Under the pieces are notes generated by a model that worked only from the letters and a program-made list of their open reading frames with translations, was not told the origin of the DNA and did no database searches. Source: Verrucomicrobiia bacterium (GTDB taxonomy: Bacteria; Chloroflexota; Limnocylindria; Limnocylindrales; CSP1-4). From it: DNA of 38,157 nt. The position numbers and the translations under genes were made by a program. Location of the stretch: the NCBI GenBank assembly GCA_035577485.1, contig DATLVO010000110.1:1-38157 (forward strand), in the 5' to 3' direction. This document shows positions 1-38,157 of this stretch, piece by piece (positions within the stretch are counted from its first letter, which is position 1; each line of letters starts with the position of its first letter).

Positions 1-357
1 GAGGACGTCCGGCGGGTTGTCCTTCTTGAACGAGTCGGTGATGTACGTCTTGAGCCCGGCTTCGTCGAGGATCGTCGGGTTGACCGGCGTCTTCGGATGG
101 AGTCCCCGGATCGCGACGACCTGGTCCTCGATCGTCTGGTAGACGGTCGACGGGTCGACGCTCGGCGCGGGCGAGGCCGGCGCGCAGGCATTCGTGGCGG
201 GCGAGCCGGAGGATCCGGCCGAGCTCGGGCTCGGGTTCGGGGAGGGGGTCGGGCCGCTCGGGCCGCACGCCGCGACGAGGAGCAGGAGGGCGGCAAGGAG
301 GGCCGGCTGGCGACGCGCCGGGCGCGGGCCGTCGGCGACCCGGCGGTGGTCGGACAT
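1..357 (-). CDS. putative lipoprotein, partial (C-terminus runs off window start)
   Basis: Absent from ORF track because there is no stop in the window. Reverse translation from ATG at 357..355 gives MSDHRRVADGPRPARRQPALLAALLLLVAACGPSGPTPSPNPSPS...DSFKKDNPPDVL, open to base 1. Lipobox VAAC follows the hydrophobic core, then a Pro/Ser linker. Confidence 0.6.
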   Translation of the reverse strand, partial: MSDHRRVADGPRPARRQPALLAALLLLVAACGPSGPTPSPNPSPSSAGSSGSPATNACAPASPAPSVDPSTVYQTIEDQVVAIRGLHPKTPVNPTILDEAGLKTYITDSFKKDNPPDVL

Positions 358-515
358 TGGCGGGATTGTCGCATGGGCCCTCGCTCCTGGACGAGCGGGC
401 CGATGGTCCCGGGTTCCGTGTCGCTTTCTTAACCGCTCTCGCCGTTGTCGTTGAATGCGGCCGGTCTAGCGTTCGTTTCGGACCGAACCCTCAGGGTTCC
501 ATCCTCCCTCCCTCC

Positions 516-550
516 GAGCGGGGGCGCCGATTGGGCAGGCGCCCCCGCTC
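516..550 (+). terminator. perfect 13-bp GC hairpin inside a 490-nt non-coding spacer (terminator- or attenuator-like)
   Basis: GAGCGGGGGCGCC (516-528), 9-nt loop, GGCGCCCCCGCTC (538-550), followed by ACTCTTTCCT. No upstream plus-strand gene for it to terminate. Confidence 0.3.
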
Positions 551-845
551 ACTCTTTCCTGCGGGGGGCGGCTGTCGAACGCAGTTCCGTTCGTCGCCTC
601 CCCGGATTCTGTCAATCGATCGCATGGGGAGCGCTCGGCCGCATCCTCGGGCGTGGCGGGCGGCCGCTTGTGCACGATCGACCTCACGCTCTCTGTCGAA
701 CGAGTCGGCCATGGGTCGTTTGGCGACGAGGCGCCGACGAGCGCTCTTGGGCTGAGCAAATGACAGGAATCCGGCCGGGGGGCCGGGACGAGTCGCCAGG
801 CGGCGAGGTGACCCGCGGTGCAGGCGGCTGTGCAAGAATCGGGTC

Positions 846-1523
846 ATGGAATTGACCTGGTACGGGCGGACGTGCATCCGCCTCCGCGGTCGCGATGCCG
901 TCGTCGTGGCCGACCCCTATCAGACCGTCGTCGGCCCGACCGGTCGGGGCATCACCGGCGAGATCGTCACCTACTCCCATCCCGACGACAAGCCGCTGCC
1001 GAAGGCCAAGGGACGCCTGTCGCGCGACGGCAAGACCATGCTGCCCTCGTCGCTCGACCAGGCCTTCGTGCTGGACGGCCCCGGCGAGTACGAGGTCAAG
1101 GACGTGCTCCTGACCGGCGTGCGGACGTACCGTGACGACGCCGGCGGCGCGGACCGCGGGAAGCAGACCGCCTTCTCGATCGAGCTCGACGGGATGCACA
1201 CGATCCATCTCGGCGAGATCGGCCACCTGCTGACCGAGGAGAAGCTCGCGGACATCGGCCCCGTCGACATCGCCTGCGTTCCGCTCGGGGGCGCGCTCTC
1301 GCCCCAGAAGGCGGCCGAGCTGATCGCCCAGCTCGACCCGAAGATCGTCGTGGCGATGCCGCTCGACGAGGAGTCGACCGAGGTCCGCGACGCGCTCGCG
1401 AAGTTCTTCCACGAGATGGGCGGCGAGCCCGCGCTGCAGCCGAAGCTGTCGGTAACGCTTTCCGGCCTGCCCGCCGAAACGACCACCGTCCTCCTCGAGT
1501 CACGGGGCAAGGTCCAGGCCTGA
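846..1523 (+). CDS. MBL-fold metal-dependent hydrolase-like protein (degenerate His motif)
   Basis: 225-aa ORF MELTWYGRTCIRLRG...VTYSHPDD...DIACVPLGG. Layout typical of the UPF0173/Lactamase_B_3-like family; the HxHxDH motif is degenerate (SHPDD). Confidence 0.75.
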   Translation: MELTWYGRTCIRLRGRDAVVVADPYQTVVGPTGRGITGEIVTYSHPDDKPLPKAKGRLSRDGKTMLPSSLDQAFVLDGPGEYEVKDVLLTGVRTYRDDAGGADRGKQTAFSIELDGMHTIHLGEIGHLLTEEKLADIGPVDIACVPLGGALSPQKAAELIAQLDPKIVVAMPLDEESTEVRDALAKFFHEMGGEPALQPKLSVTLSGLPAETTTVLLESRGKVQA

Positions 1524-1539
1524 TCCTCGACTGCCGGCG

Positions 1540-2904
1540 TCAGTCCCGATCGAGCACGACGCGGCCGCGTTTCACCACGGTCCGGACCAGGTCGGCGGCC
1601 GGCCAATACGGGATCTGACGCGTCGTCGGTACGTTCCAGATCGTGATGTCGGCCTGCTTGCCGCCCTCGAGCGACCCGATCTCATCGGCAAGCCCGACGG
1701 CGAGGGCGGCATTGATCGTCACCCCGGCGAGGACCTCATCGGGGCTCATCCGGAGGTTGACGCAGGCCGCGGTCATCGCCAGCGGCAGGCTCGGCGTCGG
1801 TGATGTGCCGGGGTTGAAGTCCGTCCCGATCGCGACAGGAATGCCGCGCTCGATGAACGTCCGCGCCGGCGCGTGGTGGTCCTTCATCAGGAACCACGTC
1901 GTCACGGGGAGGAGCGTCGCAACCACCGGGCGATCGCCGGCGGCGGCCTCGGCGAGCGCCTCGATCCCGGCCTCCGACGGCGTCGCGAGATGGTCCGCGG
2001 ATGTCGCCCCGAGCTCGGCCGCGAGCTCCGCGCCGCCGCTCGGTGCCAGCTCGTCGGCGTGCAGCCGCGGTCGGAGGCCGTAGGCGGCCGCCGCCAGAAG
2101 GATCCGTCGCGACTGGTCCGCGCTGAAGACGCCCTGCTCGCAGAACACGTCCGCGGCGACCGCCCGGCCCTGCGCCGCGACGCCGGGGAGCTGCTCTTCG
2201 ATCAGAAGCCGGACATAGCTCTCCGTGGCATCCGGCCGGTCGCGCAGCTCGGGTGGCACGGCGTGGGCGCCCAGCCAGGTGGGCACGACCTCGACCGGTC
2301 CCTCCCGGCCCAGCCGGTGGGCGACGTCGAGCAGCCGGAGCTCCGTCGAGAGATCGAGCCCGTAGCCCGACTTCGCCTCGACCGTCGTGACGCCGTGGCC
2401 GAGCATCTCGTCGAGCCAGCGCCGGCCGTGCGCGGCGAGAGTCTCGGCCGACGCCTGACGGGTCGCCGCCACTGTCGACAGGATCCCGCCGCCCGCCGCG
2501 AGGATCTCGAGATACCCGGCGCCGTGCTGGCGCAGCTCGAGCTCGCCCTCCCGCGAGCCGGCGAAGAGGAGGTGGGTGTGGGGGTCGACGAGGCCCGGGG
2601 TCACCGCGCCGCCCCGCGCGTCCAGCCGCGCGAACCGCTCGAGCGGGTAGCCCTCGGCCTCGAGGATGTGCTCGAGGTCCGCGCGGCCGGCGACGGCGAG
2701 GATCCGGCCCTCCCAGGCGGCGAGCACGGGCGCTCGATCCGATTCGGGGCCGCCGACCGCCGCCGCCTCGTGGCGATCGACCTCGGCCTGGCCCGAGCCC
2801 GCCCGCGGACCCCCGGCCATCGTGACGATCTCGCTCGCGCCGACGACGAGAAGCCCCGGCGGATCGGCCTCGCCGCGACCGCCCGGCAGGACGCGGAGGG
2901 TCAC
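1540..2904 (-). CDS. hutI: imidazolonepropionase
   Basis: 454-aa ORF with amidohydrolase signatures (VDPHTHLLFAGSR, KSGYGL, HADEL, GTDFNPGTS). 16 nt downstream of the formimidoyltransferase gene on the same strand. Confidence 0.93.
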   Translation of the reverse strand: MTLRVLPGGRGEADPPGLLVVGASEIVTMAGGPRAGSGQAEVDRHEAAAVGGPESDRAPVLAAWEGRILAVAGRADLEHILEAEGYPLERFARLDARGGAVTPGLVDPHTHLLFAGSREGELELRQHGAGYLEILAAGGGILSTVAATRQASAETLAAHGRRWLDEMLGHGVTTVEAKSGYGLDLSTELRLLDVAHRLGREGPVEVVPTWLGAHAVPPELRDRPDATESYVRLLIEEQLPGVAAQGRAVAADVFCEQGVFSADQSRRILLAAAAYGLRPRLHADELAPSGGAELAAELGATSADHLATPSEAGIEALAEAAAGDRPVVATLLPVTTWFLMKDHHAPARTFIERGIPVAIGTDFNPGTSPTPSLPLAMTAACVNLRMSPDEVLAGVTINAALAVGLADEIGSLEGGKQADITIWNVPTTRQIPYWPAADLVRTVVKRGRVVLDRD

Positions 2905-2920
2905 GGGTGATCGGCGTCCC

Positions 2921-3916
2921 TCACCGCATCGAGCCCGAGCGCGCGGCGTCGAGGCGGAGCTCGAGGGCGTGGAGCGGGCTGAAGTCGCGCAGCTGCAGGA
3001 ACGACGCCGCCGCCGCCAGGCGATCCTCGACCGGCGCGTCCCCCGGCGTCTCGACGTGGTCGGCGACGTCGAGGAACGCCGCCAGCGGTGCGAGCCCGAT
3101 GAGCTCCGACTCGTACAGCTCGATGCCGTCCTCGGCCGCCTCGGCCCGGACCGTCTCCCACACTCGCCACAGGGGCGTGACTCGGAAGTCGAGGATGTTC
3201 ATCGACACCTGCGCCCGCTGGAGCTCATCGATGAAGAAGCCGTTGGCCTGGAGACGCGGCAGGCCGCCGCCCGATTCGCGGATGCGGCGAGCGATCCGCT
3301 TGGCGAGATCGACATCGGGCGATTCGAGGTTGATGTTGTAGGCGATGAGGAACGGCCGGGCGCCGACTGCGACGGCCCCGGCGGACGGATGCATCCGCGG
3401 CGGCCCGACATCCGGCTCCCGGCCGTGTTGGCCGATCTCGGTCTTCAGGCCTTCGTACTGACCACGACGGACGTCGGCGAGCTTGACCCGATCCGAGCGC
3501 AGGGCGGCTTCGGCATAGAGATAGACCGGCAGGTCGAAACGCTCGGCGATCCGAGTCGCGAACGCGCGGGCGAGCTCCACGGTCTCGTCCATGGTCGTGT
3601 CGCCGAGCGGCACGAACGGGATGACATCGACCGCCCCGATGCGGGGGTGCTCGCCCAGGTGCGCGTCCATGTCGATCTCGCGGACGGCACCCGCGACGAG
3701 ACGCTCGAGCGCCTCGGAGACGGCCTCGGCCGGGCCGGCCAACGTGAACACGGATCGGTTGTGGCTCGCGTCGCTCGTCCGGTCGAGGAGGTGGACGCCG
3801 TTGACGGATTCGATCGCTGCCGCCAGGCGATCGACGACGTCGAGGCGCCGCCCCTCGGATACGTTCGGGACGGATTCGACGAGGCGTTCGGACAGGCCCG
3901 CGGGCAGCAGCGACAT
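2921..3916 (-). CDS. ftcD: glutamate formimidoyltransferase (FTCD N-terminal type)
   Basis: 331-aa ORF beginning ...VESVPNVSEGRR..., the hallmark N-terminus of formiminotransferase. The size fits the transferase-only bacterial form. Confidence 0.88.
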   Translation of the reverse strand: MSLLPAGLSERLVESVPNVSEGRRLDVVDRLAAAIESVNGVHLLDRTSDASHNRSVFTLAGPAEAVSEALERLVAGAVREIDMDAHLGEHPRIGAVDVIPFVPLGDTTMDETVELARAFATRIAERFDLPVYLYAEAALRSDRVKLADVRRGQYEGLKTEIGQHGREPDVGPPRMHPSAGAVAVGARPFLIAYNINLESPDVDLAKRIARRIRESGGGLPRLQANGFFIDELQRAQVSMNILDFRVTPLWRVWETVRAEAAEDGIELYESELIGLAPLAAFLDVADHVETPGDAPVEDRLAAAASFLQLRDFSPLHALELRLDAARSGSMR

Positions 3917-3977
3917 CCTCGTAATCGTGCCACGCGACGACCGCCGGAACCGGGTCGGCCCGCTGTCGACGTCGTCG

Positions 3978-4008
3978 TTGACTAACGAGTGTTAGACGAT
4001 AAACTAAC
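3978..4008 (+). promoter_or_regulatory. sigma70-like promoter with CTAAC/GTTAG half-site array in the ftcD/MFS divergent spacer
   Basis: TTGACT (3978-3983), 16 nt, TAAACT (4000-4005). CTAAC (3982-3986)-N4-GTTAG (3991-3995)-N8-CTAAC (4004-4008). AT-rich patch in GC-rich DNA. Confidence 0.35.
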
Positions 4009-4069
4009 GTCGCCTCGTCCCAGATCGTTCCGCCCGGTGTCGCTCCGCCCCGCAGCCCGAGGTACGCAT

Positions 4070-5512
4070 TTGGCCTCCCCGACCGCCCCCCGCCGGAGCC
4101 TGTTCCACCACCCGAACTACGCCCGGCTGTGGACCGCGGCGACGGTCTCCCTGTTCGGGACGCAGGTCAGCCAGATCGCGATCCCGTTCATCGCCGCCGT
4201 CGTCCTGAACGCATCGGCCGGGCAGGTCGGACTGCTCACGACGATCGAGTTCCTGCCGTTCCTGCTCTTCACCCTGCCGGCCGGCGTCTGGGTCGATCGC
4301 TTTCCGAAGAAGCGGATCCTCGTCATCGGCGACCTCGGCCGGGCGGTGATGCTCCTCTCGATCCCCATTGCGTACGCGCTGGGGGGCCTGACGATCTGGC
4401 AGCTCTATGTCGTCGGCTTCGTCAACGGCGTGATGACGGTCTTCTTCGATGTCGCCGACCAGTCCTACCTGCCGACGATTCTCGAGCGGACCGAGCTCGT
4501 CGAGGGCAATGCCAAGCTCCAGATCAGCCAGTCGTCGGCGCAGATCCTCGGCCAGCCCGTCGGGGGCGGGTTGGTCGCACTCGTTTCGGCGCCGGCGGCG
4601 GTCCTCGTCGACGCCGTGAGCTATCTCGGCTCGGCGGGGCTGATCCTGTCGATCCGGGAGAAGGCGAAGGTTGCGGCAGCCGCAATCCGCGGGTCGAGCC
4701 CTCCGGCGGCCGTCCCGGCCACCGAAGCCGACGAGGTCGTTCCCGGGTCATTTGCCGGCACCTCGATCGGCGTGGAGACGGCGGCGGAACGGAGTCGGCT
4801 CGATCCCGCGGCGCAGGCCGACGTCGAGCAGGCCCACGTTGGTGCTGGCGCGCTCGACGGGCCCGACGGCATGCGCCAGCAGATCGCGGACGGCCTGCGC
4901 TACATCCTGCAGCACGAGTACCTCGCGAACATCGCCGCGACGACGGCGACCTCGAACCTGGCCTCCAACATCGCCTTCGCGATCTTCCCGGTCTATGTGT
5001 ACAAGGTGCTGCTCCTGACGCCCGCGGCCGTCGGCACGATGGGCGGGCTCGGCGGAGCGGGCGTGCTCCTGGGCGCGCTCGTCGCGAACCGGATCCAGGC
5101 CCGCCTCGGGATCGGGCGGACGATCATCGTGGCCGCGGCCACCTTCGGACCGATCTCGCTCCTTGTGCCGCTGGCCACGCCCGAGCAGGCGTTCTGGCTC
5201 CTGTCGGCGTCCCTCTTCCTCGGCAGTGTGAACAACGTCGTCTACAACGTGGCCCAGGTCAGCCTCCGCCAGGCGATTACGCCGGAGCATTTCCTCGGCC
5301 GAATGAACGCCACGATGCGGTTCCTCGTCTGGGGCACGATCCCGATCGGGTCGCTGATCGGTGCCGGGCTGTCGGAGGTGATCGGCGTCCGGGCGACGGT
5401 CTGGGTCGGGTCGCTGCTGGCCCTCTTCACGTTCCTGCCGGTGTTCTTCTCGCCGGTGCGCCACATCCGGACGATCCCGAGCGAGCCGCCCGAGGCCTCC
5501 GCGGCCGCCTGA
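4070..5512 (+). CDS. MFS transporter (DHA3/EntS-like) with long Ala/Pro-rich central loop
   Basis: Longest ORF starts GTG 3989, but that lies inside the predicted promoter. In-frame TTG 4070 has GAGG 7 nt upstream and gives MASPTAPRRSLFHHPNYARLWTAATVSLFG... Motif GVWVDRFPKKRILVIGDLGRA and about 12 hydrophobic segments. Confidence 0.85.
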   Translation: MASPTAPRRSLFHHPNYARLWTAATVSLFGTQVSQIAIPFIAAVVLNASAGQVGLLTTIEFLPFLLFTLPAGVWVDRFPKKRILVIGDLGRAVMLLSIPIAYALGGLTIWQLYVVGFVNGVMTVFFDVADQSYLPTILERTELVEGNAKLQISQSSAQILGQPVGGGLVALVSAPAAVLVDAVSYLGSAGLILSIREKAKVAAAAIRGSSPPAAVPATEADEVVPGSFAGTSIGVETAAERSRLDPAAQADVEQAHVGAGALDGPDGMRQQIADGLRYILQHEYLANIAATTATSNLASNIAFAIFPVYVYKVLLLTPAAVGTMGGLGGAGVLLGALVANRIQARLGIGRTIIVAAATFGPISLLVPLATPEQAFWLLSASLFLGSVNNVVYNVAQVSLRQAITPEHFLGRMNATMRFLVWGTIPIGSLIGAGLSEVIGVRATVWVGSLLALFTFLPVFFSPVRHIRTIPSEPPEASAAA

Positions 5513-5524
5513 GCGGATCGGCGA

Positions 5525-7198
5525 TCATCCGGGCGGCGGCGACTCGGCCATCGGGATCCGGAGCCCTCGCTCTCGGGCCACCTCGATCGCGCGCGCATAG
5601 CCAGCGTCGACGTGCCGGACCACGCCCATCCCCGGGTCCGTCGTGAGGACGCGTTCCAGCTTCTGCGCCGCGAGCGGCGTGCCGTCGGCGAGCGCGACCA
5701 TCCCCGCGTGCTGGGAGTAGCCGATCCCGACGCCGCCGCCGTGATGGATCGACACCCAGGTCGCCCCGGCGGCGGTGTTCACGAGGGCGTTGAGGAGCGG
5801 CCAGTCGGCGACCGCGTCGCTGCCATCGGCCATCGCCTCCGTCTCGCGGTTCGGCGAGGCGACGCTCCCGGCATCGAGATGGTCGCGACCGATGACGATC
5901 GGGGCGCTGACCTCGCCTGACGCGACCAGCTCGTTGAACCGCAGCCCCGCCCGCGCCCGCTCACCGTAGCCGAGCCAGCAGATCCGGGCCGGCAGGCCCT
6001 GGAACGGGACCTTCTCCTTCGCCATCGTCAGCCAGCGGCGGAGCCCGTCGTCGTCGGGGAACAGCTCGAGGATCGCCGCGTCTGTCCGGGCGATGTCGGC
6101 CGGATCGCCGCTGAGGGCGGCCCACCGGAACGGTCCGCGACCCTCGCAGAAGAGCGGCCGGACGAAGGCCGGGACGAACCCCGGGTAGTCGAACGCGTTC
6201 GCGACGCCGGCCTGCTGCGCCTGGGAGCGGAGGTTGTTGCCGTAGTCGAAGACGATCGCGCCGGCATCCTTGAAGGCGAGCATCGCCCGGACGTGGTCGG
6301 CCATCGCCGCCATCGACCGGCGGACGTACTCGTCGGGCTGCGTCCGGCGGAGGATCGTCGCGTCGTCGAGGGAGATCTCCGCCGGGACATACCCGACCAA
6401 TGCATCGTGGGCGGAGGTCTGGTCGGTGACGACGTCGAACCGCTCGCCGGCCTTCGCCCAGCCGGGCTCGATCTCCGCCGCGTTGCCGATGAGCGCGATC
6501 GACTCGGCCCGGCCGGCTGCAGCCGCGTCGCGGGCCCAGGTCAGCGCCTCGGCGGGCGAGGCCGTCAGGCGATCGACGTAGCCGATGTCCAGGCGCCGGC
6601 GCGCGCGCGACTCGTCGACTTCGATCGCGAGGCAGACGCCGTCGTTCATCGTCACGGCCAGCGGTTGGGCGCCACCCATCCCGCCGAGGCCGGCGGTCAG
6701 GACGACGCGCCCGGCGAGCGAGCCCCCGAAATGCTGGCGGGCGAGCTCGGCGAACGTCTCGTACGTGCCCTGGAGGATGCCCTGGGTCCCGATGTAGATC
6801 CAGGAGCCGGCCGTCATCTGGCCGTACATCATCAGGCCCTTCGCCTCGAGGTCGCGGAAGACCTCCCAGGTCGCCCACTTCCCGACGAGATTGGAGTTCG
6901 CGATCAGGACGCGCGGCGCCCAGACGTGCGTCCGGAAGACGGCCACTGGCTTGCCGCTCTGGACGAGGAGGGTCTCGTCGTCGCCGAGGGCCCGCAGCTC
7001 GCGGACGATCGCGTCGAACGCGTCCCAGCTCCGCGCGGCGCGGCCGGTCCCGCCGTAGACGACGAGCGCATCGGGGTTCTCGGCGACCTCCGGATCGAGG
7101 TTGTTCATCAACATCCGGAGCGCCGCCTCCTGCGGCCAGCCGCGACATGTCAGCTCCGTGCCGCGAGGCGCGCGGACCGGGCGCGGGCCGCTCGTCAT
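5525..7198 (-). CDS. hutU: urocanate hydratase
   Basis: 557-aa ORF with ...[39 protein letters not shown]..., [12 protein letters not shown], and typical length. Confidence 0.95.
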
Positions 7199-7208
7199 CG
7201 GGCGTCGG

Positions 7209-7841
7209 TCAAGGCTTCAGCCCTTCCATCACCTTCTGGCCGAGGCGACGAGAGCCGACGGACAGGGCCGACACGACGATCCCCCCGTCGGCGAGGCGGA
7301 CGTGATAGATGAACGCGCCGCCGGCGCACGAGGTGACGAACACCGTCCGAGTGGCGATTGTGGTCTCCGCGTGGCCCGACACGCCCCCGGCCGAGGCGCA
7401 GGCCGACTGGTCGTAGGAGTCGCGATAGTCGCGGAACCAGGCCTCGTCGACCGACGGGTCGCGGAGCCGGACGACGCTGACGACCGTGAGCTCCGGGGCA
7501 GAGCTCGTCCCGGGATCGACCGCGATCGCGATCGCGAGCCCGGACGCGTCGCGGGCGAGCGCCGGGTCGTCGGTGACCCGGGCGGTGGTCTCCGGGTCGT
7601 AGGTGAGCTTGAGGCCGTCGACCGTCGCGGGGACGAACGAGAGGAGGCTCGGATCGACGGCGACGACGGGGCCGGAGCCCGACGCGCTCGGGGCTGCGTT
7701 CGTCGGATCGACGGCTGCGACCGAGGGCTGGGCGGTCGGGGATGGCGTCGCCGTCACGGCGACCGGGGCGGCACCGGATCCGCACGCCGCCAGGAGGAGC
7801 GCCGCGGCGAGAGTGACCGCTGCGACGGTCCGCGGCTTCAA
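7209..7841 (-). CDS. putative lipoprotein
   Basis: The track ORF 7209..8303 is over-extended. TTG at 7841..7839 gives (M)[22 protein letters not shown]... with lipobox LAAC. This TTG overlaps the TGA of the upstream VOC gene (TTGA). Ends 10 nt before the hutU start. Confidence 0.7.
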
Positions 7842-8260
7842 CCTGGCAACCGCTCCACGTCGACCTCGGGCCGCGTGAACGCCGACTCGTAGAACTGGAG
7901 CGGGTTGCCCTCCGGGTCCCAGAGGAAGCAGAACGACCCGTAGGCCGTCCGGTTGACATCCTCGTGTCGGACCCCGTTCGCGTCGAGGCGCCGGATCGCG
8001 AGCATCAGGTTGTCGACGATCAGCTCCGGAACGACGCCGCCGGCGCGGTAGTCCTTCGGCTCGCTCGAGGCGTGGCCGCCGGCGATCAGGGACAGGCTCG
8101 TGCCCTGGGTCGCGTCGAATCGGAGGAACGTCTTCGTCCGGTAGAGCAGGCGCAGGCCGATCACGTCGCGGTAGAACCGGAGCTCCGCCTCGGCGTCCTC
8201 GACGAAGATGAGCGCCCCGCGGACCTTGCTGACGTTGCCCAACGCCTGGATCATCGCCAT
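7838..8260 (-). CDS. VOC/glyoxalase-bleomycin resistance family protein
   Basis: 140-aa ORF with FVEDAEAELRFYRDVIGL...FLWDPEGNPLQFYE, the typical paired beta-alpha-beta-beta-beta module. Confidence 0.8.
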   Translation of the reverse strand: MAMIQALGNVSKVRGALIFVEDAEAELRFYRDVIGLRLLYRTKTFLRFDATQGTSLSLIAGGHASSEPKDYRAGGVVPELIVDNLMLAIRRLDANGVRHEDVNRTAYGSFCFLWDPEGNPLQFYESAFTRPEVDVERLPG

Positions 8261-8348
8261 GGATCCCCTCGCGAGCGACGGCTGTCGAAGGCGACGGTAC
8301 CACCGCGGCGCCCGGTCGATGGGTCTCGCCCCGGTGCTCGCCGTCCGG

Positions 8349-9125
8349 TCAGCCGAGCTCGCGTCGGACGACCGGGTAGCGCTCGTTCTCGACGGCGAGC
8401 CGGAAACCGGCCGCCAGCCAGAACTCGGGCGTGGCGGCGCTCGTCGCGTCCGGCTTCGTGTCGCGCTCAGGGTAAGCTTCGACCGCGGCGAATCCGCGTC
8501 GCGCGAGATCGTCGCAGACGGCCCGGACGAGCGCGGTCGCGTGACCCGCGCCGCGTGCCTCGGCCGTCGTCGCGATGCACGTGATGACGGCCGGCAGCGG
8601 GGCCTCCGGGAGCTGCGGGTAGAGCTCCCGCAGCCGCTGCGCCCGCGGGTAGGCCGAGAGCGGACCGAACTGGGCGTACGCGACCGCGACGTCGTCCGCG
8701 AGGAGCACCTTCGCGTAGGTCCCGAACACCGCCAGCCCGCGGCCCAGGAGGGTCAGCTTGCGCGGGGCGTCGGTCCCGACGGTGGGCCGCGGCGGTGGGG
8801 TCGGGGCGAACGGGTTGAAGTCGGGTCTCGGTTCGTCATCGTCGGCGAACGGATCGAACGCCGGAGCCGTCCGGCCTGCGGGCGCGAACGGGTTGAACGC
8901 CGGCTGGGCGTTCTCGCGGGCGAACGGATTGCCGGACGGCGGACGGGCGGCGGGCGGTGGATCGGCGTGAGCCTCGAGCCACGCGAGCCGCGCCGCCTTC
9001 GACCCGCGGTCGGCGTCCTCCCAGTAGTCGCACGACCGATGGTCGAAGCCCGGGTCGGCACACGGCGGGATGAGCCGGAACGACGGCTCGTCGCGGACGT
9101 CGACGATCCGGATCCGGGCCGTCAT
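8349..9125 (-). CDS. GNAT-family N-acetyltransferase with N-terminal CDYWE region and (N/D)PFA-repeat linker
   Basis: 258-aa ORF. The C-terminal half has an acetyl-CoA motif (ARGAGHATALVRAVCDDLARRGF). The linker contains NPFA/NPFA/DPFA/NPFA. Confidence 0.75.
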   Translation of the reverse strand: MTARIRIVDVRDEPSFRLIPPCADPGFDHRSCDYWEDADRGSKAARLAWLEAHADPPPAARPPSGNPFARENAQPAFNPFAPAGRTAPAFDPFADDDEPRPDFNPFAPTPPPRPTVGTDAPRKLTLLGRGLAVFGTYAKVLLADDVAVAYAQFGPLSAYPRAQRLRELYPQLPEAPLPAVITCIATTAEARGAGHATALVRAVCDDLARRGFAAVEAYPERDTKPDATSAATPEFWLAAGFRLAVENERYPVVRRELG

Positions 9126-9153
9126 CGGGGCACCGCGGCCACGACACGAACCC

Positions 9154-10839
9154 TCATCGGACCGCGGGGCGCCACCCCGGGAGGCTCGTGACCCCGGTCC
9201 CGGCGCCTTCGGTCAGGTCGGCCAGCGCGCCGTCATGGACGAGCCGCGTCGCGCCGGCGAGGTCCGCTCCCGGCTCGCGGTCCGCACGGACCCGGGTCGC
9301 CACGGCTCGGATCCGGCGATGGGCCTCGTCCACGCCGGCACCGGGCATCGGCGGCGTGGCAGCGTCGGCGTTCCGGCCGTCACCGGCCAGGAGCTCGAGG
9401 CGCAGGTCGATCGCCTGCGCGGCGACGAGGAGCTCGATCGCCACAATCCGCTCGACGTGCTCGAGAACGCTCCGCGCGTGACGCGCCGCGATCGGGCCCA
9501 TCGAGACGTGATCCTCCTGGTTCGCGCTCGTCGGCACCGAATCGACCGAGGCGGGATGGGCGAGCACCTTGTTCTCCGAGGCGAGTGCGGCCGCCGTGTA
9601 CTGGAGCATCATCAGGCCGGAATCGAAGCCGCTCGGCGGCGCGAGGAACGCCGGCAGCCCGCCACTCAGCCGACCGTCCAGGAGGAGCGCCGTGCGGCGC
9701 TCGCTGATCGACCCGAGCTCGGCGATCGCGAGCTTCGCGAAGTCGAGGGCGAGCGCGATCGGCTCGCCGTGGAAGTTGCCGCCGCTGATCACCCGACCGC
9801 CGCCGGTGGCCAGGGCGTCCTCGGCCGCGACGCCGCCCTCGGGGAACACGAGCGGGTTGTCGGTGGCGCTGTTCATCTCGATGTCGAGGACCCGTCGAAG
9901 GTGGTCGAGAGCGTCGCGGACCGCGCCGTGGACCTGGGGCACGCAGCGCAGCGAGTAGGGGTCCTGGACCTTGTGCGGCAAGGCCTTGTGCGACGCCTGG
10001 ATCCCGGACTCCCGGAGCAGGTGCCGCATCTCCGCCGCGACCGCGATCTGGCCCGGGTGGGGTCGGGCGAGCTGGTAGGCGGCCGAGAAGGCGACGTCGG
10101 TGCCGAGGAGCGCCTCGACGCTCATCGCCGCGGCGACACTCGCCGTGCGGCAGAGCCGGTCGGCGTCGGTAAGCAGCAGGGCACCGATCGCCGACATCTG
10201 CTGGGTCCCGTTGAGGAGCGCCAAGCCCTCCTTCGCCTCCAGGACGAGCGGCTCGAGACCGAGCTCGCGGAGGGCGACGAGGGCGGGCATCTGCTGCCCG
10301 CGCAGCTCGACCTGGCCGCGGCCGATCAGCGGCAGGGCGAGGTGCGCGAGCGGGGCGAGGTCCCCCGACGCGCCGACCGAGCCCTGGGCGGGGACGATCG
10401 GATGGATGCCCACCTCGAGGAACGCGAGCAGCCGGTCGACCAGCAGGGGCCGGCAGCCGCTGTGACCGAGGGCGAGCGTGTTGGCCCGGAGGAGGAGCAT
10501 CGCCCGGACGATCTCCTGGTCGAGCGGCGCGCCGACCCCGGCGGCGTGGCTCATCAGGAGGTTCTCCTGGAGGCGGGCGGCATCGGCCGGGGCGATGAAC
10601 CGGTTCGCCAGGTCACCGAACCCGGTCGTGACCCCGTACACGACCGCTCCCGAGTCCACGAGAAGCTCGATCAGGTCCCGCGATTCCTGCATCCGCTCGC
10701 GGGCCCCCGGGTCGAGCGTCGCCGTCCGCCGGCCGCGGGCGATGGACTCGACGTCGTGGATCGTGAGGTCGGCGCCGGTCAGGACGAGCGGATCGGCCGG
10801 GTCACCGGCCCGTGGGCCGGCGCCTCGTGGTTCGGTCAC
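9154..10839 (-). CDS. hutH: histidine ammonia-lyase
   Basis: 561-aa ORF with the MIO-forming GASGDLAPL motif and typical HAL core. It has Ala/Gly-rich N- and C-terminal extensions. Confidence 0.95.
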   Translation of the reverse strand: MTEPRGAGPRAGDPADPLVLTGADLTIHDVESIARGRRTATLDPGARERMQESRDLIELLVDSGAVVYGVTTGFGDLANRFIAPADAARLQENLLMSHAAGVGAPLDQEIVRAMLLLRANTLALGHSGCRPLLVDRLLAFLEVGIHPIVPAQGSVGASGDLAPLAHLALPLIGRGQVELRGQQMPALVALRELGLEPLVLEAKEGLALLNGTQQMSAIGALLLTDADRLCRTASVAAAMSVEALLGTDVAFSAAYQLARPHPGQIAVAAEMRHLLRESGIQASHKALPHKVQDPYSLRCVPQVHGAVRDALDHLRRVLDIEMNSATDNPLVFPEGGVAAEDALATGGGRVISGGNFHGEPIALALDFAKLAIAELGSISERRTALLLDGRLSGGLPAFLAPPSGFDSGLMMLQYTAAALASENKVLAHPASVDSVPTSANQEDHVSMGPIAARHARSVLEHVERIVAIELLVAAQAIDLRLELLAGDGRNADAATPPMPGAGVDEAHRRIRAVATRVRADREPGADLAGATRLVHDGALADLTEGAGTGVTSLPGWRPAVR

Positions 10840-10928
10840 GATGGGCAGGATAGTCGGCTATTCTCGCCGCGGTCCGGTGGACTGCGACCTGTCCCATTCG
10901 TGCAGGCGCCCCGCATCCCGAGGTCGCC

Positions 10929-11588
10929 TTGCTCGCCTTCATCGACCAGATCGTGATCCCGTTCCTCAACAGCCTGTACGGGGCCGTCGGATACCTCGGG
11001 GTCACGGTCGCGATGGCGATCGAATCGGCCATGATCCCCCTCCCCTCGGAGCTGATCCTTCCGTACGCCGGCTTCCTCGTGTCCGACCCGTCGAAGATCG
11101 AGCCGCTGACCCACGGGCCGTGGAGCTTCTGGATCGTCGTCGTCGCGGCGACCATCGGAAACACCCTGGGGTCGCTCGTGGGATACGCGATCGGGGCCTG
11201 GGGCGGCCGGCCGTTCCTCGAGCGATACGGCCGGTATCTCCTGATCCGGTCGCACGACATCGAGCTCGCCGAGCGGTTCTTCGACCGGTATGGGTCGGCC
11301 ACCGCGTTCTTCAGCCGGCTCCTGCCGATCGTCCGGACGTTCATCAGCTTTCCCGCCGGGGTCGCCCGGATGCCGCTTGGCCGGTTCATCGCCTATTCGA
11401 CGGCCGGCGCCTTCCTGTGGTCGATCCTCCTCGTCTACGCCGGGACCGTGCTCGGCGCGCGCTGGGAAGACATCCGCCACGCCCTCCAGCCGTTCGACCT
11501 GCTGATCGCCGTGGTCTTCGTCGCTCTCGTCGTCGTCTTCGTCTGGTGGCGGCTGGGGATGCCCGGACGGCCGCGCCGGACGAGCTGA
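10929..11588 (+). CDS. DedA/SNARE-associated family membrane protein
   Basis: 219-aa ORF (TTG start) with ...VAMAIESAMIPLPSELILPYAGFLV..., FFSRLLPIVRTFISFPAG. Confidence 0.85.
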   Translation: MLAFIDQIVIPFLNSLYGAVGYLGVTVAMAIESAMIPLPSELILPYAGFLVSDPSKIEPLTHGPWSFWIVVVAATIGNTLGSLVGYAIGAWGGRPFLERYGRYLLIRSHDIELAERFFDRYGSATAFFSRLLPIVRTFISFPAGVARMPLGRFIAYSTAGAFLWSILLVYAGTVLGARWEDIRHALQPFDLLIAVVFVALVVVFVWWRLGMPGRPRRTS

Positions 11589-11601
11589 TCGTCGGGCCGG
11601 G

Positions 11602-12384
11602 TCAAGTCTTCGGGCGGTCGTACTCGATGTACCGGCTGACCACCTCGAAGCCCATCGAGCGATAGACGGGAAGACCCATCTCGCTGCTCTGGAGGACCGC
11701 GATCGTGCTGCCCCAGGCAGCCTGGCCCGCCCGGATCACGGCCCAGGTCACGGCCCGTCCGATCCCCAGCCGGCGGGCCCGCTCGAGCGTCCCGACCGCG
11801 TAGACCCCGAGGGTCGACCCAGACGCTCCGGAGGCGATCGCCACGGCACCCGCGACGGGCAGGGAGTCGAGGTAGGCGACGGCGAGCCGGACCGACGGGT
11901 CGGTCACGAGGCTGGTCCCGAACAAGCGCCGGAACTTGGCGCCGGATCCGATCGCCTCGTGCAAGTGCTCGAGCAGGTCGCGACCACCGGTCCGGATCTC
12001 GACGTCGTCCGGTGGCGGCGTTGCGGTGGCCGCCGCCGGGATCGGCTCGAGGGTCATCACCGGGGTCTGCCAGGGGTCGGCGATCAGGCCCAGGTCCTCG
12101 ACGGCGGCCCGGATCGCCGGGTCGAGATCCTCGCGGATCTGGACGGAGACGGGCAATCCGCGCGATTCGACCCAGGCGATCCCGGCCAGGACGTCCTCCG
12201 GGGTCGTCGTCGGCTCGAGCGCCAGGACCGGGTTGAAGAACGCGATGTCGACACCGATCGCGATGACCTCCACGCCACCGAACCGAGCGATCCCGCCGCG
12301 CGGGTCACCGGAGCGCTCCTGGGTGAGCGAGAAGGCGGCCACGACGTTCTCGTCGGCCAGGCGCCGTCGGTCGGCGAGATCCAC
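11602..12384 (-). CDS. GNAT-family N-acetyltransferase
   Basis: 260-aa ORF. C-terminal RRLGIGRAVTWAV (R/Q-x-x-G-x-G/A) motif and ...MGFEVV. Confidence 0.8.
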   Translation of the reverse strand: MDLADRRRLADENVVAAFSLTQERSGDPRGGIARFGGVEVIAIGVDIAFFNPVLALEPTTTPEDVLAGIAWVESRGLPVSVQIREDLDPAIRAAVEDLGLIADPWQTPVMTLEPIPAAATATPPPDDVEIRTGGRDLLEHLHEAIGSGAKFRRLFGTSLVTDPSVRLAVAYLDSLPVAGAVAIASGASGSTLGVYAVGTLERARRLGIGRAVTWAVIRAGQAAWGSTIAVLQSSEMGLPVYRSMGFEVVSRYIEYDRPKT

Positions 12385-12411
12385 GAGCGGGTCCTCGCTC
12401 CGGGCCGGCCG

Positions 12412-13710
12412 CTACCGGCCGCCGCCGGCGGAGGCCCGCTCGTCCGGGGCACGACCGGCCCGGAACGCGCGGTACAGCAGGAGGTCGTACACGATCTTCA
12501 GCCCGCCGGCGAGGAAGAACGGCAATGAGGTCAGCCCGTTGCTCGCGACGAGCGGCGCGGAGATGATCGGCGAGAGGGCGGCGCCCGTCGTCCGGGCGAT
12601 CCCGGTGACGCCGGCGGCGGCCGACCGCTCGTCGGGCTCGACCACGGCCATCACGTACGACTGCCGGGTCGGGACGTCCATCTGGCTCAGGCTGAACCGC
12701 AACAACAGGACGGCGATCGCGAGGGGCAGGTTGGGCATCAGCGGCACCAGGATCAGCAGCACGTTCGAGGGCAGGTGGGTGAACACCATCGTGTTGACCA
12801 GCCCGATCCGGGCGGCGATCCGCGACGCGGACAGCGACGACACCGCCGCGAGGAGGTTCGCCCCGAAGAAGATCCCGCCGAGGACGGCCGGCTCGACCCC
12901 GAACCGGAGGTGGAACCAGTACGCCATCAGGCTCTGCGGGATGAACCCGCCGCCGAAGGCGTCGATGCTGAAGAGCGCGGACAAGCGAGCGACGATGCCC
13001 TTCGATCGACCGAGCCCGAGCCGCCGTCGGACGCCATCGTCGGCCGCCGGTGCGTGTGGCGCCTCGACCGCCGAGCTGACACGGGCGAACACCGCGGCCA
13101 TCGCCAGCCCGACGATCGCGTAGCCGACGACGATCGCCCGGTAGGCATCGGCCGGCGAGAAGCCCGCCGCGAGCAGGCCCTGGCTGAGGAAGCCCGCGGC
13201 GAGCGCCCCCACTGCGGTCGCGACGTAGCCCGCGAGGTTGTACCAGGCGAAGGTCGGCGTGCGGCGGGCGTCGGGGGTCGCCTGGCTGAGGGCGGCCTGC
13301 TCGACGGCGAGGAACGGCCCGACCTCGTTGCCGGTCGGGCTGATGACGCCGATCGTCGCGGCGAGGACCAGCAACGGCACCCAGCTCGTCACCGCGAACA
13401 GGATCCCGGCCCCCACCATCAGGAGCGACCCCGCGATCAGGACCCGCCGCCGCCCGATCCGGTCGGCGTTCGTCGTCAGCCAGAGCGAGATCAGCGTGTC
13501 CCCGACGAGCGTCAGGGTGAGGATCGCCCCGATCGTGAGCGCGTCGATGCCCAGGGCGGCGAGGTAGAGGACGAGCACGACGGCGAGGAACCCGTAGCCG
13601 AACATCCGCAGGACGCGGGTCGTGAAGAGGAGCCGGCCGTCGCGATCGAGCCCGCGGAGGCTGGCGGCCAGGCTCGCATCGATCGGGGCCGGGGCCGAGG
13701 GAGGGGTCAC
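12412..13710 (-). CDS. MFS transporter
   Basis: 432-aa ORF with about 12 TM segments and motif-A-like NADRIGRRRVLIAG. 27 nt upstream of the GNAT gene on the same strand. Confidence 0.85.
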   Translation of the reverse strand: MTPPSAPAPIDASLAASLRGLDRDGRLLFTTRVLRMFGYGFLAVVLVLYLAALGIDALTIGAILTLTLVGDTLISLWLTTNADRIGRRRVLIAGSLLMVGAGILFAVTSWVPLLVLAATIGVISPTGNEVGPFLAVEQAALSQATPDARRTPTFAWYNLAGYVATAVGALAAGFLSQGLLAAGFSPADAYRAIVVGYAIVGLAMAAVFARVSSAVEAPHAPAADDGVRRRLGLGRSKGIVARLSALFSIDAFGGGFIPQSLMAYWFHLRFGVEPAVLGGIFFGANLLAAVSSLSASRIAARIGLVNTMVFTHLPSNVLLILVPLMPNLPLAIAVLLLRFSLSQMDVPTRQSYVMAVVEPDERSAAAGVTGIARTTGAALSPIISAPLVASNGLTSLPFFLAGGLKIVYDLLLYRAFRAGRAPDERASAGGGR

Positions 13711-13732
13711 CGGCGCGATTCTACGTGCCAGA

Positions 13733-14029
13733 ATGGGCGCGGAGGTATCCGCGCCGACGATGAACGAGACGCAGACGGGCCACGAGCCCAGCCCGGATGA
13801 GCTGGCCCACGGCGGGGCCGATCACGGCCTCCATCACCCGGGCGACCTGCCCGACGAGGCCCACGGGGCCGACGACCACGGCGACGGGCACGGTCACGAC
13901 GATCACGCCCACGCCGCCGAGGAGCTCGGCCCGGTCGACGTCCGCGCCTGGGGCGCGCTCGTGGTCGGCGTGGCGGCGGGTCTCGCGATCGTCTTCGGCC
14001 TGGTCCTGACGAACGCGATCCTGCCCTGA
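13733..14029 (+). CDS. small His/Asp-rich tail-anchored membrane protein (hypothetical)
   Basis: ATG 13733 (alternative ATG 13760). ...GHEPSPDELAHGGADHGLHHPGDLPDEAHGADDHGDGHGHDDHAHAAEE..., then a single C-terminal TM WGALVVGVAAGLAIVFGLVL. The longer track ORF overlaps the divergent MFS gene. Confidence 0.45.
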   Translation: MGAEVSAPTMNETQTGHEPSPDELAHGGADHGLHHPGDLPDEAHGADDHGDGHGHDDHAHAAEELGPVDVRAWGALVVGVAAGLAIVFGLVLTNAILP

Positions 14030-14087
14030 CGCGTCGTCCGCAGACCCGCGCGCTCGATCGCTTCTGCGGCGGCCGGGCGCTCCGCGA

Positions 14088-15794
14088 CTAGAAGAGCCCG
14101 ACGATCTCGCCGGCCGCGTCGATGTCGATGTTCTCGCCGCCCGGTCGCGACGGCAACCCCGGCATCGTCCGCATCTCGCCCACGAGCGGCGTGATGAAGC
14201 CCGCGCCGGCAGAGAGCCGGATGTCGCGGATCGGGATCGTGAAGCCGCTGGGCCGGCCCTTGAGGTTCGCGTCGTGGCTGAGCGAGTACTGGGTCTTGGC
14301 CATGCACACCGGCAGCCGTCCCATCCCGAGGTCCTCGTACAGCTTCAGCGCCTTGCGGGCCACGGGTGTGAGCTCGATCCCGTCCGCGCCGTAGACCTTC
14401 GTCGCGATGGTCAGGATCTTCTCGCCGAGTGGCGCGTCGTCGGGATAGAGGAGGCGGAAGTCGGCCTCGCCGCTGTTGGCGGCGTCCCAGACCGCCTCGG
14501 CCAGCGCCCGCGCCCCGTCGCCCCCCTCGACGAAATGTGTCGCGACGACGGCGTCCCGGGCCCCGGCCTCGAGGGCCACCTGGCGGACAGCCTCCACCTC
14601 GGCCGGCGTGTCGGTCGGGAATGAGTTGATCGCCACGACCGCTGGCACGCCGAACAGCCGGACGTTCTCGATCTGCTTGGCCAGGTTCGAAGCGCCCGTC
14701 CGGACCGCCACGACGTTCTCCTCGGCGAGGGCCGGGTCGAGCGGCTTGCCGGCGACGATCTTGCCGACGCCGCCGTGCATCTTCAGGGCCCGGATCGTGG
14801 CGACGACGACGGCCGCGTCCGGCGCCAGACCCGATGCCCGGCACTTGATGTCGAAGAACTTCTCGGCGCCCATGTCGGCGCCGAAGCCGGCCTCGGTGCA
14901 GACGATCTCGTTCGTCGCGAGGGCGATCCGGTCGGCGATGATCGAGTTGTTGCCGTGGGCGATGTTCGCGAACGGCCCGCAGTGGACGAAGGCGGGTCCG
15001 CCCTCGAGCGTCTGCAGCAGGTTCGGCTTGATCGCGTCGGTCAGGAGCGCGGTCATCGCGCCGGCGACCCGGAGGTCCTCGGCGGTGACGGCGCTGCCGT
15101 CCTTGCGGGTCGCGAGGACGATCCGGCCGAGCCGCGCCCGGAGATCGTGGATGTCGCGGGCGAGGGCCAGCACCGCCATCACTTCCGAGGCGACGGTGAT
15201 CACGAACTCGGTCTCGCGGGGGATCCCGTTCTCCTTGCCGCCGAGCCCGACGATCACCTTGCGCACCGCGCGATCGCTGATGTCCACGACCCGCGGCCAG
15301 AGGATCGAGAACGGATCGATGCCGAGGGCGTTGCCGTGGTGGAGGTGGTTGTCGAGGAAGGCGGCCCCGAGGTTGTGGGCGGCCCCGATCGCATGGACGT
15401 CGCCGGTCAGGTGGAGGTTGAAATCGGCCATCGGGATGACCTGGCTGTAGCCACCCCCGGCGGCACCGCCCTTGATCCCGAAGACCGGCCCCAGGGACGG
15501 CTGGCGGATGCACACCGCGGCCTTCCGGCCGATCCTGTTGAGGCCCTGCGCGAGCCCGACCGTCGTCGTCGACTTGCCCTCGCCGAGCGGCGTCGGCGTG
15601 ATCGCGGTCACCACGACGTACTTGCCGCGGGGCCGTTCGGTTTCGAGCCGCTCGATCGCGGCGAGCGTGATCTTCGCCTTCGTGTGTCCGTACGGCTCGA
15701 TCTCGTCGTCGCGGAGGCCAAGGTCGTGGGCGACATCCATGATCGGACGCGGGGTGACGGACCGGGCGATCTCCAGGTCGGAGGGAAAGCTCAT
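14088..15794 (-). CDS. fhs: formate--tetrahydrofolate ligase
   Basis: The real start is ATG at 15794..15792 (MSFPSDLEIARSV...). Motifs TPTPLGEGKSTTT and GGAAGGGYSQV. 568 aa. The 833-aa track ORF is an artefactual upstream extension. Confidence 0.95.
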   Translation of the reverse strand: MSFPSDLEIARSVTPRPIMDVAHDLGLRDDEIEPYGHTKAKITLAAIERLETERPRGKYVVVTAITPTPLGEGKSTTTVGLAQGLNRIGRKAAVCIRQPSLGPVFGIKGGAAGGGYSQVIPMADFNLHLTGDVHAIGAAHNLGAAFLDNHLHHGNALGIDPFSILWPRVVDISDRAVRKVIVGLGGKENGIPRETEFVITVASEVMAVLALARDIHDLRARLGRIVLATRKDGSAVTAEDLRVAGAMTALLTDAIKPNLLQTLEGGPAFVHCGPFANIAHGNNSIIADRIALATNEIVCTEAGFGADMGAEKFFDIKCRASGLAPDAAVVVATIRALKMHGGVGKIVAGKPLDPALAEENVVAVRTGASNLAKQIENVRLFGVPAVVAINSFPTDTPAEVEAVRQVALEAGARDAVVATHFVEGGDGARALAEAVWDAANSGEADFRLLYPDDAPLGEKILTIATKVYGADGIELTPVARKALKLYEDLGMGRLPVCMAKTQYSLSHDANLKGRPSGFTIPIRDIRLSAGAGFITPLVGEMRTMPGLPSRPGGENIDIDAAGEIVGLF

Positions 15795-16768
15795 CGATCT
15801 CCTCGGGTGGCCGCGCCGACGCGCGCGCGAGTGCTGGCAGGTTCCGCGACAGGCCGCGCCGCCGCGCCTTCGGCGGCGCCAGGCGAAACGCGAGGATCGA
15901 GCGCTCCATCGGCCTCCTGGCCGAGGGCCGCCCGGACGAGATGGGCGAGGAGCAGCGCGTTCGTCAACGGCCCGACGCCACCGGGAACCGGCGTGATCGC
16001 CGACGCCACCCGGCGAGCGGCCTCGAAGTCCACGTCGCCGACGATGCGGCCGTCGACGACGTTGATCCCGATATCGACCACGACCGCCCCGCGCCGGAGC
16101 ATGGGTCCCGTGATCAGGCCCGGCCGGCCGGCGGCGACGAGGACGATCTCGGCGTCCTTGACGTGGCGGGCGAGGTCGCGCGTCCGCGAGTGACAGACCG
16201 TCACCGTGGCGTTCTCGCGGACCAGGAGGAACGCGGCCGGCATCCCGACGACCGCCGACCGCCCGACGACGACGGCACGCTTCCCCTCGATCTCGATGCC
16301 CGACCGCCGCAGGATCTCGACCGCGGCATGGGCCGTCGCCGGCAGGAAGCCGTCGTAGCCGAGCCGCAGGAGGCCGGCGTTCAGCGGGTGGATCCCGTCG
16401 ATGTCCTTCGCCGGGTCGATCGCGTCGACGACGCTCCGGAGTCGGATTGTCGGCGGGAGCGGCATCTGGACGATGATCCCGTTCACGGCCGGGTCCGCAT
16501 TCAGGCCCCGGATCGCCTCGACGAGGCTGGCCTCCGATGCCTCGCCGTCGACCTCGACCAGGCGACCCTCGATGCCGACCTTCTCGCAACCGCGAATGAT
16601 CTGGTGGAGATAGACCATCGACGGGGCGTCACGGCCGCAGATCACGACCGCGAGGACGGGCGGCCGACCGTGGCGCTCGCGATAGGCGGCGACGTCCTCG
16701 CTGACTGCCTGGCGAATCTCGCTGGCGATCGGACCGCCTTCCAGCAGCCGAGCGCCGCCGCGTGCCAC
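15791..16768 (-). CDS. folD: bifunctional methylene-THF dehydrogenase / methenyl-THF cyclohydrolase
   Basis: GTG at 16768..16766 gives VARGGARLLEGGPIASEIRQ... Motifs GRSAVVGMP and PVPGGVGPLT. It has an Ala/Pro-rich C-terminal tail of about 40 aa. Its TGA overlaps the fhs ATG (ATGA). Confidence 0.9.
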   Translation of the reverse strand: MARGGARLLEGGPIASEIRQAVSEDVAAYRERHGRPPVLAVVICGRDAPSMVYLHQIIRGCEKVGIEGRLVEVDGEASEASLVEAIRGLNADPAVNGIIVQMPLPPTIRLRSVVDAIDPAKDIDGIHPLNAGLLRLGYDGFLPATAHAAVEILRRSGIEIEGKRAVVVGRSAVVGMPAAFLLVRENATVTVCHSRTRDLARHVKDAEIVLVAAGRPGLITGPMLRRGAVVVDIGINVVDGRIVGDVDFEAARRVASAITPVPGGVGPLTNALLLAHLVRAALGQEADGALDPRVSPGAAEGAAARPVAEPASTRARVGAATRGDR

Positions 16769-16781
16769 CGGGCTCAGGCCC

Positions 16782-17459
16782 TCATCCGTTCGTCGCGTCG
16801 AGCGGCTCGCGCGTCTCGCCGCTGCGCACCCCGGCATGGACCGAGGCCACGATCTCCGCGATGCTGTCGAGGAGGTGCATCACGCGCGCCGTCGCCTCGC
16901 CGGAATACGAGTCGTCATCGACCGAGGGAAGGTTGATCAGCACGTTCGCCGCGGCGCCACGAGCCGCGGCCTCGCCCAGCAGCGTGGCGACATCGAGATC
17001 GCTCGATGCGTTGGTATTGCTCCGGCCGACGAGCGACTCGGCCGTGGCCACGAGCTCCAGGCAGGCCTCGACGGTCCGGAGGGGGACCTCGGCCGCGCGC
17101 CTGGCCGCCGTGCTGAGCGCGGCCTTCCGCTCCCCGTGTTCCTGTTCGGTCGTCCGGGGCAGCTTCATCGCTGCCGCGAACTCGGCGTAGGCGACCGCGT
17201 CCTCGTCCGCCAGGTCGAGAAACCTTGTCGTAAGGCGCCGCCCGACCGCCTGGCTCTCGTGATGGAGGTCCGCGTGGGCGGCGTACTTGGGCCGACCTTC
17301 CGAGAGCGACGCGACCATCGCGACCAGTGCCGCCCCGAGCGAGGCGGCGACTGCGGACGCGCTGCCTCCGCCGGGAACCGGTTCCGCAGAGGCGAGCCTG
17401 TCGACGAACGACCCGAGCGTCAGGTCACGGAACGAGACGCCGGCGTCGGATTGGGGCAT
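16782..17459 (-). CDS. formimidoyl-THF cyclodeaminase (FTCD C-terminal type, cyclodeaminase/cyclohydrolase family)
   Basis: ATG at 17459..17457 gives MPQSDAGVSFRDLTLGSFVDRLASAEPVPGGGSASAVAASLGAAL..., the characteristic PxPGGGS motif. 13 nt upstream of folD. Confidence 0.85.
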   Translation of the reverse strand: MPQSDAGVSFRDLTLGSFVDRLASAEPVPGGGSASAVAASLGAALVAMVASLSEGRPKYAAHADLHHESQAVGRRLTTRFLDLADEDAVAYAEFAAAMKLPRTTEQEHGERKAALSTAARRAAEVPLRTVEACLELVATAESLVGRSNTNASSDLDVATLLGEAAARGAAANVLINLPSVDDDSYSGEATARVMHLLDSIAEIVASVHAGVRSGETREPLDATNG

Positions 17460-17584
17460 GCCTGAATTGTAGGTTGGGCGTCGGACCGACGGCGTCCGGA
17501 TCGCGCGGATGGCGGACTCCGGGAGCCAAACGATGTCCGGACTCCCTACCGCCACGGGACCATTGACCCGGGGACCGGGCCCGA

Positions 17585-18901
17585 TTGCGTTCGTACGGTT
17601 CGGCGATGATCTCGAGTGGGCAGGGTGAGCAGCTCGGCCGGTCCGGCACCGTGACGAATCGATGGAGCGGCGCGGTTCTTGGGTGGTCGTCGGTGGTGAC
17701 CCGTCTCCGGCAGAGCGACTATTTCGTCATTGGAGCGAGTCGTCGCTTCCGCGCGGCCCAGCGGCGGCGAACGCGGACCGCCAGTCGGGCCGGATTCCTG
17801 GTCATCGCTGCAGCGGTCGCCTTCGACGCGATCGCCCTGCTCGGCCTCCAGGGCAGCGAGACGATGACGGCGCTCGCGCTGAGCGCGAGCACGGTCGGGA
17901 TTGCCCTGGCGGGCTGGCTGCTGCTGGCGCGGCGTCTGCGCCGATACCCCGAGCCCGTGGCATGGGTCGTCGCGATGGGCGTCGCCGTCACGACGGTGGC
18001 AACCGGCCTCACGATCCAGAGCCTCGCGGTGCAAACGGCCGGGTACCTCATCGTGATCCCGGTGCTCGTCTCGCTCGTCCTTCCATGGCGCACCATCACC
18101 CACGTCCGGTGGCTTCTCGGGTATGCGGTCGTCGCCATCGCGTACTTCATCCTCGAACCGAACGATTCGTTCAACGTCGGTGAGCGTGGAGACCTCATCG
18201 TCGTCCTCCTCGTTTCGGTCGGCGCCAGCCTCGCCGGACACGTCCTCCTGCAGTCGTCGCAGCATCGGGCGTTTGCACAGCTCGAGCGCATTCGCGCGCT
18301 ACAGCGTCGCGCAGCGGCCGACATGGTCGAGCTCGAGCGTGCCCACCACGCACTCGAGCTGACGGCCCGAACGGATCCCCTGACCGGAGCGGGCAACCGG
18401 CGTCGCCTCAGCGAGGACCTCCGGGCCGTGCGAGCGCACATCCACCGCTCCGGGTTCACGTACGGCTTGGTCGAGCTCGACCTCGATCGCTTCAAGGCGA
18501 TCAACGACATGCAAGGCCACGCTGCGGGCGACGAAGTCCTGCGCCGGGTCGTCGAGGCGATCCAGGCGTCCCTTCGTGCGAACGACGCCGTGTATCGACT
18601 GGGCGGCGAGGAATTCGCCGTCATCCTGTCCGTGCCCACGCTGGACGGTCTCGCGGCCGCGATGGAGCGCCTTCGCACGATCGTCCTCGGGCTCCGCATC
18701 GATCACCCCGCAAACCCACCCCACGGCGTCGTCTCGATCAGTCTCGGTGGGACGCTGATCGGCCTCGACGACCTCGCGGACTCCGATGACGCCTGGTTCC
18801 GACGGACCGACCGTGCGCTCTACGCGGCAAAGGACGGCGGCCGGAATCGCGTGGAGCTCTGGTCTCGTCCTGAGGAGGATGCCGGAGCCCCGAGCGAGTA
18901 A
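17585..18901 (+). CDS. membrane-anchored diguanylate cyclase (GGDEF)
   Basis: 438-aa ORF (start uncertain: TTG 17585 or ATG 17606). Several TM segments, a coiled linker, then DPLTGAGNRR...RANDAVYRLGGEEFAV, which carries the GGEEF active site with an RxxD I-site 5 residues upstream. Confidence 0.9.
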   Translation: MRSYGSAMISSGQGEQLGRSGTVTNRWSGAVLGWSSVVTRLRQSDYFVIGASRRFRAAQRRRTRTASRAGFLVIAAAVAFDAIALLGLQGSETMTALALSASTVGIALAGWLLLARRLRRYPEPVAWVVAMGVAVTTVATGLTIQSLAVQTAGYLIVIPVLVSLVLPWRTITHVRWLLGYAVVAIAYFILEPNDSFNVGERGDLIVVLLVSVGASLAGHVLLQSSQHRAFAQLERIRALQRRAAADMVELERAHHALELTARTDPLTGAGNRRRLSEDLRAVRAHIHRSGFTYGLVELDLDRFKAINDMQGHAAGDEVLRRVVEAIQASLRANDAVYRLGGEEFAVILSVPTLDGLAAAMERLRTIVLGLRIDHPANPPHGVVSISLGGTLIGLDDLADSDDAWFRRTDRALYAAKDGGRNRVELWSRPEEDAGAPSE

Positions 18902-18906
18902 TCCCT

Positions 18907-18931
18907 CGACCGATCAAGCCATGGTCGGTCG
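18907..18931. terminator. hairpin between convergent GGDEF gene and 90-aa ORF
   Basis: CGACCGA (18907-18913), 11-nt loop, TCGGTCG (18925-18931). No clear U-tract. Confidence 0.3.
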
Positions 18932-19033
18932 TCGGAGAGGGGCCGGCGACGGGACGAGCACGGTACCGGCGCGCTCGCCCCGCGTCCGACCACTGCGAAC
19001 GGGCTGGGCCACCCGCCCGGTCGACGCTCCGCT

Positions 19034-19306
19034 CTAGGCGGCTCGCCGTTCGTCGTCGTCGAGGGCCGTGATCGTCCAGCGCCGCGAACGATGCTGATAC
19101 GTGAGGGCGACACGCGCCCTGGGCGTCTCGACGTCGAAGAGGGTCCGCGGGCCGGTGACCACTGGGTATGCGGCCGCTTCCTCGCGCACGGCGTTGAGAC
19201 GGGTGACGGGCAGGTGCTCGTCGCCCCAGGTGATCTCTCGTGGGCTGCCATCGAACCAGCCGGTCCGGACGTGGACCTCCACTGGCTCGACTCTGATCAT
19301 CGCCAT
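19034..19306 (-). CDS. hypothetical 90-aa protein, predicted SOS-regulated
   Basis: ATG at 19306 is preceded by AAGGAG with 6-nt spacing. MAMIRVEPVEVHVRTGWFDGSPREITWGDEHLPVTRLNAV... No TM segment. Two LexA boxes and a TTGACA lie upstream. Sits directly downstream of dinB on the same strand. Confidence 0.65.
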   Translation of the reverse strand: MAMIRVEPVEVHVRTGWFDGSPREITWGDEHLPVTRLNAVREEAAAYPVVTGPRTLFDVETPRARVALTYQHRSRRWTITALDDDERRAA

Positions 19307-19392
19307 TCCAGGCTCCTTGCAGCGAGCCGACGCGGGAGCGCCGGCAGGGGGATCGCTTTGGCTCGCGTCCGTCGTCGGGGCACATCGGCGAC

Positions 19393-19448
19393 TGGAACGT
19401 CTGTTCGGTTCTGACGTGATCCTGCATCGAACAGGTGTTCGATGTCAA
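19393..19448 (-). promoter_or_regulatory. promoter with two LexA (SOS) boxes for the 90-aa ORF
   Basis: TCGAACAGGTGTTCGA (19427-19442) matches TCGAAC-N4-GTTCGA perfectly. TGGAACGTCTGTTCGG lies at 19393-19408. On the minus strand the region reads CTTGACATCGAACACCTGTTCGA, the same -35/operator fusion as at lexA. Confidence 0.7.
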
Positions 19449-19509
19449 GGCCCTCGTCGACCGGATGTTCCGTGTCGGCTGTGTCAGCTAGGGCGTCACG
19501 ACGAGGACC

Positions 19510-19539
19510 ACGAACGGCCGGCGAAACGCCGACGGTTCG
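19510..19539 (-). terminator. imperfect hairpin just downstream of dinB stop
   Basis: CGAACGGCCGGCG-AAA-CGCCGACGGTTCG, 11 of 13 positions paired, no U-tract. Confidence 0.25.
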
Positions 19540-19578
19540 AGAGCCCGCGGCTGGTCGCCAGGTCCACTGGGAGCGCGG

Positions 19579-20922
19579 TCAGTCCATTGGTTCGATCCCG
19601 GGCTCGGGCCCGTCCGCTTCGTCGGCTTCGTCGGCTTCGTCGAGATCCTCGCCTTCCGCTGCTCGGTCCGGGGTCGCCTCCTCCAAGCCGTCGTCGACGG
19701 CGATCGACCGCTTGTCGACCGGCGTCATCGGGTCGCGCTCGAACGGGGCCGGCAGGCGCGAGCCGACGAGCCGAGCCCGGGTGATCGCCCGCTCGCCGTA
19801 CTTGTGGCGGACCTCGTCGGCCGCCTCGACCACCTTCCGGCGGCGTGGCTCGTCGGCCTCGGCGGCGAAGAGGACCGCCTGGTCGGGCTCGCCCAGGCCC
19901 GAGGCGGTCACGCCGAGGAGCCGGATCCGGACGCCCCGGACCTCGGGTCGGGCGAGATCGAGGGCGGTCCGGAAGATCGGCTCGGTCAGGTCCGTCGGAG
20001 CGGGCAGGGTCCGCTGGCGGGTGATCGTCCGGAACGTCGTGTCCCGGATCTTCACCGTGATCGTCGAGGCGCGGACCCCGCTGTCGCGGAGGCGCCCGGC
20101 GACGCCCTCGCTCATGCCGAGGAGGGTCCGCTCGATCACCTCGCGATCGGACGTATCGACATCGAACGTGTGCTCGTGGCCGATCGACTTCGCCGGGTCC
20201 CGCCCTCCGACGGGATCGGCGTCCCGGCCCCGGGCTCGCTCGCCGATCGCCGCCCCGTACTTGCCGAATCGCCGCACGAGGAGGTCGTCGGGGAGTGCCG
20301 CCAGGTCGCCGATCGTCCGGACGCCGTATTCGCGCAGGGCCGCCGCCGACTTCGCACCGACACCCCACAGCCGGGAGATCGAGAGAGGCGCCAGGAACTC
20401 GGCTTCCGTGCCCGGCTCGACCACGACGAGGCCGTCCGGCTTCCGCAGGTCCGACGCGATCTTCGCGACGAGCTTCGTCGTCGCCACCCCGACCGAGATC
20501 GTCAGCTCGACCTCCCGCCGGATCGCGTCCTTGATCTGGCGGCCGATCGCCTCGCCGTCGCCGAACAGGCCGCGCGACCCAGTCACGTCGAGGAACGCCT
20601 CGTCGATCGAGATCGGTTCGACCAGGGGCGTGAACCGGCGCAGCACGGCCATGACGTCGCGACTCACCGCCAGGTACTTCGCTCCGTCGACCGGCACGAA
20701 GATGCCGTGGGGGCAGAGCCGGCCCGCCTGGCGGAGGGGCATCGCGCTGTGGACGCCGAAGGCCCGCGCCTCGTAGCTCGCGGTGCTGACGACGCCGCGA
20801 TCGTTGGGGCCGCCGCCACCGACGATCACCGGCTTGCCCCGGAGCTCCGGGCGATCGCGCTGCTCGACCGCCGCGAAGAACGCGTCGAGGTCGACGTGGA
20901 GGATCGTGCGGGTCTGGGTCAC
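19579..20922 (-). CDS. dinB: DNA polymerase IV (Y-family)
   Basis: 447-aa ORF (GTG start) beginning MTQTRTILHVDLDAFFAAVEQRD...VSTASYEARAFGVHSAMP. It has an acidic C-terminal tail. Confidence 0.95.
   Translation of the reverse strand: MTQTRTILHVDLDAFFAAVEQRDRPELRGKPVIVGGGGPNDRGVVSTASYEARAFGVHSAMPLRQAGRLCPHGIFVPVDGAKYLAVSRDVMAVLRRFTPLVEPISIDEAFLDVTGSRGLFGDGEAIGRQIKDAIRREVELTISVGVATTKLVAKIASDLRKPDGLVVVEPGTEAEFLAPLSISRLWGVGAKSAAALREYGVRTIGDLAALPDDLLVRRFGKYGAAIGERARGRDADPVGGRDPAKSIGHEHTFDVDTSDREVIERTLLGMSEGVAGRLRDSGVRASTITVKIRDTTFRTITRQRTLPAPTDLTEPIFRTALDLARPEVRGVRIRLLGVTASGLGEPDQAVLFAAEADEPRRRKVVEAADEVRHKYGERAITRARLVGSRLPAPFERDPMTPVDKRSIAVDDGLEEATPDRAAEGEDLDEADEADEADGPEPGIEPMD
19615..19641. repeat. 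9-bp tandem repeat x3 inside dinB 3' end
   Basis: GCTTCGTCG x3, perfect. On the coding strand it encodes the (DEA)3 part of the acidic tail LDEADEADEADGPE. Confidence 0.9.
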
Positions 20923-20968
20923 GCGGCCATCATCGCGCGCCCGTCACGGGTCGCGCGGATTGCCGGCC

Positions 20969-21020
20969 GCGGCTCTCCCGCCGCCGTCCCGCGGCTCTCC
21001 CGCCGCCGTCCCGCGGCTCG
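20969..21020. repeat. 22-bp tandem repeat, 2.4 copies
   Basis: GCGGCTCTCCCGCCGCCGTCCC at 20969-20990 and 20991-21012 (identical), with a partial third copy at 21013-21020. Confidence 0.9.
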
Positions 21021-21265
21021 AAATTGTCATACGACCACCAGGCGGGCGTTAGTCGCCGGAATTCGGCGTGGCAGGCCGAATCCGGGCGCTCCGCAGCTAC
21101 TTGCCGAGCGTCGGGATCGGGTCCGAGGCTCGTCGACCGCCGCACCACGGCCCGAAATTGTCAAACGACCACTAGGCGGGCGTTAGTCGCCAAGAATCAC
21201 GTGTGCGGGCCGCATCCGACGCGAAATTAGCGCTCCGCAGCTACTTGCGGCGCTTCGGGAGCGCC
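21013..21265. repeat. degenerate direct duplication of a unit of about 120-145 bp in the rplI-dinB spacer
   Basis: The 39-mer CGAAATTGTCA(T/A)ACGACCAC(C/T)AGGCGGGCGTTAGTCGCC occurs at 21019-21057 and 21153-21191 (2 mismatches). The 19-mer GCGCTCCGCAGCTACTTGC occurs at 21086-21104 and 21230-21248 (identical). Sequence between the blocks is partly similar. Confidence 0.85.
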
Positions 21266-21369
21266 CGGGCCGGTCTAACGACCGCGTGGCGGTCGGATGG
21301 CAGGAACTTGGCCGCCGGCTGCGACCGCGGCGACGGCCCTGCCCGCGGCCGCGACCCTTGCCCGAGAAC

Positions 21370-21816
21370 CTAGCCCTTTGGCTCGACGACGATCGTGACC
21401 TCGGGCGCGAGCCCGCTGAAGACCTTGATCGCGACCTTGTACGTGCCGAGCGACTTCAGCGGCTCCTCCAGGTCGATCTTGTGGCGGTCGACGTCGATCC
21501 CCCGCCGGGCGAGGGCGTCGGCGATGTCCTTGGCCGTGATCGAGCCGTAGAGCTTGCCGCCTTCGCCGACCTTGACGCCCATCGTGAGGGTCGTCGACCC
21601 GATGCGGGTCGCGGCGATCTCGGCGTCCTCGCGCTCGCGCTTGCGCTTGTCCTCGCGGCTGGCGATGTCGTGCTGCCAGGCGCGGTAGGCGCCACCCGCG
21701 GCGGGGACGGCGACCCCGTTGGGGATCAGGAAGTTGGTGGCGTAGCCATCGGCCACCGACTTCATCTCGCCGCTCTTGCCGAGCTTGTCGACGTCCTTGG
21801 TCAGGATGACCTTCAC
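21370..21816 (-). CDS. rplI: 50S ribosomal protein L9
   Basis: GTG at 21816..21814 with GGGAGG 10 nt upstream gives VKVILTKDVDKLGKSGEMKSVADGYATNFLIPNG... (148 aa). The track start at 21843 is over-extended. The GTG overlaps the upstream TGA (GTGA). Confidence 0.9.
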   Translation of the reverse strand: MKVILTKDVDKLGKSGEMKSVADGYATNFLIPNGVAVPAAGGAYRAWQHDIASREDKRKREREDAEIAATRIGSTTLTMGVKVGEGGKLYGSITAKDIADALARRGIDVDRHKIDLEEPLKSLGTYKVAIKVFSGLAPEVTIVVEPKG

Positions 21817-22325
21817 GCGATCGGTTCCTCCCTGTTGATCCACTGCCGGACACGCGGGCCGATGCCCGACTCGTTGATCGCCGTCCCGGCCTGGCCGAGC
21901 AGCTCCGGGATCCGCCGGATCGTCTTGCGAACCGGGCCCGGCGTCAATCGCCGGATCCTGGCGATGTCCTCGTCGAACGCGGCCCGATCGATCTCGAGCT
22001 CGGCGAGCTTCTCGGCGAGGAGCTCCTCCGGCACGCCGTCGAGGAAGGCGTCGATCGCGAGCACGACGACGACGAGGTCGTCGAGACCGCCGAGGAGCGG
22101 GATCTCGTCGGGGATCAGGTCGCGGCCGATCAGGATGTAGCCAGCGGCGCCAGCGAGGAATGCCTTGCGCGCCGCGGGGGTCCGCTCGTCGACGATCAGG
22201 GCCAGCATCAGTCGCGCGTACGTGGGCGCCCGGCTGGCGAGCGGCATGAACGCCATCAGCCCGAGGGCTCGACCGAGCGCGCTCGAGCGCCGGCTCTTCT
22301 GATTGTCCTTCGAACCGCGGGCCAT
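21813..22325 (-). CDS. DUF1232 (YkvA-like) membrane protein
   Basis: ATG at 22325 with GAAGGGA upstream gives MARGSKDNQKS...AAGYILIGRDLIPDEIPLLGGLDDLVVVVLAIDAF..., the signature DUF1232 core. Confidence 0.72.
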   Translation of the reverse strand: MARGSKDNQKSRRSSALGRALGLMAFMPLASRAPTYARLMLALIVDERTPAARKAFLAGAAGYILIGRDLIPDEIPLLGGLDDLVVVVLAIDAFLDGVPEELLAEKLAELEIDRAAFDEDIARIRRLTPGPVRKTIRRIPELLGQAGTAINESGIGPRVRQWINREEPIA

Positions 22326-22437
22326 TCGCGTCCCTTCACCCAGCCGCCGGCCGAGGGCCGCGCGCTCGCGCGTCCACGCCGGGGTCGGTGAGTCTACCAG
22401 CCCGGCCGGCAACGGCTCGGCCACGCCGGGCTCGATC

Positions 22438-22465
22438 TTGACATCGAACGTCCGTTCGGTATCAT
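22438..22465 (+). promoter_or_regulatory. lexA promoter with embedded LexA box (autoregulation)
   Basis: TTGACA (22438-22443), TCGAACGTCCGTTCGG (22444-22459), TATCAT (22460-22465), 16-nt spacer. AAGGAGG at 22474-22480 lies 5 nt before GTG 22486. Confidence 0.8.
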
Positions 22466-22485
22466 GCAGCAACAAGGAGGCGCCG

Positions 22486-23136
22486 GTGACCAAGCACGAT
22501 GCGGACCGCAAGGTCAGGATCCTGGACTTCATCGCAGCGACGCTGCGTGCCCGGGGTTTCCCGCCGTCGGTCCGCGAGATCGCCAAGGCCGTCGGGCTGG
22601 CTTCGACGTCGGCGGTCCACCATCACCTCCAGATCCTCGAGCGCGACGGCTACCTCGAGCGAGGCGCCGCTCAGTCCCGGGCGATCCGCCTGACGCCGTA
22701 CGCGGCCATCCGTCTCGGTCTCGCCGCGGAGCTCGTCCCCCAATCGGTCACGATGGAGGCGCACGTGCTCCCGGTCGTCGGCGAAATCGCCGCCGGCGGC
22801 CCGATCGAGGCGTACCAGGACGCGTCTGAGACCATCGGGATCCCGGACATGCTGGCGCCGTCGGGCGATGCATACGTCCTCAAGGTCCGTGGCGACTCGA
22901 TGATCGAGGCCCACATCGCGGACGGAGACTTCGTCCTGATCCGGCCCCAGAATACGGCCCGCAATGGCGACATCGTCGTCGCCCAGGTGGAGGAGAACGC
23001 GGTCACCCTCAAGCGGTTCTTCAAGGAGAAGGACCGGATCCGCCTCCAGCCCGCGAACCCGGCGTATCCCGCCCAGTTCTACGACGATGTGCGCATTCAG
23101 GGCAAGCTCATCGGCGTGATCCGGAGGCTGGATTAG
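22486..23136 (+). CDS. lexA: LexA repressor
   Basis: GTG 22486 gives VTKHDADRKVRILDFIAATLRARGFPPSVREIAKAVGLASTSAVHHHLQILERDGYLER... Ala-Gly cleavage site (EIAAGGP), the GDSM serine motif and a later Lys. 216 aa. Confidence 0.95.
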   Translation: MTKHDADRKVRILDFIAATLRARGFPPSVREIAKAVGLASTSAVHHHLQILERDGYLERGAAQSRAIRLTPYAAIRLGLAAELVPQSVTMEAHVLPVVGEIAAGGPIEAYQDASETIGIPDMLAPSGDAYVLKVRGDSMIEAHIADGDFVLIRPQNTARNGDIVVAQVEENAVTLKRFFKEKDRIRLQPANPAYPAQFYDDVRIQGKLIGVIRRLD

Positions 23137-23282
23137 GGTCTGCCCGCCGGGACGGCCGATGGCGGCGTTGGCAGCCTGCGCCCCTCCCTCACGCACCTAA
23201 AGTGCGCTCGGTCGGGTACTCGGCGGCCGCCTTGCCCTCGACCGTCGCAGCGGGCGATCGCAGAATCTGATCGGCGGCGCTG

Positions 23283-23394
23283 ATCTCCACAGGGTTTCCA
23301 CAGCCTTGGGCGGGGCCGGGGCAAGTCGTGGATGGAGTTCGTGGAGAAGCCCCTATCGGGCGGGGTGGACCGGCCGTGACACTGGAGGTGACAC
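23283..23394. promoter_or_regulatory. cluster of DnaA-box-like 9-mers and GTGACAC direct repeats upstream of dnaB
   Basis: ATCTCCACA (23283-23291) and GTTTCCACA (23294-23302). Reverse-oriented CGTGGATGG (23327-23335) and CGTGGAGAA (23340-23348). GTGACAC at 23376-23382 and 23388-23394. Confidence 0.3.
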
Positions 23395-23421
23395 AGTCGA
23401 CCGCGACGATATCGAGAGCCC

Positions 23422-24771
23422 ATGATCGACCGCCTGCCGCCCCAGAGTCTCGAGGCCGAGCAGTCTGTGCTCGGCGCGCTACTCATTGATCGCGATGCCA
23501 TCGTCGAGGTCGCTGAGTTCCTCAAGCCGGCGGACTTCTATCGGCAGGCGAACGCCTCGATCTTCGCCGCGGCCCTCGAATTGTTCGAGCGACGCGAGCC
23601 CATCGACATCGTTACTGTCGCCGAAGCGCTCGAGCGGGCAGAGCAACTTGAGAGTGTGGGCGGGCGGGCCTATTTGTCCAGCCTGTCGAGTTCGACTCCC
23701 ACCGCCGTTCATGCCGTCCAGTACGCCCGGATCGTCGAACGAAAGGCTGTCCTACGAAACCTCATCGGCGCAGCCGGGCGGATCGCAGGGATCGGCTATG
23801 AGGATCCCGCGGAGATCCAGGAGGCGATCGATCGAGCCGAGGCGGAACTCTTCTCGGTCAGCCAGAAACGGATCGACTCCGGTTTTCAGAAGCTTGATTC
23901 GCTTCTTCACGAAGCCTACGACCGCCTCGACTATCTGCACGCCCACCGCGGCGAGATCAGCGGCGTCCGGACAGGGTTCACCGATCTCGACAGCCTGACC
24001 ACCGGCCTGCAGAAGAGCGACCTTGTCATCCTTGCCGCCCGGCCGAGCGTCGGCAAGACCAGCCTCGCCCTGAATATCGCGGAGCACGCGGCAGTGAAGG
24101 AGAAGAAGAGCGTCGGAGTCTTCAGCTTGGAGATGAGCAAGGAACAGTTGGTGCTGCGACTCCTATCGAGTGTCGCCAACATTGACAGCCAGCGCCTCCG
24201 AAGCGGCTTCCTCGAGGAGATGGACTTCGCTCGGATCGCGCCAGCAATGAACGCGTTGTCCGAGGCGCCTCTCTACATCGACGACACGCCAAGTATCAGC
24301 ACGATGGAGTTGCGGACCAAGGCCCGTAGGCTTCACGCGGAGGCCGGGTTGGACCTGGTGATCGTCGACTACCTCCAGCTCATGCAGGCGCCGACGACGC
24401 ACCGCGATTCCAACCGGGTCCAAGAAGTGTCGGAGATTTCGCGTGGGTTGAAGGCGCTCGCCCGCGAGTTGAGTGTCCCGGTCCTCGCTCTCTCGCAGCT
24501 CAGTCGGCAGCCCGAAATGCGAAACGAGAACGAACCCCGCCTATCCGACCTGCGTGAATCCGGGGCGATCGAGCAGGACGCGGACTTGGTCATGTTCCTC
24601 TACCGGGACAAAGATCGGCCAGCGGACGAAAGCGATGCGGACGGTGAAGTCATCCACCTCAAGTTGGCGAAGCATCGGAACGGGCCGACAGGCAACATCG
24701 ACCTTTGGTTCAAGAAGAGCCAGACTCGATTTGTCTCGTACGCTGGAGAGCGGTTCGCGGGTGTGAGCTGA
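23422..24771 (+). CDS. dnaB: replicative DNA helicase
   Basis: 449-aa ORF MIDRLPPQSLEAEQSVLGALLIDRDAI... Walker A ARPSVGKTSLALN, Walker B VIVDYLQLM. No intein. Confidence 0.95.
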   Translation: MIDRLPPQSLEAEQSVLGALLIDRDAIVEVAEFLKPADFYRQANASIFAAALELFERREPIDIVTVAEALERAEQLESVGGRAYLSSLSSSTPTAVHAVQYARIVERKAVLRNLIGAAGRIAGIGYEDPAEIQEAIDRAEAELFSVSQKRIDSGFQKLDSLLHEAYDRLDYLHAHRGEISGVRTGFTDLDSLTTGLQKSDLVILAARPSVGKTSLALNIAEHAAVKEKKSVGVFSLEMSKEQLVLRLLSSVANIDSQRLRSGFLEEMDFARIAPAMNALSEAPLYIDDTPSISTMELRTKARRLHAEAGLDLVIVDYLQLMQAPTTHRDSNRVQEVSEISRGLKALARELSVPVLALSQLSRQPEMRNENEPRLSDLRESGAIEQDADLVMFLYRDKDRPADESDADGEVIHLKLAKHRNGPTGNIDLWFKKSQTRFVSYAGERFAGVS

Positions 24772-24774
24772 GGA

Positions 24775-24978
24775 TCAGCCTTCGTATTCGAAGCCGATCT
24801 TGACCTCTACCCGGTATTCAACGATCTCGCCGTCGCGGACCTCGGCCGTCGACTTCACGACCTCGACGGTCTGGATGTTGCGAACCGTCTTCGATGCCGT
24901 CTCGACCGCCCGCCGGGCCGCGTCGCTCCATGAGTTCGGGCTCCGGCCGACCATCTCCCGGATGATGATGACACCCAT
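24775..24978 (-). CDS. dodecin family flavin-binding protein
   Basis: 67-aa ORF MGVIIIREMVGRSPNSWSDAARRAVETASKTVRNIQTVEVV...VKIGFEYEG, the typical dodecin fold sequence. Confidence 0.85.
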   Translation of the reverse strand: MGVIIIREMVGRSPNSWSDAARRAVETASKTVRNIQTVEVVKSTAEVRDGEIVEYRVEVKIGFEYEG

Positions 24979-25046
24979 GCGATCTCGGTCCTCCTGTCTG
25001 CGGTGACCGGAAGTCTAGCCACCTGATTCGACAGTGCCGGAATCGA

Positions 25047-25072
25047 CGAGGCCGGCCCATCGGCCGGCCTCG
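25047..25072 (-). terminator. perfect 11-bp GC hairpin downstream of zinc-ribbon gene
   Basis: CGAGGCCGGCC-CATC-GGCCGGCCTCG, located 22 nt past the stop at 25094. Weak U-tract. Confidence 0.45.
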
Positions 25073-25093
25073 ATGATTGCCGGGTGCGGCGCC

Positions 25094-25474
25094 TCAGACC
25101 GTGGCGTGGGCCGTGATCGTCCCGGCTCGGACCTTGTCGAAGCACGTGCTGCAGTAGACGGGCCGGTCGTTCCGGGGCGCGAAGGGGACCATGGCCTGGC
25201 CCCCGCAACTGCCGCAGATCGCGGCGTGGAACTCTCGCGGTCCGCCGTTGGTCCGCGCTCGCTTCGCGACAGCCCGGCACGACGGGCAGCGTTGTGGGTC
25301 GTTCAAGAGTCCTTTGCTGGCAAAGAAGGCCTGTTCGCCGCTCGAGAAGGTGAACTCCTCGGAGCAGTCACGACACGTTAAGGCTCGGTCCTGGTACACG
25401 CTCTCCCGGTCCTCCTGTGGCGTATCCGCCCCGGATGGCGTCGCGGCCCCCCCAGGCACTGCCGGACCGGTCAT
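25094..25474 (-). CDS. zinc-ribbon protein (CxxC...CxxC plus CxxC-x17-CxxC)
   Basis: 126-aa ORF with CRDCSEEFTFSSGEQAFFASKGLLNDPQRCPSC, then CGSC-17 residues-CSTC. Confidence 0.8.
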   Translation of the reverse strand: MTGPAVPGGAATPSGADTPQEDRESVYQDRALTCRDCSEEFTFSSGEQAFFASKGLLNDPQRCPSCRAVAKRARTNGGPREFHAAICGSCGGQAMVPFAPRNDRPVYCSTCFDKVRAGTITAHATV

Positions 25475-25717
25475 CGAGATGCACGAAGCGGGTGCGTCCC
25501 GACCTCCGTTCCAGGCAGGACCCCGGAACTCATGTCGCGGAGAATAGCGGCGACGTCAAGCGGTTTGCGCGACGAAATCTCGGGCGCGTACCCAGATTCG
25601 CCAACGAAATTCGAATCGGCACGCTCGGTGAACGGCCGGCGTTGCCGAGCGTTGCCGTCGCGCACCGGAGCATGTCCCTCCGGGAACCCGTTGCCCCCAC
25701 CGATCGTCGGGGACCCC

Positions 25718-26674
25718 ATGCCAACCCTGCCTTCGTCTCCTTCGTTCCTGCCCGGCCGTCGTCGATCCTCGCTGACCGGCCTCGCGACCCTGGCCACGGC
25801 CTTCGCCGTGGCGGCCTGCATCCCCGCCCCGAGCCCCTCCCCGACCGGTTCGCCGGGCGCCAGCGCGAACCCGACGGCGGCCCCTAGCGCGAGCCCGAGC
25901 ACCGTCGGAACGATCGATCATCGAACCGGCGCGACGGACGTCGTTCTCCGCCTGGAGTCGGGCGGCGGTTTCGTCCCGATCGACTTCCTCGCCTCAAAGG
26001 CTCCGACCTTCACCCTGTATGGCAATGGCGTGATCGTCTTCCAGCGCAAGACCGACACCTTCCCCCAGCCCGATGCCTCGGGCATCACCCACGGGATCCC
26101 GTGGCGGACTGCGAAGCTCGACGAGGGCCAGATCCAGGAGCTCCTCGAGTTCGCGATCACCCAGGGCGCACTCGGCACCGCCCGCGACGCGTACGTTGCC
26201 GGCGGCATCGCGGACGCGCCGGACACGATCTTCACGATCCACGCCGGCGGCCTAGACAAGACCGTCACGGTCAACGCGCTTTCGGAGGCCACGCCCGACG
26301 TCCCCGACGGCCTGGCGCGGGCGGCCTTCCTCAAGCTGGCCAATCGGCTCGGCGACATCGATCGTGGCGGCGCGATCGACTCGGACGTCTTCGCGCCGGC
26401 CGCCTACCGTGGCGTCCTGCTCAGCGGTGATGCAGCCGCGATCGCGCCGAAGGCCTGGCCGTGGCCGGCCATCCAGCCGACCGACTTCACGGACCCCGAC
26501 GCCGCGTCCGGCGGCGGCATCCCGCTGGCCCATCGGGTCCTCACGGTTGACGACGTCGCAGCGCTCGGCCTCGAGGACGTCGCGGGCGGCCTGCAGGGCA
26601 TCGTGCTGAAGGGCCCTGACAGCAAGATCTACTTGCTGACCATTCGACCCCTGCTCGCCGACGAGAAGGAATAG
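25718..26674 (+). CDS. putative lipoprotein (hypothetical)
   Basis: ATG 25718 gives MPTLPSSPSFLPGRRRSSLTGLATLATAFAVAACIPAPSPSPTGSP... Lipobox VAAC followed by a Pro/Ser/Ala linker. The track ORF start at 25532 is over-extended. Confidence 0.7.
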   Translation: MPTLPSSPSFLPGRRRSSLTGLATLATAFAVAACIPAPSPSPTGSPGASANPTAAPSASPSTVGTIDHRTGATDVVLRLESGGGFVPIDFLASKAPTFTLYGNGVIVFQRKTDTFPQPDASGITHGIPWRTAKLDEGQIQELLEFAITQGALGTARDAYVAGGIADAPDTIFTIHAGGLDKTVTVNALSEATPDVPDGLARAAFLKLANRLGDIDRGGAIDSDVFAPAAYRGVLLSGDAAAIAPKAWPWPAIQPTDFTDPDAASGGGIPLAHRVLTVDDVAALGLEDVAGGLQGIVLKGPDSKIYLLTIRPLLADEKE

Positions 26675-26698
26675 GACCTGGAGCGCCATCGACCAGCG

Positions 26699-27067
26699 TC
26701 AGTTGAGAGAGCGCCTCTGGCGCTGTCGCTGCCGGATCACCGCGACGAAGCTCTCAGCCTCGTGCCAGTCCTGCCCGTCGAAGAACATGCTGACGGCCTC
26801 CCAGGGCATCCGACCCGTGCGGAGGAGGATCCGGGCCTGGCCGCGATGGGGCTCGGACAGCGAGACCGTCACGATCCGATCGAATGGCCACGATCGGACC
26901 CCGGTGCGCGGTCGGGTCGAGGAGCGGTCTCGAAGAAGGACGACCCGACGTTCGGTGGCGATCAGGCTCGCACCCTGACCGATGAGGACCGCGAGGACGT
27001 CCTCGCCGACCTCGAGCCAGCTCCGCAGGTCGGTCTCCTCAGGGTCGATCCGCCGCGGACGGCTCAT
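26699..27067 (-). CDS. small PH-like (bacterial pleckstrin-homology-type) hypothetical protein
   Basis: ATG at 27067..27065 overlaps the TGA of the REC-EAL gene (ATGA). 122 aa: MSRPRRIDPEETDLRSWLEVGEDVLAVLIGQGASLIATERRVVLL...FDRIVTVSL... The family call is tentative. Confidence 0.55.
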   Translation of the reverse strand: MSRPRRIDPEETDLRSWLEVGEDVLAVLIGQGASLIATERRVVLLRDRSSTRPRTGVRSWPFDRIVTVSLSEPHRGQARILLRTGRMPWEAVSMFFDGQDWHEAESFVAVIRQRQRQRRSLN

Positions 27068-28788
27068 CCGGTCGATTGGGTCGCAGGGCGCGGCTCCGGT
27101 CGACCGAGCAGATAGCCCTGGCCCAGCTTGATGCCGAGACCGCGGACCGCCTCCAGCTCGTGCTGCGTCTCGATCCCCTCGGCGATCAGCTCGCAGCCGG
27201 TCTCCGAGGCGAAATAGGCGAGCCCGGAGACGAGGGCGCGCCGGACTGGGTCGCGGTCGATTCCGTGGACCCACTCGATGTCGAGCTTCACGAAGGCCGG
27301 CTCGAGCGCGAGGATGTGGCGCAGGCTCGCGTAGCCGGACCCGGCGTCGTCCACCGCCAGCCTCACGCCCGGTCCGAGTCGATCGAGCGCCGATCGCACC
27401 GCGTCGTAGTCGTCGATCCGCTCGTGCTCGGTGATCTCGACGATCAAGGGGCGGCCGGCACCCGCCACGATGCGCGGCAATGAGGCCTCGTGCTGGAGGA
27501 CGTCGGCGGACAGGTTGACGCTCAGCGCGACGTCCGGCGGAAGCCACTCGGCCGCCTCGATCGCCGCCGACACCGCGGCGCGCTGCAGCGCAAGGCCGAG
27601 CCCGACCGCGGACGCCTGCTCGAACTGGACGTCCGGTGGCGTCTTATCGGTGAAGCGAGTGAGGGCCTCGACGGCGAACAAGGTTCCCGTCTCCAGGCGG
27701 ACGATCGGCTGCAGGTACGACACGAACTCGTGCCGGGCGATGATCCGGCGGAGGCGGGTGATCGCGCTGTCGGTCGTCTCGGCCCGTTCGACCGCCGGTC
27801 GCAGCACGGCCGAGATAAAGTCGGTCGCATCGATCAGGTCGGGCAGGCGATGCGAGAGCGGGGCGATCTCCGCACCAGGCGTCGCCGCGAAGACGAGACA
27901 TCCGAGCGGCTTCGGCGTCGCGCCGAGCCGGAACGGGACATAGGCAATGTCCTGGGTCGGGCTGCCGAGGTCGGAGGCACCGGACCGCTCGAGCCAGGGC
28001 CCGGAGGCCGCGCGATGTGCGACGTCCCGGCCGATCCGGCGAGGCATCGTCGAGCTCGCCGGGAACGCGCGGCGCAGGGCGCCGCCCGAAGCGATCGCCC
28101 GGACCTCGCCGTGGGCGAAGTGCAGGATCGCCAGGCCCTCGACGCCGAGGACCTCCGGGAGCCGCTCGACGACGAGCGACGCCAGCGCGACGAGCGGACC
28201 GTCGCGTGGCAGCTCCTCGACGGCAGCGGCGAGGCGCCGCCGCTGGTCGCGACCGCGGTCGATCTGGCGTGTCCAGGCGGCGCGGGCCCGGATCTGGGCC
28301 CGAATGCGGGCCGTCAGCTCCTTGAGCGCGAACGGCTTTGTCAGGTAGTCGTCGGCGCCGCTCTCCAGGCCACGGATCCGCTCGGTCTCGGCGGCGGTCC
28401 CCGTGATGAGAATGACGGGCAGGGTCCGGGTCCGCTCATCCGCCCGGATCGCCTGCAGCGTGCGGAGGCCGTCCATGACCGGCATGTGCAGGTCGAGCAG
28501 CACGACGGCCATGTCGAACTCGTTGATCAGCTCGAACGCCTCGCGTCCGTTCGTCGCCTCGACGACCTCGAACCCGTCCCGCTCCAGCACGCGTCGGAGC
28601 AATGACCGGATCCCGGCCTCGTCGTCGGCGATGAGAATCCGCGGGCGATCGTCCCGATCGGAAGGCGTCTTCGCTTGCGCGGGCACGGACGCGGCGATCG
28701 CCGCGAGAGGAATCGGAGGGCCCAGGGCGCTCCGTGGATCGATCGTCCGTTTGGCCGTCATGACCCTCCCCGTTGAGGCCCCGACCAT
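27064..28788 (-). CDS. response regulator receiver - central domain - EAL c-di-GMP phosphodiesterase
   Basis: REC domain: RILIADDEAGIR...LLDLHMPVMDG...ITGTA...YLTKPF. EAL domain: FAVEALTRF, EITEHE, DDAGSGYASL, AEGIET, QGYLLGRP. Alternative start ATG 28761 with GGAGG upstream. Confidence 0.9.
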   Translation of the reverse strand: MVGASTGRVMTAKRTIDPRSALGPPIPLAAIAASVPAQAKTPSDRDDRPRILIADDEAGIRSLLRRVLERDGFEVVEATNGREAFELINEFDMAVVLLDLHMPVMDGLRTLQAIRADERTRTLPVILITGTAAETERIRGLESGADDYLTKPFALKELTARIRAQIRARAAWTRQIDRGRDQRRRLAAAVEELPRDGPLVALASLVVERLPEVLGVEGLAILHFAHGEVRAIASGGALRRAFPASSTMPRRIGRDVAHRAASGPWLERSGASDLGSPTQDIAYVPFRLGATPKPLGCLVFAATPGAEIAPLSHRLPDLIDATDFISAVLRPAVERAETTDSAITRLRRIIARHEFVSYLQPIVRLETGTLFAVEALTRFTDKTPPDVQFEQASAVGLGLALQRAAVSAAIEAAEWLPPDVALSVNLSADVLQHEASLPRIVAGAGRPLIVEITEHERIDDYDAVRSALDRLGPGVRLAVDDAGSGYASLRHILALEPAFVKLDIEWVHGIDRDPVRRALVSGLAYFASETGCELIAEGIETQHELEAVRGLGIKLGQGYLLGRPEPRPATQSTG

Positions 28789-28865
28789 CGCATCGGCGCT
28801 CGCATGCTGGCGAGGAATTTGTTCCGTTCTCGCTGCACGGCCATGGCCCGCTCGTCCGGACCGGA

Positions 28866-29585
28866 TCAGGGTGCCCTGGTCGAACGGACCATGGCGTCGA
28901 GCTCGAGACCATCCGGATGCAGGAGCCGGAGCCCTCGCCGACCGACCCGAGCCAGGGTTCCTTCTCGTTCGAGCTCCCGAAGGACGCGGCCGGTCATCTC
29001 GCGACTGGTGCCGACGAGGCTCGGGAGATCGGACCGGGCCAGGACTGGCGGCTCGCCGAAGAAGAGGTCCTGGTGCCGGGCGAGGATCCGGATCACGCGG
29101 CGTCGGGAGTCCTGGTGGAGGAACCCGTCGATCTTCTCCGTGATGACGTTCGCGAAGCCGGCCAGTCGATCGATGGCGTCGAGAGCAAGGCCGAGGTCGG
29201 TCCCTGCCAGCGCTCGGAGCTCGGGGCCACTCCAGAGGGCGACGTCGGCGTCGGTCAGGGCCACCATATCGACGGTCGTGTTGACGAGGGCGATGCTGGA
29301 GTAGCCGAAGAGCTCCGTGGGGCCGCCGATCCCGACCGCGAGCTGCTGGCCATCGACTGTGGTCCGGCGGAAGAGGCCGTACCCGCGCAATAGCAGCGCC
29401 ATGGGGATCGGCTCGTCCTGTCGGAAGATCGTCACATGTCGACGGAAGGCCTGGATCCGGGCCGTTTCGACGAGGATGTCAACCGTCCCGGCGCTGGCGT
29501 TCGGCAGCCCTCGCTCGATCGAGGCGCGAAGGTTCGGCTCGCCACGGGATGTCGGCGAACCGGAGAGGGTGTTGCGAGAAGCCAC
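28866..29585 (-). CDS. Crp/Fnr family transcriptional regulator
   Basis: 239-aa ORF with a cNMP-binding-like beta-roll (IFRQDEPIPMALLLRGYGLFRR...ELFG) and a C-terminal HTH (SREMTGRVLRELEREGTL). 77 nt upstream of REC-EAL on the same strand. Confidence 0.85.
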   Translation of the reverse strand: MASRNTLSGSPTSRGEPNLRASIERGLPNASAGTVDILVETARIQAFRRHVTIFRQDEPIPMALLLRGYGLFRRTTVDGQQLAVGIGGPTELFGYSSIALVNTTVDMVALTDADVALWSGPELRALAGTDLGLALDAIDRLAGFANVITEKIDGFLHQDSRRRVIRILARHQDLFFGEPPVLARSDLPSLVGTSREMTGRVLRELEREGTLARVGRRGLRLLHPDGLELDAMVRSTRAP

Positions 29586-29737
29586 GGATCCGTTTCTGTT
29601 TCCTGTAATGAACGCGGGGGTCAGTCCGATCGAACGACCGGCTCACTCGACCGAGCGGCGACCGGCTAGGAACCTTGTACTGCACCAGCGTCGAGAAGTC
29701 CAAGACATCATTGACCTCGGACCAATAATCGGGGTGC

Positions 29738-30649
29738 ATGGAACTTCGCTCGCTCCGGTATGTCGTGGCGGTTGCCCGATGGAGGAACTTCACCCGGGCG
29801 GCGGGTGAGCTCCACGTGGCGCAGCCGGCGCTGTCGCGGGCGATCCGGGATCTCGAGACCGAGCTCGGCGTCCGCCTGTTCGACCGGACGAGTCGGCGCG
29901 TGACCGTGACGGCCGCCGGCACGGCGTTCGTCGCCCACGCGTCGCGGATCCTCGAGCGAGTCGACGCCCTCGGCGACGACATGGCCGAGTTCAGCGGGGC
30001 GATCCGGGGCCGGGTCCGCCTGTCGGTCTGGTATCACATCGACCCCGGCCTGCCGATGCTCCTCCGGGACTTCATCGCCGAGAACCCGAACGTCGAGGTC
30101 GACATCAACGAGCTCCCCGGCGCGGCGATGCTCGAGGCCGTTCGGCAGGGCGACATCGACATCGCGGTGCCGTTCCTGACACCGACGCTGGACCTCACGG
30201 ACATCGAATACGAGATCGTTCGCGAGGAGCCGGTCGTGCTCGCCGGAGCACCCGACGGCCCCCTGGCGTCTCTGACCTCGGTCACGCTTCAGGACCTCTC
30301 GACGATTCGCCTCGTGGCGCCACGGATCGGGACGTCCTGGCGGCTGTGGTTCGATCTGGCCGTGGCCGCGGGGGGCATTCGACCCCCGATCGTGGTCGAG
30401 ACCAACGAGGTCTCGGCGGCCGTCGCCTATGCCTCGGCCGGGATCGGCGCGACGATCCTCCCGCGCCGAGTGATCGAGGCCGTCGGTCGGCCCGTCGCGA
30501 TGGTCCCGATCACCGATGCGCCGCCACTCGTCACCGCGCTTGCCTGGAGTCGCACTCGCTATCGAGGCCCTGCCGCCGAGCGGGCGCTCGCGTTCATCCG
30601 CGCGGCGGCCGAACGGGCGAGAGCCGGCGAGAACGCCGCCTGGGTCTGA
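29738..30649 (+). CDS. LysR family transcriptional regulator
   Basis: MELRSLRYVVAVARWRNFTRAAGELHVAQPALSRAIRDLETELGVRLFDRTSRRV... Divergent from the Crp gene. Confidence 0.9.
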   Translation: MELRSLRYVVAVARWRNFTRAAGELHVAQPALSRAIRDLETELGVRLFDRTSRRVTVTAAGTAFVAHASRILERVDALGDDMAEFSGAIRGRVRLSVWYHIDPGLPMLLRDFIAENPNVEVDINELPGAAMLEAVRQGDIDIAVPFLTPTLDLTDIEYEIVREEPVVLAGAPDGPLASLTSVTLQDLSTIRLVAPRIGTSWRLWFDLAVAAGGIRPPIVVETNEVSAAVAYASAGIGATILPRRVIEAVGRPVAMVPITDAPPLVTALAWSRTRYRGPAAERALAFIRAAAERARAGENAAWV

Positions 30650-30788
30650 CGAAGACAGGCAGTCGGGTCGGAGCAGGTCGGGCAAACCCGGCCGGCAGTC
30701 GCAGCTAAGCGGCCGGTGAGCCCTCGCGGGCACCATCCATCCATGTCCGGCCCAGACGATCTGCGCAGGCGCCACCGCCTCCGAATCG

Positions 30789-30818
30789 TTGACACCGCCC
30801 ATCAGCCGTCCGTATCGT
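30789..30818 (+). promoter_or_regulatory. candidate sigma70-like promoter for the STAND regulator
   Basis: TTGACA (30789-30794), 18 nt, TATCGT (30813-30818). It lies inside the longest ORF (GTG 30716), which argues for a downstream start. Confidence 0.3.
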
Positions 30819-30835
30819 TCGCGCCGCCCGATCCG

Positions 30836-33800
30836 ATGGTCATCGGTCCGCGAGGGAGGACCCGCGCCACGCGCGCGCCGATCGCGCTCGGTCCGGGGCG
30901 CGCGCTGATCGCGACGCCCAATCGCGTCCGCGCCGATACAGGTGACGGCGTGAGCGGCTACCCGATTCAGCCCGGCAAGGTCCAGGCACCTGCCCTCCGG
31001 GACGAGACGCTGGCCCGGACGCGCCTGCTCGACTGGCTGGACGTGAAGATCCACAGTCGGGTCGTCTTCGTCATCGCCGACGCGGGCTACGGCAAGACGA
31101 CGTTGCTCGCGGACTTCGCCCGTCGGACCCGACTCCGGACCCTCTGGTACCGGATCGACGAGGAGGATCGGGACTGGGTCGGGTTCCTGTCACACCTCGT
31201 GGCCGCCGGGCGCGAACACGACCCCGGGTTTGCGCCCTCGACGGCGGCGATGCTCCGATCTCTCGAGCCCGCCGGCCCGACGCGCGAAGACACGCTCGAG
31301 ACCTTCCTGGCCGAGCTTCCAACGATCGCCGACGACGGGGCCGTCCTGATCTTCGACGACTTCCACCTGGCCGACGAGGTGGCCGACATCCGCCTCATCG
31401 CACGTGAGATCGTCACGCGGGCGCCGGAGCGGCTCTCCGTCGTGTTTGCCAGCCGTCGCCAGCCGGCGGTGCCGGTCGCGCGGCTGCGGTCGCTGGGTGA
31501 GCTCGCGGAGATCGGGATCGCCGAGCTGCGCTTCTCCGAGGCGGAGATGGAGCAGCTCTTCCGGGAGACGTTCCGCCGGCCGCTCGAAGCCGATGTCCTC
31601 GTCGAGCTCGCGCGTCGAACCGAGGGCTGGGCCGCGTCACTCAGCCTCGTCCAGGCCGCCCTCCGTGAGCGGACCCCGGCTGAGACGCGGTCGTTCGTCC
31701 GAGGCCTGTCCGGCGCGCACGACGAGCTGCACGACTATCTGGCCGAGGAGGTCGTCGGCGAACTTCCCGCGATCCACCAGCAGTTCCTGATGCGGACGTC
31801 GATCCTCCAGCTCGTGACGCCCGAGCTGGCTCAGGTCGCGACCGGGTTGACCGCGGTCGAGGTCCAGTCGCTCCTCACCGAGTCCGAGCGTCTGGGCATG
31901 CTCGGCCGACGGACGGAGCGCCGCGCATCAGGCCAGCGATATCACCCCTTGGTGCGTGAGTTTCTTGAATCTCGCCTCATCCGCGACGTCGGTGCCGACG
32001 GTATCGACCGGCTGCATGGACTGGTTGCTGCATGGGCTGAGCCTTTCGACTGGCGCACTGCTGCCCATCACTACGCCGCATGCCGTCGCTGGCGGGACTT
32101 GCGGAGGGTGCTCGACGACTCGCTTGAGTCAGTCGTCGCTGCAGGAGCGTTTTCCATTGCGGCCGAGCTGATTGAACAACTGCCAGCCGGCCTTCACGCG
32201 TCAGCAACCGTTGAGGTCGTCCGATCCAGGCTTGCAAGTTTGGTTGGCGACGTCGAGCAAGTCATGGCTCATGCCCAACGCGCAATCGAGCTGGATCCTG
32301 ACTCGGATGCGGCCGTGAACAACCTGATCTCATCGAGCTACTTGTCCGGGGACCTCGACATCGCGTTGACCTTGGCGGACCAACTTGCGACCGGAGCGAA
32401 ATCGCCCTTGATGAGGTCAGTCGGCGAAGCGGCAAGCGTGTCCATCAGAACGTCGCTTGACTACGAACTTGGCCCAGCGATTCGGAAGATGGAGGAGCTC
32501 GCTGCCAGTAGCCGCGAAAATGGGCATCTTCATTTCGAAGGCGTCAGCCTCCTGAACGCCTCGCTTATGTATCGCGCCCAGGGCGCAGTAGTCGATGTCT
32601 TGGCGGCCTCATCTCAGGCAATGGATGCCCTGTCTGCGTCCTCATCGGGCAACGAACTAGCCTCTGCGGCTTTCGTCAAAGCCTGGGCTTTAGCGTTCCG
32701 CGGCGACTTACCTGCCGCGAGGCAGCTTCTCCGGGATACGGGCGCCGATCTCAGTCACAGCTCTCGAGCCGAGTTTCTCGTCGAATTTGCAGAGATGGAG
32801 TCCCACTTCGGCGACGCCGCTTCCGCGACACACCTTTTGGATGAAACGGTGGGCCTGACAATGCCCGGTCCAATCGTGGAGATTCGGAAGGTCGTTCGAG
32901 CCCAGCTGGCTATTAGGGAAGGCGATCTCGTCGAAGCCGTTCGCGAGCTTGACTTGGCCCACGTCGACAAACCCACCTCAAACCCGGGGCATCTCAACCG
33001 GGTGCTTGCGATGAGGGCAATGGTGGCATCGCTTCGCGGAAACTCGAGCGCTCGATCGCTCGCATCGGCGGCAGTCGCATCATCCGAGAGGCAGCAGGCC
33101 TACCTGTGGCGCGAGTTGGCGTCGCTGAGTTTGGCCGCACAGACGGACCAACTTGGAGCCGCAATTCTAGGGTTGCCATCTCAAATTTCGCCAGTGATCT
33201 CGATCGCATGCGAGCTCGTTCTTAGCAAACTTCAAGGGCTTCCTGACGACGCGCTCAACGTGATCCAGGAAGAGGCGTCGATTCGGCCAGAACGTTGGCG
33301 ACCAGCGCTTAGAAAGGTCTTGGCTGGCGGCTCAGCCGATGCCCGATTGATTGCAGCCCGCCTACTCGACGTCGTCGGCGACCAGTCAGATGTCGTTCGG
33401 CTGCGGTTGGTGGCGCGAGAGCCGGGGCGAACTGGGGGCGACAAGCTACTTGGACGAGCCTTGGCCCGGCGAATCGCGCCGAGAGCCGTCGTAGAGGATT
33501 TGGGCCGCGTCGTAATACATCTCGGGTCTGTCCAGATCAACGGTGGCGACGTGCGACGCAAGGTTCTCGCGATGCTGTGCTATTTGCTGACGAAGCCCAA
33601 ATTTGCTGCCGCTCGAGAAGAAGTAATGGACGCCATGTGGCCCGATATGGATCCAGCGGCGGCATTGAACTCGCTCAATCAAACTCTTTATTTCCTGCGA
33701 CGAGTGTTCGAACCAGCGTATTCAGAGGACACCTCCGCTGGGTACGTCCACCAGGAGTCCGACGTCGTCTGGCTTGATCCCACCCTCGTTCAATCGACCA

Positions 33801-34195
33801 GCTCAAACTGTCGCGACCTCATCAGGGCGTACGAGCTCCGACCGGATCCAGAGATCGTGCGACAGTTGGGGCGATCGTATGCAGGACGATTCGCCTTGGA
33901 TTTCGCCTACGAAGACTGGGCGAACGACTTCAGGGAATCACTACACGTGGCCTATCTGCACGTCATCGAGTCGTCGATTCACGACGACATCCGCAGTGGT
34001 CATTTCATGCGAGGGATCGAAGTCGCTCGGCGAGCGATCGAGCTCGATCCGGGGCTCGATTCCCTCGAGGTCTCACTGTTGAGACTCTTGAAAAACTCGG
34101 GTGCCCACTCCGCCGCAGCGGAGCAATACGGACGCTACGCGCACCTAATGCGGGACGAGCTCGGCGTCGAGCCGCCGCCCCTCGACGGCGTGTGA
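30836..34195 (+). CDS. STAND (MalT/LAL-like) ATPase - TPR/helical sensor - C-terminal OmpR-type wHTH + BTAD regulator
   Basis: Longest ORF is 30716..34195. Likelier starts are ATG 30836 or GTG 30950 (AGGTGA upstream). Walker A IADAGYGKTTLLADF, Walker B LIFDDFHLAD. About 550 aa of helical repeats follow. The C-terminus has LGSVQINGGDV...KVLAMLCYLL...EEVMDAMWPD...LNQTLYFLRRVF (SARP-type wHTH) and ...IELDPGLDSLEVSLLRLLKNSGAHSAAAEQYGRYAHLMRDELGVEPPP (BTAD). Confidence 0.85.
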   Translation: MVIGPRGRTRATRAPIALGPGRALIATPNRVRADTGDGVSGYPIQPGKVQAPALRDETLARTRLLDWLDVKIHSRVVFVIADAGYGKTTLLADFARRTRLRTLWYRIDEEDRDWVGFLSHLVAAGREHDPGFAPSTAAMLRSLEPAGPTREDTLETFLAELPTIADDGAVLIFDDFHLADEVADIRLIAREIVTRAPERLSVVFASRRQPAVPVARLRSLGELAEIGIAELRFSEAEMEQLFRETFRRPLEADVLVELARRTEGWAASLSLVQAALRERTPAETRSFVRGLSGAHDELHDYLAEEVVGELPAIHQQFLMRTSILQLVTPELAQVATGLTAVEVQSLLTESERLGMLGRRTERRASGQRYHPLVREFLESRLIRDVGADGIDRLHGLVAAWAEPFDWRTAAHHYAACRRWRDLRRVLDDSLESVVAAGAFSIAAELIEQLPAGLHASATVEVVRSRLASLVGDVEQVMAHAQRAIELDPDSDAAVNNLISSSYLSGDLDIALTLADQLATGAKSPLMRSVGEAASVSIRTSLDYELGPAIRKMEELAASSRENGHLHFEGVSLLNASLMYRAQGAVVDVLAASSQAMDALSASSSGNELASAAFVKAWALAFRGDLPAARQLLRDTGADLSHSSRAEFLVEFAEMESHFGDAASATHLLDETVGLTMPGPIVEIRKVVRAQLAIREGDLVEAVRELDLAHVDKPTSNPGHLNRVLAMRAMVASLRGNSSARSLASAAVASSERQQAYLWRELASLSLAAQTDQLGAAILGLPSQISPVISIACELVLSKLQGLPDDALNVIQEEASIRPERWRPALRKVLAGGSADARLIAARLLDVVGDQSDVVRLRLVAREPGRTGGDKLLGRALARRIAPRAVVEDLGRVVIHLGSVQINGGDVRRKVLAMLCYLLTKPKFAAAREEVMDAMWPDMDPAAALNSLNQTLYFLRRVFEPAYSEDTSAGYVHQESDVVWLDPTLVQSTSSNCRDLIRAYELRPDPEIVRQLGRSYAGRFALDFAYEDWANDFRESLHVAYLHVIESSIHDDIRSGHFMRGIEVARRAIELDPGLDSLEVSLLRLLKNSGAHSAAAEQYGRYAHLMRDELGVEPPPLDGV

Positions 34196-34225
34196 ATTGA
34201 GTATGGGGATAGGTAGGATGACGTA

Positions 34226-34255
34226 TTGACCGGTGTTGAAGGGTCTACCTATAGT
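34226..34255 (+). promoter_or_regulatory. sigma70-like promoter in low-GC spacer
   Basis: TTGACC (34226-34231), 18 nt, TATAGT (34250-34255). Confidence 0.4.
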
Positions 34256-34261
34256 CCGGCT

Positions 34262-34404
34262 CACTTCCCAGTACGGAGGTACTAGGAAGCAAAGGTAAGA
34301 ACGCTCGGACGCGCAGACGCCTCACCTGAAATGGGCACTTAGGGTGAGGCCGAGCGATTAGTGCAACCGACCGACCATTGCGTCAGGTCGGTTTTCGTGT
34401 TCTT
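34262..34404 (+). ncRNA. candidate structured RNA of about 140 nt (sRNA or cis-regulatory leader)
   Basis: Three hairpins between the predicted TSS and a U-tract. H1 is at 34267-34286 (8 bp with 1 mismatch, loop GGAG). H2 spans 34302-34356: CGCTCG/CGAGCG plus GCCTCACC/GGTGAGGC, with an 11-nt 5' bulge GACGCGCAGAC. H3 is the terminator. Confidence 0.35.
34365..34404 (+). terminator. intrinsic terminator
   Basis: AACCGACCGAC / GTC(A)GGTCGGTT stem (11 bp, one bulge), 6-nt loop, followed by TTTTCGTGTTCTT. Confidence 0.6.
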
Positions 34405-34434
34405 AGAGCACGAAAGCCGCGAGGAGGAACGAGC

Positions 34435-34467
34435 GTGTTTCCAGATACGAGCGTCAAGGGCTGGTAG
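34435..34467 (+). CDS. mini-ORF 1, 10 codons, MFPDTSVKGW*
   Basis: GTG 34435 lies 7 nt after GAGGAGG (34421-34427), the strongest SD in the spacer. Shares its C-terminal SVKGW-stop with mini-ORF 2. Confidence 0.3.
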   Translation: MFPDTSVKGW

Positions 34468-34477
34468 GGAGAATCCG

Positions 34478-34567
34478 ATGAAGCTTCGCTTGATTCGGAT
34501 CGCTCTTGCTCTGGGCACCGTTGCATCGATGGCGATTGCAGGCGGGGCGTCAGTCAAGGGCTGGTAA
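34478..34567 (+). CDS. mini-ORF 2, 29-aa signal-peptide-like pro-peptide MKLRLIRIALALGTVASMAIAGGASVKGW*
   Basis: ATG 34478 lies 5 nt after GGGAGA. Basic n-region, 14-residue hydrophobic core, A-I-A cleavage motif, 8-residue tail. It is internal to the 68-aa track ORF 34361..34567, whose start lies in the terminator stem. Confidence 0.45.
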   Translation: MKLRLIRIALALGTVASMAIAGGASVKGW

Positions 34568-34647
34568 ATCAGTACGTTTGGAGGCTGACGTATAAAGCGG
34601 CGGAGGGTTAGAGTCGCTTCGACGTCCCCGAACGTACAGGGGCTGTA

Positions 34648-36060
34648 ATGCCTAGGTCCCTAAAGCTCTATATCACACTGCTCGTGGCACTCAGCGCCGT
34701 TGCGCTGGCGGTCACGAGTTTTGTGTTTGGCATCCACCCCGCGATCGCCATCCAAGTAGATGGCGACCCGACGACTGCGTCGACGTTTGAGATCGCACTC
34801 GGGCTCACATTCTGGACAGCCGTCACGGTGTTGGCTTCGGCCCTCCCCGTCCGCATGCCTCGAGGAATGCTGGTCACGGTTTCGATCGCGCCCGTCATTG
34901 CTGCGACGACGCTCGGCGGACCGGCAGCGGGTGGCTGGATTGCTCTAATCGGGTCAACGGAATTTCGAGAACTGCGAGGGCGCGTTCCCTGGTATGGGAC
35001 TTTGGCGAACCACGCCGGGATTGTCGTGCCCGCGACCATCGGTGGCGTCGTCATCGAGGTGCTGCGTCAGAACTCCCCGTTGGTCATTCTCGATTTCGCG
35101 GCGACTTTGGTCGGCGCGGCGGTCTACTTCGGCCTCAACTTGTTACTCGTTTCGGTCCTGCTCCACCTCCGAACACAGCAGCGCCTCCGTGAACTCTTCG
35201 TCGGAGACGTCACGGCTTTCTGGGGCAACCTCTTCGCGCTCGCTCCCCTTGGCTGGCTCATGGCGCGGATGTATTCGCTCGCCGGTGCGGGATGGTGGGC
35301 GATGCTGCTCTTTGCGCTTCCGCTCTACACGACCCGGGTGGCGTACAACCGCTTCGTCGAGATGCGGGACATGTTCACGCAGACCATCGGCGCATTGGCC
35401 GAGGCGGTGGACAAGCGCGATCCGTTCACCAGCAAACACAGCCACCGGGTCAAGCAGATCGCGGTCGACATTGGGCGGGAGATGCGGGTTGGCGCCCACG
35501 AGCTCGAGGCGCTCGAATGGGGCGGGCTGCTCCACGATGTTGGCAAGATCGGCGTGCCAGACAACGTCCTGCTCAAAAGCGATCGCCTGACGCGCGACGA
35601 GCGCATGACGATGAACGCCCACCCGGTGCTCGGCGCCCAGATCATCGCGCCGGTCACGAAGCTGGCGCCGGAGCTGCCGATCATCCGCCACCACCACGAG
35701 TGGTACAACGGCAGTGGCTACCCCGACCGGCTGATCGGCGATGAGATCCCGAAGCTCGCCCGCATCCTCCACGTCGCCGACGCATTCGAGGCGATGACCG
35801 CCCAACGCCCGTACCGGATGACGCCACTGACGGCGGAGCAGGCGCTCGCCGAGCTTCGCAAGTTCGCCGGCATCCAGTTCGACCCGGTCGTGGTCGACGC
35901 GTTCGTCCGGACCCCGTGGGTCCACGGCGTGTCGGACCCGGGTCGTCGGGCCGAGCCGCGTCAGATCCCGCTCATCGGCCAGGCCGCGAACCAGCCCACC
36001 CCGGCCCGGGCGGGAGCAGTCAGCGGCGATTCGGCGGCCACCATGGTCGAGCAGGCCTGA
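34648..36060 (+). CDS. multi-pass membrane HD-GYP domain protein (c-di-GMP phosphodiesterase type)
   Basis: 470-aa ORF with an N-terminal region of about 230 aa containing about 6-7 TM segments. HD domain: HSHRV...LLHDVGKIGVPD... plus HHEWYNGSGYP (the HD-GYP signature). Confidence 0.9.
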   Translation: MPRSLKLYITLLVALSAVALAVTSFVFGIHPAIAIQVDGDPTTASTFEIALGLTFWTAVTVLASALPVRMPRGMLVTVSIAPVIAATTLGGPAAGGWIALIGSTEFRELRGRVPWYGTLANHAGIVVPATIGGVVIEVLRQNSPLVILDFAATLVGAAVYFGLNLLLVSVLLHLRTQQRLRELFVGDVTAFWGNLFALAPLGWLMARMYSLAGAGWWAMLLFALPLYTTRVAYNRFVEMRDMFTQTIGALAEAVDKRDPFTSKHSHRVKQIAVDIGREMRVGAHELEALEWGGLLHDVGKIGVPDNVLLKSDRLTRDERMTMNAHPVLGAQIIAPVTKLAPELPIIRHHHEWYNGSGYPDRLIGDEIPKLARILHVADAFEAMTAQRPYRMTPLTAEQALAELRKFAGIQFDPVVVDAFVRTPWVHGVSDPGRRAEPRQIPLIGQAANQPTPARAGAVSGDSAATMVEQA

Positions 36061-36253
36061 CGCCCGAGCGACGCCATTCGGGGGGCGATCGACCGGACGC
36101 AGCGACCCACGCAACCACGAATGCCGGCGCCTGAGCCTTCGACCGCGCACTACGCCATTCGTCCGGGTGGCGTCCGCTCAATCGCCCGGCGCATGATTCG
36201 GCCGCGATGACGATCCCTCCGGCAGCCGGCCGGCACGCTCGACAGAGCCCCGC

Positions 36254-38157
36254 GTGCTGATCGGCGGCATCGTCTTCGGGCTTGTCCTCGGCCTGCTGGC
36301 CGGCGGCTCGATCGGCAACCTTTCGAACGTCCGCCTGCGCTGGGTCGCGATCCTCATGTTCGCGGTCATCCTTCGCTTCGCGACGGAATGGCTGCTGATC
36401 CATGGCAACGCCCTCGTCGAAGCGTTGCGCCTGCCGCTCTTCGTCTTCGCGTTCGCCTTGCTGCTCATCGCCCTGTGGGCGAACCGGACCCAGCCAGGGA
36501 TGCGGCTGGCATTCGTCGGGATCCTCTCGAACACGATCGCGATCGTGGCCAACGCCGGCCACATGCCGATCTGGTCGCCCAGCCTCGAGGCGGCCGGCTT
36601 CACGTTCGCCGACGTGACGTCGCCCTTCCACGTGATCCTGCCGCCCGACCTGAACGCGGGCTTCCTCCTCCACGCCGGCCCGCTCGCCGACATCCTGCCG
36701 ATCCCGATCCCCTGGGTCCGCAACGTCGCCTCGATCGGGGACGTGTTCCTGACCGCAGGCCTCGCATTCTTCCTGTTCGCGACGGTCCTCCGGTCGCAGG
36801 ACGAGGAGGAGAACCCCGAGATCAGCCCCGACGGGGTGCCGCTGGCGGGCCTTGCGGCGGCCACGCGCCTGCCCCGCGGGATCCAGGCCGCGATGGGCAA
36901 CCAGCGGCTGCGGCCCGGCACGGGATTGGCGACGGGGCTGCCGAGCGGCCTGTCGAACACGGCGGCGCTGCGGCGGCCGCTCGTCCTCGGCTCGCCGGGG
37001 GAGGGTCTCGCGGCGCCGGCGCCGGCATTGGCGCCCGTCCCGTACGGCACGGCCGGTGAGTCGGCACTCCCCATCCCAGGCCGGCCGCGGATCGAAGTCG
37101 GGGAGCTCGTCCGTCGCCACCCCTACGTCCGGCTCGCCCTCAACGGTTCGTTCTCGTCGCTCTGGACCGGCCAGCTGATCAGCCTCTTCGGCGATCGGGT
37201 CCACCAGGTGGCGCTTGCGTTCCTCGTCCTCGGGATCACCAACTCGCCGCTCGCGATGGCGATGGTCTTCGTCGCGGCGACGCTCCCGAACCTCCTCCTG
37301 GCGCCGATCGCAGGCGCCTATGTCGACCGCTGGAACCATCGCGACGTGATGATCGTGAGCGACCTGCTCCGGGCCGCGGCCGTGCTCCTGATCCCGATCG
37401 TCGCGGTCACGAACATCTACCTGGTCTACCCGTTCGTGTTCCTCGTCACGTCGGTCTCGATCTTCTTCCGGCCGGCCCGCGTCGCGGTCCTGCCGCGGAT
37501 CGTGCGCCAGGACGAGCTGCTCACGGCCAACTCGGCCCTGTGGGCCGGCGAGACCTTCGCCGACATCCTCGGCTACCCGCTGGCGGGGATCTTCGTCGCT
37601 TTCCTCGGCCCGGCGCTGCCCCTGGCCTTCTGGCTGGACGCCGCCACCTACGCCGCGTCGGCGATCCTGATCGCCTCGATCTTCGTCCCGCCCGTTCGAC
37701 GGGCGCGGGCGGGCGGGAGGCGCGCCGGCGACCCCGACGCCGACGACGCCGGCACCGGCGCCGACGGGGCCCCGCGAGGCGTTCTCGCCGAGATGGCCGA
37801 GGGGTTCCACTTCCTCCGACGGGAGCCCGTCCTCTTCGCGAACACGATCCAGGCGGTCTTCGCCCAGTTCGCGATCGGCGCCCTCACGGTGCTGACGCCG
37901 CTCCTGGTCCGCGACGTCATCGCCGACCCGCATGTCGAGCCGACCGCGGCGTACGCATTCCTGGAGACGGCGATCGGGATCGGCAACCTGCTCGGCGGCT
38001 TCGTGCTGGGGCTCGTCGGGGCGCGGCTCGCCAAGGGCCGGACGGTGATCGTCGGCTATGTCCTGTGGGGCATCTCGATGGTCGCCGTCGCGTTCGCGGG
38101 CAACCTGGCCCTCGCGTTCGGGATCCTGTTCGGGGCCGGCGTCGCCAACATGATCTT
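36254..38157 (+). CDS. DUF5317-like membrane domain fused in frame to an MFS transporter, partial (runs off window end)
   Basis: Absent from the track (no stop in window). GTG 36254 gives VLIGGIVFGLVLGLLAGGSIGNLSNVRLRW...VANAGHMPIW...DVFLTAGLAFFLF. An Ala/Pro/Gly linker of about 100 aa follows. The MFS part is RRHPYVRLALNGSFSSLWTGQLISLFGDRV...YVDRWNHRDVMIVSDLLRA, paralogous in motifs to the MFS at 4070-5512. I read codon by codon from 36782 to 37140 and found no stop. Confidence 0.72.
   Translation, partial: MLIGGIVFGLVLGLLAGGSIGNLSNVRLRWVAILMFAVILRFATEWLLIHGNALVEALRLPLFVFAFALLLIALWANRTQPGMRLAFVGILSNTIAIVANAGHMPIWSPSLEAAGFTFADVTSPFHVILPPDLNAGFLLHAGPLADILPIPIPWVRNVASIGDVFLTAGLAFFLFATVLRSQDEEENPEISPDGVPLAGLAAATRLPRGIQAAMGNQRLRPGTGLATGLPSGLSNTAALRRPLVLGSPGEGLAAPAPALAPVPYGTAGESALPIPGRPRIEVGELVRRHPYVRLALNGSFSSLWTGQLISLFGDRVHQVALAFLVLGITNSPLAMAMVFVAATLPNLLLAPIAGAYVDRWNHRDVMIVSDLLRAAAVLLIPIVAVTNIYLVYPFVFLVTSVSIFFRPARVAVLPRIVRQDELLTANSALWAGETFADILGYPLAGIFVAFLGPALPLAFWLDAATYAASAILIASIFVPPVRRARAGGRRAGDPDADDAGTGADGAPRGVLAEMAEGFHFLRREPVLFANTIQAVFAQFAIGALTVLTPLLVRDVIADPHVEPTAAYAFLETAIGIGNLLGGFVLGLVGARLAKGRTVIVGYVLWGISMVAVAFAGNLALAFGILFGAGVANMI

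Follow-up and report, generated by a model that had tools for sequence, protein, structure and literature searches.

The 38,157-nucleotide stretch of DNA analyzed here (the window) holds two genes of 10 and 29 codons, both conserved at the protein level, inside a riboswitch leader; annotation pipelines skip such genes. Since the riboswitch, of the c-di-GMP-II type, lies directly upstream of them, these mini-ORFs (ORF1 and ORF2) sit in the leader of an operon that runs ORF1-ORF2-HD-GYP-DUF5317/MFS. ORF2 is under clear protein-level selection, its synonymous sites being saturated. Our preferred explanation, which we hold tentatively and at somewhat less than an even chance, is that the pair forms the translated leader of a c-di-GMP-controlled operon in which ORF2 specifies an exported or membrane peptide acting on the membrane proteins encoded with it. 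Literature searches found no published description of this cassette.

Two mini-ORFs with related C termini

34421 to 34467, plus strand: Shine-Dalgarno sequence and ORF1 (ORF1 itself 34435 to 34467), kept as 9 to 10 codons in 158 of 161 loci
34467 to 34567, plus strand: Shine-Dalgarno sequence and ORF2 (ORF2 itself 34478 to 34567), a signal-peptide-like micro-protein recognized by pN/pS and by the conserved tail AxA-GGAS[LIV][KR]G[FW]

Read directly from the sequence, ORF1 opens at GTG 34435 behind the Shine-Dalgarno sequence GAGGAGG (34421 to 34427), encodes MFPDTSVKGW in 10 codons, and stops at TAG 34465 to 34467. ORF2 opens at ATG 34478 behind GGGAGA (34467 to 34472), encodes the 29-residue product MKLRLIRIALALGTVASMAIAGGASVKGW, and stops at TAA 34565 to 34567. 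An earlier note on this DNA had described the same starts, stops, Shine-Dalgarno sites, and peptides, as well as the serine before the shared repeat that is written AGC in one copy and TCA in the other, and direct reading bears all of this out. The repeat itself, the 14-mer GTCAAGGGCTGGTA, begins its first copy at 34453 and ends it at 34466, as the note had it, but the second copy lies at 34553 to 34566, 2 nt away from the 34551 to 34564 given there. With two mismatches permitted, 0.07 matches are expected by chance, and two matches appeared in none of 100 shuffles; the mini-ORF pattern is well beyond chance. The SVKGW ending of both tails is a special case, as ORF1 usually ends in K-[G/P/A]-[W/F/Y] and ORF2 in [K/R]-G-F.

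The two mini-ORFs are found again in about 160 related loci of the Chloroflexota class Limnocylindria, from soil and freshwater. Requiring the aptamer core and no less than 260 nt of downstream DNA leaves 168 related loci; the ORF2 tail is in place in 167 of them, and both ORFs could be parsed in 160. Start codons are GTG or TTG in some loci, and the ORF2 start is overlapping in one clade. Frame-breaking indels in syntenic loci, on which the earlier note had let its proposal depend, were confined to three loci, each with a single frameshift and all from long-read MAGs. The mini-ORFs always lie between the c-di-GMP-II riboswitch and the HD-GYP gene, and the HD-GYP and DUF5317-MFS genes are syntenic in all 71 loci with enough downstream DNA. 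Upstream, the note had anticipated that such micro-ORFs would recur in the 3' flanks of STAND homologues, and the same ones do follow them: in 69 of 80 genome loci the STAND gene was detected immediately upstream on the same strand, most of the remaining contigs being too short on that side. One sub-clade has mobile-element-like genes that separate off the neighboring STAND gene or stand in its place. Matches to the ORF2 tail in metagenomes, which were searched by a DNA-pattern scan, all sit in the same cassette wherever there is enough flanking DNA, and a single MAG has two cassettes that differ in their tails. The whole module of regulator, promoter, riboswitch, two mini-genes, HD-GYP, and DUF5317-MFS is a fixed feature of abundant uncultured Limnocylindria.

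Flanking genes

30716 to 34195, plus strand: regulator with a MalT-like STAND NTPase (NOD and arm), a TPR-type sensor, and a C-terminal SARP-type wHTH+BTAD (Pfam, PDB, NCBIfam)
34648 to 36060, plus strand: MASE9-HD-GYP membrane c-di-GMP phosphodiesterase (Pfam MASE9, HD_5, HD)
36197 to 38157, plus strand, running off the window end: DUF5317 followed by a DHA3-type MFS efflux transporter in a single open frame (Pfam, NCBIfam)

Pfam confirmed the neighborhood drawn in the earlier note, with a STAND/TPR/BTAD gene upstream and HD-GYP and then DUF5317/MFS downstream, all on one strand. The regulator starts at GTG 30716 or ATG 30836 and has Pfam matches to AAA_16, TPR_4, and BTAD. Its residues 85 to 490 match MalT (PDB 8bob, E 1.4e-36), its residues 947 to 1155 match AfsR (8hvr), and it matches positions 4 to 557 of the NCBIfam MalT profile at 8e-60, below the family cutoff. 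The MalT-type NOD-arm-sensor architecture is therefore present, while a LuxR-type HTH is absent from the C terminus, where the SARP-type wHTH+BTAD stands instead.

Homologues of the MASE9-HD-GYP protein number in the thousands at 60 to 90% identity, in Chloroflexota MAGs and soil metagenomes. In the last gene, Pfam places DUF5317 at residues 45 to 193 and MFS_1/MFS_3 at residues 317 to 650, and NCBIfam returns TIGR00900 and Mef/Tap/Tet(V)-like matches; the two parts share one stop-free frame in 66 of 71 loci. The minus-strand ORFs at 36020 to 37933 and 36178 to 37074 have tblastn matches in 77 loci but no Pfam match, and we rejected them as antisense-frame artifacts of high-GC DNA, the real genes opposite them being the plus-strand DUF5317-MFS.

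Promoter and c-di-GMP-II riboswitch

34209 to 34230, plus strand: conserved element ATAGGTA-N6-CGTATTGAC, abutting and overlapping the -35 box
34226 to 34255, plus strand: sigma-70-type promoter TTGACC-18 nt-TATAGT, agreeing with 10 of 12 consensus positions
34264 to 34289, plus strand: 5'-terminal stem-loop or palindrome CTTCCCAGTAC-GGAG-GTACTAGGAAG, near the predicted transcript start
34298 to 34381, plus strand: c-di-GMP-II riboswitch aptamer (RF01786), a covariance-model match
34367 to 34399, plus strand: terminator-like hairpin CCGACCGAC/GTCaGGTCGG then TTTTCGTG, from the alifold consensus and the MFE fold
34393 to 34415, plus strand: second hairpin UUUCGUGUUC/GAGCACGAAA, which includes the U-tract, from the alifold consensus and the MFE fold

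The aptamer matches RF01786 over model positions 1 to 84 of 84, scoring 66 bits where the gathering score is 53.5 (E 1e-14). Of 13 related loci put to the same test, 10 also pass, with the family in the same place. Its GGGCAC loop and its GUGCAACC 3' segment, which make up the core and pseudoknot, match the consensus and are invariant in 52 loci; the core motif precedes the HD-GYP start by ~270 to 310 nt in roughly 70 of 80 loci. The earlier note did not include this riboswitch, whose presence alters the picture of how the mini-ORFs are regulated.

Two hairpins follow. The pairs of the first, terminator-like one are nearly invariant in the alifold consensus, and its 5' arm contains the 3' strand of aptamer stem P1 (34371 to 34381). 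A simple terminator scan called no terminator at this hairpin, whose U-tract is short and which was missed because its stem is bulged. In the alifold consensus, one pair of the second hairpin has 17 double compensatory changes and another has 6. The 5' strand of P1 (ACGCUCG, 34301 to 34307) is in turn complementary to the ORF1 start region (CGAGCGU, 34430 to 34436); this pairing occurs in the MFE fold and is possible in 87% of alignment cells, although covariation is lacking in that no pair of it changed on both sides in the alignment. In the ligand-free MFE fold, the terminator is formed and the P1 5' strand is paired with the ORF1 start. Because the P1 3' strand is common to the aptamer and the terminator-like hairpin, c-di-GMP binding should prevent termination, and the riboswitch is predicted from these folds to be an ON switch. 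An ON switch ahead of a phosphodiesterase operon would mean that high c-di-GMP induces its own degrading enzyme, a negative feedback.

The promoter is the sole such site found between 34100 and 34750, where shuffles gave a mean of 0.1, and both of its hexamers are conserved in the 52-locus alignment. An internal promoter considered at TAGAGT (34609 to 34614) was unsupported by the promoter scan. In the same alignment, the columns of the ATAGGTA-N6-CGTATTGAC element are invariant or nearly so. An exact copy of the element is found once per locus in 111 of 188 loci, in each case at this promoter; the window has no second copy. SARP-dependent promoters carry their site abutting the -35 box, and the 34209 to 34230 element may be where the upstream regulator binds with its SARP-type domain. 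The 5'-terminal stem-loop, which appears in the MFE, centroid, and alifold consensus folds, may be an RNA hairpin or a DNA operator; one clade has GCAC/GTGC there instead of CTTCC/GGAAG.

Selection on the ORF2 peptide

The synonymous bias that the earlier note had anticipated is strong. For ORF2 as a whole pN/pS is 0.29/0.67, and for codons 21 to 29 it is 0.088/0.67. Entropy at third codon positions is 1.56 bits, against 0.85 and 0.52 bits at positions 1 and 2, and in the tail the third positions come near 1.8 to 1.9 bits while the first and second are invariant. Free third positions beside invariant first and second ones, together with the low pN/pS of the tail, indicate a constraint at the protein level and not at the RNA level. 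Alternative frames across ORF2 have pN greater than pS. The comparative data thus support translation of ORF2 and selection on its peptide product.

ORF2 does not vary in length, having 29 codons in essentially all loci. Behind a basic n-region (K2, R4, R7) come 19 hydrophobic or small residues, as far as K/R27, and basic n-region, hydrophobic core, and A-x-A are retained across 113 unique 29-mers, in which A19, A21, G22, G23, A24, S25, L26, G28, and F29 are nearly invariant. The n-h-c layout and A-x-A motif that the earlier note had seen in one sequence hold for the family, as does the conserved C-terminal motif that it had asked about, and ORF2 looks like a signal peptide joined to a near-invariant octapeptide, GGAS[LIV][KR]G[FW]. 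Conservation is concentrated in A-x-A and the last eight residues, and the constraint as a whole lies in the last 8 to 11. Along the hydrophobic segment we found no 100-degree periodicity of conservation (permutation p 0.35 to 0.74), so that a conserved helix-packing face is not seen, and the pattern looks more like that of a cleavable signal peptide with a small mature peptide than that of a packed helix. With its octapeptide hardly varying, ORF2 defines a new family of micro-peptides.

ORF1 and the covariation of the tails

ORF1 has K at -3 in 160 of 161 loci and an aromatic last residue in 160 of 161, and it keeps P3 and D/E4 (with third codon positions free), K8, and the strictly aromatic end, while codons 2 to 7 are near neutral (pN/pS 0.55/0.56). 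The last codon is only ever TGG, TTY, or TAC; switching among W, F, and Y at this codon needs two-step codon changes, and no intermediates were observed.

The tails of ORF1 and ORF2 covary in amino acids, with 62 matches against 47.1 ± 2.8 expected and none of 5,000 permutations reaching 62. At tail positions with the same amino acid, codon identity is 0.649 within loci and 0.639 between loci, and we therefore rejected gene conversion or an RNA-level repeat as the source of the shared tail. Amino acid covariation with no excess of synonymous-codon identity makes a shared recognition at the protein level plausible. The covariation may come from only a handful of clade-level events.

Spacer hairpin and the HD-GYP ribosome-binding site

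34572 to 34637, plus strand: spacer hairpin with outer stem GTACGTTTGG/CCGAACGTAC, from per-locus folds and pair counts

ORF2 and HD-GYP lie a constant ~72 to 76 nt apart. Between them, the outer stem of this hairpin begins 5 nt past the ORF2 stop here, and in most loci it follows the stop directly. Only 1 nt separates the end of the hairpin from the HD-GYP Shine-Dalgarno sequence AGGGG (34638 to 34642), and the upper part of the hairpin carries a conserved GGAGGGTTAGAGT. The spacer MFE averages -38.3 against -30.5 for shuffled sequences, and the expected number of pairs between the post-stop and pre-Shine-Dalgarno segments is 6.75 against 1.67 shuffled, with at least 5 in 33 of 54 loci. RNAalifold on MAFFT-aligned spacers returned no consensus fold because the interior was misaligned, and we tested the stem by naming its pairs. 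The named stem can pair in 80.6% of cells, and three of its seven pairs have double changes. Taken jointly, the spacer stem and the Shine-Dalgarno helix have a covariation score of 0.179, reached by 3 of 500 shuffles, against 0.137. The pairing of the HD-GYP Shine-Dalgarno sequence with the ORF2 end is mostly U-G and held in only 68% of cells. Since the hairpin extends from the ORF2 stop to the HD-GYP site, ribosomes finishing ORF2 should open that site, and the modeled structures suggest that the two translations are coupled.

A model for the cassette

In our preferred explanation, transcription would proceed from the promoter at 34226 to 34255 through the c-di-GMP-II aptamer at 34298 to 34381 and the two mini-ORFs into MASE9-HD-GYP and DUF5317-MFS. 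With c-di-GMP bound there would be no termination; with the ligand absent, the P1 5' strand would be free to pair with the ORF1 start. ORF1 would be the first cistron gated by the riboswitch, its K-G-aromatic end being under a related constraint. The 29-residue ORF2 product would insert in the membrane with its N terminus inside, either to remain there as a bitopic micro-protein or to be cleaved after A-x-A, and at the outer face it would present or release GGAS[LIV][KR]G[FW]. There the peptide could serve as a local cofactor or ligand, the likeliest target being the MASE9 sensor of the HD-GYP protein and the alternative DUF5317-MFS. MASE9 has been predicted to bind a ligand inside the membrane (bioRxiv 10.1101/2021.11.05.467447). 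When peptide distances were set against domain distances in a partial Mantel test, MASE9 came out slightly ahead, with a weak correlation (partial r 0.13 to 0.28) that is confounded by physical linkage and phylogeny. The MalT/SARP-type regulator probably acts on the promoter through the 34209 to 34230 element as a second input.

This is a testable design for c-di-GMP homeostasis, in which the ligand induces its own phosphodiesterase, the STAND regulator adds a second input, and translation is relayed from one cistron to the next. One possibility is that the octapeptide is the ligand or partner long sought for a MASE-type membrane sensor; another is that it is a peptide signal, and either would link small peptides to second-messenger turnover. 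What the model gives no account of is why a cytoplasmic 10-mer should share the C-terminal motif of an exported peptide, nor why the tails covary.

There is also a bolder proposal, which we regard as unlikely: high c-di-GMP, through the riboswitch, may license two peptides, one Sec-exported and one leaderless, that share [S/T]-[LIV]-K-G-aromatic, and a coevolving receptor in the cassette (STAND or MASE9) may sense both, with c-di-GMP degradation as the output. If true, this would join quorum-type or autocrine peptide sensing to c-di-GMP homeostasis in an uncultured soil phylum and would be the first such peptide-receptor pairing outside Firmicutes-type RRNPP or Agr systems.

Alternative explanations

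The earlier note had proposed an RRNPP-like communication cassette. Of that proposal, the adjacency to a TPR regulator gene and the signal-peptide-like ORF2 stand, but the receptor does not fit: RRNPP receptors combine TPRs with an N-terminal HTH or phosphatase and have no NTPase, whereas the STAND protein has a NOD NTPase and a C-terminal SARP domain, and the RRNPP analogy is not established. An extended form of the note's peptide communication, which we judge quite unlikely, would have Sec-exported ORF2 cut after A-x-A and its octapeptide GGAS[LIV][KR]G[FW], together with the leaderless ORF1 peptide (possibly exported via DUF5317-MFS), bound through their C-terminal [S/T]-[LIV]-K-G-aromatic motif by the TPR sensor of the MalT-like STAND protein, which would then activate the riboswitch promoter; the result would be a c-di-GMP-gated autoinduction with c-di-GMP degradation as output. 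Much of the layout is consistent with this. Nearly all loci have the STAND gene directly upstream, an operator-like conserved site abuts the -35 box of this promoter only, ORF2 has the tripartite design of a signal peptide with a near-invariant A-x-A, and an efflux-type MFS lies within the cassette. Selection on the last eight ORF2 residues with no helical-face pattern, tails that covary in amino acids with codon identity not in excess, and the MAG whose two cassettes differ in their tails also speak for it.

The behavior of signal and presumed receptor across species does not. No part of the cassette diverges more than the STAND sensor region (mean distance 0.71), while the presumed signal is almost invariant in a class-level clade, unlike diversified pherotype peptides, and with phylogeny controlled for, tail variation does not correlate with distance in the STAND sensor (partial r -0.03 to 0.07). 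The sub-clade in which mobile-element-like genes separate or replace the STAND gene, and the possibility that the covariation reflects only a handful of clade-level events, weigh in the same direction. We found no SBP_bac_5/Opp oligopeptide importer among the window genes scanned, although an importer could lie elsewhere in the genome.

We consider it improbable that the ORFs act purely in cis, so that translation alone matters, preventing premature termination and unmasking the HD-GYP site, with functionless peptides as by-products. Such a role would suit the location of both ORFs in a riboswitch leader, the ORF2 stop at the foot of the hairpin that reaches the HD-GYP Shine-Dalgarno sequence, the constant ORF2-HD-GYP distance, and the almost neutral codons 2 to 7 of ORF1, and there is precedent in a riboswitch-controlled uORF required for downstream translation (PMC11260477). 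It is difficult to reconcile with the pN/pS of the ORF2 tail, with the basic n-region, hydrophobic core, and A-x-A kept by 113 unique sequences, and with the confinement of the last ORF1 codon to W, F, or Y. Nor is an unmasking of the ORF2 ribosome-binding site by ORF1 translation supported, the probability of the site being unpaired amounting to 0.43 in the native sequence, 0.45 with ORF1 occupied, and 0.40 in shuffled sequences.

Slightly less probable still is control by the nascent peptide at termination. Here, [K/R]-G-aromatic followed by UAG would cause an RF1 pause or a very efficient release, perhaps dependent on a small molecule, and would time downstream RNA opening or reinitiation in the manner of TnaC, MAGDIS-type, and antibiotic-sensing leaders. 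The stop codons invite this explanation, with TAG ending 82 to 84% of the mini-ORFs in the genome set and 70% of ORF1 in the larger set, compared with ~20% of ordinary genes (TGA ~75%), but part of the ORF2 bias is explicable by base pairing. One C-terminal motif is found on two otherwise unrelated peptides of a single leader, its conserved residues are at the extreme C terminus, closest to the peptidyl-transferase center, and RNA structure starts immediately past the ORF2 stop. Against this, covariation of the tails between species is unexpected if the partner is the invariant ribosome, the signal-peptide-like body of ORF2 is left without an account, and we know of no arrest motif (SecM, MifM, VemP, TnaC, or the Erm and Cat leaders) like the mini-ORF tails. 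The shared C terminus and the TAG bias of both mini-genes together pose a neat problem for research on translation and on small proteins. A force sensor of the SecM/MifM type is excluded by tunnel length, since the ribosomal exit tunnel holds ~30 to 40 residues and the 29-residue ORF2 peptide would still be inside it at termination.

Comparison with known systems

Arrest peptides (TnaC, SecM, MifM, VemP, and Erm/Cat) are likewise encoded by short leader ORFs with a conserved C terminus just before a controlling RNA structure, but the mini-ORFs do not resemble them in sequence, and ORF2 is too short for force sensing. The RRNPP systems (Rap-Phr, NprR-NprX, PlcR-PapR, AimR-AimP, and Rgg-SHP) are similar in having a small pro-peptide gene just downstream of a TPR regulator gene, with a Sec-type or hydrophobic N terminus and a conserved functional part at the C terminus. 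They are systems of Firmicutes or their phages, whereas the cassette belongs to Chloroflexota, has a MalT-type STAND NTPase and SARP regulator with no Opp importer nearby, interposes a riboswitch, and adds a second, leaderless peptide to one that is nearly invariant between species. The regulator shares its NOD-arm with MalT, its wHTH+BTAD with AfsR, and with such activators a putative site abutting the -35 box; its domain order is new with respect to both, the C-terminal SARP part replacing the LuxR-type HTH of MalT.

ORF2 also invites comparison with small membrane partners such as KdpF, CydX, MgtR, MgrB-PhoQ, and AcrZ. Like them it is ~30 residues long, with one hydrophobic span of ~19 to 20 residues and a positive-inside N terminus, and it lies just upstream of polytopic membrane proteins in the same, apparently coupled, operon. 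It differs in having no conserved helical face, in its constraint on the last 8 to 11 residues, and in that its partner is only a candidate. MntS, another small protein to be compared here, evolved from a signal peptide (bioRxiv 10.1101/2023.06.02.543501).

The c-di-GMP-II riboswitch class was reportedly described by Lee et al. in 2010. The present element resembles it in its full aptamer match, its GGGCAC/GUGCAACC core, its expression platform overlapping P1, and its association with a c-di-GMP turnover gene. It departs from it in its uncultured Limnocylindria hosts, in having two mini-ORFs, and not the enzyme gene, as first cistrons, and in a second, covarying hairpin that contains the U-tract.

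Riboswitch-controlled translated leaders or uORFs are on record for M. tuberculosis metE and ppe2, both behind B12 riboswitches (PMC11260477), and for the SAM-II-regulated metA of S. meliloti (PMC9373788). As in these, a short ORF directly after the aptamer would be the regulated unit here, and the dependence of downstream translation on the uORF, shown for the uORF of ppe2 (PMC11260477), is predicted for our operon on the strength of the spacer hairpin. The Limnocylindria leader differs in responding to another ligand, in having two such ORFs in series, conserved as peptides and one of them with the design of a signal peptide, and in replacing overlap or termination-reinitiation with a structured spacer of 72 to 76 nt.

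The two mini-ORFs are real mini-genes and form the first cistrons of an operon that is headed by a c-di-GMP-II riboswitch and encodes a c-di-GMP phosphodiesterase; the module is conserved across one class of Chloroflexota.

The operon in the window

An Rfam scan of the window returned one RNA family only, a full-length c-di-GMP-II riboswitch aptamer, which lies ~50 nt 5' of the first mini-ORF (ORF1) and was absent from the earlier note. Direct reading of 34100-34800 confirmed that note's account of both mini-ORFs, including starts, stops, and Shine-Dalgarno sequences. The repeat GTCAAGGGCTGGTA does occur twice, with the second copy at 34553-34566 and not 34551-34564, the sole error found; two copies are beyond chance expectation (mean of 0.07 with two mismatches tolerated, and 0 of 100 shuffles with two).

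Features of the cassette (all on the forward strand)
30716-34195, +: STAND regulator gene with AAA_16, TPR, and BTAD domains, upstream of the mini-ORFs
34209-34230, +: promoter-adjoining element of 22 nt, ATAGGTA-N6-CGTATTGAC, abutting and overlapping the -35 box; (nearly) invariant
34226-34255, +: sigma-70-type promoter, consensus TTGACC-18-TATAGT; no second such site in the region
34298-34381, +: c-di-GMP-II aptamer, 66 bits against a gathering score of 53.5, E 1e-14
34367-34391, +: terminator-like hairpin of 9 bp, CCGACCGAC/GTCaGGTCGG, then TTTTCGTG
34435-34467, +: ORF1, GTG start, MFPDTSVKGW, TAG (34465-34467); Shine-Dalgarno GAGGAGG at 34421-34427
34478-34567, +: ORF2, ATG start, MKLRLIRIALALGTVASMAIAGGASVKGW, TAA (34565-34567); Shine-Dalgarno GGGAGA at 34467-34472
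34648-36060, +: MASE9-HD-GYP gene, downstream of the mini-ORFs
36197-38157 (window end), +: frame encoding DUF5317, then a DHA3-type MFS efflux transporter

The upstream gene does encode the TPR and BTAD protein of the earlier note, and its architecture is not that of an RRNPP receptor: it is MalT-like (residues 85-490; PDB 8bob, E 1.4e-36) with a SARP-type domain (residues 947-1155, similar to the AfsR SARP DNA-binding domain). Downstream, DUF5317 and the Mef/Tap/Tet(V)-like MFS part share a single continuous stop-free frame and look like a conserved fusion protein. Convergent minus-strand genes over this region were rejected as an antisense-frame artefact of high-GC DNA; spurious long Arg-rich wrong-strand ORFs are frequent elsewhere in the window.

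Otherwise the window holds unremarkable chromosomal genes (hut genes, folD, DinB, LexA, DnaB, GGDEF, REC-EAL, Crp-like, LysR). Further cyclic-nucleotide signalling genes in the same 38 kb are a GGDEF diguanylate cyclase (17567-18898, +), a REC-EAL phosphodiesterase (27064-28788, -), and a Crp-like cNMP-binding regulator (28869-29642, -). Of this trio the EAL gene alone was tested, and it showed no synteny with the cassette in related genomes; nor did the LysR gene in related loci.

Riboswitch and leader

The 3' strand of the aptamer helix P1 (34371-34381 in the Rfam alignment) falls within the 5' arm of the terminator-like hairpin. Because this strand is common to both, the two folds are mutually exclusive, an arrangement typical of ON switches, and the riboswitch is predicted to be one. 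The bulged stem at 34367-34391 went uncalled in a simple terminator scan. In the ligand-free MFE fold, the P1 5' strand ACGCUCG, once free, pairs with CGAGCGU spanning the ORF1 start codon; 87% of alignment cells would allow this pairing, with no covariation. An ON switch ahead of a phosphodiesterase would give negative feedback on c-di-GMP.

The element at 34209-34230 has a single exact copy per locus in 111 of 188 loci, confined to the riboswitch promoter, and may be where the SARP-type domain of the neighbouring regulator binds. At the predicted transcript 5' end stands a perfect-looking palindrome or stem-loop (34264-34289, +; CTTCCCAGTAC-GGAG-GTACTAGGAAG), whose outer part is GCAC/GTGC in one clade and whose 5' arm is similar to the end of ORF2, CTTCTAGTAC; it may act as a stabilising hairpin in the RNA or as an operator in the DNA. 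The whole leader (34196-34647: promoter, riboswitch, and mini-ORFs) looks visibly AT-richer than the window (69.5% G+C).

Conservation across related loci

Homologues of the HD-GYP protein with 60-90% identity number in the thousands and come from Chloroflexota MAGs and from soil or groundwater metagenomes. Our genome set comprised 80 loci from species-representative genomes, mainly Limnocylindria/Limnocylindrales. The riboswitch core lies 270-310 nt 5' of the HD-GYP start in nearly all loci with sufficient upstream DNA, and Rfam confirmed the c-di-GMP-II family in 10 of 13 related loci tested. In related loci, ORF1 (9-10 codons) follows M-x-P-[DE]-x-x-x-K-[G/P/A]-[W/F/Y], starting mostly with GTG 6-8 nt 3' of AGGAGG, and ORF2 (29 codons) follows M-K-x-R-h-h-R-(hydrophobic)-A-h-A-G-G-A-S-[LIV]-[KR]-G-[FW]. 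A metagenome scan with a degenerate ORF2-tail pattern yielded 108 further stretches; in the 80 examined, every match with sufficient flank has the riboswitch 5' and HD-GYP ~70-78 nt 3'. Altogether the ORF2 tail is in place in 167 of 168 aptamer-core loci, and both ORFs could be parsed in 160.

Loci seemingly devoid of mini-ORFs were rejected as parser artefacts or single frameshifts. Such a frameshift splits ORF2 in L025, L050, and L058; since each of these loci belongs to a long-read (MFD) MAG, assembly errors are more probable than pseudogenes.

As the earlier note anticipated, homologues of the STAND gene are flanked by the mini-ORFs: of the 80 genome loci, 69 have one detected upstream, the contigs of the others being mostly too short. 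DUF5317-MFS is downstream in 71/71 loci, 66 of which have it as a single stop-free frame, and lies ~1.3-3.5 kb past the HD-GYP start in the genome loci. In one sub-clade the STAND gene is separated from the riboswitch unit, or replaced, by recombinase- or HNH-like ORFs. In this sub-clade (the metagenome contigs L099, L115, and L139, and L080) ORF2 is MKTRLLRLLAVASTIGAAV[LI]AGGASLKGF and the serine-recombinase-like and HNH-like ORFs occupy the usual STAND position 5' of the riboswitch; in L080 the STAND gene is ~3 kb farther off. MAG JAXDKI01 (isolate BP_591) holds two apparently complete cassettes (L002 and L014) with differing peptides (ORF2 ...SLKGF with ORF1 ...VVKGW; ORF2 ...SLRGF with ORF1 ...ITKGW), which could be paralogy or bin contamination.

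Coding potential and the shared C terminus

ORF2 is clearly protein-coding by its substitution pattern. The synonymous bias looked for in the earlier note was found (pN/pS 0.29/0.67 overall, 0.088/0.67 in codons 21-29), third positions reach 1.8-1.9 bits of entropy where positions 1 and 2 are invariant, and pN exceeds pS when the same DNA is read in either alternative frame. ORF1 has an overall pN/pS ratio of ~1, with codon-level signs of amino-acid selection in 5 of 9 positions: free third bases in CCN (position 3) and GAN (position 4), Lys at -3 in 160/161 loci, and a last codon that is solely TGG, TTY, or TAC in 160/161. No one-step intermediates (Leu, Cys, or Ser codons) were seen at this last position in the 161 loci; the one locus not ending in W/F/Y, L073, reads ...AIKGWN, with an extra codon past the aromatic.

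Among 113 unique ORF2 29-mers, the signal-peptide design proposed earlier held up, with an n-h-c pattern and A-x-A followed by a conserved octapeptide. Conservation climbs C-terminally (A19, A21, G22, G23, A24, S25, L26, G28, and F29 near-invariant) and shows no periodicity along the hydrophobic stretch (p 0.35-0.74). ORF2 keeps a constant length of 29 codons, with exactly 19 residues between R7 and K/R27 and then the aromatic end. A Sec signal peptide plus octapeptide and a bitopic membrane micro-protein would fit these sequences equally well.

ORF1 generally ends in K-G-W (at times F/Y) and ORF2 in [K/R]-G-F. One clade has the same final five residues in both ORFs, and these change together (TLKGF/TLKGF in 7 loci, SIKGF/SIKGF, SLKGY/SLKGY, and SVKGW/SVKGW in the window). 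Within-locus tail matches at -1, -4, and -5 numbered 62 versus 47.1 +/- 2.8 with ORF2 tails permuted (0 of 5000 reached 62), a test inflated by locus relatedness, with about four to six independent events visible. Where the amino acids are identical, codon identity within loci does not exceed that between them (0.649 versus 0.639), so recent gene conversion or a nucleotide-level repeat was rejected as the source of the common tail. In the unbiased genome set 82% and 84% of the two mini-ORFs stop at TAG, and in the larger set 70% of ORF1 copies do; ordinary (large) genes of the same genomes use TAG in ~20% and TGA in ~75%. The window's ORF2 stop is TAA, unlike the TAG majority.

A hairpin between ORF2 and the HD-GYP gene

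The spacer that separates the ORF2 stop codon from the HD-GYP gene start has a near-constant length of 72-76 nt and forms a long hairpin in almost every locus folded (mean MFE -38.3 versus -30.5 kcal/mol shuffled). The post-stop segment pairs with the pre-Shine-Dalgarno segment (6.75 expected pairs versus 1.67; at least 5 pairs in 33/54 loci). In most loci the outer stem is GUACGUU/AACGUAC, which pairs in 80.6% of cells (28-53% in slid controls) with both-sided change in 3 of 7 pairs; for this stem and the Shine-Dalgarno helix together, 3 of 500 shuffles matched the covariation score. The HD-GYP Shine-Dalgarno pairs more weakly with the last ORF2 codons (68%, chiefly U-G). HD-GYP translation is thus predicted to be coupled to that of ORF2: a ribosome terminating ORF2 would open the foot of the hairpin. 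No comparable masking was found linking ORF1 to ORF2. The upper part of the hairpin contains a conserved GGAGGG(A/T)TTAGAGT (34600-34614, +), a Shine-Dalgarno-like run plus a -10-like TAGAGT that the promoter scan did not call.

What the peptides may do

We infer that the ORF2 peptide may reside at the membrane or its outer face and act on the membrane proteins made with it. For MASE9, ligand binding within the membrane has been predicted (bioRxiv 10.1101/2021.11.05.467447), and an exploratory distance-correlation test, confounded by linkage, slightly favoured MASE9 over the STAND sensor. The earlier note's model, in which the STAND protein is the receptor of an exported ORF2 pro-peptide, keeps real support from the synteny of the STAND gene with the mini-ORFs, the signal-peptide design, the co-variation of the two tails, and the efflux pump in the cassette. 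Against it, the receptor does not have the RRNPP architecture, the window genes scanned include no importer, and the "signal" hardly varies, yet the supposed STAND sensor diverges more than any other part of the cassette. An attractive alternative would be a role at the level of termination for the common K-G-aromatic-UAG end. The protein-level selection on the mini-ORFs is difficult to square with a purely cis-acting role.

In full-text literature searches we found nothing that describes the cassette, mini-ORFs following a c-di-GMP-II riboswitch, or DUF5317. That the cassette is a peptide-second-messenger circuit of a new kind is, in our view, unlikely. Taken singly, the riboswitch class, uORFs under riboswitch control, small peptides that are secreted or membrane-bound, and MalT/SARP regulators are known; the fixed combination of components, the micro-peptide family, and the paired C-terminal motif are new. 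Coupling to an upstream riboswitch-controlled uORF, predicted here for HD-GYP and ORF2, was shown experimentally for M. tuberculosis ppe2 (PMC11260477).
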